A DNA stretch of 63,819 bases, filler included, from Pelomyxa schiedti (Eukaryota > Protista > Evosea), in assembly GCA_020536535.1 (NCBI GenBank). It is 7 parts of 7 records of this genome, joined end to end, with 100 filler letters (N's around TTAATTAATTAA, not from the genome) between each part and the next. Parts side by side here need not be neighbours in the genome. Positions count along the whole stretch, not along the records: positions 11,228 to 34,998 come from JAHLWZ010000372.1; 6 more parts are not named here. One strand, given 5' to 3'. Positions 1 through 63,819 of the stretch are shown here, piece by piece; position 1 is the first letter of the stretch, and each line of letters opens with the position of its first letter. Made by a program: the position numbers and the translations under genes. The notes beneath the pieces are model-generated. The model had not been told where the DNA came from, searched no databases, and saw only the letters and a list, made by a program, of their open reading frames with translations.

Positions 1-88
1 AACAACAACAAAGAGAAAAACAACAGGGGAGAAAGCCAAACTCAAAAGGAGAAGAAACAGAGCTCTCCCCAAGAAGGGGAGCGAGACA

Positions 89-1469
89 TTGAAGAGGGAA
101 GGGCACTTGATTGGGAGGCTTGTGTGGGACCTCGTCCGGGCAACCCAGAGGGTCCTCATCGCGCGTGTCGTCGGGGAGGTGGTTGGCCACGAATCGATGT
201 GTGATGTAACCCTGAGAATTTCATTGTCACCCCTTTTGATGAGTGTCATCGGCGACGTTGTGGAGATGGTTGATAATGATGGGAGGCCAGTGGCGTCTGA
301 TTTTTGGATTGATGACACAAGGTTCCTGGAGGACAGGTGGGGGCCAAAGGCCAGTGAGTGGTGGATGATGAAATACAAGGCAGCTGATGGTGGTGGGTGG
401 TCAGAGGAAATTGTGGGAGACAAACCTTTTTACTGCAGGCCTGCAACCAATCAACGGTGGATTGTGCAGTGTGGCAGAGTTTATGGTGATAGACAAAGGA
501 TTATTGCCATTTACAGTCTCAGTGGCAATGGATCCACATCGAGATTGAAGCCCACTATGGTGCCTTTGGGTGGCCACCTTTGGTTTATGAACAAAGGTGG
601 TGATACAACCGTGCTCCTCAAGTTCACGCAATCAAGGCAAGATGAGCTGCTCTTGTTCATGGACCAGGAAGACGCCGGGTTTGTTATGTTCATGATGATC
701 GACGTGGATCAGACATACTCAACAGGCACACTCTCTGTTCTGAGCACAACACTTCTCTTCCCGAGGCCTCAACTCACAGTGCTGTCAGTTGAGGTGCTTC
801 TGAAAAAGGGAGGTGCCTCTCGCACTTTCATTGCCACAGGCTTCCCAGACGGTCTGATGACCTACCTTGGTTCCATTGCAGTTGAGGAGTTCAGTGGAGT
901 GACACACCAACTTCGTTACAACACCTACTGTGACCGCCTCACTGACTCCCTGTTGTTCATGGGAGACAGTTTGGAAGCCTACGAGGTACCCTCCATCTGG
1001 GACTGCAACAACCCAACCGAGAAGCCACAGGTGCGTAACCNNNNNNNNNNNNNNNNNNNNNNNNNNNNNNNNNNNNNNNNNNNNNNNNNNNNNNNNNNNN
1101 NNNNNNNNNNNNNNNNNNNNNNNNNNNNNNNNNNNNNNNNAACACCTACTGTGACCGCCTCACTGACTCCCTGTTGTTCATGGGAGACAGTTTGGAAGCC
1201 TACGAGGTACCCTCCATCTGGGACTGCAACAACCCAACCGAGAAGCCACAGGTGCGTAACCCCTGTTCAGAGCCAAGCCAAAACCTGAGCCAAAGACGCG
1301 CTTCTTTCTTACGCTCGGGTACAGTAAAGAGCAGCCAACACGATCGATCATGACATCATCGGGGTTCATTCTTCAATGCAACCGCCACAAGCCCCAATTG
1401 AGAGTGATGGAAGCTGCCTCTGGATTTGTTGTGCTCACTTTGAAGTTTCCCCTCTGGCTGAAACCTCGC
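89..1469 (+). CDS. Lineage-specific expanded-family protein, copy 1 (5'-partial, split by a gap, 1-nt frameshift near 1262)
   Basis: Near-identical to the 1470-2873 copy (DFWIDDTRFLE, PSIWDCNNPTEKP, LRVMEAASGFV). After the gap, CCCTG versus CGCCTG in copy 2 shifts the frame. Confidence 0.6.
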
Positions 1470-2873
1470 GCCGCCGTCGCGTCGCGCTGCGTTTGTCCGC
1501 GTCGAGCAGACACAACAGCAATTACTAAAATAACTGCAACAAAGGGAGGAAAGAAAGCCAAACTCAAAAGGAGAAGAAACAGAACCAAGAAGGAACCAAC
1601 AACAACCACAGCAACTCCTACCGCACCAAAAATCATTTCCACGGGGAAGGGGAGTGAGACACTGAAGAGGGCAGGGCACTTGATCGGGAGGCTATTGTGG
1701 GACCTCGTCAGGGCAACCCAGAGGGTTTTCATCGTGCGCGTTGTTGGGGAGGTGGTTGGCGGCGAATCACGGCGTTACGTAACCCTGAGAATGTCACTGT
1801 CGCCCCTTTTGATGAGTGTCATCGGCGACGTTGTGGAGATGGTTGATAATGATGGGAGGGCTCTCGTGTCTGATTTTTGGATTGATGACACAAGGTTCCT
1901 GGAGCACAGGTGGGGGGGCCCAGACGCCAGTGAGTGGTGGATGAAATACAAGGCAGCTGATGGTGGTGGGTGGTCAGAGGAAATTGTGGGAGAGGAGCGT
2001 GGCTTCTTTTGCTATTGCAGGCCTGAAGCCAATCGCAAGTGGATTGTGCAGTGTGGCATAGCTCGTGGTGGTGAGCAAGCGATTATCGCCATTCACCATC
2101 TCAGTGGCCATGATTACACATCGAGATTGAAGCCAACTGCGGTGCCACTGGGTGGCCACCACCTTTTGGTAATGATGGGTCTCCTCAAGTTCACGCAATC
2201 AAGGCAAGATGAGCTGCTCTTGTTCATGGACCAGGAAGACAAGGGCTTTCTGTTTGTGATGATTGACGTGGATCAGACATACTCAACAGGCACACTCTCT
2301 GTTCTGAGCACAACACTTCTCTTCCCGAGGCCTCAGCTCTCAGTGCTGTCAGTTGAGGTGCTTCTGAAAAAGGGAGGTGCCTCTCGCACTTTCATTGCAA
2401 CAGGCTTCCCAATTCTAAAGGATCCCACTGCTCCAAGGCCTGAGCCTTGGCTCGATGTTAGTTCCATTGCAGTTGAGGAGTTCAGTGGAGTGACACACCA
2501 GCTTCGTTACAACACCCACTGTGACCGCCTCACTGACTCCCTGTTGTTCATGGCAGGCAACGCTGAAGCCTACGAGATACCCTCCATCTGGGACTGCAAC
2601 AACCCAACTGAGAAGCCACAGGTGCGTAACCGCCTGTTCAGAGCCAAGCCAAAACAGGAGCCAACCAAGTACTTCAGGCTTTCTTTCAGGTACAGTAACA
2701 ACGACGAGGATCCAACACGATCGATCATGGCATCATCGGGGTTCATTCTTCAATGCAACCGCCACAAGCCTCAATTGAGAGTGATGGAAGCTGCCTCTGG
2801 ATTTGTCTTGCTCACTGTGAAGTTTCCCCTCTGGCTGAAACCTCGCCTCAGTGTCCCACTTTTTGTAAGTTGA
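1470..2873 (+). CDS. Lineage-specific expanded-family protein, copy 2 (intronless, beta-rich, function unknown)
   Basis: Long ORF ending VMEAASGFVLLTVKFPLWLKPRLSVPLFVS-TGA. The same C-terminal motif (LIEAASGFVVLSL) occurs in 35986-37314. Confidence 0.65.
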   Translation, partial: AAVASRCVCPRRADTTAITKITATKGGKKAKLKRRRNRTKKEPTTTTATPTAPKIISTGKGSETLKRAGHLIGRLLWDLVRATQRVFIVRVVGEVVGGESRRYVTLRMSLSPLLMSVIGDVVEMVDNDGRALVSDFWIDDTRFLEHRWGGPDASEWWMKYKAADGGGWSEEIVGEERGFFCYCRPEANRKWIVQCGIARGGEQAIIAIHHLSGHDYTSRLKPTAVPLGGHHLLVMMGLLKFTQSRQDELLLFMDQEDKGFLFVMIDVDQTYSTGTLSVLSTTLLFPRPQLSVLSVEVLLKKGGASRTFIATGFPILKDPTAPRPEPWLDVSSIAVEEFSGVTHQLRYNTHCDRLTDSLLFMAGNAEAYEIPSIWDCNNPTEKPQVRNRLFRAKPKQEPTKYFRLSFRYSNNDEDPTRSIMASSGFILQCNRHKPQLRVMEAASGFVLLTVKFPLWLKPRLSVPLFVS

Positions 2874-3208
2874 ACCAGTGACACTTACAAGCACTTTAAC
2901 TTCAAAGGGTCATGCACCACAAAGCAATGGGATGTTGCTGTGGAGGCCAAGTTCTGTTGTTCTTTCTGCGCTTTTTTCCTTCCCCAAAAAACAGCACACG
3001 ATGCTTGAACGAGAATGATGGAGGACCGGTACGATTCAACACCCGCGCTCCTATCAAATTGGCGCCATCGCTTCGTAGTCGGGGGCAACAACGAAAATAG
3101 CAACAAAGGGGGGATCACCCACTGTGACCGTAAGGTGATGCAGAGGCCAATAACTAATAATAATAATAAATTTTTGGTGGGTGAAAAGTGCGTGGGTAAT
3201 CGATTCTT

Positions 3209-4725
3209 TTAAACTCTGTCAGGTTTTTTCTTGAGGAAACCAGCAAGAGTATCATAATTGTAGCCTTTGTTGGAAGCCCACTTGTAGTATGAGGCAGCAG
3301 TTCTGATGTCTTTCTGAACACCATGGCCATTCAGGTAACAGCGTGCAAGTGCGAACATGGCATTGGGAATTCCATCCTCTGAGGCCTTCATGAAAAGTGG
3401 CACCGCCTGCTTCATGTCTCTTTCAACACCATCTCCATGCTCAAAACACACTCCAAGGTTGAACATTGCCAGGGTGTCACCACAGCTGGCAGCCCTCCTG
3501 TAAAGTGACACAGCACGAGTGATATCCTTGGGAACCCCTTTTCCATTGTGGTAACGCACCCCAAGGCTGCGCATTGCTCTGGCGTTTCCAATGGCAGCAG
3601 CCATCTTGTAAAGGGACACAGCCTGAGAAGAGTCCTGGTCAACACCACCAGTGCCCTGGCTGTAACGTGCAGCAAGTAAAAACATTGCACTGGAGTCACC
3701 AGAATCAGCAGCCATCCTGAGAAGTGAGAGTGCATGGTTGATGTCCTTTTCAACACCATGGCCCTTGTCGTAACACAAGCTGAGTTGGAACATTGCTGAG
3801 GAATTACCGGCATCAGCAGCCTTCCTGAAAAACATCGCAGCCTGGTTCATGTCCTTCTCAACACCGTTCCCATTTGTGTAGCAGGCACCAAGGTTGAACA
3901 GTGCCTTTGCGTTTCCAGACTCAGCAGCACGCCTGTAATGTGACAGACCCTGATGTTTACTTGTAGGCACCCCATAGCCATAGTAGTAACAGAATCCAAG
4001 GCCATTTTCAGCCATGGCATTTCTGGCATCTGCTGCACTTTGGAGGAGGGATACTGCTCTGTTGAAGTCCCTGTCCAAATCAGTTCCAGCCATGTAACAG
4101 AGACCAATGAATGCAAGTGAGGAAGATGCCAGGAATTGTGCTTCCACAGAGGAACCAATGTGGTTCTGACAATAAGTTGACAATTCCAACCAAAGAGGTT
4201 CACATGAGGTGTTGGATAAGGAAGAAGTTTTCTTGAAGTTGAACGTGGTCCACAAAGCAATGTACAGTTTGTGTGCCCAGGTTTGTTGACGAGTTACTGG
4301 GCACTCATCATAAAATTGCCTCATTATATTTTCAGGGATGCTCTCAAAGTAGTCTCTCAGTTGCAACGTTGAATAGGACAGAGCCTTCGAAAATGAGCTT
4401 TTCAGATTGGCAGGAATTCGCCTGTGCAACGCAGCATGGTCATTGGTCAGCAGAGTCAAGCCATACAGAAACACCAGACCAGGCAGGTAGCAAACCTCCT
4501 CATCATTTACACCTTGTTGTTTTACTTGTGGTTGCATATATAAATATTGAAATTGAACATGAACATGAACAAAGATGAAACCGAACCAACAGTTGGACTG
4601 TGGAAGTGTTTTGAAGCATCTGACACGTGACGAATCGCGTCATCGACGTTGCCCTGCCCCAACATTGAAATCCCTTTCTTCATCATTTCGCACCGATTTT
4701 GTTTCGGCGTCGTTACGGGGTCCAT
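3209..4725 (-). CDS. Sel1-like repeat (SLR) protein, 2 exons (intron 4513-4586)
   Basis: Multiple 36-aa repeats of type A-x-F-N-L-G-x-C-Y-x-x-G-x-G-V-x-K-D. A phase-1 GT..AG intron joins MDPVTT...HSPTV to GVNDEEVCYLPG in frame. Confidence 0.9.
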
Positions 4726-4807
4726 CCCGCTCGGATCCTGTCTTTTTCCTTTTTGATGGATTCTGTTTTCCGCATCGTTGAAATGTAACGACGAGACTTA
4801 TTATTTT

Positions 4808-6454
4808 TCAATTCCACGCATGCCACCCCAACCCTTTCAGTAAAGTGCTAAGTCTGTCAAGGGCATCTGGGTAATTTTTGTATGCAGCCAACTTGTAGAA
4901 TGACACAGCTGTCCTGGTGTCCTTCTGAACACCGCGACCATGGCGATAACACTCTCCAAGGGTGAACATTGCACCGGCCAGTCCTGCATTTGCAGCGATA
5001 AAGTAAAGTGACACTGCCTGTGTCATGTCCCTTTCAACACCATCACCATTATCATAACACGCACCAAGGCTGAAAAATGCCGCAGGAAGTCCAGCATCAG
5101 CAGCCCTCCTGTAAAGTGACAATGCACGGGTCATGTCCTTTCTCACACCCTCACCATTGTGGTAACACCATCCAAGGTTGAGAATGGCACTCTCATTGCC
5201 ACTGGCAGCAGCCCTCCTGTAAAGTGACACTTCCTTCTTGAGATCCCTGTCAACTCCCTTCTGGCCATTGCCGTAACGACAACCAAGGTTGAACTGTGCA
5301 GTGGAATCTCCAGCCTCAGCAGCCCTCATGAGAAGGTGCAGTGCCTTGTTGGTGTCCTTTTCAACACCACGGCCGTTGTCATAACACAAACTGAGTTGGA
5401 GCATCGCTGCGGCATTTCCAGCATCAGCAGCCTTCCTGCAGAGCATTGCAGCCTGGTTCAGGTCTTTGTCAACACCAGTCCCATTTATCAAGCTGACACC
5501 AAGGTTGAACATTGCCTTTGCGTTTCCAGACTCAGCAGCACGCCTGTAATGTGACACAGCCTGATGTGAATCCTTGTCGATGCCAGAGCCACATTCGTAA
5601 CACACTCCAAGGGCATTTTCAGCCATGGAATTCCCGGCATCCACAGCTCTTTTCAGGAGGGACACTGCCCTGTTGGGGTCTTTGACCAAACCACAAATTC
5701 CAGCCTTGCAACAGACACCAAGAAGTACCAGTGAGGATGATGACAATAGTTGCGGAACTCGTTCAGATCCACTGCCAATCTCACTGCTCCGCGTTGACAG
5801 TTCCAACCAAAGAGGCTCACATGATGAAGTTTTCTTGGAGGAGGTGAACGTGGTCCACACAGCAACATACAATTTGTGTGCCCACCAGCCTGGTTCACCG
5901 ACACTTCGAGTGCATTCCTGTTCCTCTCTTGCAAAAATGTCACTCCACTCTTCTGAATACCTCGCCATGCTGATGTTTTCTGAGACGCTCTGGCAGTAGT
6001 TTCTCATTTCCAACGGGGAATAAGAGAGGGCCCTTGAAAATGAATTTGAGAGATTGGCAGGAATGCGCGTGTGCAGTGCGGCATGGTCGTTGGTGAGAAT
6101 GGTCAAGCTGTAGACAAATACTAAACCAGGCAGGTAACACAACTCCACGTCGACGTCTGTTGTTTCTTATTTGTGGTGAATGAATGACACAAACTGAAAA
6201 AGTAATTTTACAAAGCAGTAAACATGACTGAATACACAGAAAAAATGTGAAGTGAAGGCGTCAACTACCGCAACAACGAATACTAACGAACCAAGAGCAC
6301 CAATGTTGGACCAGCAACAACTTTCAAAGTACTTGTACGCCTTTGACACCTCGAGAATCGCATCATCGACTTTTCCCTTCCCCAACAATGAAATCGCAGT
6401 CATCATCATCCTGCACCGCGGGTGTTGTGTCTCTGTCCTCATCATCCAGGACAT
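4808..6454 (-). CDS. Sel1-like repeat protein, tandem paralogue, 2 exons (intron 6157-6300)
   Basis: Same SLR repeats and same N-terminal exon (LLGKGKVDDAI vs MLGQGNVDDAI). Intron at the homologous position and phase. Confidence 0.9.
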
Positions 6455-6569
6455 TTCATAGAAACATCGTAGAAAATCTTTTGATTGAGTTGGTTTTAGG
6501 TGCGGAGGAGCGTTGGTGCACCACCAGCACAGTTCAAAGGTTGAACGATTGGCTGAATAATCAACGGAC

Positions 6570-6606
6570 GAACGCTCTCACGTTTTCGTTATCGTCGCTC
6601 GGGATC
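6570..6606. promoter_or_regulatory. Conserved ~36-bp upstream motif, copy 1
   Basis: GAACGCTCTCACGTTTTCGTTATCGTCGCTCGGGATC, nearly identical to 37362-37396 on another contig. Confidence 0.45.
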
Positions 6607-6765
6607 AGCTGGAATTTTTTTATTCCCCCGAAACTAAATTGGACTTGCTTCTATTTTATTGCTTCTTGAGAACAACACGAGCAGCAGCTGAGAAGACATC
6701 ACCCAGACCTGTAATTTGTTAGGGGTGAATGTGTGATTGTGAATGTGAAAGCAACCTTGTTGATT

Positions 6766-6865
6766 NNNNNNNNNNNNNNNNNNNNNNNNNNNNNNNNNNN
6801 NNNNNNNNNTTAATTAATTAANNNNNNNNNNNNNNNNNNNNNNNNNNNNNNNNNNNNNNNNNNNN
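6766..6865. other. Artificial contig linker (44N-TTAATTAATTAA-44N). Also at 11128-11227, 34999-35098, 37871-37970, 41152-41251 and 46206-46305.
   Basis: Identical 12-mer with stops in all six frames, centred in N runs, seen six times. Confidence 0.97.
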
Positions 6866-7945
6866 GCATATCAAACCAAGGTGACATCCGTGCAAAAGAG
6901 GGAGTTATCACCGTGACACCGCTGATTAGATATTTGCTCATAAATGATTCCGCGAGTTCATTAGGATAAGGCGTTTGGCTCCACATTAGTGTTTGGATGC
7001 TATTCATCATTGCTTGGTATCCAGAATCGCCGGGTTGCAGAGGGTCAGTTGTGAAGCTACTCATTCCCAAGTTGCACTCTGAAGAGTTCTCATAATATAC
7101 TGGGTAAACACCCAACAGCGATCCAAATGCAAAACAGCTCGGGCTTGATTTGGAAACATTGACATACATCTCCTGAAAGAGAAGTTTAGTCGTCAAGGAG
7201 TTTTCAAACCTTTAATTAATACTATTTGCAATGCCACTATTTTTTTATCGGATCCCAACACACACAACATACGCTGAGAACAGCATCCGAGTACATTTCC
7301 AGTAACAGGCGATATCCATCAAGCCTCTCGCCAACTTGGTGCGCCGCGTCCGTGGCTGTTCCATTCAACGTAGACCTCGTTCTCTGAACTGGTAGAACGA
7401 CGGAGGATTAGGAGGATTATTGATGGTTGTTAATTGGCAGATTGAGAGTTTTTGAGGAACTGAAACAAACGACGAAGGAACGAGAAACGACGAAAAAAAA
7501 AAAAAACACCACACAGGGCACCAATTGCCAATCAAAAAGACAACAAAGTACCTAGGGAGTCGTACATTGCGGAGGTGTTCAAGGGCACGACGCACACCGC
7601 AGCGACGATCACGCACGCGCACAGGGCGAACGCCACCATCGTCACTACCTCGTACCACTTCCACGTCCCATAACTCCCGCCTCCTCCCCCCTTCCCTGCC
7701 TCCGAGGTTTGTTTGCGCGCCGCGGGGGGCGATGGTGACGAGCAGTCGGGGGAGCCTGCCAGCTGAGGATAATTGTGGGACGTCGTGGGGCTGTTGGGGC
7801 TGCTGTATTTGGCCCACGACGCTTGTTTGATGGTGGTTGTGTCACAGGTGTGGGTTGTTACTGTCCTGGGCGACGTTCCCGACGTGGGCGAGGAGCTGTT
7901 ATGACCAAAAAGGTGTTTCTTTAGAAGAATGGAGCTATGTTGCAC
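6866..7945 (-). CDS. Multi-exon single-pass membrane protein, 3'-truncated by contig end; start uncertain
   Basis: Hydrophobic helix VVTMVAFALCACVIVAAVCVVPL, followed by GT..AG-bounded exons (QRTRSTLNG..., FENSLTTKLLFQEMY...). Confidence 0.45.
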
Positions 7946-8118
7946 ACTTACTTGATCCGGAAGTGTGTGAGATCTTAGACGAAAATGGGTTTGGCTTTTC
8001 TCTGTGTTGCAACACGACTGCAGGTCAGGGACGGCCTCCGTGTCATCTTAATTAATCCAGAAAAAGCTCCCTCTATGTGGCGGTGTTGGTGATGGTGAAG
8101 TTCATTTGAAGAAGGCCA

Positions 8119-10438
8119 ATGATGATCCGAGGGGGTCGGGCATTGATGGCGCGTCGGACACGGAGGTGTTTGAATGGAAGTGGTGACGTCATCACAGTTG
8201 TAGGGTTGTGCAGGGGAGTGATGTCCACTGATTTCACCGAGGCGAGGGCCGCCCTCGTGCAACTCAGAAATCGAATTTCTGGAGGTTTTTTTTCGTGTGA
8301 ACGGGAGTGCCATTCATATCATCAAATCCAACAGATACTCCACCAATTGAAGAGGTGCTGGAAAGTGGATGTGTCCCAAGGGTCATTCAATTCTTGTCAT
8401 ATGTACCTTTCCCCCCCTTTTCTTGTTTGTGAAAATGGCTTTTTCTAGAGTGACAACACCAACTTGCAGTATGATGCTCTGTGGGTTCTCACCAATTGTA
8501 AGTCTGTCATTTGTTATTTAGCATCTTTCTTACTCCACCGTCTATATGTTGTGATTCATAAGTGGTCAGTGGAACTGAGCCGGGCCCAACAGATAAAGTT
8601 GTTCTATTTGGGGTACTGCCTCAGCTCGTTTCCCTTCTTTCCTCCCCAAGTTCTCTTGTCTGTGAGCAGGTTCCTTTCTCCTCTGTTAGGTTTCTTTTCT
8701 TTATTTTGCTCCTTTTTTGGCAAATGGGCAGGCGGCATGGACACTTGCAAACATTGAAGGCACTAGCGTTGCTCATCGCGATGAAATATTGGAGCTTGGA
8801 TTCGTTCCTGCAATTATCAAAGCAATGCAAACATTCCCGAACGACATTTCACTATTGAGAAATGCAGTGAGTACCACCATGACTCTTCCTTTTCGAAAAT
8901 GACCGCTTGACATTTTGATTTCTAAAAAACAATCACTGACCAGATTTGGGCATTCCACAATGGATGCCGATGGACACCTCCACCATCGGACAGATACTTC
9001 ATCCCAAGTACACTGTCAAATGTTCCTTCAATTTCCACTTATTGTTGTGCAGCACCAACCTGTGACATCTTTCCAACTCTTGCAGCTCTTTTCGCGGTTT
9101 CAGATCAGGAAATTACAACTGAGCTCACTTGGTAGTGCCTACCAATCCAATACCTTTTTTTGTTTATTAATCAATAAGGTCCCTCTGTTTATTAACTGAT
9201 ATTGATGGCTTTTCCGAACATGTTATTGCAGGTGGGATGTGTGCCCACCTTGTGAGAGCTCTCGAAGTTGTTTTCTTTCCGTTTTTCGTTTTCCCTCATT
9301 TCTTTTTAAACAAAACAAAAATTCAAGTGTGCGGATGTCACGACTCTTATTACAACACTTCGTGCAGTGGGAAATATTGCCACTGGGAGGTTTTTCCAAA
9401 TTCACACATTTTTACAGTCACACTGATCACAATCAAAGCAACACAGAAACACAGGTTTGAAAACAAACTTGCCAACCAACAAGCCAACATTATTGCCAGG
9501 CAGTGATTGATGCCGGAGTTCTGCCCAGAATATTGCCCTTGTGCCGTTCCCTCATCATAATCCCTTCTTACTAACTCATTTATGCAGATTGAACAGTCCT
9601 AAAAAGAGTGTGAGGAAGGAGACTTGTTGGCTTGTGAGTGTTCAACTTTTATTGAAAAACTCAACAATACACTGACATCCACTGAAAGCTCTCCAACATT
9701 GCCGCTGGAACCAGGTATGTATATTATGCATAAGCCGTGACACCATTTTCGTGCTGATCCCCACCACTCTCACACCTTCACACTGACCAGCACTAACAAT
9801 GATGTTACTTCAAAAAGGGAACAAGTCCGCCTCATTGCTGTGGAGCGTGGTATATTCGAGCGAATTATTGAACTGTTGTTGGATTCAAGCGAAGCAATGG
9901 ATGTCAGAGAAGAAGCTGCGTTTGTTGTTTGCAATGCCGCAGCCAAGGGATCAGATGATGTCACCAAGTTAGTTATCCCATGTTCTTGGCCTCTCATATG
10001 AAAATAGTGTGCTGTTCAATAAAGGCGCTCTGCGTGCAATTGTTGATCTGCTTGGGTGCCTTGGCCGAGATGATGACAAAATCCTTCTCATGAGACATGT
10101 TCTTGGGGTTAGTACTGTTTGATAGTTCTATATATGTACCTATTACACAAGATTTTGAGAAACACACCAAGATGACATCCCTAAAGGCCATTGAAACCGC
10201 AATGCTGGTTGGAACAGGAAGCTCCGGCAACCATTTCAAGCCGATACTCATCGAACTGGGGGCCATACCTATACTGGAGAAGATACGAGGGAACACCTGC
10301 AGCAACAACGTGGAGTCGTCGACACAGAAGCTCATTTCGATGCTCACTGAGGATGACCCCAGCAGTGGTGCTAATGACAAACAAAAACCGATAAGTAGCA
10401 ACAACAACCAGCAGAATGACTCAATGGACACAGAGTGA
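8119..10438 (+). CDS. Importin subunit alpha-like (armadillo repeats), many introns
   Basis: Spliced exons give PPIEEVLESGCVPRVIQFL, LQYDALWVLTN, VSLLSSPSSLVCEQ|AAWTLANI, TLRAVGNIATG, SVRKETCWL|LSNIAAGT and DVREEAAFVVCNA, typical of karyopherin-alpha ARM repeats. Confidence 0.85.
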
Positions 10439-10543
10439 GGTTGTCTCTGTGGTGATTGATTGTTTCGTTGCGCCTCAAAATCAAATTACTTACCGCAGAT
10501 ACATCAATATCCTCAAACCAAAGTACTTTTCGGCAAGTTACTT

Positions 10544-11127
10544 GATGAGCACGGCAGGGGGCTACGAGGCCGCCAGGGGCGAGAGCCCCGCGTGCAAATG
10601 TGACAACGCACTTGCAACCAACGGGGCCGAGTGCGCGTCGTACGCCGACGGCGCAAACTCGGAGGAGGTGGAGGTCACCAGCGCCCGTACGACGCCGTAC
10701 GACAACGACGGCGAAGGAGGAGGGGGAGGGAGGGGGCCTGCCAATGCCCCCACGCCCACGCCGTCTTCCTCCTCAGAGTACCAGTATCAGTACCAGTACC
10801 AGCCACCGCCGACCCCGGACGCCCTCTCCCTCTCGCTGTCGTCGTCGTCTGCGTCGTCGACTCTGAACTGGGGACTGGAGTACGTTGGGGACGGGGGCGG
10901 GGACGGGGACGGGGACGGCGGCGGGGAGAGAGACGCTTATGGGATACGCGTGGCGGGGAGGACGTGCTGGACGACGACGAGGGAGGCCGAGGAGAGGGCC
11001 GCCGGCTGGAATTTTGCGATGAGGGCGTATGTGTCGATCAACGCAGTTATGGGTGTGCGGTACGACGACCTCAAATCAAAGCCAATGAGAACTTCTGTGT
11101 GTGTGTATCCTATCGTTCGATTTCCTC
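10544..11127 (+). CDS. Hypothetical protein, GC-rich first exon, 3'-truncated
   Basis: ATG-initiated GC-rich ORF MSTAGGYEAARG..., low complexity, runs to the contig end. Confidence 0.4.
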
Positions 11128-11227
11128 NNNNNNNNNNNNNNNNNNNNNNNNNNNNNNNNNNNNNNNNNNNNTTAATTAATTAANNNNNNNNNNNNNNNNN
11201 NNNNNNNNNNNNNNNNNNNNNNNNNNN

Positions 11228-11285
11228 CCGGTTAGAGCACCAGAGTCTAAAGCTGGAAACCTGGGTTCAAGTCCCAGCTGTAGGA
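11228..11285 (+). tRNA. 3' part of the CUA-anticodon tRNA, second copy (truncated by contig start)
   Basis: Identical to 22976-23033, followed by a T-run. Confidence 0.75.
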
Positions 11286-11400
11286 TATTTTTTTTTGTTA
11301 GTGCTGCTAAGGCGTCGTGATTCTAGGAATAAAAAAAAAGATAACGTGGGTAAAAAACGTGTGCATAATAAATTGTTTTGAAACAACCTGGTCAATGCCC

Positions 11401-13228
11401 TCATAGGCTCATAAGAGCCATGCGAGCACGCTGGACCATTTGAAGGCCAAGGATGCAGTCATCAGTGATGAACCCGTCGTGTCCGTGGACAATTCCGTGC
11501 ATAAAATCGGTCTCGGCATCAACTGTCCATGTGAATACTGGCATGAGGTGCCTGTGGGACAGTTTCACATCTGAAGAAAAAATTTCCGCGTTAGACACAT
11601 GTCACAAAACATTAAAAAAAAAAAACCCTACAATCGACTGTCGTTGTTGTGAAAGACTGACTGAATCCACCCACACCTGTCAAAAATTGGTCACTTAATG
11701 TCGAGGAAAAAGCACTAGCAGCCAATCTCAGGCTATAAACCTAGATCTATGAGTTGCTCAAAGTAGGCGTCGTCATAGACTGCCGGCTGTGACTGCAGAA
11801 GCTGTTTCGATGTGGATGGCAACACTTTGTCTATGGCAATGGCCTATTTTTTTTTGTAAGTCGAGGGCCGTAAGAGTCGGCTCAGATCTGACGTGATGGG
11901 AAGAAAGTTTACCTCGCTGAGAGTCCAGCACGACGCGATTACGTTTGCTTGCATTTCGTACTTGTTGACCAAGTCTGCAATCTCTTGTTCGATGCCTTCA
12001 ACTTTGAGATCCATGATGATAAATGTGTTGTAGTTCTGTGTTACGATCAACCATAAAAAAAAGGTATGGTCTCCAAACCACTCCAAACCAAACTCTACAC
12101 AATTCAAAAAGATAAAACGAGAAAAGTGGAAGATACTAAGAATGTACCCACCTGGGCAAGTTGGAGTGCCTCTTCGAACCGGGGTACGGGTGTGCCAGCG
12201 AATTCAGGTCCGAACCACGATCCAGCATCACATGAATCAATATCTTTTTACATGTTAGTCTGGGTACCTATCATTTGATTCAAAACTCTTAATAGAAGTA
12301 TTTATTAAGTTCTACTAGTACTTACAGCCATAGTAGGGATTTGCACTAATGGCGCCAGTGCAATTTGTTGTTCGGTCAAGTGTTGTGTCATGCATTAAAA
12401 TGACAACGCCGTCCTATGTTGAAGTAAGCACAGAAGGAAAGGCGCATGCCCAACTGATGTCAGTTGCAAATCGGTCTCAAATCCATCAGCCAAGTTGTCA
12501 AGAGCTGCCTGGAAAGAAACCATGGTATTCTCAGGATACATGCTGGGTAAGCCCCTGTGTCCTATCAGTCGTTAGGGAACTAATAATAGTCAGAAAGTGG
12601 CTGACGAACCAATTACGAGAGGTGCAGTTCTGTTAGTGTCTGGAGTAAGTAGACCTATGGCATGAAGACAATGCCCACTAAGAACTGAAACAAACGTCTT
12701 GCCATTCCACTCCCACTGGTCTGCAGGCTTCATATACTCGAAATAAGTTTCTCTCTCTCTTGGAGGGGGGAAAAAGTGCATACACTATTGGAGGAACAAG
12801 TTTCCACATCGGCGTTGGCATAGCTTCCAGTGCAATGTTGCTGAACGTGTAAGCACTTATTATCAAGTGCTGTTGTAAGTTGTTTCTAAGAAGTTATTAG
12901 GCACAACGATAAACCAAAACGAGTAAAAGACAAGAAAATTACAGTATTTGAGTTGTAGGTCCACTTTTGATTGGACTTTCCAGTCCCGCACTCATAGAGT
13001 TGAGCATTAGCGCCCTCGAATGTCTTATAACTCTCCACATCGAGGCACATCCCATTGGATATCAGAGTAAAGTCTATCGACCAAGAAGGTTAAACAAAAA
13101 CGAGTGAGTCAGGTGAGACTGAATAAAGACATACGCCCATCAACAGCATTCAGGGACCACTGTTGTTGAGTGTCATCAGAGACACAAGGCTTAACAGCCA
13201 CGTTGCCGCCGTAAGGGGTACCCCAAAC
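11401..13228 (-). CDS. Ricin-B-lectin + glycerophosphodiester phosphodiesterase, copy B (5'-partial)
   Basis: Same exons as 23168-25017. Confidence 0.8.
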
Positions 13229-13328
13229 NNNNNNNNNNNNNNNNNNNNNNNNNNNNNNNNNNNNNNNNNNNNNNNNNNNNNNNNNNNNNNNNNNNNNNNN
13301 NNNNNNNNNNNNNNNNNNNNNNNNNNNN

Positions 13329-16300
13329 TTTTTTTGGGTGGTTTGGGGGGCAGAGGGGAATCTTACCTCGGCCCATCGGAGTGGGTCGTCGGTGTAGCCG
13401 GTGTCTGTTGCTAGTTGTAGGGATTCCACATCCAGGGGGTAGGCAACTTCCGAGTCGACCAACATGGTGCAGCCGCTGAAGTTGGTGGCTATAGTGGGCA
13501 GCCTGGTTGGGGTTGGGGTTGGGGGTGTTAGGTTAATCGGGGTTTCTGGGAATGCCGCACCCCATTGCCATTGCCTCCATTATGGGTAGGCCCCACCCTT
13601 CTCCTCGCGTGGGCAAGACAAATGCATCAGCAGCTTTATACAAGCTGGGCATGTCTGACTCCTGATGGTATGTGTTTCAAATCAGTGGGGAAAAAAAAAA
13701 AAAGAATTCCAAACAGACAACCAACCTGTAGCTCATTGGTCATTACAATTACTGGCGGCAGCGTTTCTTTGGCCACTAATAATCCCTCTTCCAAAAGAAA
13801 TTCATCAATTTTTTCCCAGACTGCTTGGGGAGATCTCGATTGCGATGACTGGCAGTGGAAAAGAATTAGTTCTGAAATTACTTGCATACTGAACATACCC
13901 CGTATAAGTAGGTGTGTAGGTAGAGCACAACGTTATCTTCTTTGGAAAATGTGGAGTAGTAAGCCCTTAGAAGAACGTCCCAGCCTTTTCTCCATTCAAA
14001 CTTGAATACTGAAAGGAATCTGAAGGGAGGATCTAACTGGGTCAGGAAATTGAATGACCAAAGGCTCAGGGCTACCCTCAAATTTTCTGGGAACAAGTGG
14101 TAGTTGTAAGGGAAGCGTGCTGTCTGGGTCGTACAAATAAATATCCAGGGGTTCAGGGATTACAAAAATTTTTGAGGAGGCTATCTGTTGAATTTGTTGG
14201 GTTCTTTGTACAACAAGATAGGCCATACTCCAGAGTTGGAGAACACTTCTTTGTGCCAGAACGAGGGGACCCAAAGTTCGTCAACTAGATCACTATTTTG
14301 AACCCACAGCTTAGGTATTGGGGTATATTCTGACATGCACCTTCCTGGAATATTGTTAGTATGTAAAAATTTTTTTCCATTTGCACACCAATAACAAAGC
14401 TAGGTCTTATTGGTATATCTATAGAACCGCGATAAGGAAACCTATTGAAGGTTACTTGAGATTCAATTAGACTGCACTACCTTGGGAAGCTCTTTGGAGG
14501 TTTGTGGCTTACAAAAACCAAGGTTTTATTGGATTGGTACTTAACGCGCGCACTAATTCTTTTCAAGGCCTCTTCGTAGTAATCAGGAAATCCCTTGCAG
14601 AAGCAATCTTGGGAAGAGATTAAACAGTATCGTTTACTTTACATAAAGGAACCTGCAAACCTTTGCCCGCAATAGCACTGACTGTGAGATATGGTTCCAG
14701 GGGAACAAGGAAATTGATTGCTTCAATGTTCAATCCCGTACAACTACAATAGAGGTCTGTGCATTTGGACACTTTCAGATTTCCTTTATGATTTAAGGAA
14801 GAAACCCCATATTAGTGCCACATCTGGAAGCAGCTGTGAGGCGCTAATCATCTTATGCAATTTTGGACTCCATCTTTGCATAACATCATGCTCTTCTTGC
14901 TTTACAAGGAACAGTGAGATGGGAAATTAATGGGAATTTTGTTTTGGACAAAACTAACCTCTGCTTGACCTCGAAGTGGATGATCTGTCATCTTTTTAGC
15001 TGTGAGTGTGTTGTACCAGAAGTCAGGATGTTTAATCCAGATACCAGGAACCTGATGGAAAATTAGGGTATCTCAGAACCAAAGTTCCCTACATTCCAGT
15101 CTCCAACAGGATTTCTGGTGAACATTTTGTAGGGACTGAGTACTATCTCGTAGTTGTGGTCCCTGATCGCCATGCTGAACTCCAAATCAGAGGTTATTGG
15201 AAAGCCCTTACAAAGGGCTGGAAAGCCGTGAATCTTGTATCGAAGGTTTGTGTATGAAAAAACAACCTTGGATGAATTACCTCTTTTAAAGCTTTCATGG
15301 AGACCAAAGCACCATATTTAGATACTCCAACAACATTATTCTCATAAAGATTGCGGCCCAACCTGAACAAAATTAACAAAAGCCACCTACTGAGAAACAA
15401 CTTGGCGCCAGTATACTTCCAATACACTTGAGGATTTCCGTAAGAATCAACACTTGCTCCTGGTAGGTAATTTGTGAATGCAGTACCACATTTTTGAGAG
15501 TAACCTATTCCTGCATTGTGGATGATTTCACTTGAAGTACCCACCAAAGTCCCTATCACCCCAACATCTGGGTGCTCATAGATTGTGGAGTTTATGTATT
15601 CAAACCACCGTGGGCTTAAAATACCTCCCTCCAAAGTGAGGTTACAGGAATATACACATAATCGGCAGAGTAGTTACCTGGTGTGTAGCTGGGAGCATAA
15701 ATTCATGCAACGGGGGTAAATACAGCACGAATCGCCCTGACACCAATGAGCCAAAAAAAAAAAGTACAAGGAAATACCTTCAGCCAAAGAAGTTGCACGG
15801 TTAACCAAGATATCATATGAGGAATCGTCACAAACAACCTTGGATTTGACATCCAAACCATCCCAACGACGGTGTTCTTGAAAATACACGCAGCCAGTGT
15901 ACACAACTTCAATGGACTTGTGTATTTTCATTGCAGCACTACATTTAGTGTTTAAAAAACCGTAGGGAAGGTAAAGCTTAGGTCCTCCAACCTTGAAATC
16001 CATGCAAGCACTTCACTTAGCATCATAGTGGAATTAGTAGTAGAGGGAACAGGAACAACAACAACAATGTTACTCTTGACCTACCACGAATTACAACTAG
16101 AAAAAGAGAAAGTGGGAGGGGAAAAAAGGGCTCCAAACTCACTGCTCGTGCCACTGATGGCTGCCTCGCCTCCATCGCCCTGGAGTGATCCAACAAAACC
16201 TATCACCCAGAAATAAGTTACAGGTCACAAAATTATAAATGCCTAACTCACTTTCCAAGGGGAGGCAGGAGGGGGAAAAAACAAACAAACAAACAAACAA

Positions 16301-16564
16301 ACAAACAAACAAACAAACAAACAAACAAACAAACAAACAAACAAACAAACAAACAAACAAACAAACAAACAAACAAACAAACAAAAAAAAAAAAGCAAAC
16401 AAACTAACCAGCCATATTGGGGGTGTCAACAGCATGACCAGCAACGCACACAGCACAATGGGCATTAGCGCCGACGCCCTCCGGAACCGGTATCCCGTCA
16501 CCACCCCACGATGTCCCCCCGATCTCCCCCTCTGCTGTCGTTGGTACCCCTCGCTCTCATGCAT
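13329..16564 (-). CDS. Type II membrane glycosyltransferase with a degenerate GT2-like domain and a GT4 (GT-B) domain; 3'-truncated by a gap
   Basis: N-terminal TM (LMPIVLCALLVMLL). GT2-like WFEYI...HPDVGVIG...IHNAGI. GT4 motifs FKFEWRKGWDVLLRAY and ADAFVLPTRGEGWGLPIMEAMAMG|LPTIATNFSG. Confidence 0.85.
16279..16382. repeat. (AAAC)26 microsatellite in intron 1 of the glycosyltransferase
   Basis: Perfect tetranucleotide array. Confidence 0.97.
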
Positions 16565-16666
16565 TCCCTCCCACGTGTGTTACAAGTTCGTCGTCGTTTG
16601 GCGACTCGGCTCAACCTCGAAAAGAACAGCTGGGGAAAAGAAAAAAAAAGAAGCACGCGCGCTAAA

Positions 16667-18780
16667 ATGTGTCGCCTGTGCCGTGGCTTGGCCAGCGTCA
16701 GTCCGAGACCCAGCAGCAGACTGCGGTCCCTCAGGCTGCCGGACTCGGCCGAGCTCGCTGCCATAGTCGCAGCCTCCTCGGAGGAGGCGGCTGCGGCCAC
16801 TGTCCCCCCTGCGCTTCTTGACCACGCCACCACGTTGCTCGTGCGGGAAATGCACCACCGCACCATGCTCTGCCTCCCCCCAGAGCCTGCTGCCCTCACA
16901 GGCGCCGAGGAGGGGGGGGACGAGGAGCCAGGCGAAGGAGCTTCGGCCGAGGACGCAGGGGCGGCACTAGGAGGGGGAGAGGGAGGAGTGCAGGGGGCAA
17001 TGGACGCGAGCAGGCAGGAGGGGATGATGAGGGGGGCTGCGGGGCTGCGGTGGAACGACCCGGGGGTGTGGGTCGCGTATGGGGAATGGTGCGGGAGGGT
17101 CGGGAGGCTCGCCGAGGGTATCTCATTGTGTAAAAGAGCGGTGCGTGTTCCTTTGTTTATTTGGCATCGCTACTTAATTAATGTTCAGGGCTCCTTGTTA
17201 TTGTTGTTGTTGTTATATTTCTTTTTGTTCTAACTTTTTTTTTTTCTTTGTTCCCCTCTCTCCTCCTATTTGTTTTGTGGTACTAGTAGTGATGGTTTCT
17301 CTTGCCTCTTATTAAGAGTTCTTGAGTAGGTTTATTTGGATAGTTCTAATCTCGAATCGTACTTGGCACTTCAGAGTAATTTTATATCGAACCTTGCAAA
17401 CCGCTGTTATATCAATGGCCCCAACATTCACAGATTTGTACACCTTGCAGAATGATTTACGGAAAGCAAAACAAGTCCTTGAAACGGCTGTGGTGCTTGC
17501 TGCAATGACAACAACAACTAGAAGTGGGTTAAGGGATGAAATTTCAAGCTTAGAGGACGCTATTTCCAGTACTCTGCGTCGTTTCCTATAGCGACTCTCA
17601 CCACTTTTGACTTCCAGAGGGCGATTTTCCAGCACAACCAAGTCCAAGTACTTCCTACAAGTTCAGCCCTAGCATTGTCCAACGTAACTTCCCTTCATTT
17701 GCCTTTCCTTGACACATGACCTCTTTCTAGAAATAGCATTCTCTCTGGACCCATTTTCCATCGCCGATATGAGACTAGTTTGTCGAGGTACACTTTCTTT
17801 TTCCCTTGTATTCAGTCAACTGAAATTTTGCTCCAGATTGGTGTAGCACTCTATCTTCCTGTGATTTTAGGAGGCAGTATTTGTTGAACCAGGGTACCCA
17901 CACTTTAATTTCGTCCACGAATTGGGAAGAGGAGTATCTTCAATGGAGAATTGCCTATTGCCATTGGCATATGTTTCATCACTTTGAGGAAGTCACACAT
18001 CTTCTATCTCTGCAGATGCCACTCCCGAATTTTTGTGAAACCCCCTGTAGCTCGGATGGTAAGTGTTTAACCGCAAATAGTTTATTTTTGATTATTAAGG
18101 TTTGTATCAATTTGAGTTGACGTACTCTGTTCATCTCCCAACGAGCCTGCAATATCACTATATTCTTCAAAATGGTTTTTCATTGGTGATGCCAAGTTCA
18201 AATATGGATAGCGGATTGACCTGTGAGCTATTTCCTATGACAAAGTTTTACATATACAAAACGGGTAAAGTAAGTATTTTTCTTTAGGCATACTTTTTAA
18301 CACCAACCCAGCTTTTTTTCGAAATTCCGGTACCAGGGAACAAAGTTATAAATGGAGCACATAAATTTGTGATTGGACAAGTCTCCAAAGTGGAAGACAC
18401 TAAAAAGCTAGTACTCAATTTGGACCAAACTGAAGACACCTATGGGCAAGTACTGTGTGTTCAGGTATTTTGAAAATTTCCATTATACACTTAAAGAAAT
18501 TAAGGGAAATTCAATATCGGCTGCATACACAGACTTTTATGAGCTGATGGATCACATGTGTGAGTTTTACTATCTCATGTTCATAGATTTTGTGGAGAAA
18601 GTATCCCGCGGGTTTTTTCCCCAATATGGCACCCTTCAATGCGTAACAACACTTTTTTCCCCTCACAGCAAAAAGTACACGGGTTTAGACATACCACCAA
18701 GAACCTACCCCAGTAACTCAAACCCACGAAAACCCGTGAAATTCTATGGGAACTACCGCTTCCAAAAGCACTGTTGACGC
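16667..18780 (+). CDS. Multi-exon protein with a TPR-like helix pair and an F-box-like motif; 3' end approximate
   Basis: WNDPGVWVAYGEWCGRVGRLAEGISLCKRA (TPR-like). Spliced FSPSIVQ|QIAFSLDPFSIADMRLVCR|DW (F-box-like). Confidence 0.5.
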
Positions 18781-18884
18781 TATTAGACTCACTCTGTTTC
18801 TGTTGGCAATCCAGAAAAGAAACAAACGAAAAACAATGGAACTCATTCTTTTTTTTATTATTTCTTTTTTTTATTTTTACAACT

Positions 18885-21800
18885 TTAGTACTTTGATGCG
18901 TTGAGTGCTGCGGACTTTACAATTGAAGTGATTGTTTTGGGCTTAGTGTCACTGACACCTTCAAATAGTCTCTGTAGTACCGCAGTAAGGTCTTCTGGTT
19001 GGTATTTGCGATATTTGTACTGGTGCTTCTTGGAAAATTGCTTGGTGGAATAACTGCAAAACGGGTACGCAAAGTTAGTTGAGCAGGCAGAAAATTTTCG
19101 AGAGATAGGAAAAGAGTGAAACCTCACCTGACGAAAAACATGTTGTAGCGTTGGTGAATGAGGTCTGTTACCATTCCCCGCAGTTCATCACGGAGTTCTT
19201 TGTCTGGAATAACAAACTTTTGTTGTGCATTTACAATACTTTCTACTTCCGAGTTGAATGTCTAGAGGTGATCAGTTAGAACGCAAGTTGTGTTGCACTC
19301 AAAACCTTGAATTTGCTTTTAACCAAGGAGTTGTTATCCACACTTGCGGTGTCCATGGATAATGCGTCACGTGCACGTTGCCAGCTAGTTAAGGTACGGT
19401 TATTGGGAAAAAAAAAGCCAAAGGAGATACCATCTAATGTACATTTCTTTATGCTGACGAAGCATTGCTTCACATCGGCTCACCACCTCTTTTTGAGCAG
19501 AATCGAGTAGTTCACACAGTGGGCTTGAATTGGCAGTCTATGTTTTCATACTGTTAGTTAACTACGACATTCAATTAACGACTAACTGTAAGAATGTAAT
19601 GGACATTGTTCAGCATAAATATTTGGTCGAGGGCATATTTGTCCTTCTTGGCTCTTGCCTGTAAACTCTCAAACAAGACATCCAGAACATTTACTTTAAA
19701 AATGGATATTATGAAAGTGGAGGAGAAAAACGTGACGACTCACAGATGTAACTGACATAAGGAATGCTGTGTCTTGTTTCACCTGGTAAGAGAAAGTTGA
19801 CAACTTCAGTATATTCGGCAAATTTCTTCAGATAATTCATTGTCTACAGAATGTTAGCCACAGCTGTGCAGATTAGGGGAACATTAGAGGTGGTTTCATG
19901 AACAGTCCCATCAGCAGGCATTCCTTGCTTTCCTTTGTCCTTTCCAATGTCTGTACGAAATGCCTCAAAGCACATAGTGGCTGTTTCTTTGTACTAAAAG
20001 ATATCAGTACGAAGGGAAAAATCAGTTGAGTTTACCTTTGTAGCCATGGTAAGAATGATAGTGAAGCACTCAGGACTTGAAGTTTCGAGATCTTTCTTAA
20101 ACTCTGGTAGGAGTTTCCTCAAGTTTTGAAATATGTCAACGAAGAGAAAAACTGCTAGGGGTTTATTGCTGATATTTTGTCCCTACTAATAGGTGAGGTA
20201 AAAACATTGATGTGTGTATCAACCTGAAGAATGTTCAATCCAGTTGTTTCAAAGAGTTTAACCGAGGGGGTGATGATTTGAGTTAAAAGTCCTTTGGACT
20301 CATGTTCAGGTAGATCTGGAAGCAGTTCACGAGAAATGTTGCGTTCGTACTTGAAGAGGTGCATAAGTGTAGTATTGAAGTAAAAATAACTTACTTGAAG
20401 CATATTTGTGATAACTTTAGCAAACACAATAAATGGATGTGACCCAGCAACATAGTTACGGGATAGCCTGTTGGTGTTTGTTTAAAAAAATAAAAACAAA
20501 AAAGAAAAACGGACTTCTCAGTGTCATAAGTCACAATTTTCTCAATATTTAACTTCTCCAGAGATTGTTGTAGGAATAATTTTCTGTGAATCTCATAATC
20601 TTCCTTGAATTTTGTTTTCTTCCCCCATTCAACAAGTTTACTGGTGAGTGTATTGCTTTCATCAATCATTTGAGGAGGAGGGCCTTGGAACCAATTATGC
20701 AATTTCATTGGTACTTAGTGTTACCTTCTACTTGCCAAGTCTCCAAGAACTTCATAGGGTCAATTGGGGCACTGATCCTTTTGATAAGTGAGGTGTACAA
20801 TTTCTCTAGGTTGGTTGCGGCTGTTCCCTTGAGTGTATTCTGAAGGTTTCATTAAGTTAACCAACACATTCGCGATCCAGGGAAACATGCAATTGTTTCT
20901 AAAGCAGTCTCAGCACTTCTAAAGGTGTTGACAGCCCTAAGGAATTTCTCTGCTTCATCAAGTTCATCAATGTCATGATAGTATTGTGCATGGTTGGTTG
21001 AGGGACTGCACGTTTTTAAGAAAGTGTGAGTGAAAAAAGTTATTACCCCTCGTTGATCTTTTCTTTCAGTTTGTCAGGAGTTGAAAGAACATCCAGAATC
21101 TTTTCAATAGATTCCATTGCCACTTCAATATCTATTGGATTCTTAATCAGCTACCAAGCTGCAGTTAAATGAGAAACTTGTATGTAGCCTTTTCAGTTTC
21201 TGGGTGTCTGTGTGCACCTCCTGTGTATTTTCCTCAAGCTTATGTAATCTATTGATGAATGTGTCAAAAAGTTTCCCCTTAAAGAGTCAGGTGCGCACAA
21301 GACATAATTTTCTATACCATTTGTACAGTCTTGTCTTGATAAGAATCAAGAGCATCTCGAGTTGACGTTATCAACTGATTATCATTTTCCACCATGGCTA
21401 GGAGGTCAGCTCTTTATTTTTCATTAGAATTAGGAAAGAAGAGCTGGGTAATGCACTTTGTCTTCTGGGATGCCGCAGTTGTAGTTCTGCCTGTTCTCTT
21501 GAATGTGGTTTGAAGTTCTATTACTTGACGGGCTTCTTCTAAAGTAAGTTCTGTAGTAGTTTTAGGAAAATAATCTTCAAAATAAAAGAAGGTGCACCAT
21601 CTTCTGGTTCAGCCGTTTTCTGCTCCACTCTAGTATCCACATGGTCCTAAAGAAAAGAAGTTAATACTTCAACATAAATAGTCTCACTTCAGTTACTAAA
21701 ATTACACTTAACATTACATAGCAAGATATCTAGGTTTTTGGGTTTTTTTTATTCTTTTTCTCTTTTTAAATAGCATCCACCGCGATGTTATCTGGTCACA

Positions 21801-22452
21801 GAGACACCACCACCACCACCACCACATAAAAGTCACATTCCCAAAACAATCAGAATGGCATGTGACACAAGTTAAATACCGGTTGGGGCTTGCCGTGGTC
21901 TCTGGACCCAGGCACCACCGACGTGAGCACGTCAAAGGCCGCCGCGCCGGTCGTGTTCACGACGCCCTTGATCGACGTCGCGGCGGTGGTCACCAGGCCC
22001 CCCGCCGCGCCCACGCCCTTGGCGAACACCGCGCCCACCATGCCCCCTCGCGGCTTCCCCGCCCCCGTCCCGATGCTCGTGGTGCTGGCGTCCAGGGGGT
22101 TCGAGGGGTCCGCCGCCGCCGGGGCCGCGAGGCCCGAGGCCCCTGCCGAGGAGGAGGTGGAGGTGGAGGTGGAGGACGAGGACGAGGTGGACGAGGTGGT
22201 GAGGGCGCTGAGGAGGTCGGGGTTGATGGACTCGGAGGAGGTGGGGGAGGAGAAGGCGTTGCCGTCGATGCTGCCGCGGCGCTTGCGGCCGGGCAGGCGC
22301 AGGACCTTCTCGGCGCGGGCGTAGGCGGCGGCTGCGGCCTGCGCTGTGTTGGCTCCCACGCGGCCGAGCATCGACGACTCGACATCCTCGTCGCTGTCGT
22401 ATTCGTCCTCAGAGTCGGACAACGCCCACAGTGAGGTGCCGCGGTCCATCAT
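18885..22452 (-). CDS. EXO70: Exocyst complex component Exo70 (EXOC7), many introns
   Basis: Motifs MPADGTVHETTSN|TMNYL, IFMLNNVHYIL and C-terminal KYRKYQPEDLTAVLQRLFEG. Confidence 0.88.
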
Positions 22453-22865
22453 CAATAGCTTTTACGGGAAATGCTGCAAAAAACGGTTTTTATTCTTTAT
22501 CTGAACCTGATTATTATTATCTTATGATTCCGGGTGTGTTCCCTTCTGGAAACACAGAGCTGTTCTTTTTCTCGTTGCTCGCCGACGGAGAGATTTTGGT
22601 TGGGGTGGGGCAGAAGAATATTGTGTGGGAGAAAGAAATCCGTCCTGTGGTTGATGTTGGTAAAATTCTGGTTCCAGCTTGTGATAGCAACTTGTGGCCG
22701 GGCCATCATTAATATCTCTTGTCTACACGCAGCACCAAATCGAAACTTCCCTTTTTCAAACCAGTTGTTTTGTGTTGGAATTTTAAAAAATGGAAGACGA
22801 GGAGTACAGCACCTTAACCCGGTCTTTTGTACCCACAATGCAGTTTGGCAAAAAATTCGTTTTAG

Positions 22866-22889
22866 TTTAACCCGGGAAATCGGGTTAAA
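22866..22889. promoter_or_regulatory. 9-bp inverted repeat TTTAACCCG-N6-CGGGTTAAA just upstream of the CUA tRNA
   Basis: Seen directly. A TTAACCCGG half-site recurs at 22814-22822. Confidence 0.35.
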
Positions 22890-22895
22890 ATTTCG

Positions 22896-23033
22896 CCTAC
22901 AGTAGCTCAGTGAACGCTAGTCCCAACCCAATCCAACCGACACCTCTTCGAGGCCACTGATTGAAACGGGATGTTCCGGTTAGAGCACCAGAGTCTAAAG
23001 CTGGAAACCTGGGTTCAAGTCCCAGCTGTAGGA
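22896..23033 (+). tRNA. tRNA with CUA (amber) anticodon, Tyr-like identity, and a 65-nt D-loop insertion (22912-22976)
   Basis: Acceptor CCTACAG/CTGTAGG plus A73; D stem GCTC/GAGC; anticodon arm CCAGA-GTCTAAA-GCTGG; T arm CTGGG-TTCAAGT-CCCAG; T5 terminator. Removing the insert gives a 73-nt cloverleaf. Confidence 0.8.
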
Positions 23034-23167
23034 TATTTTTGCATTGATTTTTTGTTGGTGTAGCCACGGCGTCCTGTATCTCTGAAAGAAGGGTAACGAA
23101 AAAAGATAACGTAGGGAAAAACCGTGGTGCTCATAATAAATTGTTTTGAAACAACCTGGCAATGCCC

Positions 23168-25017
23168 TCATAGGCTCATAAGAGCCATGCGAGCACGCTG
23201 GACCATTTGAAGGCCAAGGATGCAGTCATCAGTAATGAACCCGTCGTGTCCGTGGACAATTCCGTGCATAAAATCGGTCTCTGCATCAACTGTCCATGTG
23301 AATACTGGCATGAGGTGCCTGTGGGACAGTTTCACATCTGAAGAAAAAAATCCGTGTTAGTCACATGTCAAAAAACATTTGAAAAAAAAAAAAAAACCCT
23401 ACAATCGACTGTCGTTGTTGTGAAAGACTGGCTGAATCCACCCACACCTGTCAAAAATTGGTCACTTAATATCGAGAAAAAGTACTAGCAGCCAATTTCA
23501 GCCTACAAACCTAAATCTATGAGTTGCTCAAAGTAGGCGTCGTCATAAACCGCCGGCTGTGACTGTAGAAGCTGTTTCGATGTGGATGGCAACACTTTGT
23601 CTATGGCGATGGCCTATTTTTTGTAAATCGAAGGCCGTAAGCTCTGACGTAACGGGAAGAAAGTTTACCTCGCTGAGAGTCCAGCACGACGCAATTACGT
23701 TTGCTTGCATTTCGTACTTGTTGACCAAATCTGCAATCTCTTGTTCAATGCCTTCAACTTTGAGATCCATGATGATAAACGTGTTGTAGTTCTGTGTTAC
23801 GATCAACCATAAAAAAGGTATGGTCTCCAAACCAAAGACAACGCAATTCAAAAAGATAAAACGAGAAAAGTGGGAGATACTAAGGATGTACCCACCTTGG
23901 CAAGTTGGAGTGCCTCTTCAAACCGGGGTACGGGTGTGCCAGCGAATTCAGGTCCGAACCACGATCCAGCATCACATGAATCAATATCTTTTTACATGTT
24001 AGTCTGGGTACTTATCATTAGATTCAAAACTTTTAATAGAAGTATTTATTAAGTTCTACTAGTACTTACAGCCATAGTAGGGATTTGCACTAATGGCGCC
24101 AGTGCAATTTGTTGTTCGGTCAAGTGTTGTGTCATGCATTAAAATGACAACGCCGTCCTATGTTGAAGTAAGCACAGAAGGAAAGGCGCATGCCCAACTG
24201 ATGTCAGTTGCAAATCGGTCTCAAATCCATCAGCCAAGTTATCAAGAGCTGCCTGAAAAGAAACCATGGTATTCTCAGGATACATGCTGGGTAAGCCCCT
24301 GTGTCCTATCAGTCGTTAGGGAACTAATACTAGTAAGGAAGTGGCTGACGAACCAATTACGAGAGGTGCAGTTCTGTTAGTGTCTGGAGTAAGTAGACCT
24401 ATGGCATGAAGACAGTGCCCACTAAGAACTGAAACAAACGTCTTGCCATTCCACTCCCACTGGTCTGCAGGCTTCATAAAATAGAAGTAAGATTCTCTCT
24501 CCCTTGGAGGGGGGAAAAAGTGCATACACTATTGGAGGAACAAGTTTCCACATCGGCGTTGGCATAGCTTCCAGTGCAATGCTGCTGAACGTGTAAGCAC
24601 TTATTATCAAGTGCTGTTGTAAGTTGTTTCTAAGAAGTGATTAGGCACAACGATAAACCAAAACGAGCAAAAGACAAGAAAATTACAGTATTTGAGTTGT
24701 AGGTCCACTTTTGATTGGACTTTCCAGTCCCGCACTCATAGAGTTGAGCATTAGCCCCCTCGAATGTCTTATAACTCTCCACATCGAGGCACATCCCATT
24801 GGATATCAGAGTAAAGTCTATCGACCAGGAAGGTTAAACAAAAACGAGTGTGTCAGGTGAGACTGAATAAAGACATACGCCCATCAACAGCATTCAGGGA
24901 CCACTGTTGTTGAGTGTCATCAGAGACACAAGGCTTAACAGCCACGTTGCCGCCGTAAGGGGTACCCCAAACAAGCGCAACAAACGAAACCAACAACACA
25001 CAACGAGAAAGCCGCAT
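23168..25017 (-). CDS. Secreted ricin-B-lectin + glycerophosphodiester phosphodiesterase (GDPD), copy A
   Basis: Signal peptide MRLSRCVLLVSFVALVWG. QxW repeats (QQW, NQKW, DQW; GMCLDV). GDPD motifs G|HRGLPSMYPENTMVSF, DGFETDLQLT, LMHDTTLDRTT, VFTWTVD, DGFITD. Confidence 0.88.
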
Positions 25018-25061
25018 TCACAATATCAAAAGTCCGGTTATGAGAAATATAAAAGGGGCAA

Positions 25062-25109
25062 CCACCCAAAAGCAGCGCGCTTCGATCGAAGCGCGCTGCT
25101 TTTGGGTGG
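25062..25109. repeat. 48-bp perfect palindrome
   Basis: CCACCCAAAAGCAGCGCGCTTCGA|TCGAAGCGCGCTGCTTTTGGGTGG. Confidence 0.95.
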
Positions 25110-25224
25110 GGCAGGATTCTTTTCGTAAGCAGAAGTGGTCTTAGAGACATACGAGAGGAACTAGTAAAGTAATAAATTAAAAAAACCCACAGTGCCATAC
25201 AGCAAAAAAAAACTTAAAAAAGTA

Positions 25225-25296
25225 TGAGGACGAAGGGACTTGAACCCCCAACCGTCAGATCTGGAGTCTGACGCACTACCATTATGCTACGTCCCC
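25225..25296 (-). tRNA. tRNA-Trp(CCA)
   Basis: GGGGACG/CGTCCTC acceptor, TCAGA-CTCCAGA-TCTGA anticodon arm, GGTTCAAGTCC, downstream T-run. Confidence 0.93.
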
Positions 25297-25431
25297 TTGT
25301 TGTTGCCAAGCCAATGGGAAAAACACATCCTCTATAGACAACTTTCTTTTTTTTCCTCTTCTTTTTTTTTTTATGAAGGAAAAGCCCCAAGCAAAACAAA
25401 GGGCTCTGTTCCCTGCTGCTAGCTTTTAGAA

Positions 25432-25503
25432 TCCGATGTGGTGTAGTTGGTAACATTAGAGACTCTCACTCTCTAGCCCGGGGTTCGATTCCCCGCATCG
25501 GAA
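25432..25503 (+). tRNA. tRNA-Glu(CTC)
   Basis: TCCGATG/CATCGGA acceptor, AGAGA-CTCTCAC-TCTCT anticodon arm, GGTTCGATTCC. Confidence 0.93.
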
Positions 25504-25851
25504 GACAACAATAATTTTATATTATATACACACCCCCCAGCCCGCCATAAGACAGAGAGAGACCCGCACAGGGGCCCACATGGTTTTTTCTTTGATTCTC
25601 TCACACACTTTTTTGCTTTGTTACACACGAGCTTCGATCGAAGCGCGCTGCTTTTGGGTGGGGCAGGATTCTTTTCGTAAGCAGAAGTGGTCTTAGAGAC
25701 ATACGAGAGGAACTAGTAAAGTAATAAATTAAAAAAACCCACAGTGCCATANNNNNNNNNNNNNNNNNNNNNNNNNNNNNNNNNNNNNNNNNNNNNNNNN
25801 NNNNNNNNNNNNNNNNNNNNNNNNNNNNNNNNNNNNNNNNNNNNNNNNNNN

Positions 25852-25901
25852 CCCAACCGTCAGATCTGGAGTCTGACGCACTACCATTATGCTACGTCCC
25901 C
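25852..25901 (-). tRNA. tRNA-Trp(CCA), second copy cut by a gap (within a duplicate of ~25079-25375)
   Basis: Identical to the 5' portion of 25225-25296. Confidence 0.75.
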
Positions 25902-26082
25902 TTGTTGTTGCCAAGCCAATGGGAAAAACACATCCTCTATAGACAACTTTCTTTTTTTTCCTCTTCTTTTTTCTTTTCCTTCTTTAAAAAACTGTATGGC
26001 GGCGTTGTGAAATTAATGTGCTTCCAAAGGGAAAGCTGTGCTCATTTTTTATTGGTGTTGGGTTTTAGTGGTACTTGTACTT

Positions 26083-27617
26083 CTAGAAAAGATTTTTCCC
26101 TTTTAGTGGACAGTAGAACCCTGTGCTGGACCGAATGGGGCCAAAGCACTTGTTGCATGACACACAAGCTGATCTGTTTTTGATTAAGTGACTTGGAGAG
26201 GCTGTGATATATGTACCGTGCATTCTCTGGGTCACTTTGCCATCGAAGAACAAGGGTGGGTTCTCTGATGAAAGGGCGGGCTAGTGATATGATATCACAG
26301 GAACCACCAGAAATGAACTCCTTTTGGAAGTATTAGTGTGGGTATGGTGTTTGCTTAACAGTTGGTCACCTGCGCACTTTTTGGTGATCTTATTCCACCC
26401 ACTAAGGCAACAGCGGTGGAGGAAAGGCCTGCGTGAGAAAGGGCTTGCTTCCACGAAGTGGAACCTGTGGCATGGTGACCTTCTTTCCCCTGGGCAACTA
26501 TGGTGGTTCAGTTTTTTTACACAAGGTGTGGCGTATACCAGTTCTACATGATGCAAAAGAAGACATGGATGTTCCTCCACTAGCTTCTAGGAGACAAACG
26601 CCAGCTTTCGCAAGTGCAACAGCAACAACTGTTGACTCCTAAAGGAGTTGTAATTACTTACAGCTGTAGGGGATAGGAGGTACCTCTACTGTCAGACCCT
26701 GCGAATGGAAATCGGCTGTGTTCAGTTTAGCAAGGATCGGATAATTAGGACCAACTTCAGCTCGGACGGCGGCAACAATCTGAGAACCGCCATTGTGTAT
26801 TTGTATAGTGAAAAGTAATGTAATACCTCTAACACCCATTTCAATCTATTTTCGATGCTTCCTCCATGTTCATCGGTCCTCTGATTGAAGAGTGGCGATA
26901 ACCACTGTGATAGTAAGAATCCATGTGCCATATGGAGCATCACAGCGTCAAATCCTGCAGCTTTAACCCTCCTGGCAGCATTGACAAAATTGTTTAATAT
27001 GCGTGCCATGGTGGCAGTATCAGCAGCAATGCAATTGGGTGCCACAGGTTTATCAGGGTTCTCTGACTTAATTTCACAATCACACGGCCCAATACTAGGT
27101 GAACTCATTGATACACGGCCGCCATGATTGATTTGAAGTGCAATGTGACCGCCAGAAGCGTGGACAGCATCAGTCATGCGCCGTAGACCTGCAATGTGAC
27201 TATCATCATATACACCTATTTGTCCCACACCAGTCTGTATTTATTTTAAAAAACCTATGAGAAGTGCTTAAGAAAACCCAACCTGACCATCTTGAGAGAC
27301 ATAAGCATATGATGCAATAATCAGGCCAACATTCCCCTTGGCCAGTTCCACCATTTTTTCAATAAGAACATCAGTAACCTGTTTCACAGAGGAGTGAGTT
27401 TTCCAAAAATGAATGTCCACCTACATGCCCGGTTGCATCAGCCAAGCCTTCCCATGTGGCTGACCTCATTATTCTATTCCTCATTGTTACCTCTTAACAA
27501 ACTATCTTCAGTACCAGAAGCAAACTGCGGTGTAAAAACGATAACATATTTATAATAGATGAATTGTAATGAACCTGTTGTCCCGCTGCGAAGGACAAAA
27601 GGCTGAAACAAACTCAT
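26083..27617 (-). CDS. NADH:flavin oxidoreductase (old yellow enzyme family), multi-exon
   Basis: MSLFQPF..|EVTMRNRIMRSATWEG, ALQINHGGR, AAGFDAVMLHMAHGFLLSQWLSPLFNQRTDEHGGSIENR, VALVGGIRS, ISLARPFIREP, CVSCNKC. Confidence 0.92.
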
Positions 27618-27755
27618 GTCCGCTGGGGAAATCGTTGTTGCCATTGGCCAAAAGGTTTTTTTTTTCTTCTAACAAAAAAGCTGTTCTTGTGTTTACTACT
27701 TCGAAATTCTATTTTCTAAAGCACAGTTGCAAGCTTTTATTAGGGGATCGATTGG

Positions 27756-30398
27756 ATGGCATCCACGAGCAGCACCACCGAGACCTCAGCGTCGGCCTCA
27801 GGGTCGCCCTCGCAGTTGCTATGTGACGTGGTGGTGGTCGCTGCCGTTCCCCTTTTCGTGGCCCCCAAGCCCGCCGGCGCCTCGTCGGTCGCCTCGGCCT
27901 CGGCCTCGGCGGCGCGCTCTCAGCAGCACCAACAGCAACAGCAGCAGCGGGGGCCGGGGAAGCTCGACCCCAAGCTGGCGCTGCAGGCGTTCGAGCTGGT
28001 TGGGGGAGGGGCGATAAAGGGGTTCAAGTCGTGCGAGTGGGAGGTGAGGAGGACGACGTCGGCGGCGGCGGCGGCGGGGACGCTGGGGCTGGCGTGCGTC
28101 GGGGAGGAGTACGTGGTGGCGGCGTCCCCAAACAGGCCTATTATACAACTGTGGTCCTGGCAGAAGGTAGGACTCAACTTTGGTTTTTTTTTTTTTTAGT
28201 TCTGTTAGTTTGGTTTTTTGTGTGGCGCAGGGGAATCACACCTTGCCACAGTTTGTGTTTGAAAAAGCTTATTAAATACGATTGAGAAGCTAACAATTTT
28301 TTTTTTTTTTTTAGGGTCAACCTTTGTTGAAATGCCCGATAGGTGAAACACTGGGATGCTTGGCTGTGGGATGTGCTAATCACTTTCTGTTTGCTGGAAG
28401 TGATTCTGGGGCTATATTCTTGTGGGAGGTGTGTGACTATTCATGCTAGTGAAAGTATGTTGTGACACTTGTGTTGCTTTGCGATATATCAAGCTAATCA
28501 ATGTTAAGATTGGATCTGGCAGGCTCGTACGGTTTTGGGAAGGTCATTTTAAGCGTGTGAGTATGCTCCCTGTTGGGTCCAATTTCACAATTAGTCAGGT
28601 TTCTTCATTAGCTATAACCAAAGACGATGGCTTCCTTGTCTCTGCAGGAGAGGACGCTTTCATTCACGTTTGGGATATTGCCAGGTTTGAAGTTTTCATT
28701 TTATCCAGTACTAAATGGTTTACAGTGTCATGAATGAGGCCCACGTTTCCCGACCCTCTGTAAGTAACACCAGATAACTTTGAGATTGTTTTGACCTTGT
28801 TTTCCCCCAGGATATCAAACCTTTTCGCACATGGTCAGAACATTCTCTTCCTGTTACACAAGTAGTCTGTGGATTTGCTGGTGTATCATCACGTGTAGTT
28901 TCCGTTTCTCTGGATCACACCATGAAAATTTGGGACATCCCAAGTGGAGTTTTGGTCTACTCAGTTCTTTTTCCATCTGGCCTTACTTGTGTGGCACTCG
29001 ATCCCTTAGACCGATATGCTGTAGTGGGTTCTAGGGACTCCAATCTGTATCGGTGAGAGGAATAGACTTCTTATGAAATATGCTCGCTCACATAACTTAG
29101 AATTGATCTTATTGAGGACTTAGCAACAAATCAGCAACAACAGCAGCAACAAACCAGCTTACAAAACAAAAACAAGCTTTCTGGAGGCCATACTCTTCCT
29201 GTTACATGTGTTTGTATAACGAACAACGGACAAACGATTGTAAGTGGTGGACTTGATGGCACAGTAGTATGCTGGGACCCATTTTCCTGCAACCCATCAG
29301 CAACCCTTACCAGAGTAAAAGGTAAATGGCTCGCTACTTCTCTCAACTGACAATTCTTTAAGGGGGACAGATAGCAGCAGTGAGTGTATGCAAGTATCCC
29401 ACTGCCCTAAAACTGGGGCAAAATAGAACGAAGAAGTCTGCGATTATTTTGCAGCCGTTCTCCAAGTTTCCTAAACACAGGAAAGGTTATTCCCAGTGCG
29501 AATCAGTGAATCTTGACTGAACAACATTACAGCAGAAGAAATACCAGAGGCAGTTGCTGTGCCAATTCACCCGCTCATGGTAAATGCTATGCGGCAAGAG
29601 TTAAATGACATATGGGATGATGAAACAACTGGACAGGAAGTAATTCCCCATACTGATTCTGAATTAGTGCAACACATGACAAACTTTTTGGTGGACGAAC
29701 ACCCCTTTACAGGGTTCCAATCATCTCTTAAAGAGTACGTCGAAACACTGCAAAAACAAATGCTCACCAATCAAATTTAGCAAGGTGAAAGAATACAAGG
29801 AGAGAGAGAAAAGGTGGCAGTCAGTCATTCAGCAAGTACAAACTATTTTTTTTTTGTTCTTTTCCCAGTTTAACAGCGATCCTAGCTTTATTCGAACCAA
29901 GTTGACACTGCTTTTAGAGCGGGCGGGTCCAAACCTCCCCAATTTCCAAAAAAGGAACACACAGAAGACCAAGCACTGGACACTCCCACCCTACCTTTAC
30001 CTCTTGCAAGCACAACCAATAGCTCCAGTGGAGGCACTGATCAAATTCTCATCCCATTTCAACTCTCCGAAACAGCAACCACTCGGCAAAAGCGGAACCT
30101 CAAATCCAAATTCAAGTCCAACTCCCGATCCCGCAACACCACAACAACCACAATGACACCAGAAGAAGAAGAGCAACTCAGGCGAGAGAGAGTGAAGCAA
30201 GACAAGCTTCGGCTCATGGCCAAAGTACGCGGCCGGAAAGCCAGCAAAGCCAAGAGAGTACTGCGAGCAGTTGCACTTGAGGCCAATGCACAAAAGGCAG
30301 CCAAGAGGCAACGCCCAAAGGGGTCATCACCATCCCCCAGTCCCACTCCATCCAAGAAAAAACGGCTCAGTTTCAGCAAATCCAAGGCCACAGACTGA
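27756..30398 (+). CDS. WDR18: WD40 protein of the WDR18/Ipi3 (Rix1 complex) type, with a basic C-terminal tail
   Basis: IQLWSWQK|GQPLLKCP, FAGSDSGAIFLWE|IGSGRLVRFWEGHFKR|VSSLAITKDDGFLVSAGED, TWSEHSLPVT, SVSLDHTMKIWD. Confidence 0.8.
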
Positions 30399-30627
30399 AC
30401 TGAGCTGAATGAAAGACCGAAACGCGACTCCCCAAGAGACACTACACCCATCACACCGAGAAACAAGCAAATGCTTGATGTTTTACCGCTTCAAGAAATA
30501 AAAAAAACGGATGAAAAAATATCCAATTGGAAACCGAATTCTTAAAGGGAAAAAAATTAACCGGGTTTAAACGCCAAAAACATTCAAAAAAAAAGACAAC
30601 CAAAAGAACCAAACTTAAAAAACAAAA

Positions 30628-33268
30628 ATGGACACAAGCAGCGCTGCGGTGACGTCGAGTTCTGCGACAACGGAGGCAACAGCGACAACTGCGACAAAGG
30701 CGACGGATGCAAAGCCGAAAGAGGAGGTGAAAGTCATTAAGAGGAGGACAAGCGGAAACCCAAGCGAGGAAGAAATCACTTGCGTGGTGTGCTTCGCGAT
30801 CGCCGACGATCCGATTGTTCTTCCCGGTTGCAACCATGTCGTGTGTTGCGGCTGCGTTGGACGCGTTCTTCACGCGGTTTCCGTTTGCGATCTCAAGAGC
30901 AACATGGAGCTGATGGATTCACTTGATGGCGAGGTGTTGACAACAAAGGTCATGATTTGCGCCTCTTGCGGAGCAGAGGGAAAGGTCAAGCCGGGCGCCG
31001 AACTGGAGAAGAATCCATTGCTCACGGCTGTGTGCGCTGAAAAGAGACTCCTCATCTCGAATGCCCAGCGCGTAAATTGCAGCGTTTGCCAAGAGGAAGG
31101 CAGATCGGTAAGGACGAAATTATTCATTTTACTGAACTCACTTTGCTTTGACCTAGACTGCCGCCGACCTAGATTGCACCAACTGCGATGTAGCTTTTTG
31201 CAAAAGTTGCTGGGATGCTACACACAGAGGTGGAATGAAGAGACACGTTACTGCTGTAATTGTGTGTAATTTTTTTTTCCCCTACCGTGCTTGAGATAAC
31301 TTTTTGCCAGAAAGCATCAAGAAACCCCAACCAACTGAGCAATTGCTTCAAACACCCCAATGAGCAGTGCAAGATTTTCTGCAACACTTGCAAAGAAAAC
31401 ATTTGTTATATTTGTGCAACAGTTTCTAATTCACCTCATCACGGTCACGTGATTGTTCCTATTGGAGATGCTATCGAGTATGTCTGCAAACAAACATTCA
31501 AAATTTTAAGAACCCTTTAGGGAGGCACAAAAAGCTATTTCTGAAGCTATGGTTCCCCTTCAGGAGAAGAAACGTGCATTGATAGCTCAAAAGGAACGAA
31601 TTCCCAAACTCATGGCGTTGCTAGATGAGGTTCATTTTTCGTAATTTCTTTTGATTCTTACTGACTGCGTATAGCGACAAAAGGAAACTGAGGCGGAGGT
31701 GACAAAAAAGCTTGTGGGCTTAAATGAGCTCTGGAGTGCCTTCACTGCTCAACTCTCCGAAAGTGGAAAAACCAAATCAAATTTGCAGAGTATGTTGACG
31801 TTGACTGTGAAAGTTTACAGCAGTTGATGTGCTTTTAAGGGCAATGTCTGGGTATTCTCGGGTCACAATTGGACAGTGCTCTCGAGCAACTTGACACTTT
31901 TACCTATCAGGCCACAACAGTCCTGCCATCTATGGATGATGGCAAGATGATGTCATTGAACGCTCTGATTTGCCAAATTAGTGTATGTGTTCTTTCTACC
32001 TAGTATGAAGGCTAAGCCACTACTAGGAAAATATGCAAAAATTCTCCAAACTTGAGGTTATGGATATTCCTGATCCACAACTATTTTTGAAAGCACCAGA
32101 CACACTCCCTACGCAGTTCGCTAAGCTACTGGTACACTTCCACCTTCGTGTCCCAATTTAACTTTTTTCAAGGAATCCTGCTCTGTGGAAAGGCCACCCT
32201 TGCCTCCAATCGTGGTTATTATGCCGTTCTCCAGTTTCGCCAATGTTAGTGGAACTGATGATCTTATTATTTCATCAACCACTACGTTGACCGACGAGAA
32301 TATCACAAAATCTTACCGCAACATCGTCATTAAGAAAGGGGCTGTTGTCACAGTTAGTGCTTGGAACGGAACAACTGGTGGTGTTGCCAGGCTCTCGTAC
32401 GTTGTACCAAAAATGTTAAGTAGCACTAATGGTCTCCAGGTGCTTCTCTTTTTCTTTGGAGGAGGGAGCAACAATCGATGTTTCCGGCAAAGGTTACCGC
32501 GGTGCAGATACCATTAAGACCAACGAGCAGGAGGGCCAAGCAAGCCAAGGAGAAAGCGAGAAGGGTATGGGCACGAAAGCTAAGACACCCAACGGCTCAG
32601 GAGGAGGTGGTGGCAATGGCTCAGGCAAATTCGGATCCACTGGTGGCGGTGGTGGCGGTTACAGTACGTAATGTTCTCTTTAAAGTGTTTTTCTTATGAA
32701 ACTTCAGCCAACAAGGGAAGCAACGCTGATGACAACAAATACAGCGGCGGCACATACCCTGGTGGTGAAGGAGGTCTTGCCATTGAAATTCCTCAAGATG
32801 TTGAAAAGCTTCCACTTGGTTCAGGCGGTGGTGCTGGTCACCCGTGAGCTTCCTTTGTTTTCCTCGTTCGTAACTCACCCCCAAGAAAGGTACTCAACCG
32901 GAACTGCCGGAGCTGGAGGAAACGGCGGTGGCGTGGTCAAAATAGTCAGCAACTTGGCAGAAATCAACGGAACCATCCTGAGCAATGGGCTGCCCGGTGG
33001 GGAAGGAAACCAATACTCCTCTGGAGGCGGTGGCGGCAGTGGTGGAGCAATTGCCCTCAAGGTAGCAAGCCGCCTCGTGATTGGACCAACCGCAGTTCTC
33101 ACAGCCAACGGCGGCAAGGGAGGCGAGGCCCACCCTACCTGCGGCAACATCTCATCCAATGGTGGCAACGGCAGCATCGGCACAGTCATCATCCACGTAG
33201 CCACCAAGGAGTTGGCACAAATGGAAGGCAAAATCACACCCCCAGCAACAATCCGCACAGGAAACTAA
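30628..33268 (+). CDS. TRIM/RBCC-like protein: RING, two B-boxes, coiled coil, glycine-rich repeat domain
   Basis: CVVC..GCNHVVCCGC..CASC; CSVC..CTNCDVAFCKSCWDATH; CFKHPNEQCKIFCNTCKENICYIC..HHGH; then IDVSGKGYRG and GGGGGSGGAI repeats. Confidence 0.85.
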
Positions 33269-33426
33269 ACCCAAAGGAAACAAAGCAGAAAAAGATTCCA
33301 GACTTCCATTTTTTCAATCAATATCACTTTTCATGTTGTTTTTGTGAAGTCCCTTTCTTCGTCTGTAGTTTGTTCCGAAAATTTGCCCTGATTCGGCAAA
33401 CCGAATACGAAAAAACAATCAAGGGG

Positions 33427-34184
33427 ATGATGAGGGGTTGTACTGTACTTGCGGTGTTCGTGTGTGTTGCGTCAGCACTGTGGCAGGAGCAGTTGCCTGC
33501 AACCACGACTGGGGGACCTTCTTCTGGCCTAATTCCCGCGGACGACTACGCGGTGATACAGAAATACGCCGAGGCTTATATGTCGGTGTGTAGTAGTGGT
33601 AGTAGTCGCCGGCCGCCGCGACGACGTCGCCCATCCCCCTTCGATCTCATTGTGGGTTTGAATTAGGGAACGTATCACGGAATCAACGCGGAAACGGCAC
33701 ATAGCAACTTGACCAATTTCTTCGTGTTAGACGTGAGGGGGTACGCGGACTACTGCCTTGGCCACGTTCCAGGGGCCATTAACATACCATTTGCTGAGCT
33801 CGGCAAACAGACCAACCTGGACAAGCTCCCTTCTGTATGTATAGCATGACACATGATATCATTTTGCATCTGGAATACATGCACTCACAAAACCGACACC
33901 TTTTGCACCGCACATATCCCCTTGCTTACAATTGATTGCAATACTACTACAAGTATGCCTAAGTATATTTTACACAGGACCAACAAATTCTTGTTGTTTG
34001 CTACACTGGGCACAGTGCCTCACAGGCAACTTCCATCCTTGGCCTTATGGGCTATGATGCCTGGGCTATGTCATTTGGAATGGTGGCATGGCGTGACAAG
34101 ACTCTCGTGAACGTGTATTCTTCAAAGGATGCACAGCTAATTTATGGTGGAAACTATGAACAAACTGTTGGTTGTGATCCATAA
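33427..34184 (+). CDS. Rhodanese-like sulfurtransferase with signal peptide, 3 exons
   Basis: VLDVRGYADYCLGHVPGAINIPF; active-site loop VVCYTGHSA; GMVAW. Confidence 0.9.
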
Positions 34185-34474
34185 CCAACATCTACCAAGG
34201 AAAAACAAGCAAAAAAGAAAATTACAATTTTTACAATTTTATAGTTGGGTACAGGTGGTTGTGGGGTTTTGAGAGTGTGAAATGTGGGCCATGTTTACTG
34301 GCCGATTTGAGAGGAGCCATGTTTACTGGCTTTTGGGGAGGAGAAAAAGTGTACTGATATACCTTGGACACCTTTNNNNNNNNNNNNNNNNNNNNNNNNN
34401 NNNNNNNNNNNNNNNNNNNNNNNNNNNNNNNNNNNNNNNNNNNNNNNNNNNNNNNNNNNNNNNNNNNNNNNNNN

Positions 34475-34998
34475 NCTTGATGTTTTACCGCTTCAAGAAA
34501 TAAAAAAAACGGATGAAAAAATATCCAATTGGAAACCGAATTCTTAAAGGGAAAAAAATTAACCGGGTTTAAACGCCAAAAACATTCAAAAAAAAAAGGA
34601 ACACACAGAAGACCAAGCACTGGGCACTCCCACCCTACCTTTACCTCTTGCAAGCACAACCAATAGCTCCAGTGGAGGCACTGATCAAATTCTCATCCCA
34701 TTCCAACTCTCCGAAACAGCAACCACTCGGCAAAAGCGGAACCTCAAATCCAAATTCAAGTCCAACTCCCGATCCCGCAACACCACAACAACCACAATGA
34801 CACCAGAAGAAGAAGAGCAACTTAGGCGAGAGAGAGTGAAGCAAGACAAGCTGCGGCTCATGGCCAAAGTACGCGGTCGGAAAGCCAGCAAAGCCAAGAG
34901 AGTACTGCGAGCAGTTGCACTTGAGGCCAATGCACAAAAGGCAGCCAAGAGGCAACGCCCAAAGGGGTCATCACCATCCCCCAGTCCCACTCCATCCA
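34475..34998. repeat. Rearranged duplicate of ~30474-30594 joined to ~29948-30357
   Basis: Two near-identical pieces of the preceding region in swapped order, joined in a poly-A run. Confidence 0.85.
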
Positions 34999-35985
34999 NN
35001 NNNNNNNNNNNNNNNNNNNNNNNNNNNNNNNNNNNNNNNNNNTTAATTAATTAANNNNNNNNNNNNNNNNNNNNNNNNNNNNNNNNNNNNNNNNNNNNAC
35101 TCAACAACAAACTCATGGGACTGTCCCTCAACAACAGGAACACCTATCAACACAACAACCATCACTGACCTTTGTTCCTCCCACCCTCATAAGAAAAATT
35201 ACCTTCTCTGGAAAAAAAATACAAGTATGAGACCAACATTTCAACACATGTTTATGGTTTATGTTCGAATTGGTTTCGGAAGTGCAAAAACCAAATTTTC
35301 TTTGGTATCTTTTAATTCTTATCACAAGCAATGGGTCATCATGGCAGTAGCCTTGATCGCAAATTGACTTCAGAAATGGAGAGCCCCTGTTTTGATGTGG
35401 GATTGAAATGAAATAGCATCGCCGGCTCTTAATTATTATATTTATTATCTTTATAAAGGGGAAAGAACGTACCTTGTTTGGGTCCTTGTTGTTTGTTTGT
35501 CCACTGTGTGGGGCGACTGTTCATTGTATGATGGCAAGAAACGATAAGATCATAGATAATCGATGTCTTGTCGTAATGTCCATATTGACAGGACACCAAA
35601 AAAAAAAGTGACGGGCACCAGGCCACATTGGTGACTCATCACCTGGTTGGTCTTTTTCGTTGGAACGGTATTCTGTTTCATCAATTTAACTGACAGTAAA
35701 AGACAAGTGCATTGGGTCCTTCTCGTTCTCCAAGGCCTGGGGTACTTCGACGTGAACACAACATCGATGAGCATGCCTGCTCTAAAGACATTATGAGCTT
35801 CTTGCCCGGTCAATCTGTTTTTGACCCGACAAACACGCCGCGGGCAGCCATCGACCAATTTGTTTGTCACTGTGCTTTGTGTGCGGTTTGTATCAGTCTT
35901 CTTCGGTTCGTCATTATCCTACAATTAAATCGCGTCGTCCGCAATAAATGTGTGGGAGTTGGACACGGACACAACTTTGTTTTTA

Positions 35986-37314
35986 TCAGAACCAAGAAGA
36001 AACATCCAAAGATGATGAAACATTGAAAGACAGAGACAGCACAACGAAGCCAGAAGCAGCCTCAATCAATTGGAGTGTTTTCCCCGATGTGATGAACATG
36101 AACCCAGGAACACAGCAAGCAACGCAGCCCTGCTCCTCGAATTCCATTGTCCTCACTGGTCCTGTGGTGTTTCCAGCATCCCACAACTCAACTGTGTGCA
36201 TGCGAGTTGCCTCACAGTAGAATTGAAGGCAGAACAGAGAGCAATCCACCTGTAGCATCGAGCACTTTCCCCTGTGAGTCACACGAATCACCCTCCACTT
36301 CCCACTTGGCATCTCCACATGCACCACAACATTTCCCCGCAAGCAGATGACCGCCACGTCATCACCACCACCAGTCCCAGTGTAATTGTAGCTCTTCTTC
36401 TTCCTCAAATGAAGTGCCTCTGGAGGAAGTGTCAGCCCCCCGAACAGAACAATACCCTCTTCAACCTTTGTATCTTCCCGTGGGACCCTGGTCTCGCTCA
36501 CAACAGCGAGGCTCTTGGACGCCACTGTCCTCTCCACGTCCATCAGTGCGACAATGATCACCGAGTCGTCAGGCCCGCACGCAAGGAGTAGTGCCTCGCT
36601 CGGGAAGCACTTTGACACCACGATGGTCTCGACGGCCCACGGCAGCCTCACCCTCGTGGCCGTCGCGCTGGGGTCGGGTGCCTCCAGGTCGATGGCCATC
36701 ATCACGGACCTGTCGTCGGTGCCGAGGGGCATCATCCACCTGCCGTGCGCCGCGTAGCTCGCGAACGCGTCCCATTCGCTCTTCTTCATGACCAGCCTCT
36801 CGGACCCAATCTCGTCGGACGTCGGAGCCTGGCAATGGACCTCGCACGGCGGGGCGTTGTGCGCAACCACGAACAGGTCGCGGCTGGGGTGTCTGTGCGT
36901 GAGCGCCGTGTTCTCGGAGATCGCGATCTCGCCCGGGCGGGGCCTCGGCGCTGCCGCCACCACGGGGCCCTCTGTGACGCCCAGAAGCACCGGCGATACG
37001 CTCAACGCGATCAGGTTGGCGGTGCTTGTGAACAGCCAGCCTGTTGAGCTCAGCACGCGGAGGCTCCGTGCGCCGCCGCCGCCGCCGCCTGCGCCCAAGC
37101 CACCGGTCCCGCCGCCGGCGCGGCAGCGGCAACGGCGGCGGCAGCAGCAGGCGTCGCGGACGGCGACGGCGGCGTACGGGTCGCGGAGCCACAGGCAGCG
37201 CGCGGGGCTGGCTGCGCCGCACCGAGGGTGGCTCGCGCTCGCGAACGCAATGAGTTGTTGACGTGCGTGCAGAGCCACAATGGATGTAAACGTGCTCGTG
37301 CTGCTGTACGCCAT
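35986..37314 (-). CDS. Lineage-specific expanded-family protein (ARQQLIAF..SHPRCGAASPAR N-terminus), intronless
   Basis: 442-aa ORF with shared family motifs LSVSPVLLGV, MDVERT and LIEAASGFVVLSL. Confidence 0.75.
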   Translation of the reverse strand: MAYSSTSTFTSIVALHARQQLIAFASASHPRCGAASPARCLWLRDPYAAVAVRDACCCRRRCRCRAGGGTGGLGAGGGGGGARSLRVLSSTGWLFTSTANLIALSVSPVLLGVTEGPVVAAAPRPRPGEIAISENTALTHRHPSRDLFVVAHNAPPCEVHCQAPTSDEIGSERLVMKKSEWDAFASYAAHGRWMMPLGTDDRSVMMAIDLEAPDPSATATRVRLPWAVETIVVSKCFPSEALLLACGPDDSVIIVALMDVERTVASKSLAVVSETRVPREDTKVEEGIVLFGGLTLPPEALHLRKKKSYNYTGTGGGDDVAVICLRGNVVVHVEMPSGKWRVIRVTHRGKCSMLQVDCSLFCLQFYCEATRMHTVELWDAGNTTGPVRTMEFEEQGCVACCVPGFMFITSGKTLQLIEAASGFVVLSLSFNVSSSLDVSSWF

Positions 37315-37361
37315 CTCTTGTGATCAAAAAGTTCTGATACTGAACTTATTTTCGTATACTG

Positions 37362-37396
37362 GAACGCTGTCATTTTCGTTATCGTCGCTCAGGATC
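37362..37396. promoter_or_regulatory. Conserved ~36-bp upstream motif, copy 2
   Basis: GAACGCTGTCATTTTCGTTATCGTCGCTCAGGATC, 48 bp upstream of the ATG at 37314. Confidence 0.45.
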
Positions 37397-37567
37397 GGTC
37401 TGGTGTTTTTTCTTCAGCCAACTCACCTTTGGCTGCCAACAAACAAGACACATGGCAGACGTTCACTTGATCTATGTCCAGAACCAGAAGGTTCCCCCTC
37501 ACACATAAAGTTCCATTCTGGTAAGCAGACAAAATAAACGGCACAACTGGTTGGTTGTGCAACAAAT

Positions 37568-37870
37568 ATGACCACGGATTGCTACGATGACGTTGGTGTG
37601 AAAGTGGACCCCCGATGGCCATCTCAATTGCTCTCGTTTTCTGCTGACCATCAGCCACCTGGCTTCGAAAAAAACTGGGATCTCAAGAGGAGGCGATGTG
37701 ACGAGAGGATGCTCGTCATCGCGTCGATACTCGGGAGCCCCGACGACAAAACCCTCACGATGATGCCCAATCCAGACAGCATGAGGGTGTATTTGCCGGA
37801 AACTATAAGGAAGAGGAAGTGGGAGGACTACACCGCACTCATGGGAAAGCACTGGTCGTCGTGGTACGCA
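37568..37870 (+). CDS. Hypothetical protein, 3'-truncated
   Basis: ATG-initiated ORF, open to the contig end. Confidence 0.45.
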
Positions 37871-37970
37871 NNNNNNNNNNNNNNNNNNNNNNNNNNNNNN
37901 NNNNNNNNNNNNNNTTAATTAATTAANNNNNNNNNNNNNNNNNNNNNNNNNNNNNNNNNNNNNNNNNNNN

Positions 37971-39090
37971 AGTCGGGTCCAGTCTCTCGTTCCATACCAC
38001 CAATTTGGAGTCGAATAACACGTGGATTCGTCGCGTGGGGAGTACTCCTGACTACTACTTCAGGTCTGTCACCAGGGTGGACGTGTTCATTGGTCTGAGT
38101 GCCACAATGGGAGTAGTGTGGTGCAAGTGCTGGACAACGAGTGAAGCACCACCTGCAGTGGGCAACGGGTGGGCTGTGAAGAGATCATTGGGTGGGGGTG
38201 GTGGCGGCGATGGAATGGGAAGGTTCCTGGTTACAAATTTATCGTGTACGGCACATGGCTGTGTGGTTGTGATTGAACGGCAGACAATTCAACAAGGGAA
38301 AGCTGCTGTGGTACCACTGGTGCACCCACGAGAAGAGAGCTTCGTGTATGGATACTGGGTGGACAACCACAAGTGGCTGGTGGTTGCTGTCAATCCCTAC
38401 TGGGAAACACTCACTGAAGTTGTTGTGTGGAAGATCGACGAGGTGACTCCTTCTGTGAGAGCAGTTGGCATTTGTTTGAAATTCCCTGTGCCGGTTGCTG
38501 TGACTGGTGCAACATTCTCCCCTTTCAATCCTGGTGGTGATGAGCTTGTTGTCATGGGGGCTTCGTTTGAAGGCGATGGAAGTGGATGCCATCTTTATTA
38601 TGTAGACCTCAAGAAGAGTGTGGAATCTGGAACAACAGCAGTTGTCACCCATGCACTTGCACTTCCAGAACCTGCGTCTGACTTGCTTTGGGCTGCACCT
38701 GACACAATTCTCACAATGGGTTCTATTAGTTGTGGGATCAAGGTGTACAACACAAAGACGAGGGAGCAGGAGGGGGTATTCCCTTATTCAACCTATCAGA
38801 ATCTGGAATGCATTCCACCCGCACACTTTTCTTTGATGGTCAGAGACCCACAAAGGAGCACAGTGAGAGAGGTCTACAGCACTTCAGACACAAGGCACCC
38901 ATTGTGCAAAATTGAGCGCAGGGAATTGGACACAGACTGGTGTGTCCATTCCACTGACCCAGGAATCTATGCTCTCCTGCAAAGATGTCCAGCGTGTTCA
39001 GAAGGCCAGCACAGGACACAACTACAACTGTCAGTCCATGATGCAATAACAGGCCAATCAATTGCCATTGTGACTCTTACACCCATGTGA
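37971..39090 (+). CDS. Lineage-specific expanded-family protein, 5'-partial
   Basis: Motifs GLSATMGVV, NHKWLV, VDLKKSV, SVHDAITG. Confidence 0.7.
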
Positions 39091-39276
39091 AGTGGAAAGA
39101 ACGGGTGTTCATCATCCACCCCAGAGTCGTGAAAAAATCCTTGACTTGATTTTGATTTTGGATTCATTTGAACAACGTGATGAGGGAAATGTGTAGACGA
39201 TGGTGGTGCTGCAGACGAGACGTCGTAGGTTATCGTCGTGACAAGTTGAAAAAGGGAATGGTGATGGGACAATTTT

Positions 39277-40587
39277 TCAGAACCGAAAGTGGGAGGGAGT
39301 AAATGGCACAGTGAAGTCGCCAACATGGAATCCTGTTGAGCAATCATGCACCGCGAACTTGATCTCAGTGACACTGCTGTCAGTCTCTGAACTGTGCTGT
39401 GTTGTGGACACAATCAGGTGTGACTGAACCCCACTGATGGAAGGAGCTGCCCAGGTGCAAGGAACACTGAGTGTAGGTGCAGGTGTTGGAGAGGCCATCG
39501 ATGGAAGGCTTCCTCCGTTGTGGAAAATCTCAAACTTGGGAGCATCTTTACTCTTAACGAAGATGTGGCTGGTCCCAATTGGAATTACAGTTGCATCCAC
39601 TGGGAATTGAACATCACCAGTGGCATTGAGAGATGGGTCATCATGCAAAGTGCACACGGAACCATCAGTTATACAAGCGATGCAGCACGGTCTAGCTCTG
39701 CAGAGTGCCTTCCTTGTCACAACCAGCTTCCCTTCGTTTACACTGGCTTGCAAGTCACAAAATTTCACAGAGACTCCAGAGCCTCCTCCTGTCTCACACG
39801 AATCATGAAACACCAGAAAAACATCATCACTGAATGATGAAAAGCGAGCACAGGCGATGCACCCAACCTGAAGCCCGTCAAAATGCCAGTCAGCTATCCC
39901 TGATGATGACGACGACGATGCATCACCAAGTGCAACTCCAGCAGCAACCTGCCACACATACAAGCTCCCATTGTGGATCCCCACAATCCACTTCCTATTG
40001 CAATACAATGGATGGCATGGGGTAACGAAAAGTGATGAAACTGGCTTCAGTGCCTCCCCGTCACCACCCACTTCTTCAATGACATATTCATTCAGAGATT
40101 CATCCCTGATGAAGCGCGACTGACGCAGTATCATCCCGTTGTTGTTTCCCACAGAGTCACACACGAAACCAGGGGTGTGGAACCAAGAGTGCCTGACGAT
40201 CCCCAGGGTCGGCGACACACTCACAAACAAGTAGTGATCACTGATTGGGAGCCTGAACACAGCCTCTTCACAAGGCCTGAGGACCCATTCCTCAGCCCAC
40301 GCCCTGAACACGGCTGTGGACTGTATCCACTTCGCCATCGACGACGGAGGTGGTGGTGACTTGGGACACTCCAATTCTTCTGTGTCATCACCGCCACAAA
40401 TTTCGCTGCTGAAACCCCTTCTTATTTCAGTGACTGGTGCGCAAATTATTGCCATCACCTGTGATTTTGCTGTGGTCGTTGTTGTCGCCGTCGCCAACGC
40501 CGTCGTTGTTGTAGTTTTTGGTTTTCTTTCTTGTGAGCTCGGTTGTTGTCGCTGTTGTTGCTGTTCAGACGACTCGTTGTGTCCCAT
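39277..40587 (-). CDS. Lineage-specific expanded-family protein, intronless
   Basis: TAKSQVMAI, WAEEWVLRP, VSVSPTLGIV, CNRKWIV, CDLQASV, AVHDCSTG. Confidence 0.72.
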   Translation of the reverse strand: MGHNESSEQQQQRQQPSSQERKPKTTTTTALATATTTTTAKSQVMAIICAPVTEIRRGFSSEICGGDDTEELECPKSPPPPSSMAKWIQSTAVFRAWAEEWVLRPCEEAVFRLPISDHYLFVSVSPTLGIVRHSWFHTPGFVCDSVGNNNGMILRQSRFIRDESLNEYVIEEVGGDGEALKPVSSLFVTPCHPLYCNRKWIVGIHNGSLYVWQVAAGVALGDASSSSSSGIADWHFDGLQVGCIACARFSSFSDDVFLVFHDSCETGGGSGVSVKFCDLQASVNEGKLVVTRKALCRARPCCIACITDGSVCTLHDDPSLNATGDVQFPVDATVIPIGTSHIFVKSKDAPKFEIFHNGGSLPSMASPTPAPTLSVPCTWAAPSISGVQSHLIVSTTQHSSETDSSVTEIKFAVHDCSTGFHVGDFTVPFTPSHFRF

Positions 40588-40699
40588 TGTGTGTTGCACT
40601 GTTTTTTGTTTTTCTCTGAATTCAACGAAGATGATGAAGGGACATCGACTCTCGTCGAGAGTGCGCAAATGTGGTCACGTTGTAGTAGTGCGCTCGCCA

Positions 40700-40965
40700 T
40701 TTAAAAATTTTTTCTGGGAGGGATCAAAGGGCACAGAGAAGTCACCAACATGGAACCCTGTTGAGCAATCATGCACCGCGAACTTGATCTGTCACCACAG
40801 TGGGATTTTTGACAACAACAACGGTTTGGGTGGTGGTGCCTGTTGTTGTTGCATTCTTGTTGGGTATCTGAACAACAGTCATCCTCTTGGTGTTGTGAAA
40901 CAACAACAACCATTTCCCGTTGGTGGCATGCCAGATAGCCAACAGCTTCAGATCGAGCAGGCTGA
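40700..40965 (-). pseudogene. Orphan 3' fragment of a paralogue of 39277-40587
   Basis: 40727-40790 matches 39304-39365 (IKFAVHDCSTGFHVGDF). No upstream body; it abuts a (CAT/CAC)n tract. Confidence 0.55.
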
Positions 40966-41251
40966 TTGATCATCACCATCGTCTTCATCATCATCACCAC
41001 CATCAAGATCATCATCACACCCTGAAGTCAAATAGACTTACCCTAAAAATCATTAATCAGCGTTTTCTCATCCATCTGGCAGAAATCGGCTTCACGCAAC
41101 AGCTTTTGATAAATCGAAAGCTGGCGATAAAACAAAAGTTTCCGTTCTGGANNNNNNNNNNNNNNNNNNNNNNNNNNNNNNNNNNNNNNNNNNNNTTAAT
41201 TAATTAANNNNNNNNNNNNNNNNNNNNNNNNNNNNNNNNNNNNNNNNNNNN

Positions 41252-43076
41252 CGTGAACTGTGCCTCATCCCTGGAAACCACTTACACGTGAGTGAGTGTG
41301 CGCGTCTCTCGTGTATGTGTTGCGGGCAGGTTGATTTTGAATTGTGGGTTTTCCATGTGGCGGGGCGATAAGTACCTTATTAATAATAATAAGCCAATCC
41401 TTTTGGAGATTTATTCGTTCTGCTCGTCGCAATTTAAGTCTGTAATGTAATTATATTTTATTTTATTAACTCAATAAAATAAACATTTTTCCCCCATGTG
41501 TTAACTGTGCAACTACGATAGATCATAAGGGAGTATGATAAGGGGTGGACCTATGGAAAAGTCTATGGGTTCTTTCCAAGTTCCTTTGTAAAAAAACAAG
41601 CCGCTGTGAATCACAGCTGTGCCAGGAAGTCGGAGTCCAGCAATTCCTTTCCCTCCGAAAACCCTGACAAAGTGGGTTCGTACAAACAACTTTCTGCGTC
41701 TCGATTATTCACACAATTGGAAAGTTTCTTTACAAGGCAGTCACTCTTTATAACTACCAGTCCCGGGGACCCAGTCAACTTTCGTTCACGGCCGGGATGG
41801 AATTGTATGTTCTGAAGCACCTGGAGCGGGTAAGTGAATTTACATTAATCATTTAATAGTCCCCTTTGTACCACTCACTTTTTAATTCAGGGATGGGACC
41901 TTGCCTGGTTGGATGGCACACCCGGTGTCATACCATCCAAATATGCCAAGGAAGTCACAGCGGAAACCCTTTCACACTCACCCGCTCAGACTGCCTCTCT
42001 TCAAGTTCAAACTCTTCCCGTTTCTGCTGTTGCAACAGGTTGTTGAACAACGTATTTCGAATATAAACTTACGCTTCTGACAGACAATGTTGCTGAAACA
42101 ACAAGCTTGAGCTCATTTGACAAGTCATTGGAATGTTCCATTTGCCTCAATCCCCTCAAAGAACCCGTTGAACACCCACAATGCGGAAACATGTTCTGCA
42201 AATCCTGTGCCTCCAACTTGCCAGTATGTAATCTTTATTATTTTCCTTCGATGTATGTTCGAAACTAACTGTCCAAAAAAAGGGAGGAGTTTGCCCGCTG
42301 TGCAGAGAGCACCTCACAACCAGGCCCGTTGTGAACAAGTTTGTGCTTAACAGCGTTGCCAATATCCTGGTCCCGTGCCCACTGTGCCAAAAGCAAGTCA
42401 GACAGTATGGTTTTTCCCCTCTTCTTTTCCCAAACTAAACCTACGAAGAGGCGACTTCATTGAACACACTTCAAAATGTCCTGTCGGTTCTCTTCACTCT
42501 CCAATTCAGAAATAAAAATATTAATAATATAATATTATGAACCCGCAACCCGCTATAATCCTCCCACAGAATGCCCCAATCACTGTGGTCAACGAATACC
42601 CCCGGACCAGCTTGCCGAGCACTTCCCAGTGTGCACGGCCGTGATTGTTACATGCCCGGCAGCCAATGTCAAGTGCCCTTGGACTGGACCCAGGCTGCAC
42701 CTTTCTGAGCACACAGCTTCCTGTCATTACTTGGCTCTTGAGTCATTCCTAATGAAACTCTTGACTGAAAATGCCGCTCTGAGGGCCAAGTTGAAAGAGG
42801 GCGAGGTAAGAGATATATTCATCTCAAAGCTACACACAATTCTTCTATTCTTCTTTTTGATTGATTCGCAGGATGCAGAAGACTTTCCAGGATGGTTCGC
42901 TGTTCCAGATGAAGGTAGCCTTCATATTATCCGGAAATAACAATTCACACCATTACGTACCAGATTCTCAGTCTTCAGAGGCACCAGCACCACCAGGTGA
43001 TGCTGATACTCCGGAGTTACAACCACCACAGCAACCCGGAAGTGATGAAGATAACGGGGATTGCCTTATCTCGTGA
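41252..43076 (+). CDS. SH3-SH3-RING-TRAF-type zinc finger protein ending in CaaX (5'-partial)
   Basis: SH3a ELCLIPGNHLH|IIREYDKGWTYG..GFFPSSFV. SH3b AVTLYNYQSRGPSQLSFTAG..|GWD..GVIPSKYA. RING CSICLNPLKEPVEHPQCGNMFCKSC..CPLC. TRAF ZnF CPNHCG..EHFPVC. C-terminus CLIS. Confidence 0.85.
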
Positions 43077-43121
43077 TGTAATACATTATGATGAAATAAT
43101 AAAAGTGAAAAGTACAGCTTT

Positions 43122-44164
43122 TTATGGTGACACAAGGTAAACTTCATATTCGGTGAGAGTGAAGGGGTGAGAGCCACCCATCCACCAGTCAACATCAACT
43201 GTTTCTCGAATTGGCTCGAATGCCTGCAGAGAATGAGGATTAATTCGATTTTCCAATCAACAAACCTTTGGAACAGGATTTGGAAGACGATATGAACAAA
43301 ATAGTTTACAGTAAGCAGTGGAGTGTGTGAAACAGTCCATGGGAAACCACAGGTCATGGCCAGAACCAGAGGATCCAAACAGTGGGCCATGGCTGATTTA
43401 AAATTAGGGAGAGTATTGAGTAGCTGAAAAACAAACTCAAAGCGGGAATAAGTGCCGTGAGTCCTATCAAAAATAGGAAACTTGACAAGTCCTTCTGGAT
43501 ACTCGGTGCCTACATATGAAGTCAAAAAAGCACAAATAATTACGGAACTTGCCGGGTCTTTTCCAAGAGAACAGAAAATTGGTGCCTGTTGTGTCTGGTA
43601 CCCAACCTTGAACAGTCCCATCCCAATCCTGAGCAGTATATGCCCCAAAAACAAACCCGTTGCTTGACTATATGAGGTGTGGTCACAATATTAAACAAAA
43701 AAAAATGATGTTTCGTATGTATTTACAGAGTACAAAGTTAAAAGTATTGCTTTAAATTGAGAAAACAAAATAAATAAATACATAATATAAACAGAGCACT
43801 CTCTGTCTGTATTATCACCTCACGTCACGTCACCCCTCACCTTTGCAATGAGGAGTGTTGGGCCCCTGCAGTCACAGGCACCATGGAACCTCCTTGCATG
43901 GTCATCTGTTGTGTTCCTGAATATCCTCCTGCCCACATTGAGCGGCCCCAGTGCCTCAACCAATGACCCCTCCAACAACCCCGTTGCTGTCGTTGCTGCC
44001 GGTTGTTGTTCACTCTTCTGCGTGTATCAGTATTGTTATTATGTTATTATGGGTCGCTGGGTCTTGGCTTCGGGTGCAACAACTGGTGGTTTTTGTTCGA
44101 ACTGAAAACTACTACTAAAGTGAGTGATGGGTGCACACACCGTGCACGCTGTCGTGGCTGCCAT
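43122..44164 (-). CDS. TLDc-domain protein A
   Basis: FHGACDCRGPTLLIAK, GFVFGAY, FLFSW, HGPLFG..HDL, FTLTEYEVY. Confidence 0.85.
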
Positions 44165-44322
44165 AAAAACTTTTCCTTTGTCTAACCAACTAAGTTGGAT
44201 TCAGAATCANNNNNNNNNNNNNNNNNNNNNNNNNNNNNNNNNNNNNNNNNNNNNNNNNNNNNNNNNNNNNNNNNNNNNNNNNNNNNNNNNNNNNNNNNNN
44301 NNNNNNNNNCTACAAACAAGTT

Positions 44323-45242
44323 TTATGGTGACACGAGGTAGACCTCATATTCTGTGAGAGTGAATGGTTTAGAGCCGCCGAGCCAACAGTCAACTTCAAG
44401 TGTTTCTCGCACTGGATTGAATGCCTGCGGAGGTAACATTGAATGTAGTTGAGTTCTTTTGGGAAGAAGGGCAAACAAACAAACCTCTGGAACAGGATTT
44501 GGAAGACCGTATGAACCAAATAGGGTAGAAGAAGCAGTGGGCTTTGTGAAACAGGTCTCGGGAAACCACAGGTCATGTCCTTGTCCAAACAGTGGGCCGT
44601 GGCTGATTAATAATGAGGGGCAGAATTGAGTGGTGGGAAAACAAACTCATAGCGGCAATAAGTGCAGTGAGGTTTATCAAATATAGGAAACTTGACAAGT
44701 CCTTCTGGATATGCAGTACCTACATACGAAGTCAGCCAAGACAACAAATAATGATGGAACTTGCCAGGTCTTTTCCAAGAGAACAGAAAATTGGTGCCTG
44801 TTGGGTCTGAAACCCAAGTTTGAACACTTCCATCCCAATCCTGAGCATTATATCCCCCGAATATAAACCCATTGCATGACTTGATGGTGTGGTCATTAAT
44901 ATTATATGTTATATTAAATTAAATCAAGACTAGTAAATCTGAATGAAAGGTACCTTTGCAATGACTAGTGTTGAGCCCCTCCTGTCACAGGCACCATGAA
45001 ACCTCTTACCATGAACATCTGTTGTGTTCCTGAATATCCTCTTGCCCACATTCAGCCCCAGTGCCTCAACCAATGACCCCTCCAACAATGGTGTTGGTTG
45101 TTCACTCCTCTGTGTGTAAATTATGGGTTGTTGTCTGCATAGCAGGAACCGAACAGAAACAACAGAAGATTGTGCAGTTGTTGCAGGTAGAACAACAAAA
45201 GTGAGTTATGGGACACACCGCGCACTCCGTAGTGGCTGCCAT
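44323..45242 (-). CDS. TLDc-domain protein B (tandem paralogue)
   Basis: Same exon structure and motifs as A. Confidence 0.82.
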
Positions 45243-45425
45243 CACCCGTGATTGTTTTGATTGATCGACGAAACCAATAAATTTCTCTCCTTTTTCAGTT
45301 ATTTTGTGAGTGGCAGAAAATGCTCTGATCGTGACTCCTTATTATCAAGTTCAAGTTATTTTCCTCCTGGTTATATTAGGCCCCCAGGTTTCCATTCCAT
45401 TGCGTGTTTCTGCATCCCATTGACT

Positions 45426-46205
45426 TCAGAGGTTCTTTGATTCCATTATAGTAACTAAATAGACCTCGTATTCCGTGAGGCTGAAATGCAGAGCACCTCC
45501 CAGCCACGTGCTGACCTCCATTGTTGTGCGAATTGAATCAAAGGCCTTGTTGGGAATCAGTATGTGTGACAAAACATATATTATTTTAATTGTTAATTAT
45601 TAGTTCATTATCATTCAACCTCTGGAATTGGGTGAGGAAGCCCGTAAGTGGTAAGAAGAGTCGAATGAACAGCGGGTTGGGAAAAGCAATCATGTCCAAG
45701 ATACAGGTCATGTCCATTCCCAAAGCATGGGCCGTAACTGGGTTTTTGTTATAACCAGAAGAGCCGAGGTACAAACTTGTATTGTGACACTATTGCCCTG
45801 CCCTTGTCACAAGACAGAAGTGGGAACTTCACAAGGCCTTCTTCAAATCCAGTTCCTTATCATCAAATAATGTGAGCATTGAGACTTACGTCGAATGTGG
45901 AAAATATTACCTGGCCTTTTCCAGCTGAAAAGGAAACATGTTTCAGATGGGTCTGCCATGTAGCCACCAACATCGCCATCCCAAGACTGTGAACAGTATC
46001 CACCAAAAACGAATCCAGTACTGGACTGTGCCGTAGTAGTGTTTTTTTTTACAAACGTGAAAAAGCAAAACCAGATGATGTCATTCTCAACAAATACCTT
46101 TGCAATGACAAGTGTTGGGCCCATTTGGTCACATGCTCCATGAAAGTTCCTTGGGTGGTTGTCACTTGTTGCCCTGAAACGCATCTTCCCAACATTTAGT
46201 CCCAG
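45426..46205 (-). CDS. TLDc-domain protein C (5'-partial)
   Basis: FHGACDQMGPTLVIAK, GFVFGGY, FSLTEYEVY. Confidence 0.82.
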
Positions 46206-46305
46206 NNNNNNNNNNNNNNNNNNNNNNNNNNNNNNNNNNNNNNNNNNNNTTAATTAATTAANNNNNNNNNNNNNNNNNNNNNNNNNNNNNNNNNNNNNNN
46301 NNNNN

Positions 46306-47482
46306 CAGGTTGGAATTCAGCGGGAATCAGCGGTAGTAATGTATTCTCAGGTGCGGATGCTTGTGGAGCAATCGGCTCCACCTCAGGAACTGGAATATTA
46401 GCACGCGGTTCACTATTTGTACTTGGCGGATTATTAGTGTTTGGATCACTAGTCGTAGTGGCAGTGTTCTCAGTTGAAGTCTGGGATGGGATGTTAGACT
46501 GTTTACATGGTCTTCCTCGCTTTGGATCCCTTTGCGATATCGGCAGTGCGGGTGCTTTCTGCCTGCGTTGTCTCTGGGAATGATCCTTGCGTTCCCATAC
46601 CTCTAGAACTTCCTTGTCTACTTCATCACGTTGCATCCATTGAGCTTCTGATCGAGCATGACCTTGGAACTTGACTTTGAATTCTTCCCCATGCCGGGTT
46701 ACTCGATGCATCAACACTTGTTCTTGCTTGTACACAATAGGTTGAGATACAACTTCTCTCCGTTGTCCTTCTACATATAACTTCAATCTAGCAACGTGGA
46801 CAGTTTCCTCCATTTGTGAAGGTCCAAAATCTAGTACACGAGTTAATTGAGTTGGAACCTTGATGATTCGGTAGGGTCCATTCCACTTGGGTAGACCTGC
46901 TTTCAGTTGATTTGGTGATGCTTTCAGCATGACCTTGGTACCAACATCCATAGCCTTTGCTAGCTTTGTGACTCTCCTTTTCATTGCCAGATGTTGACGT
47001 TCCTTCTCATGTGCTTGCTTTTCACGAATCACTTCACGAACTCCTTGTCTCTGCTGCAACAATTGCCTCAGATAGCTATTATCTTCTGTGAGGTTAGCTC
47101 CTGTCTCAAAATCAATAGGTAGATTAGCTTCGCGACCATGATCTACAAAGAATGGTGTTTCATTGGTCAATGCCGATACTGTGGTGTTGATATCCATTTC
47201 TATCCAGTGTAGAGATGTATCCCAGTCGCTAGCACGACCAGTACAATACTTTTCCAAGCTGGCCTTAAGGGTTTTGACTGCATTCTCAGCTGCACCATTA
47301 CTTTCCGGGTGCCAGGCAGTGACTACATCCTGCTTGATCTTCCAAGTTCGACAGAATTCAGCATTTACTTTGGCAACGAAGTCTGTACCGCGATCACTGC
47401 GCAGTTGACGCGGACATCCTTGTTTAGTTATCCAAATCTTCTCGATGGCCTTCACGACAGTCGCGGCTGATTGATCATGAAG
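46306..47482 (-). mobile_element. Ty3/Gypsy chromovirus fragment, family A: integrase core, GPY/F motif, chromodomain, Pro-rich tail
   Basis: SDRGTDF, HPESNGAAE, TPF..HGR, KWNGPYRI, chromodomain YKQEQVL..FKVKFQGHARSEAQW. Confidence 0.92.
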
Positions 47483-49468
47483 AGGAGAAGCCAGATGGAA
47501 CCTATCGATTTTGTGGATTACAGAAGACTGAATGCTGTAACCAAGAAGATGGTGTATCAAATGCCAAGATTTGATGACATGCTGGACGCGCTAGGTGGCA
47601 ACAATTGGTTCACCGGACTCGATTTGAAAGCTGGCTATTGGCAAGTCGAATTGTCCAAAAGCGCTAAGGAAAAATCAGCTTTTCGTAGAAGATCGATATT
47701 GTACCAATTTGCTGTATTGAGTTTCGGTTTAGTCAATGCACCTGCCACTTTTCAGGAATTAATGGATCTGATTCTAGCGGGATTGACTCCTGAACACTGT
47801 TTGGTGTATATCGATGATGTAATCATATTCTCGCGAGGAACCCTAGTTGAACACCTATCTTGGGTAAGGAAAGTATTTGATTGCTTGATGATAAAGGACA
47901 GATCCATCCTATTGCATTTGCAAGTCGCAAACTGCGAGGCGCAGAAGTTAGATATAATATTACACAGTTAGAAGCATTAGCTGTTGTATATGCTGTGCAA
48001 CATTTTCAACCATATATTTGGGGAAAGCATTTTACAGTGATAACAGATGCCAACTCTCAGCTAAGCTGAATCAAGTACAAGGAAATTCACGATTGGCTAG
48101 ATGGTCATTCTTACTTCAAGAATATGACCATCAAGTCATGCATAGACCTGGACATCTAATACTTCAGATGGCTTTACGAGAGCAGAAACCAAAGAACATG
48201 TTTCTGTATGACGAATGAAGACTTGATGTGCAAGCAGAACAAGAACAAGAAGAGAAACTGCAAGAACAAGTCTGTGTAGTTGAAATATCAAATCAAGAAA
48301 TTGGTGTGGAGCAAAAGAAGGATCTAGAACTGAAGATACTTTCTGAAGTAGTCAAAGGCAATTGTTGTTCCACAAGGAGGATTGAAATACCTGGTTTGTG
48401 ATAGAGATCCCGCCTTTGTGAACGATGCAAATACCGAGATGTGTCGAAGCTGGGGTATACATCGTAATACTGTAACAGCTTATCATCTCATCTACAGTCC
48501 AATGGAGCTGCTGAGAATGAAGAAAGCAAGTGATAACTTAGATATTGGTGTTCGAGTTTGGTTACAAATGCCAATGACAAAACAACAATCTGGAAAGCCA
48601 AAATATACTGGACCATACAGAATTGTTGACAAGCCTACTGAGGGTTCTGTTGTATAGAACATTAAGTATATGAGAAGAAAGAGGCATACAAGAAGGCAAA
48701 ACAAGCCTGGCGGGTAACGGCCTAAACACACAACCATAATGAAGAGCATGCCCAACACAAAACCGACCTAATAAAGTTGTTTGGCACAGCCATAAAGGCT
48801 GCCATCATAATAGAGTTAGTACATACAGTAAACAAGTAGAGCGGTAATTACGTCCAATCAATTGCTATTGGGCAATTTGTTCAACAATAAGATGTCGATC
48901 CACCTGTAGTTGATGCCTGGAAAATCTCAGTAATAGCCAACAAGTCTATTGATGGAAATGGAACTACCTGGACATAAGCTAAAGCACGTTGTTGGGAATG
49001 TCAGGAATCTTCAATTTGGGGAAGGTCATGAATGTGTGAGAGTACAGAAGGCGGAAGTTACCTAATTAGGGCGGAAATGGAGAAACTTACACACAAAGTT
49101 AGTAAAGACTCAGGGGTAATGGGACTTTCACACAAAGTTAGTAAAGACTCAGGAGTAATGGGATGCACCAGAATTCTCTGTACAAAGTTAGTTTCATATC
49201 TGAGGAGATAAAAAGATAAAAGAGCAGATGCTAGACACAGTTCAAAGGAGAATATCCAGTGCATGAACGGTTTTGCTGACTCCTTGGGCACGGAGTACTC
49301 TTGCAAAATGTATTCTGGGGGATGTACATCGGTCATGCACTAATGTGCACCCTTGCACAACTGCTGAAATGGTGCGAGTTCGATGTTATACCGTAATAGC
49401 ACAACCTTTCACGCACTCAAGGATGAAGGACATAATGAGAGTGCACAGCACAAGTATAATGTCCAACA
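47483..49468 (+). mobile_element. Degraded, internally deleted Ty3/Gypsy element, family B (RT, RNase H, integrase remnants; possible 3' LTR after ~49030)
   Basis: VDYRRLN, LDLKAGYWQ, FGLVNAPATFQ, YIDD, AFASRKL..YNITQLEALA, KYTGPYRI, with stops and frameshifts. Confidence 0.85.
49090..49163. repeat. Two-copy tandem repeat with a 39-bp period
   Basis: CACACAAAGTTAGTAAAGACTCAGG(G/A)GTAATGGGA twice. Confidence 0.9.
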
Positions 49469-49813
49469 NNNNNNNNNNNNNNNNNNNNNNNNNNNNNNNN
49501 NNNNNNNNNNNNNNNNNNNNNNNNNNNNNNNNNNNNNNNNNNNNNNNNNNNNNNNNNNNNNNNNNNNNGGTCGAGGTGGGACAGGTGCTGATTGGGGAAT
49601 GTTGTAGGGGTCCTCTGGGCTAACTCTCCCCCGGTGCCGCTAGCCCCATCTCTTCTCACAAGTTAAATCACCCCATATTTTTTTTGTTTCCTTTTTTTTG
49701 GTGGTCGCCATAATCTCCACGCCACCAGGCTGGGGCCTTTAGAGTCGAGGTTAAAGAAAGAGTGGTCGAACAAATTCCCTTCCAAAAAAAGAAAGGAAAA
49801 AAAAAGGATTTGA

Positions 49814-50987
49814 TCACAGTGTCGTTGGTACCATCCTCAAGGCCAATCTAGGAGGAGGCAGTGGTTTGGTCTCGGGACCGACAAGGCGAAGCAACAAAGT
49901 GCCTGTTGCTCCGTCGCAAATGTTGACGCAGCCGGCGTCGCAGTAAGCCAGAATGCCGTTGCTGCCGCAGGCGTTCCTCACTGGTGACTCCTGAGTCAGA
50001 ATAGTGGCGATAGGTCGCTGGAGATCAGCCGTCGTGAATACACTTATGGGTCCCCCCAGCACCCCAGGGTTCTCGAAAAACATAGTCTCAGTGATACAGC
50101 AGGGCCACCCGTGGCACACACGCACACGGTCAGCAAGCAACCTGTTGCCATTTGCAAGCAAGTGGTCTTGAACAGATCTGACTTCAAGAAGCTCGTGGTG
50201 ATCCTGGTTGTCGATGGCACCGTGAGCCACAGAGGCCAAAATTGGTCTGTTGTTCTTGCTGGCCAGGACCATTGGGAGAAGCCGAATCCCTGTGGGTATT
50301 TGCACTGTCAAAAGGTCATTTGCACGGTGTGCTGCATAGGTGGAGCTGAGGTCAACCCACGTGAGGGTACTCCTGCCAGATGCATGGTTCAGTGAAAGAA
50401 CCAGAGCCACATTCCCGCCCTCCACGCTATCTGGGAACACTTGAACCCACTTCAAAGAAGCGTGACCGTCCAGCGGTATTTGAGCGAGAACTCCATCTCT
50501 GTTGCCCCTTGGCCAGACAGCAAACATTCCTGGCTGGAAGGTAGTGAACGCACACACAGCACCACCTAGAGTTTTGGCCGAATCCACTGAGGGGTGGCAT
50601 ATACCCCACGTCAAACAGTGTCTCACAGGTATTGACGTCGATCACGGTGCAGGCATCAGCAGCGGGGTGCACCACCGCACAACGACCGTCGACCCACCCC
50701 ATCACACCTCCCGTCCAGCTGAATGTGTACTCGCTGGACACCACCCCCAGCGTGTAGGAAACCTTCACAAGAAGCACGCAAGGAAAGGTCTTGTATCTGG
50801 CCCTCAAGTGCACCACCCTCTCCACCCCCAGCACCCACCTCTCGATCACATCGCGCAACAAAGAGCGGGGCAGAAGTCGGACTCGGCACTGCTGCCCAAC
50901 ACGCGGATGGTGCCCCAGAAGCATCGCGGTGGCTTGCTTGATGGCTACAAGTACCCATTCTACAGTAACCCGATCAACTCGGCTCAT
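49814..50987 (-). pseudogene. Expanded-family protein split by a frameshift near 50545-50560 (pseudogene or sequence error)
   Basis: N-half (HHPRVG, ERWVL, VSYTLGVV, NSRW) and C-half (WVDLSSTY, ICDGATG) lie in different frames, switching at a (TG)n tract. Confidence 0.6.
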
Positions 50988-51321
50988 TTTTTTTTTTGGT
51001 TTACGTCATCCTTCCTTTTCTTTTTAATTTTTGTTCTTTTCGGCTTGTATTTTTCCCACAATTCCAATGTTCCGACTGAACACGGGCTGGGGGACAACGC
51101 TCAATTGGATGTAACCTGTGGTCGAGGTGGGACAGGTGCTGATTGGGGAATGTTGTAGGGGTCCTCTGGGCTAACTCTCCCCCGGTGCCGCTAGCCCCAT
51201 CTCTTCTCACAAGTTATATCATCCCATATTTTTTTCTGTTTTTATTTTTGTGCAGTGTAGTGTAAAGTGAGCTAGTGTTTGCTTATTACATCATGCAAAA
51301 TGGTGATACTACAACAGGAGT

Positions 51322-54300
51322 TTAGGGAAGTTGTGGAAGTGTAGGTGTGGTGTGATGGTGCTGATGTGGTGTTAGTTGCCCCTGCAGGGGTTGTTTTGGT
51401 TTGTCCAGTGCTAGGTTCAAGTCCCAGGCCTGAAGAATCCCATTGGAATGTCCCGTGAGTAGTACATTTACATTGGAGTATGACATTATACAGCAGGCTG
51501 TGGTGATTGCCGTTCCTATTGGGTAGACTGTTACACTGCGGGCTGCTGTATTTGTAGAGAGCGGCTGGTGTTCACTGCAGAATGAGTTGACATCATAGAA
51601 TACTACACTTTGGTTTGGGTGTGCTGTGACAAAAAGCTGCCCTTGATTACGGAAAAGAGCTCCTCCCTGCAATTAATTTGTTAACAAATGAGATTGTGTG
51701 GTATTTCTTGTACTTTGGTTCTCTCAAATTTGATGAGGTCAAAGATGGAGTTTCCGGAGTTATCAAAGGAGCTGCTGCCCATACTGCAAACGCATCTGTT
51801 TTTGTTTGTGCCTTTTAATTTTTGGTTTTCGTCAGAGAAGTAATGCCAGGCCCTAGGACAAACATGACATGAGGGGAAGAATATCACACAGGAAGAAAAG
51901 ACCTGATATAGCCGCTGTTTGAAACAGAGGAATAAAGGAGCCCTCCAGTGTCCAGATACTCCGTAGCCATCACCTGTTATCCTTGTCGGTTGAGGAAGAG
52001 AAGAAACAATAAAAACCTGTTTGATAGAATCGGAATGGTGGCCAGTGACAGATGATAAAAGAGTGAATGGATCATCCAAATGAACCATCTATGTACCAGT
52101 GAGAACTTGTGGGACATTTCATTTGTCGTGGAAGTCAAAGGTATTCTTAACTTTGAACAGAGGCGCACACTCCCCTGCTCTGTGCCAATGCACAAATATA
52201 TCTTCGTGCTCTGTCGATCAGCAATAGCTGCACAATGCAGGCAGGTTATGGCGTGATTTTCTGGGTCCTGAAATACCTTGCTAACAACCCAAACACCACT
52301 GAACATATCTTGCTTCAGTTCACCTGAATTGAAATGATCAGGGGTTTCTTGATGGTTCAATTTTACCAACTGATCCATTGGAGCACCCGAAGAATAAAAA
52401 CGGGTCAGCTTCAGCAGTGCAAGTTATACTAGATTCGAAAACGTGATTCAAAACCTCAAAAGTGGGGGCAGTGGCCCGGAGATCCATGATTTTGATTGAA
52501 GAACCATTCCGTGCAAGGGCCGCCAAAAACCATGTGTTAACCAAAAATGTAACGTGATCAATAACCATGTCCACTGAGAATGGACTCCATGTCTGTGCAA
52601 TTGTTAACGTGCTTTGAAAAAACCTCACTATATGTTGTGGTTGAATGTAGGCGAAAGATATCGTACAAACTTTGTATGTGGGGTCATGAAGTCTGTCCCA
52701 AAGTTGTATAGACCCAGTCCTAGAGCAGTGTAAAAAATTCAATACAGTCACACACACATACTTGGAATAGGCACACAGGAAAGTATTGGCAATCTGTTCG
52801 ATGGAATTTTTCGATTCACTAAGTATTATAAATTCAAGTCTGCATGCAATTATCACCCATTACCTCATTACAATTCCATCAACATGTGCATCACAGTGTT
52901 TACATAGCATTATAGGCTTCCATCCAGCAGCAAGTCCTTGGTATCTAGTGAGTTTTATTGTCGGCACTGAGCATGAAAAAGGGAGTTATACTTCCAAGCA
53001 GAGATAGTAGAGTCTTGGTGTGCAACGGCAACAACATTTGACATCGTGCACATCAATTTAACACTTTTTGCGGAAACAGATTGGCGCCAAAGAGAGCCGG
53101 AATATCGTGACTGATCCCCCACACTGTCTGCATTAGATCCTGATATGCACCCACTTCCACCTTCACTATCTAGGGCATTTGGCGAACTCCCAACGGTGGG
53201 AGAAGTAATCCCATTAGGGGTTGGTATAGGGGTCTCTGGTGAGCACGGAAGTCGCTTCAAAAACAGTACCCCTCCACCTCTCCTTGCTGAAATAAGTTCT
53301 AGTAGAGGAGTAATTCCATAAAAGTCGACCTGAGGTATTAAGCTTTTTGGAAAATTAAGTTTTACGTACTTCACGGTAGATATCATCTATAGACATGCCA
53401 GAAGGAACCTTTTCTTTGTGTTATTGCCTGGAAAAATGGGAGAAAAAAAATTACAGAAAATTGCCCAGTTCGAAGGTACGTTAAGATTGGTTCAAAGAAA
53501 GTTCCATCTCTGGGGAAAGTTATCACATTGCAGAGAATTTAGGAGAAAACCTGTCAATAAAGAAGCTCCCTTCTTCATCCACTATAGGAGAAAATTTCCC
53601 TTTCAAAAGTACATTAAAGAAGCAGTCCTCAGGCACGCTAGTCAGAGTACCCTCAGTAGTGACGAATTTTCGCCCACCAATATTGAGTTTCACAATGCGC
53701 ATTCTTGTGCCAGGGTGTAAGCATGAGGTAGTATTTACAACAGGGAACGAAGTGGTTGCAGTAGGTGGGGGAGAAGCAGGAGGGTTTGGAGCAAGAGGGG
53801 GAGTGGGAGATATTGGCATCAAGAACTGCAATTGACAACTCTCTGGAGCAGAAGTAAGAGTTGTTGGGCTGCAATTCGAGGTCACTGAAGCAGATTGCAT
53901 TTGAAAAAGTTGTTGCTGTGATGTCCTCTGAGACTGGTAAATTTCAACAGGTGCAACATCCCTACCATCCTGTTCCACAACTGCTTGCATTTGTGACTGA
54001 GTCTGTGATAGTGACAGTGATTGTGATGATTGTGATTGTTTTTTCCCACTGCTCCTCTTTGATGAAGAAGGACTGGATGCTGAAACAACAATGTTTGAAC
54101 TTGTGACACTGGTTGCAGTTGCTCCACCCAAAGAAAGAGAAAGTGAAGGTGATACATTTCCCGAGGAATTGGAAGGCGGCTGCGACGCCGATTGAAGCGG
54201 CGACGGCATTTCCTTCTGCAGTTGCATTTCCTGCTTCTGCTTCGAGGATATTTCCGGCGACGACGCTTGGGCGTTCGAACCGGCATTCGTCCCCGCGGTC

Positions 54301-54737
54301 GCAGTCGCCGACGCCGTCGCTGCCGGCGACGGGTGATGGTGATGCGACGACGACGACGAGCGCGACGTCGTAGTTGTCGTCGCTGCGGCAGTAGCTGCCG
54401 ACGGGGTCGTCGTAGTCGCCGTGGGTGCGGCGATGGCTGCGGACAACGAGGGGGTAGATGCCGTAGCACCGCCGGATGAGATCGCATTTGTGGTGGTAGA
54501 CGCGTAGGTGGGGGCAATTATGGGCGAAATGGACTGTGGCTGCTGGGGAGGCGTACCGACGTAAGCTGCCACGTAAGACTGCGGCTGCTGCGGCGGCTCC
54601 GAAGCCACAATTATGGGAGCTGTGGAGGGGGAAACACCGATGCCACCGCTGACACCAATTCCAGGCACCGGTGCCGTAGTTGGGACTGTCGTCGTTGAAA
54701 CATGGTGGTGGTCTCTGTGGTGATGGTGGCTGGCCAT
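51322..54737 (-). CDS. BTB/POZ (T1-type) + WD40 protein, KCTD3/SHKBP1-like, with a long low-complexity N-terminus
   Basis: IVKLNIGGRKFVTTEGTL..FFNVLL..DEEGSFFIDR, FYGITPLL, IGTEQGSVR, LLTGHSNGILQAWDL. Confidence 0.85.
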
Positions 54738-54836
54738 TCTCACCTTGACTTCGTACCACCAAAAAAAAAGTGCGTTCGGATTTGTGTGGTTCCCGGAAAA
54801 CTGTTTAATCAGTTACAAGACAATGGTAAAGACAAC

Positions 54837-56639
54837 TCAGCACAGCAAGCAACCCCCGGATTGAGGTTGAGCAGCTGTGATTTTGGGAGCCGAAGGAGGA
54901 GAGGGAGATGCGCATTCGATGACGTCATACTTGGCAACCTCGTGGAACGGGGCGTTCTGTGTGTCATCTCCCGAGCAAGTGCAACTGCAGCAGAATTCCT
55001 TCATTCTAAACACTTGGTCGTCCCGCCGCACCGGCGTGATGCACAACCTAGAGCAGTGACCACACACCAAACTTCCGTCAGTCAAAAGGGCTGCAGGCTG
55101 AAGCACTTTCCTCAGGTCCGTTGCAAATCTCGTGCACTTGTAGTGATGGTTGCACGCTCCGCAATCGCAGTAGGCCGCAGTCGGAGGCAGTGGGAGTGTA
55201 GTATGTCCCTTGTGGCAGGACAGGGCACATGCCATGCAGCAGCCGTGGGAGCCATTGCCCCAGCACGTCAGGCACCTGAACCAAGCCTGCTGGTGGTACT
55301 CTTTGGAAGTGTTCCCGAACGTGCAGTTTACCTTTCCCGGATATCTAGCAGCGAGTGACGCCAGGTCTCCGGCGCTGAGGGCCCGCCGCTGCCCTATTTC
55401 CAGTGCCCGGCCTTCTGGGACAATGAGAGTCTTCTTTTTCGGATCGATTGCCCACGCGTGGGGGCCATAGTGCATTATGGAGGAGTAGTCATACTGCTTC
55501 ACATCCAAGGCCTCTGGTCGCCTTTTGAAGTTGTGCCTTCTTTTCTTCTCGATGTTAGTTTTATCGACTGTGAGATAGCTATCTCTGTCAGAGCGTGAGT
55601 GAGTGTGGTGGAATCCTAGACTATGCAGAAGCTCGTGGGCCACACTGCCTGCAGGAGTTAGCTCAGAGACTGCAAGTCTTTGGATTAGTGTGCCCGTTTG
55701 CCCAACGGGACTCCATGGGCCCGTATCGTCATTGATAAAGACAACACAGTGTGGAGCCTCAGCAATATCCGTGGGTTGTTCCAGAATTTTCACTGATTGT
55801 TGGGAATCGGTTATAAGTCTGATGCCTTCTCGGATTGTTGCTTTTTCTGCCTCCGTCAGTTTGGCTTTCTCCAGGTTCTGAGTGATAGTCGCTTGGTCAT
55901 CGCTTCCAATACAGTTTCCGGTTTGAATTTCAAGTTGCTCCCTCTGACGGGGAGAGAGACAGGAAATGTCGAGGCAACAGTACAGAATACCACCAGGCCA
56001 TAGCCTCCCCATCTCCACCGACCCCCCTAAAACGAAATCAGCTGCATTTGCACTCCCCTCGTCACATTGAACTCCACACAATCGACGCAATGGAACGCAT
56101 ATATCTCCTTCGGTCAGTGCAATTATTTTCGACGGGTCAGTAGAACTTCTCACCAAGTCCACGGAAATGGCGGTGGGAGTGCCGGCGGAGAAACTTGCCT
56201 GAACTTCAACTCTTCTGACAACAGCACCCCTTCCTGGAGTTGCATACTCCAAAACGGTGGGGTCCTGTAGGACCAGTCCCTTGATATATGTGGTGTATGC
56301 CCTCCTTGTTTCCGCCAGCTCGTTCCTCAAATCCCTTACTTCCTGTTCGGCATTTTCTGCCTGACTGTGAGTCCTCCTCTGCTCACGGCTGAGAACTTCG
56401 AACCGATTTTCAGCCTCATGTAAAAGCCTCCAATGCTCACTTCTGAGAGCTTCCATACGGTTGTCTGACTCACGTACAATCCTCCTCTGATCACTGGTGA
56501 GAGCCGCGATACGACTTTCAGCCTCACGCAGTTTCTTGCCCAGAAATATCACAACAGCGACACACACGCACAAAAAGACAGTCGCACACAAGGCGTGCCC
56601 TTGCGGTACCGCCTCGGCTGTCTCCTGTGCCCGTTCCAT
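54837..56639 (-). CDS. Intronless astacin (M12A) metalloprotease fused to a UBR-box-type zinc finger; N-terminal TM and coiled coil
   Basis: HELLHSLGFHHTHSRSDRD, YDYSSIMHY Met-turn, IGQRRALSAGD; then CTF..QAWFRCLTC..CCMACALSCHKGH..AYCDCG. Confidence 0.88.
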   Translation of the reverse strand: MERAQETAEAVPQGHALCATVFLCVCVAVVIFLGKKLREAESRIAALTSDQRRIVRESDNRMEALRSEHWRLLHEAENRFEVLSREQRRTHSQAENAEQEVRDLRNELAETRRAYTTYIKGLVLQDPTVLEYATPGRGAVVRRVEVQASFSAGTPTAISVDLVRSSTDPSKIIALTEGDICVPLRRLCGVQCDEGSANAADFVLGGSVEMGRLWPGGILYCCLDISCLSPRQREQLEIQTGNCIGSDDQATITQNLEKAKLTEAEKATIREGIRLITDSQQSVKILEQPTDIAEAPHCVVFINDDTGPWSPVGQTGTLIQRLAVSELTPAGSVAHELLHSLGFHHTHSRSDRDSYLTVDKTNIEKKRRHNFKRRPEALDVKQYDYSSIMHYGPHAWAIDPKKKTLIVPEGRALEIGQRRALSAGDLASLAARYPGKVNCTFGNTSKEYHQQAWFRCLTCWGNGSHGCCMACALSCHKGHTTLPLPPTAAYCDCGACNHHYKCTRFATDLRKVLQPAALLTDGSLVCGHCSRLCITPVRRDDQVFRMKEFCCSCTCSGDDTQNAPFHEVAKYDVIECASPSPPSAPKITAAQPQSGGCLLC

Positions 56640-57025
56640 TTAGAAAATCAAGTTGGAAAAATTACAGCGTAACGACAGTTAATATTCAATTTTCAAGTTG
56701 GCTGAAAGCAACTTGCACTTGCACCCATGTTGGGACTGTGTAAGTAGATGCCCGCGGGTACCTGAGAGAATTGTTCTTTTTCGATTTGTGAAGCACCTCT
56801 AAGAAACCATGCATGGACAACAACCACGCATGAACACCGAAAAACCGCCAACGTTGGTCCTCAGTCAATACCATTCATTAATCGATTAATAAAACTGACA
56901 AGGATGTGCTATTTCTTGGGTGCCTTGGTGAGAGTCACTTTTATTTACAGTTGCTACACTTAAGCAAATAACCCCAGGTGGATCAAGGGCCAAGGAAATA
57001 CTTCGTGAGTTGGGTCTTGATGATG

Positions 57026-58263
57026 TCAACTTCTTGAGTATGGAGGAGGGGGAGGAAGTGGGGAGTCCACATCCCTGTTCCTATTTAAACCTTCCTCCAG
57101 TTGCTGTTTCTTCATGGATTTCATTGGGCACTGTTTCTTTAGATGGCCAACACAGTGGCAGATGAAGCACTGATGCTTGAGGTCTCCTGGAATTTGGTAA
57201 GGAGAGGTTGAATCTGTGTGCCCGGGTCCTTGTGTGGTGTGACCTCCCCTCTTGTATCCCTGGTAGCCCCCCCTTCCAGTGAACTTCGGGCTCACTTCTT
57301 TACGTATTCCCATTGCACCGGTGCACCGGATACTATTAGCCTTGGACCTGCTCCATAGGCCGTGCACATACTTCTCAAAGGCATCAAAAGAGGATGGATT
57401 CTGTACGCGAGCTTGCAGAAATTCATCTGCCCATTCTGGTGGAAGAATATCTGAAAAAGCCTGCATGAGCCCAAAATCGCTTAGGGTTCCTCCAGAAGCG
57501 TCCCGATAGGTTTCTTTAAACCTGCAGATCATTTCATTCCAGTCATCATCAGGGAGAATCCGGAAATTCTCCAAGTTGTGCCGAGCAATGACAGATCCTC
57601 TTATGTCAAAACAGTTGACTAGGTTTTGAAGTATCTCTTGCAATGACAATGATCCATCTTTTTCCGTTATCACACCCACAACTGCCTCTCCCTTGGCGGC
57701 CAAAGCTAGAGCGCACAAAACTTGCAACTCTGTGTAATCCTTTATGAGAAGTTTTATTTGGGCCAGCCATCTTCTAATATCCACACGGTTAGGCCCCAAG
57801 TCTGGCAATTTGAGTCTTCCTTTGCCAACTACTTCGTGCTCTCTCACCCTCAATTCCATAGTTTCATTAGTGTTTGGAAATGATATCAAGAATGTTTTCA
57901 CATCAGATGAAGTGGATGTGCTCGCAGTATTCGTTGTACAACCAAGTGTTGTAGTCAGACTCCTACCACAGATATAAGCAATCTCAACATTTTCGTTTCG
58001 GTTCTCATATATTATTATATTCTCTTCACTCATTTTTTCAACCTGTTTGTACGCAATTCAGTGAGCACGCGTTCAGTGACTCGTCCCACAATTTCGTCAA
58101 TGGTTTTTTCAGACAAAACAAGCTTCTTCACTCCGCCGACCGTGGGCCGTCCCATAATAGGCCCTCCCGTTCCTGGTCGCCCAGACAACGTCGGCACGTT
58201 CGTATGCGACGCCGACACGGCTGTAGGTTACAACGTCTCATAGTAGTCTTCCTGAGGTTTCAT
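57026..58263 (-). mobile_element. Gag-like ORF with a CCHC zinc knuckle (57026-58033), a disrupted upstream segment, and no pol after it
   Basis: CFICHCVGHLKKQC (CX2CX4HX4C) after a helical capsid-like region. Confidence 0.7.
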
Positions 58264-58466
58264 CTTAACTTATTTCTGAGAAATAAAATTGCAAAAAGAC
58301 AAAAATTTGAGAACTGTGGGATCCAGAATCATTTTGGGCCATAGACGCTTAGAAGATAAGCACCTCAAGTTGCAGTACTTTGATGGCTCTGCTGATGCAA
58401 TGCAATGGTGGCAACGACTGGAAGTCATACGAAATGAGACACGCTGGACCAATATGTTGACGCCGC

Positions 58467-61400
58467 GGTAATACGGTCGCCGGAACTTGTTGTGGAGTCC
58501 AGGGTTGTACGGACACTGCAGGCGGTTCTTCTGGTACGACGGATTGAGGGTAGAGGGGTATAACTAATGGTGATGGATCAAATAGATCAGGTGGTAATAC
58601 AATCGGGGGTAATGGAACAGAATTAGCTTCGGTATGAGCACTCCCACTAAGGTCAATTACACTTGGCGTAAATTCAGGTATTTCCGGGTTTGTATATGCT
58701 TGAAATCCCTCATTACTTACATCATCCGGCAGGTTTATGAACGCTGATGCTTGACTATCAGGTTGGAATTCAGCGGGAATAAGCGGTAGTAATGTATTCT
58801 CAGGTGCGGATGCTTGTGGAGCAATCGGCTCCACCTCAGGAACTGGAATATTAGCACGCGGTTCACTATTTGTACTTGGCGGAATATTAGTGTTTGGATC
58901 AATATTCGTAGTGGCAGTGTTCTCAGTTGAAGTCTGGGATGGGATGTTAGACTGTTTACGTGGTCTTCCTCGCTTTGGATCCCTTGGCGATATCGGCAGT
59001 TCGGGTGCTTTCTGCTTGCGTTATCTCTGGGAATGATCCTTGCGTTCCCATACCTCTAGAACTTCCTTGTCTACTTCATCACGTGGCATCCATTGAGCTT
59101 CTGATCGAGCATGACCTTGGAACTTGACTTTGAATTCTTCCCCATGCCGGGTTACTCGATGCATCAACACTTGTTCTTGCTTGTACACAATAGGTTGAGA
59201 CACAACTTCTCTCCGTTGTCCTTCTACATATAACTTCAATCTAGCAACGTGGACAGTTTCCTCCATTTGTGAAGGTCCAAAATCTAGTACACGAGTTAAT
59301 TGCGTTGGAACCTTGATGATGCGGTAGGGTCCATTCCACTTGGGTAGACCCGCTTTCAGTTGATTTGGTGATGCTTTCAGCATGACCTTGGTACCAACAT
59401 CCATAGCCTTTGCTAGCTTTGTGACTCTCCTTTTCATTGCCAGATGTTGACGTTCTTTCTCATGTGCTTGCTTTTCACGAATCACTTCACGAACTCCTTG
59501 TCTCTGCTGCACCATTACTTTCGGGGTGCCAAGCAGTGACTACATCCTGCTTGATCTTCCAAGTTCGACAGAATTCAGCATTTACTTTGGCAACGAAGTC
59601 TGTACCGCGATCACTGCGCAGTTGACACGGACATCCTTGTTTAGTTATCCAAATCTTCTCGATGGCCTTCACGACAGTCGCGGCTGATTGATCATGAAGG
59701 GCCTTCAAATGTACAACCTTACTATAGAGGTCAACCATAACCAATCCCATAGTTCTGCCTTTGGTCGACTTAGGGCTAGGACCCCATAAGTCCATGGCAA
59801 CTATGTCGTTAGGATATTTTGCATAGATAGATTTAGGTGAGTACCCTGGTGTTGCTTTCCTGTATTGCTGACATAGCGGACAGGATTCAACCCAGTCGCG
59901 TACATCTTCGTACATATTCGGCCACCAGTACTTGGCAGCAATAGCATGAAAGGTCTTGAATACTCCAAAATGTCCACCGCCTTGGATAGAATCATGATAC
60001 CGCGCCATGATGGTGTTCTTCCAAGGTTCTGGCACACATAACTTCAAACTCTTAGCAGCTTTCTTATTCTTGACAGGCTTCTCGAGATGAAACAACTTCT
60101 CATCTTGGATTGTATACCACTGTTTTTGTGCTTCAAGCTCAGCTTGCTTTTCCGGCGTATACGCTTCCAGACTCTCCCCTTTACAAGCCCGCCATACATC
60201 TTGGTAATGAGCATCCTCTTGTTGAGCTTGTGAGAGGTCCGGTAGCTGATCAGTGTCTAACACCACAGCAATGTACCCATGTGGTGTGTAACTCTTCCCA
60301 TCATTTTCTTCCGGAACTTCCTTATGATTCACTCTAGTCAAACCATCTGAAATGTTAGACTTTCCCAGTCGGTGGAGAATTGTGTAATTATACTCTTGTA
60401 ACGCAAGTGCCGAGATTTCCCTTCGTTGGTCTGCATCTTAGCTACGGCTGTGGCATCAGTGATTAGAGTAAAATGTTTACCCCATAAGTAGCATTCAAGT
60501 TTCTCCACAGCCCAAGCGGCGGCCAGCGCTTCCTTTTCAGTGATATGGTATCTCGTCTCGGCATCTCTCATTCTTCTACTGATAAACACAATAGGTGCAC
60601 CCTCGCCGTTGGCTTTGGCTTGTGTCAAGGTAGCCGCCAGTACATTATCGGAAGCATCGGTCTCCAACCGAAACTCGCGAGAGCAGTCCGGATAATGCAA
60701 TACAGGTGCCGTCGCCAATGCGGTCTTCAATAATCCAAAGGCTCGATTCTCACTTCTTCCCCAGTGGAAGATAGCACACTTTTTCTTCAAATCCTCCAAG
60801 GGAGCAGAGAGCTTCGCAAAGTCCTTCACGAACTGTCTATAGTATCCCACTAAACCTAAAAAGCTTCTAACCTCTGCGACATTAGTTGGGGGTTGAATAN
60901 NNNNNNNNNNNNNNNNNNNNNNNNNNNNNNNNNNNNNNNNNNNNNNNNNNNNNNNNNNNNNNNNNNNNNNNNNNNNNNNNNNNNNNNNNNNNNNNNNNNC
61001 TTTCTTATTCTTGACAGGCTTCTCGAGATGAAACAACTTCTCATCTTGGATTGTATACCACTGTTTTTGTGCTTCAAGCTCAGCTTGCTTTTCCGGCGTA
61101 TACGCTTCCAGACTCTCCCCCTTACAAGCCCGCCATACATCTTGGTAATGAGCATCCTCTTGTTGAGCTTGTGAGAGGTCCGGTAGCTGATCAGTGTCTA
61201 ACACCACAGCAATGTGCCCATGTGGTGTGTAACTCTTCCCATCGTATTCTTCCGGAACTTCCTTATGATTCACTCTAGTCAAACCATCTGAAATGTTAGA
61301 CTTTCCTGGTCGGTGGAGAATTGTGTAATTATACTCTTGTAACGCAAGTGCCCATCGACCCATACGAGATTTCCCTTCGTTGGTCTGCATCTTAGCTACG

Positions 61401-63819
61401 GCCGTGGCATCAGTAATTAGAGTAAAATGTTTACCCCATAAGTAGCATTCAAGTTTCTCCACAGCCCAAGCGGCAGCCAGCGCTTCCTTTTCAGTGATAT
61501 GGTATCTCGTCTCCGCATCTCTCATTCTTCTACTGATAAACACAATAGGTACAACCTCGCCGTTGGCTTTGGCTTGTGTCAAGGTAGCCGCCAGTACATT
61601 ATCGGAAGCATCGGTCTCCAACCGAAACTCGCGAGACCAGTCCGGATAATGCAATACAGGTGCCGTCGCCAATGCGGTCTTCAACAATCCAAAGGCTCGA
61701 TTCTCATTTCTGCCCCAGTGGAAGATAGCACCCTTTTTCTTCAAATCCTCCAAGGGAGCAGAGAGCTTCGCAAAGTCCTTCACGAACTGTCTATAGTATC
61801 CCACTAAACCTAAAAAGCTTCTAACCTCTGCGACATTAGTTGGGGGTTGAATANNNNNNNNNNNNNNNNNNNNNNNNNNNNNNNNNNNNNNNNNNNNNNN
61901 NNNNNNNNNNNNNNNNNNNNNNNNNNNNNNNNNNNNNNNNNNNNNNNNNNNNNCTTTTTCTTCAAATCCTCCAAGGGAGCAGAGAGCTTCGCAAAGTCCT
62001 TCACGAACTGTCTATAGTATCCCACTAAACCTAAAAAGCTTCTAACCTCTGCGACATTAGTTGGGGGTTGAATATCATTGACAGCGATAACTTTCCCGGG
62101 ATCAGGTCTTACTCCACTCTGTCCAACAATATGCCCAAGGTGCTTGAGCTCTTGTTTTGCGAACTGACATTTGGACAGATTGATCGGTAGACCCGCTTCT
62201 TCAATGCAAGTGAGCACCTTGTCCACCCATCCAAGGTGTTCCTCAAAAGTACCCTTCGAGAATATCACAACGTCGTCTATGTACACCATACAGTGAAGCG
62301 GCATGAGTCCGGCTAGAACAACATTCATTAATCGCTGGAAGGTGGCTGGAGCATTGGTCAGCCCAAAGGGCATGACTCTAAACTCGTACAGCCCAGAGCG
62401 TGTGCGGAACGCGGACTTTGCCCTTGCCTCAGCAGTCAGGTCCACTTGCCAATATCCAGACTTGAGGTCTAACCCCGTATACAGGTTGGAACCTCCCAAG
62501 TTGTCCAGCATTTCATCTATGCGAGGCATGGGTAAGCAACCTTCGTGGTGACCCCATTCAATGCTCTGTAATCAACGCAGAATCTCATGCTACCATCCGG
62601 CTTACGCACTAGCACAACGGGAGCTGCCCATGGGCTAGTTGATGGTTGTATAACTCCTTGGGAAAGCATCTTGGTGACTTCCTTTTCAATCAACTCCTGT
62701 TGAGCAGGCCTTACGATACATAGGAAGGGCAATTGGCACGGCGGAGCCTGTCTCAATGGGATGCTGCAATACTGTAGTGTGGCCAGTGACAACGCCATCA
62801 CTACACGCGTGAAGATGCTTCGTCAACAATGCTCGGATTAGTCTTTGCTGGGATTCTTCCAGTGGCTCCATATTCAGGCCACGTATCAAATCCCGTTTCA
62901 CATTCATATCTCCTGGTACAGCCTCACTCTTCGACATTCCTCCCTTGACTTCTTGCCTAGAAGGCTTGCCAGAAATGTCGAGAGTTCCAACGGAAGCTAT
63001 TACCTTCTTCTCCTCCAATGCATACACTTTATAATTACACATACCTCTGGTTAGCCTGATGGCCTTTGCGGTGGGATTCGTAACAAGCACAGGTATCTTC
63101 CCCCACTCATCAACTCTAGCCACCACTGCCGCGCAGAGTAATTCCTTACTGGAGACATCAGGTTCCACTAGGACTTCCTCACCAACATTGAACTTACCAG
63201 CACGGATTCTTTGCACCGAAAATGTTCTAGCTCGAATCCTCCCTTTCAGAGATAGACTTACCGTTTGAGGTCGCGCAGTACCCAAATCACAATGTATGGC
63301 TGGGATACCACACATCTTGATGATTCTTTCTCTGCATTCGATTCGTGCGTCTTGCTCAGCGAGCCAATCAACTCCCAATATCACCGGGACTATGAGGCCT
63401 CGCACAACGTAGGCTCGGAGCATTCTCTTATGACCTTGTATCACAATAGGAAAGGTACATAGCCCAATTTGCTCAATCTCACTCTTACCCACTGCAAGGT
63501 TGAAAGCCATCCTTGCAGGCCTTGCTGGTATATGCAAAGTCCGGAAACATTCTTCATCAATTAAAGAAACATCTGCTCCAGTATCCACTTTGGCCGTCAC
63601 CCGTTCTCCCGTAGGCAGAGTGACTGCCAAATCCAACGCCACTGGTATTCTCCTCAGCACAGCTGCCACATTTGGCTTGCCTCTGAAATGTCTCGTAGAT
63701 GTCCAACGTTCAAAGAATAAAGAGCTCCTTACTGTAGAAAGAATTCTGTTAATTCCTCTTAGCAACCTGTGGCGGTGGAGCCCTGAGGGGCCGTCACAGG
63801 TGTGGTGTTTAAAGACGGG
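58467..63819 (-). mobile_element. Ty3/Gypsy chromovirus family A: gag end, protease, RT, RNase H, integrase, chromodomain; defective and/or collapsed from several copies
   Basis: [42 protein letters not shown] core, chromodomain. Frameshifts near 62710 and 62530, a deletion near 59510, a premature TAA at 59021, and segments repeated across gaps. Confidence 0.95.
63766..63813 (-). promoter_or_regulatory. -1 programmed ribosomal frameshift signal (gag-pol)
   Basis: Slippery T_TTA_AAC (63813-63807), 6-nt spacer, then hairpin CCTGTG-A-CGG-CCC-CTCA-GGG-CTCCA-CCG-C-CACAGG. Confidence 0.8.

What the first reader, a model, noticed from the sequence alone, without database searches (positions are those of the whole stretch)
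22896..23033. Nuclear tRNA with an amber (CUA) anticodon and Tyr-type identity elements: candidate natural UAG-decoding system
Seen: a perfect 7-bp acceptor stem (C1:G72, discriminator A73), a 4-bp D stem, a perfect T arm with intact B box, an anticodon loop G-T-CTA-A-A (CTA at 22995-22997, with canonical U33 and purine 37), and a T5 terminator. The 58 nt visible in the second copy (11228-11285) are identical, while the 3' flanks diverge immediately. Oddities: A31-G39 mismatch, G32, 4-nt variable loop. Established: C1:G72 with A73 is the eukaryotic/archaeal TyrRS identity set, and CUA reads UAG. It lacks tRNA-Pyl hallmarks (G73, 6-bp anticodon stem, 3-nt variable loop). Inference: this may be a dedicated amber read-through or recoding tRNA in an organism whose exons here otherwise fit the standard code.
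Basis: partly seen in the sequence, partly recalled or inferred. Interest (0 to 1): 0.92.

Follow-up and report, generated by a model that had tools for sequence, protein, structure and literature searches.

The report
Expressed tRNA-shaped RNA with extra arm
An anaerobic amoeba makes a small family of tRNA-shaped RNAs that carry a large extra hairpin and, in half of the copies, a stop-codon-matching anticodon, although the organism uses that codon as an ordinary stop; the RNA is real and conserved, but probably does something other than routine decoding.

Summary
The feature is real. The genome matches Pelomyxa schiedti. The gene is one of six copies of a tRNA-shaped RNA of about 140 nt with a 65-nt hairpin inserted in the D loop. 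Three copies have anticodon CUA and three have CCA. All keep C1:G72, A73, an A31.G39 mismatch and G32, and two acceptor pairs change in compensation. Each intact copy has an external CCCAYAA (DUSE) element 63 nt before G-1, as this genome's U6 and tRNA-Sec genes do and ordinary tRNAs do not. Single-cell RNA contigs cover the gene with the hairpin retained, CUA intact, a 5' end at G-1/C1 and a non-genomic C after A73. TAG is an ordinary stop here, eRF1 is canonical, PylRS was not found, and normal tRNA-Tyr and tRNA-Trp exist. The CCA sisters make a simple 'Tyr amber suppressor' unlikely. Best reading: a CCA-ended tRNA scaffold carrying a protein-binding arm and acting outside general decoding (0.45). 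A dedicated, Sec-like stop read-through tRNA is not excluded (about 0.2, or 0.3 with a spliced version). No precedent or relative was found. Charging is untested.

The parts
22832..22838 (+). External promoter element CCCACAA (DUSE type), 63 nt before G-1
   Evidence: Same element at 63 nt in all 4 intact copies, at 62-63 nt in 6 of 6 U6 genes and at 64 nt before tRNA-Sec; background 0.00025 per base
22895..22895 (+). G-1, probable transcription start
   Evidence: G in all 4 intact copies after a pyrimidine; template-switch adapter abuts 22895 in one RNA contig. The extra G could also be non-templated.
22896..22911 (+). tRNA 5' part: acceptor strand, U8-A9, D stem, A14-G15-U16
22912..22976 (+). 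65-nt hairpin arm in the D loop (four helices, conserved internal loop), retained in RNA
   Evidence: All 18 pairs kept in 4 copies, with changes in loops or pair-preserving; RNA contigs run through it with no skipping joint
22977..23033 (+). tRNA 3' part: G18-G19, D stem, anticodon arm with A31.G39, G32 and CTA at 22995-22997, T arm (loop 23014-23020), acceptor strand, A73
   Evidence: a non-genomic C follows A73 in one RNA contig
23036..23040 (+). Pol III terminator (T5)
   Evidence: T runs follow all copies
11228..11296 (+). Second CUA copy (3' part only, cut by the contig edge) and its T run
11228..13228 (+). First unit of a 2-kb segmental duplication; the second unit is 22976-24972 (94% identical)

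Best explanation
A dedicated RNA polymerase III transcript built on a tRNA scaffold and working outside general decoding. Shown: the gene uses the U6/tRNA-Sec type external promoter, is transcribed from about G-1 to A73, keeps the 65-nt arm, and is under selection for both the cloverleaf and the arm. Probable (one non-genomic C in one contig): it receives CCA. Inferred: it folds into an L shape with the arm projecting from positions 16-17, where the insert breaks the internal A box and so explains the external promoter. The tRNA body supplies stability, 3' maturation and perhaps an amino acid (TyrRS is the first candidate from C1:G72/A73; HisRS is possible if G-1 is kept). The arm's conserved internal loop binds a protein partner that holds the RNA in a particle or hands the amino acid to a non-ribosomal reaction. 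The distorted anticodon loop (A31.G39, G32) and the bulky arm keep it a poor ribosomal substrate, so position 35 can be U or C without harm.
For: Six copies with conservation confined to the RNA. Compensatory changes at pairs 3:70 and 4:69, and 152 of 152 cells paired. DUSE placed as in U6 and tRNA-Sec. RNA contigs over the gene with none over the 650 nt upstream, arm retained, both subfamilies present. Two different anticodons on one acceptor end. TAG is a true stop. Ordinary tRNA-Tyr and tRNA-Trp genes exist. Precedent for matured tRNAs with no effect on the proteome: nematode nev-tRNAs (PMC4300185).
Against: Both observed anticodons are ones that can read stop codons (CUA reads UAG; CCA is near-cognate to UGA), and U33, C34, A36 and A37 are conserved, which looks like selection on the loop. 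The promoter type is shared with the one known stop-reading tRNA of this genome. No partner protein was identified. Only two subfamilies in one genome are available, so covariation rests on few events. A spliced 73-nt form could be missed by these libraries.
Confidence: 0.45

Rival explanations
1. A dedicated, context-dependent stop read-through tRNA analogous to tRNA-Sec. The unspliced RNA is charged (most likely with Tyr) and delivered to selected UAG codons (CCA copies to UGA) by a special factor that binds the arm, while eRF1 terminates elsewhere.
For: CUA anticodon in three genes and in RNA; same promoter class as tRNA-Sec; intact T arm and G18-G19; two divergent eRF1 paralogues besides the canonical one; 4-bp anticodon stems can alter decoding (PMC13092985).
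Against: No target mRNA found. No TAG excess in kinase matches (TAG-only 7, TAA-only 11, TGA-only 7 of 115) or after long ORFs. The published UGA-reading tRNA-Trp is unpaired at the top of the stem, not at 31:39. A CCA copy is fully cognate to UGG and would mistranslate Trp codons. One TyrRS and one TrpRS locus were seen, and no PylRS.
Confidence: 0.2
2. The insert is a non-canonical D-loop intron. It is removed to give ordinary-sized CUA and CCA tRNAs, and the RNA contigs show only the precursor.
For: Removing 22912-22976 gives a canonical D loop; the base of the arm resembles a relaxed helix-bulge-helix; D-loop introns exist in some algae and archaea (PMC3978253); small modified tRNAs are poorly captured by these libraries.
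Against: Cutting at the GAAC/GTTC helix by BHB rules leaves a 12-13 nt loop without G18. The only register that keeps GG needs three G.U pairs in a 4-bp helix. No skipping joint in either RNA run, although introns of the neighbouring gene were seen. The insert is as conserved as the tRNA body, unlike a typical intron.
Confidence: 0.1
3. It is the amoeba's vault RNA or Y-like RNA: the arm binds the genome's TROVE-domain protein (TEP1 or Ro60).
For: The genome has at least six major vault protein loci and one TROVE locus, yet no Rfam-type vault RNA; bacterial Y RNAs mimic tRNA and can receive CCA (PMC4201824); a protist vault RNA is known in trypanosomes (PMC12547018).
Against: No match to the Vault or Y models at E up to 10; no GNCGAA or GUCCGA Ro-binding motif; a complete anticodon arm would be unnecessary.
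Confidence: 0.12
4. A selectively neutral or selfish tRNA-derived element (a young SINE master or transcribed pseudogene family).
For: One copy is 5'-deleted, copies spread by segmental duplication, and no relative was found elsewhere.
Against: Only six copies; each has its own upstream promoter at a fixed distance, which retrotransposed copies would not carry; compensatory acceptor changes; conservation stops at the RNA ends.
Confidence: 0.1

Closest known systems
Eukaryotic tRNA-Sec
   Same: Stop-codon anticodon, non-standard structure, external promoter; in this genome the same CCCAYAA element at about the same distance.
   Different: 7/5 acceptor-T fold, 4-bp D stem, short variable loop, CUA or CCA instead of UCA, and a 65-nt D-loop arm. 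A separate true tRNA-Sec gene exists.
Nematode nev-tRNAs (PMC3333845, PMC4300185)
   Same: Lineage-restricted, expressed, CCA-matured tRNAs whose identity elements disagree with the anticodon, with no detected effect on the proteome.
   Different: nev-tRNAs have an ordinary long variable arm and Leu identity; here the extra domain is in the D loop, the promoter is external and one anticodon is amber.
Natural UAG-decoding tRNAs of code-variant protists, and tRNA-Pyl
   Same: CUA anticodon.
   Different: Those organisms have in-frame TAG or PylRS; here TAG is a terminator, PylRS was not found and the Pyl structure is absent.
BHB-type D-loop intron tRNAs (Cyanidioschyzon merolae, archaea; PMC3978253)
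   Same: Insert in the D loop with a helix at its base.
   Different: No BHB register gives a canonical product, and the insert is retained in the RNA contigs seen.
Y RNAs/YrlA and vault RNAs
   Same: Pol III-type small RNAs with tRNA-like parts plus a separate protein-binding stem; partner protein families are present in the genome.
   Different: No model match, no Ro-binding motif, and a full cloverleaf in normal order.

Membership tests
Eukaryotic tRNA-Tyr identity | C1:G72 and A73 | tested here: met
   All copies; identity set from PMC9976931
Eukaryotic tRNA-Tyr identity | G34 and U35 | tested here: not met
   C34 in all; U35 only in the CUA copies
Eukaryotic tRNA-Tyr identity | Charging with tyrosine | not testable with these tools
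   Needs an aminoacylation assay
Eukaryotic tRNA-Trp identity (CCA copies) | A73, CCA anticodon and G1:C72 | tested here: not met
   A73 and CCA present but the first pair is C1:G72
UAG codon reassignment | In-frame TAG in conserved proteins; TAG not used as a terminator | tested here: not met
   TAG ends 3 of 37 actin-type and 1 ribosomal P-type C-termini; no TAG excess
UAG codon reassignment | Altered eRF1 | tested here: inconclusive
   One canonical eRF1 (TASNIKS, YxCxxxF) plus two divergent paralogues
Programmed read-through of selected UAG codons | Specific target mRNAs | not testable with these tools
   No gene models or related genome available
tRNA-Pyl system | PylRS gene and Pyl-type tRNA fold | tested here: not met
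   No PylS match (draft genome); A73, standard stems
tRNA-Sec | UCA anticodon, 9/4 fold, long variable arm, RF01852 match | tested here: not met
   The only match is a different locus
DUSE-driven Pol III small RNA genes | CCCAYAA about 60 nt upstream and a T-run terminator | tested here: met
   DUSE described in PMC7919456
BHB intron-containing tRNA | BHB motif whose cuts restore a canonical tRNA | tested here: not met
BHB intron-containing tRNA | Spliced product detected | tested here: inconclusive
   None in the contigs, but contigs cannot show absence
tRNA-derived SINE | Many dispersed, decayed copies without their own upstream promoter | tested here: not met
   Six copies by three methods (counts are lower bounds)
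Y RNA / YrlA | GUCCGA or GNCGAA Ro-binding motif; Rfam match | tested here: not met
Vault RNA | RF00006 match | tested here: not met
   (the model is built on animal sequences)
Vault RNA | Binding to TEP1 or vault particles | not testable with these tools
   Needs co-purification
Retroelement primer tRNA | Repeated primer-binding sites complementary to the 3' end | tested here: not met
   One hit, matching neither subfamily exactly

The most novel reading that the evidence does not exclude
A second Sec-like recoding system in a eukaryote with a standard code: externally promoted tRNAs whose D-loop arm recruits a dedicated factor, or selects the mRNA, so that an amino acid is inserted at chosen UAG (and perhaps UGA) codons only.
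Probability: 0.2. Interest if true: 0.95.

Novelty: new variant of a known kind. Interest (0 to 1): 0.77.

Why it matters
An expressed, selected tRNA-shaped RNA with a 65-nt arm in the D loop, a U6-type promoter and an amber anticodon, in an organism that uses UAG as a stop, has no precedent in the literature I could search. Standard tRNA finders miss or mislabel it, so similar genes may be hidden in other protist genomes. If it acts outside translation, it is a new tRNA-scaffold RNA and a candidate for the missing vault or Ro partner RNA of amoebae. If it decodes, it is a new form of programmed stop recoding. Either way it shows that the D loop can carry a large domain in nature, which bears on tRNA engineering and nonsense suppression.

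Tried and rejected
Relatives: an anticodon-arm/T-arm pattern gave only chance hits in metagenomes (4) and prokaryote genomes (2), and none in viral contigs; a phage BLAST gave only a weak tRNA-Lys match. No other amoebozoan genome was reachable, so this blank says little. The four in-frame TAGs in an eRF1-like locus lie in a GT-AG intron. Run X5 holds only the neighbouring mRNA. Box C/D, Sm and Ro motifs are absent. An H/ACA reading fails because the candidate H box is not kept in the CCA copies. A telomerase-template reading fails because the C-rich stretch differs between subfamilies. No primer-binding-site family. No ordinary-scaffold CUA tRNA. The single-sequence fold is not better than shuffles (z -0.9); support for the structure comes from the alignment. 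One synthetase search failed on a frame slip and was not repeated.

Full report
Observation. The acceptor stem 22896-22902 pairs with 23026-23032 (C1:G72), A73 is at 23033, and the D stem halves are separated by a 65-nt insert (22912-22976). The anticodon loop has CTA at 22995-22997 with A31.G39 and G32, the T arm is perfect, and T5 lies at 23036-23040. ARAGORN misses the gene in the window and Rfam sees only its 3' half. The claim that the second copy's 3' flank diverges is wrong: both copies lie in a 2-kb duplication of 94% identity.

Organism. The assembly has 52.37 Mb in 5337 contigs. This matches the published Pelomyxa schiedti assembly, 52.4 Mb in 5337 scaffolds (PMC8887013). The identification is an inference from that match and from the intron-rich genes. 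The contig is nuclear and eukaryotic, not from an endosymbiont and not human-like.

Family. BLAST, a pattern and a covariance model all find the same six copies (counts are lower bounds). Three have CTA (two on this contig, one on C202). Three have CCA (two on C19, one of them 5'-deleted, and one on C2236). All share the insert, A31.G39, G32 and A73; the four intact copies share C1:G72. Intact genes are 86-96% identical while flanks are mostly 40-50% alike. Acceptor pairs 3:70 and 4:69 change on both sides between the subfamilies, two further pairs change on one side, and no pair is broken. RNAalifold finds the same 38-pair structure unaided. With four related sequences this is few independent events, and the single-sequence fold is unremarkable. 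The 4-nt variable loop is limited to this contig's copies. Origin is unresolved: the insert-free core matches this genome's tRNA-Trp at 34-40 of 60 positions, tRNA-Lys at 36-37, tRNA-Arg at 34-35 and tRNA-Tyr at 29-33. Among ordinary tRNAs the model ranks tRNA-Lys(CTT) first. Ordinary tRNA-Tyr(GTA) with a canonical intron (at least five copies) and tRNA-Trp exist, and no other CUA tRNA was found.

Promoter. A CCCAYAA element begins 63 nt before G-1 in all four intact copies and 62-63 nt before the first G in six of six U6 genes. Its background rate is 0.00025 per base, and ordinary tRNAs on hand lack it at that place. This is the DUSE element of dictyostelid small-RNA genes (PMC7919456). I predicted that the genome's tRNA-Sec would carry it too, and it does, 64 nt upstream. 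The insert interrupts the internal A box, which would explain the need for an outside promoter (inference).

Expression. Contigs of two single-cell RNA runs of one sample cover the gene, with none over 22205-22852, while the neighbouring gene appears spliced, so the signal is RNA rather than DNA. Contigs run from within the insert through to A73, and no joint skips the insert. CTA is unchanged, and letters of the CCA copies are also present. In one contig a template-switch adapter abuts 22895. In another a single non-genomic C follows A73 before the tagmentation adapter, as CCA addition would give. Caveats: these are contigs rather than reads, each end rests on one contig, depth is not a measure of level, the extra G may be non-templated, and a short modified spliced form could be missed. 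The runs are probably those of PMC10579272, which added poly(A) in vitro; that would explain the capture of a Pol III RNA.

Is the insert an intron? Applying bulge-helix-bulge rules to the GAAC/GTTC helix leaves a 12-13 nt D loop without G18. The one register that keeps GG in all copies needs three G.U pairs in four. Non-canonical nuclear tRNA introns so far depend on such motifs (PMC3978253). Together with the RNA contigs and the conservation of the insert, this favours a retained arm.

Is UAG read as sense? Not generally. TAG ends 3 of 37 actin-type C-termini (32 TAA, 2 TGA) and one ribosomal P-type C-terminus. Of 115 kinase matches, 53 (8153 codons) have no stop, and those with a single stop type split TAG 7, TAA 11, TGA 7, as expected from introns (counted by hand). 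After frames of 120 or more codons, the median run to the next stop is 17.5 codons for TAG, 16.5 for TAA and 18 for TGA. A canonical eRF1 exists, with two divergent paralogues. PylRS was not found, and one TyrRS and one TrpRS locus were seen (lower bounds). The neighbouring gene has no in-frame TAG and ends in TGA. These tests cannot exclude read-through at a few chosen genes.

Identity. C1:G72 with A73 is the eukaryotic Tyr acceptor set, which also includes G34 and U35; Trp needs G1:C72; His uses G-1 with A73 (PMC9976931). The CUA copies are thus partial Tyr substrates. The CCA copies fit neither Tyr nor Trp well, and a retained G-1 would add a His signal. A charged, ribosome-competent CCA copy would mistranslate UGG. 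That both subfamilies are tolerated suggests that they are kept from general decoding. From my own knowledge rather than a test here, position 32 is almost always a pyrimidine and 31:39 is normally paired in decoding tRNAs. The published UGA-reading tRNA-Trp with a 4-bp stem is unpaired at the top, not the bottom (PMC13092985).

Mechanism. Best reading (0.45): a tRNA scaffold, transcribed from a U6-type promoter, matured at its 3' end and carrying a protein-binding arm, that acts in a particle or as an amino-acid donor off the ribosome. Transcription, arm retention and structural selection are shown, CCA addition is probable, and charging and the partner are inferred. Rivals are Sec-like programmed stop read-through (0.2), a vault or Y-type role with the genome's TROVE protein (0.12; partner genes present but no model or motif match), a spliced suppressor (0.1) and a neutral element (0.1).

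Novelty. No relative was found in the metagenome, viral, prokaryote or phage collections. No paper describing such an RNA turned up, within the limits of those collections. The nearest precedents are tRNA-Sec, nematode nev-tRNAs (PMC4300185) and tRNA-mimicking Y RNAs (PMC4201824); it fails membership of each. I score it a new variant of a known kind, interest 0.77.

Noticed in passing
G000:C1146:9167-9316: The genome has a tRNA-Sec gene with the DUSE element 64 nt upstream, so this anaerobic amoeba probably uses selenocysteine.
   Followed up: partly
L024 (C1215), L026 (C424), L028 (C383): Three eRF1-like loci: canonical TASNIKS, a TASCIKS variant and a divergent TAMSIRT form that seems joined to an upstream region. 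C804 is Pelota.
   Followed up: partly
L030:1500-3100 (C1042): TyrRS has a long Ser/Thr/Ala/Pro-rich stretch just before its KMSAS motif and what looks like a C-terminal tRNA-binding domain; whether the stretch is exonic was not checked.
   Followed up: no
G000:C807:26546-27809; C810, C516, C352, C518, C850, C93: One TROVE-domain locus (Ro60 or TEP1 not resolved) and at least six major vault protein loci, with no Rfam-type vault RNA.
   Followed up: partly
G000:C791:296790-297172, C1563:3668-3931, C4328:173-227, C729/C2370, C35/C1884/C2380, C216:44341: Other tRNA-like sequences with intact A or B boxes but irregular anticodon arms, several in identical multiple copies.
   Followed up: no
window 25060-25109 and 25628-25977: A near-perfect palindrome of about 50 nt beside a divergent tRNA-Trp/tRNA-Glu pair, with a second partial copy of the block across an assembly gap.
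   Followed up: no
genome-wide: 37 actin-type C-termini, strongly favouring TAA (32) over TAG (3) and TGA (2).
   Followed up: yes
window 22895-22900 and L012:1894-1899: Counting from G-1, the first six bases of the CUA copies equal those of this genome's tRNA-Lys(TTT), and those of the CCA copies match the start inferred for tRNA-Lys(CTT) from its 3' strand; this may be chance or a one-base register shift from a tRNA-Lys ancestor.
   Followed up: partly
G000:C894, C171: Two Thg1-family loci, so G-1 handling enzymes are present.
   Followed up: no

Follow-up and report, generated by a model that had tools for sequence, protein, structure and literature searches.

Does the 65-nt hairpin that interrupts the D-loop of a tRNA-shaped gene of Pelomyxa schiedti leave the transcript like an intron, or does it stay in the RNA as an additional arm? 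The gene lies on the plus strand at positions 22896 to 23033 of the window, by which we mean the whole stretch of DNA that was analyzed (63,819 nt, filler included; assembly GCA_020536535.1). Read from the sequence, it is a class I cloverleaf with the anticodon CUA at 22995 to 22997, and the hairpin, which starts with GAAC and ends with GTTC, occupies 22912 to 22976 between the D-loop nucleotides U16 and C17. The initial annotation had weighed an unknown route of excision against a permanent structured domain that could gate when the CUA tRNA works.

The acceptor stem pairs CCUACAG with CUGUAGG, and therefore C22896 is base 1 of the tRNA and G22895 is position -1. The 5' part of the cloverleaf (22895 to 22911, plus strand), as given by the sequence and by RNAalifold, consists of G-1, CCUACAG, U8 A9, GCUC and A14 G15 U16; an A-box-like element, TAGCTCAGTGA, at 22903 to 22913 (+) extends from it into the insert. 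The insert itself (22912 to 22976, +) forms an arm of four stacked helices, GAAC/GUUC, GUCCC/GGGAU, CAAUC/GAUUG and CCUC/GAGG, in which UCCC at 22921 to 22924 faces GGGA at 22968 to 22971, CAAUC at 22929 to 22933 faces GAUUG at 22959 to 22963 and the apex reads CCUC-UUC-GAGG. [quoted passage not shown] Without the insert, 16 + 57 = 73 nt remain and the D-loop reads AGU/CGGUUA, which is the ordinary D-loop and the 73-nt tRNA that had been claimed. The minimum-free-energy (MFE) fold of the insert as a single sequence is exactly the set of helices named, and the coordinates, the complementary ends and the nested helices described earlier are all confirmed. By energy alone, the hairpin would pass as chance: the insert folds with -13.1 kcal/mol (z = -0.74), 42 of 200 shuffled sequences fold equally well, and the whole 138-nt RNA is likewise unremarkable (z = -0.93). 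It is nevertheless not random, since four intact genes whose flanks differ have the same insert at one and the same place in the D-loop.

As had been expected, the gene escapes standard annotation. It is absent from the default output of ARAGORN and from the Rfam tRNA matches at the gathering threshold; its RF00005 score is 23.5 bits against a threshold of 29, and at loose thresholds only the 3' two-thirds are aligned. In intron mode, ARAGORN forces a false intron into the anticodon loop and reports the nonsense isotypes Asn, Gly or Trp. Ordinary tRNA genes are plentiful in this genome (about 2160 candidates in a first-look count) and on several contigs are clustered at about seven per 1.5 to 2 kb (L016, G000:C237:34827-37851; L022/L023 on C913; L041/L042 on C1662). 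Such clusters resemble the tRNA arrays of Entamoeba. The window also contains two ordinary tRNA genes, tRNA-Trp(CCA) at 25225 to 25296 (-) and tRNA-Glu(CUC) at 25432 to 25503 (+), which are arranged head to head 135 nt apart and both appear in the RNA libraries.

The whole 52-Mb assembly of P. schiedti was searched for relatives, then again with a covariance model built from the family. Five more loci were found; with the window gene, the family comprises four intact genes, a copy truncated at a contig end and a deletion derivative. The window gene (on contig C372) and C202 have the anticodon CUA; C19a and C2236 have CCA. The second CUA-type copy on C372 (11228 to 11296, +) is cut by the contig start, so that the last base of the insert, the 57-nt 3' part and the T-run remain, and its 57 nt are identical to 22977 to 23033. 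The derivative, C19b, has a deletion between two AACCA repeats that removed its 5' exon and ~20 nt from the start of its insert. The insert is at the same site in every copy of the family. Neither an insert-less paralog (sequence search) nor an insert outside the family (BLAST and covariance model) was found in the whole assembly; the covariance model gave no further members, and its remaining matches were ordinary tRNAs at far lower scores. A mobile element such as a MITE, which had been named as one way in which the case could collapse, is thus contradicted by the BLAST search, and an assembly chimera by the four loci with different flanks that carry the junction and by supporting DNA and RNA contigs. 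One pattern scan for relatives in metagenomes returned a single chance match in a GC-rich bacterial coding region.

When the CUA and CCA types are compared, the 60-nt flanks show an identity of 45 to 60% (the mean of shuffled sequences is 53%), the inserts of 86 to 94% and the exons of 84 to 88%. Since the insert is conserved like the tRNA body or better while the flanks are randomized, its sequence is under constraint. All four intact genes have a 7-bp acceptor stem, a 4-bp D stem and a T arm with a UUCRA loop, and U8, A14, G15-C48, G18G19, A21, U33, G53-C61, U54U55C56 and A58 are intact. A canonical anticodon arm (5-bp stem, 7-nt loop with pyrimidine 32) was not found; every gene has A31·G39 and G32. 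The 38 pairs of cloverleaf and arm are kept in all four genes, all 152 pair cells are standard, and two acceptor pairs have changed compensatorily between the subtypes, from U3-A70/A4-U69 to G-C/G-C. Indeed, unguided RNAalifold recovers the cloverleaf plus the arm from the four genes, and for C19a the same structure is also the MFE fold of the single sequence. Covariation inside the arm is nearly nil (one change from G·U to A-U and one of loop size), because the four paralogs are too similar for it to be visible.

The parentage of the tRNA body was examined exon by exon and gave no clear parent isoacceptor: the best ordinary tRNAs, Lys-CUU, Arg-CCU and Tyr, are only about 71 to 75% identical. 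The acceptor end, C1-G72 with A73, is a tyrosine signature that in this genome is otherwise present only on tRNA-Tyr; G-1, if retained, would give a resemblance to tRNA-His. At the base of the arm, the 4-nt bulge (22916 to 22919) reads GCUA in both CUA genes, GCCA in C19a and GACA in C2236, and it contains the gene's own anticodon triplet in three of the four genes. This repetition may be due to chance, since there are only two independent lineages.

Is such a gene transcribed like a tRNA gene? Upstream of it lies a PSE-like element, ACCCACAAT (22831 to 22839, +), whose CCCACAA core begins 64 nt before C1, followed by a T/A-rich box, TTTTAGTTTAA (22860 to 22870, +; -36 to -26), that may act as a TATA element; downstream, a T5 run at 23036 to 23040 (+) provides a candidate Pol III terminator. 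The core, as CCCAYAA, stands at -64 in all four intact genes. In the U6 snRNA genes, the motif is present as ACCCATAA at about -64/-65 from the 5' end in all six examined, but among 48 distinct ordinary tRNA genes the core occurs within 130 nt upstream in only two, and at other distances. The CCA-type genes and the U6 genes have an equivalent T/A-rich stretch equally far upstream, and T5 to T10 follow two to three bases past the discriminator in all paralogs. The features of a type-3 Pol III gene, a PSE at U6 spacing, a TATA-like box near -30 and a T-run, are thus present. Since the motif and its spacing are common to the U6 genes and rare at ordinary tRNA genes, the family is, as judged from these sequence elements, driven by a U6-type (type-3) external Pol III promoter, with A- and B-box-like sequences kept. 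From the fixed -64 spacing and by analogy with U6, transcription should start at about G22895/C22896. A U6-type extragenic promoter is also known from vertebrate tRNA-Sec genes (PMC2943599).

Two single-cell Smart-seq2 RNA libraries (runs X3 and X4) were analyzed as assembled contigs mapped over 20500 to 26000; the publication on the single-cell assembly and Smart-seq2 transcriptome of P. schiedti makes no mention of tRNAs (PMC8887013). RNA depth over 22892 to 23075 reached 238 in X3 and 287 in X4, and was zero over 22156 to 22891; the neighboring tRNA-Glu reached about 80. DNA runs do cover the ~700 nt upstream where RNA is absent, and the contigs downstream are spliced mRNAs; the signal is therefore RNA and not DNA carry-over, and the suspicion that the locus might be untranscribed falls away. 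The insert is present with both of its junctions in the RNA contigs of both libraries. Contigs with the window's own letters span the border of insert and 3' exon (22976/22977) at a depth of 411/158, and contigs of the C202 and CCA types likewise continue from the insert into the exon.

The ends of the RNA are also visible. In X4, the template-switch oligonucleotide (ending in GGG) abuts 22895/22896, and the 5' end is therefore G-1 or C1, as the promoter predicts; at tRNA-Glu, it abuts exactly base 1. At the other end, A73 (23033) is succeeded in X4 by a C, at a position that is T in the genome, and the Nextera adapter comes next. This 3' end agrees with a cut behind the discriminator and a CCA tail that has begun, with at least one untemplated C. 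A CCA-type contig of X4 lacks 2 nt relative to C2236 at each of two places, about G19-U20 and G26-C27; it represents either an unassembled paralog or skips of the reverse transcriptase at commonly modified tRNA sites.

Several other features of the window were noted. Genes of P. schiedti are intron rich, and a gene with spliced RNA contigs at 23136 to 25021 (-) has about 11 exons, introns of 41 to 104 nt and a TGA at 23168 to 23170; its product may be read as an N-terminal ricin-B-type lectin part followed by a glycerophosphodiesterase-like part. An exon of the old yellow enzyme type (Oxidored_FMN) is found at 26722 to 27228 (-). Runs of exactly 100 N at 13229 to 13328, 25752 to 25851 and 34376 to 34475 are probably scaffolding gaps.

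The explanation that we put first, with a confidence of about one half, is that a small Pol III-transcribed family makes a tRNA-like noncoding RNA of ~140 nt in which the 65-nt hairpin is a permanent fifth arm and not an intron. Between the two readings of the initial annotation, the permanent arm is favored by the insert-bearing RNA contigs, the constraint on the insert and the U6-type promoter, and unknown excision has become the less favored one. The arm would leave the D-loop at the variable 16/17 pocket, and in the CCA genes U16 could pair with A17. A14, G15, G18, G19 and A21 would remain available for their usual contacts, so that an L-shape is possible in which the arm projects from the elbow side. 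The tRNA body would supply folding, 3' processing with CCA addition and stability, and the sequence-conserved arm would be the working part, most likely a handle for a protein. Such a division of labor has precedents. In bacterial YrlA RNA and mammalian mascRNA, too, a tRNA-like module gives processing and stability to a non-decoding RNA, and mascRNA also receives CCA; YrlA, however, has circularly permuted parts and no anticodon arm, mascRNA is released from a long Pol II transcript, and an arm inserted in the D-loop is present in neither. A fifth helix that is tolerated by the L-shape and serves as a protein handle is known from the variable arm of class II tRNAs (Leu, Ser and bacterial Tyr). 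That arm, however, arises from positions 44 to 48 and has 3 to 7 bp, whereas the one described here arises from D-loop position 16/17 and has 18 bp in four helices.

A search for orphan T arms brought up at least six further PSE-driven genes, in which the parts of a tRNA are circularly permuted (L066 to L070 and L085; G000:C571:61826-61991(-), C890:14607-14774(+), C578:188-352(-), C1014:6876-7041(-), C861:50351-50505(+) and C267:35886-36091(-)). Their order is PSE, leader, anticodon arm, T arm, acceptor 3' strand, short loop, acceptor 5' strand, D arm, trailer and T-run, and the trailer pairs with the leader. Anticodons could be read in four of them (GAA, UUU, UUU and UAU), and five match Rfam YrlA below threshold, with E values of 1e-5 to 0.25. 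No canonical bulge-helix-bulge (BHB) motif that would restore a tRNA from these genes was found. Seven additional matches to a PSE with a B box at the same distance turned out to be six chance hits and one further permuted gene. P. schiedti thus has a wider set of PSE-driven rearranged tRNA-like genes, in which the permuted ones form a second class that is hidden from standard annotation, and no report of permuted tRNA genes in Amoebozoa was found in the searchable, incomplete literature. Whether they are tRNA precursors or stable tRNA-like RNAs matters here as well, since the answer would shift the odds for the family with the D-loop arm.

The strongest competitor, though clearly less probable, is that the hairpin is an ectopic tRNA intron, cut out at 16/17 by a BHB-independent route with ligation to 73-nt CUA and CCA tRNAs, and that the 140-nt RNA is the end-matured precursor. 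Exact removal does leave a textbook D-loop with G18G19 in register in a 73-nt class I tRNA, and the preservation of every nucleotide that makes a tertiary contact in a real tRNA would fit a true tRNA, too. The splicing enzymes exist: tRNA-Tyr(GUA) has an ordinary 14-nt intron at 37/38 that is spliced (the gene is at L016:1501-1587 and at five other loci, which ARAGORN labels "tRNA-???" or "Asn"). The permuted tRNA-like genes point the same way, because in red algae such genes are matured by related machinery (PMC3728597). We therefore looked for BHB motifs in the four genes, using the canonical geometry in which each strand has a 4-bp helix and then the bulge and is cut after the second bulge base. 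Neither a strict nor a relaxed BHB (4-bp helix plus flanking helices) was found within four bases of the needed cuts in any of the four genes, which bears out the earlier failure to draw one that yields the right exons. When bulges of 2 to 4 nt were allowed, the sole motif at the arm base was GAAC/GUUC with bulges of 4 and 2 nt; it is absent from C19a, and cutting there would take away G18 while GAACGC stayed in the D-loop. A spliceosomal, ribozyme or snoRNA-type insert was also considered and rejected: GU..AG is missing at usable sites, a C box is lacking, and no Rfam family matches at E ≤ 10.

The missing BHB is not decisive and counts only against the usual route, since the ectopic tRNA introns of the Guillardia nucleomorph mostly cannot form one (PMC3728597). 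Such introns, described from Cyanidioschyzon merolae and algal nucleomorphs, lie outside the anticodon loop, including in the D-arm, and are missed by standard finders (PMC3728597). The P. schiedti gene resembles them in being a nuclear tRNA gene interrupted outside the anticodon loop that finders overlook. Theirs, however, are short and mostly bounded by a BHB, and their removal was shown by RT-PCR (PMC3728597), whereas the insert described here has 65 nt, is conserved in sequence, has no usable BHB and is retained in RNA contigs. A joint that skips 22912 to 22976 was not reported among the assembled contigs of the two RNA runs, which show presence and not absence and in which a spliced 76-nt form could be dropped or undersampled; the contig data are in this sense compatible with a spliced form. 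Twelve mRNA-intron joints were reported, and 72-nt tRNAs were captured in the same two libraries, which counts against excision; on the other side, Smart-seq2 captures mature, modified tRNAs poorly. In yeast, end-matured pre-tRNAs that still contain their intron can be abundant, and mature ends together with the insert therefore do not prove that this is the final product. What speaks further against an intron is that the insert is at least as conserved as the exons beside random flanks, which is unusual for a spacer, and that excision would yield an amber suppressor, its anticodon stem defective, in an organism with the standard code.

That the code is standard can be read from the genes. An HSP70 gene ends with EEVD-TAG, ten actin genes have 343 to 375 stop-free codons and end with TAA, and neither about 3,400 codons of actin nor six HSP70 genes contained an in-frame TAG. 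The eRF1 motifs are canonical (GTS, TASNIKS and YLCDNKF). A code with reassigned UAG is rejected on these grounds; the genetic code is standard and UAG is an ordinary stop. The actin family is very large, with 88 matches in the whole genome, more than 25 of them near full length and most with one intron near codon 30. Routine decoding is probably not the task of the RNA, because it has A31·G39 and G32, because the anticodon differs (CUA or CCA) between sister genes and because a working CUA tRNA would suppress a stop codon that is in use. These findings also leave the proposal that the arm gates a working CUA tRNA without support: UAG serves as an ordinary stop, the arm is equally present in sister genes whose anticodon is CCA, and the anticodon arm itself departs from the norm.

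Could the RNA, with its arm retained, be a decoder for special purposes? The CUA type would then be a suppressor of UAG and the CCA type would read UGG or UGA, with the arm serving a dedicated factor as handle or brake, much as in tRNA-Sec. We consider this improbable, although several features speak for it: the tyrosine-type identity marks C1-G72 and A73 that are shared with tRNA-Tyr, the apparently CCA-tailed 3' end, and U33 and purine 37, which are kept in both subtypes. Moreover, vertebrate tRNA-Sec likewise combines a U6-type external promoter (PMC2943599) with a non-standard D-arm and an anticodon that matches a stop codon. The architectures differ: the fold of tRNA-Sec is 9/4, its D-stem has 6 bp and a 4-nt loop, its variable arm is long and its anticodon is UCA, and the P. 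schiedti RNA has a 7/5 fold, a 4-bp D-stem plus the 65-nt arm, a variable loop of 4 to 5 nt and the anticodon CUA or CCA. In both, the start of transcription lies at or beside the first base of the tRNA (here, as judged from the end seen in X4). Against such a decoder stand the TAG that ends an HSP70 gene, the lack of in-frame TAG in the actin and HSP70 genes, the canonical eRF1, an anticodon stem that is open at its bottom (31:39) and the abnormal G32. The 4-bp anticodon stem of the UGA-reading tRNA-Trp of Blastocrithidia is no parallel, since it is open at the top (PMC13092985) and the stem described here at the bottom. Import into a mitochondrion with a deviant code is moot; COX1 is absent from the assembly and the mitochondrion-related organelles are assumed to be genome-less. 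A role as primer tRNA of a retroelement was dropped, too, as sites that could pair with its 3' end are not enriched over the control.

We hold it to be equally doubtful that the RNA is the vault RNA of this amoeba, or the RNA of another TROVE-type particle, bound by TEP1 in vaults. P. schiedti encodes three major vault protein (MVP) genes (C352:7606-7944, C810:40381-40783 and C516:26265-26676) and a TEP1-like gene with a TROVE domain, a STAND NTPase, an APAF1-type helical domain and WD40 propellers (L079; G000:C807:26546-33700). Vault particles and a vault RNA are therefore to be expected, and no vault RNA is known for them. Vault RNAs are Pol III transcripts of about 90 to 140 nt that have paired ends and A and B boxes of the tRNA type (PMC7904556), to which the ~140 nt and the paired ends of the RNA in question would fit. 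There was, however, no match to Rfam Vault even at E ≤ 10, and vault RNAs, with their U-tail, differ from this RNA, which has its full cloverleaf and a tRNA-type 3' end bearing an added C. Besides, the PSE-driven, YrlA-like permuted genes are at least as good candidates for the TROVE protein.

Less credible still is the boldest form of a decoding role, a new class of adaptor with a permanent D-loop arm and a promoter of the tRNA-Sec style, in which the arm would recruit a factor and the CUA (possibly also the CCA) member would recode selected stop or UGG codons while the code of this eukaryote is otherwise standard. Finally, that the family is a decaying set of tRNA-derived repeats or pseudogenes with an accidental insertion and no function is very improbable: the deletion derivative C19b and the abnormal anticodon arm might suggest it, but it is contradicted by the compensatory acceptor changes, a conserved transcribed region beside randomized flanks, a promoter at fixed distance and the high RNA depth with defined ends.

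Both tRNA-shaped RNAs with non-decoding jobs and tRNA introns at odd places are already known. A nuclear tRNA-shaped RNA with a large conserved D-loop arm and a U6-type promoter is one for which no description was found in the searchable, incomplete literature. If the arm is retained, as we prefer, the elbow-side pocket of a tRNA can carry a whole extra domain, which would be a new natural scaffold, and there would be a new RNA to seek in the vault or other particles of amoebae. If it is removed, tRNA splicing in the D-loop would take place without a BHB and in a free-living eukaryote outside the algae. Either way, genes of this kind are invisible to standard tRNA annotation.
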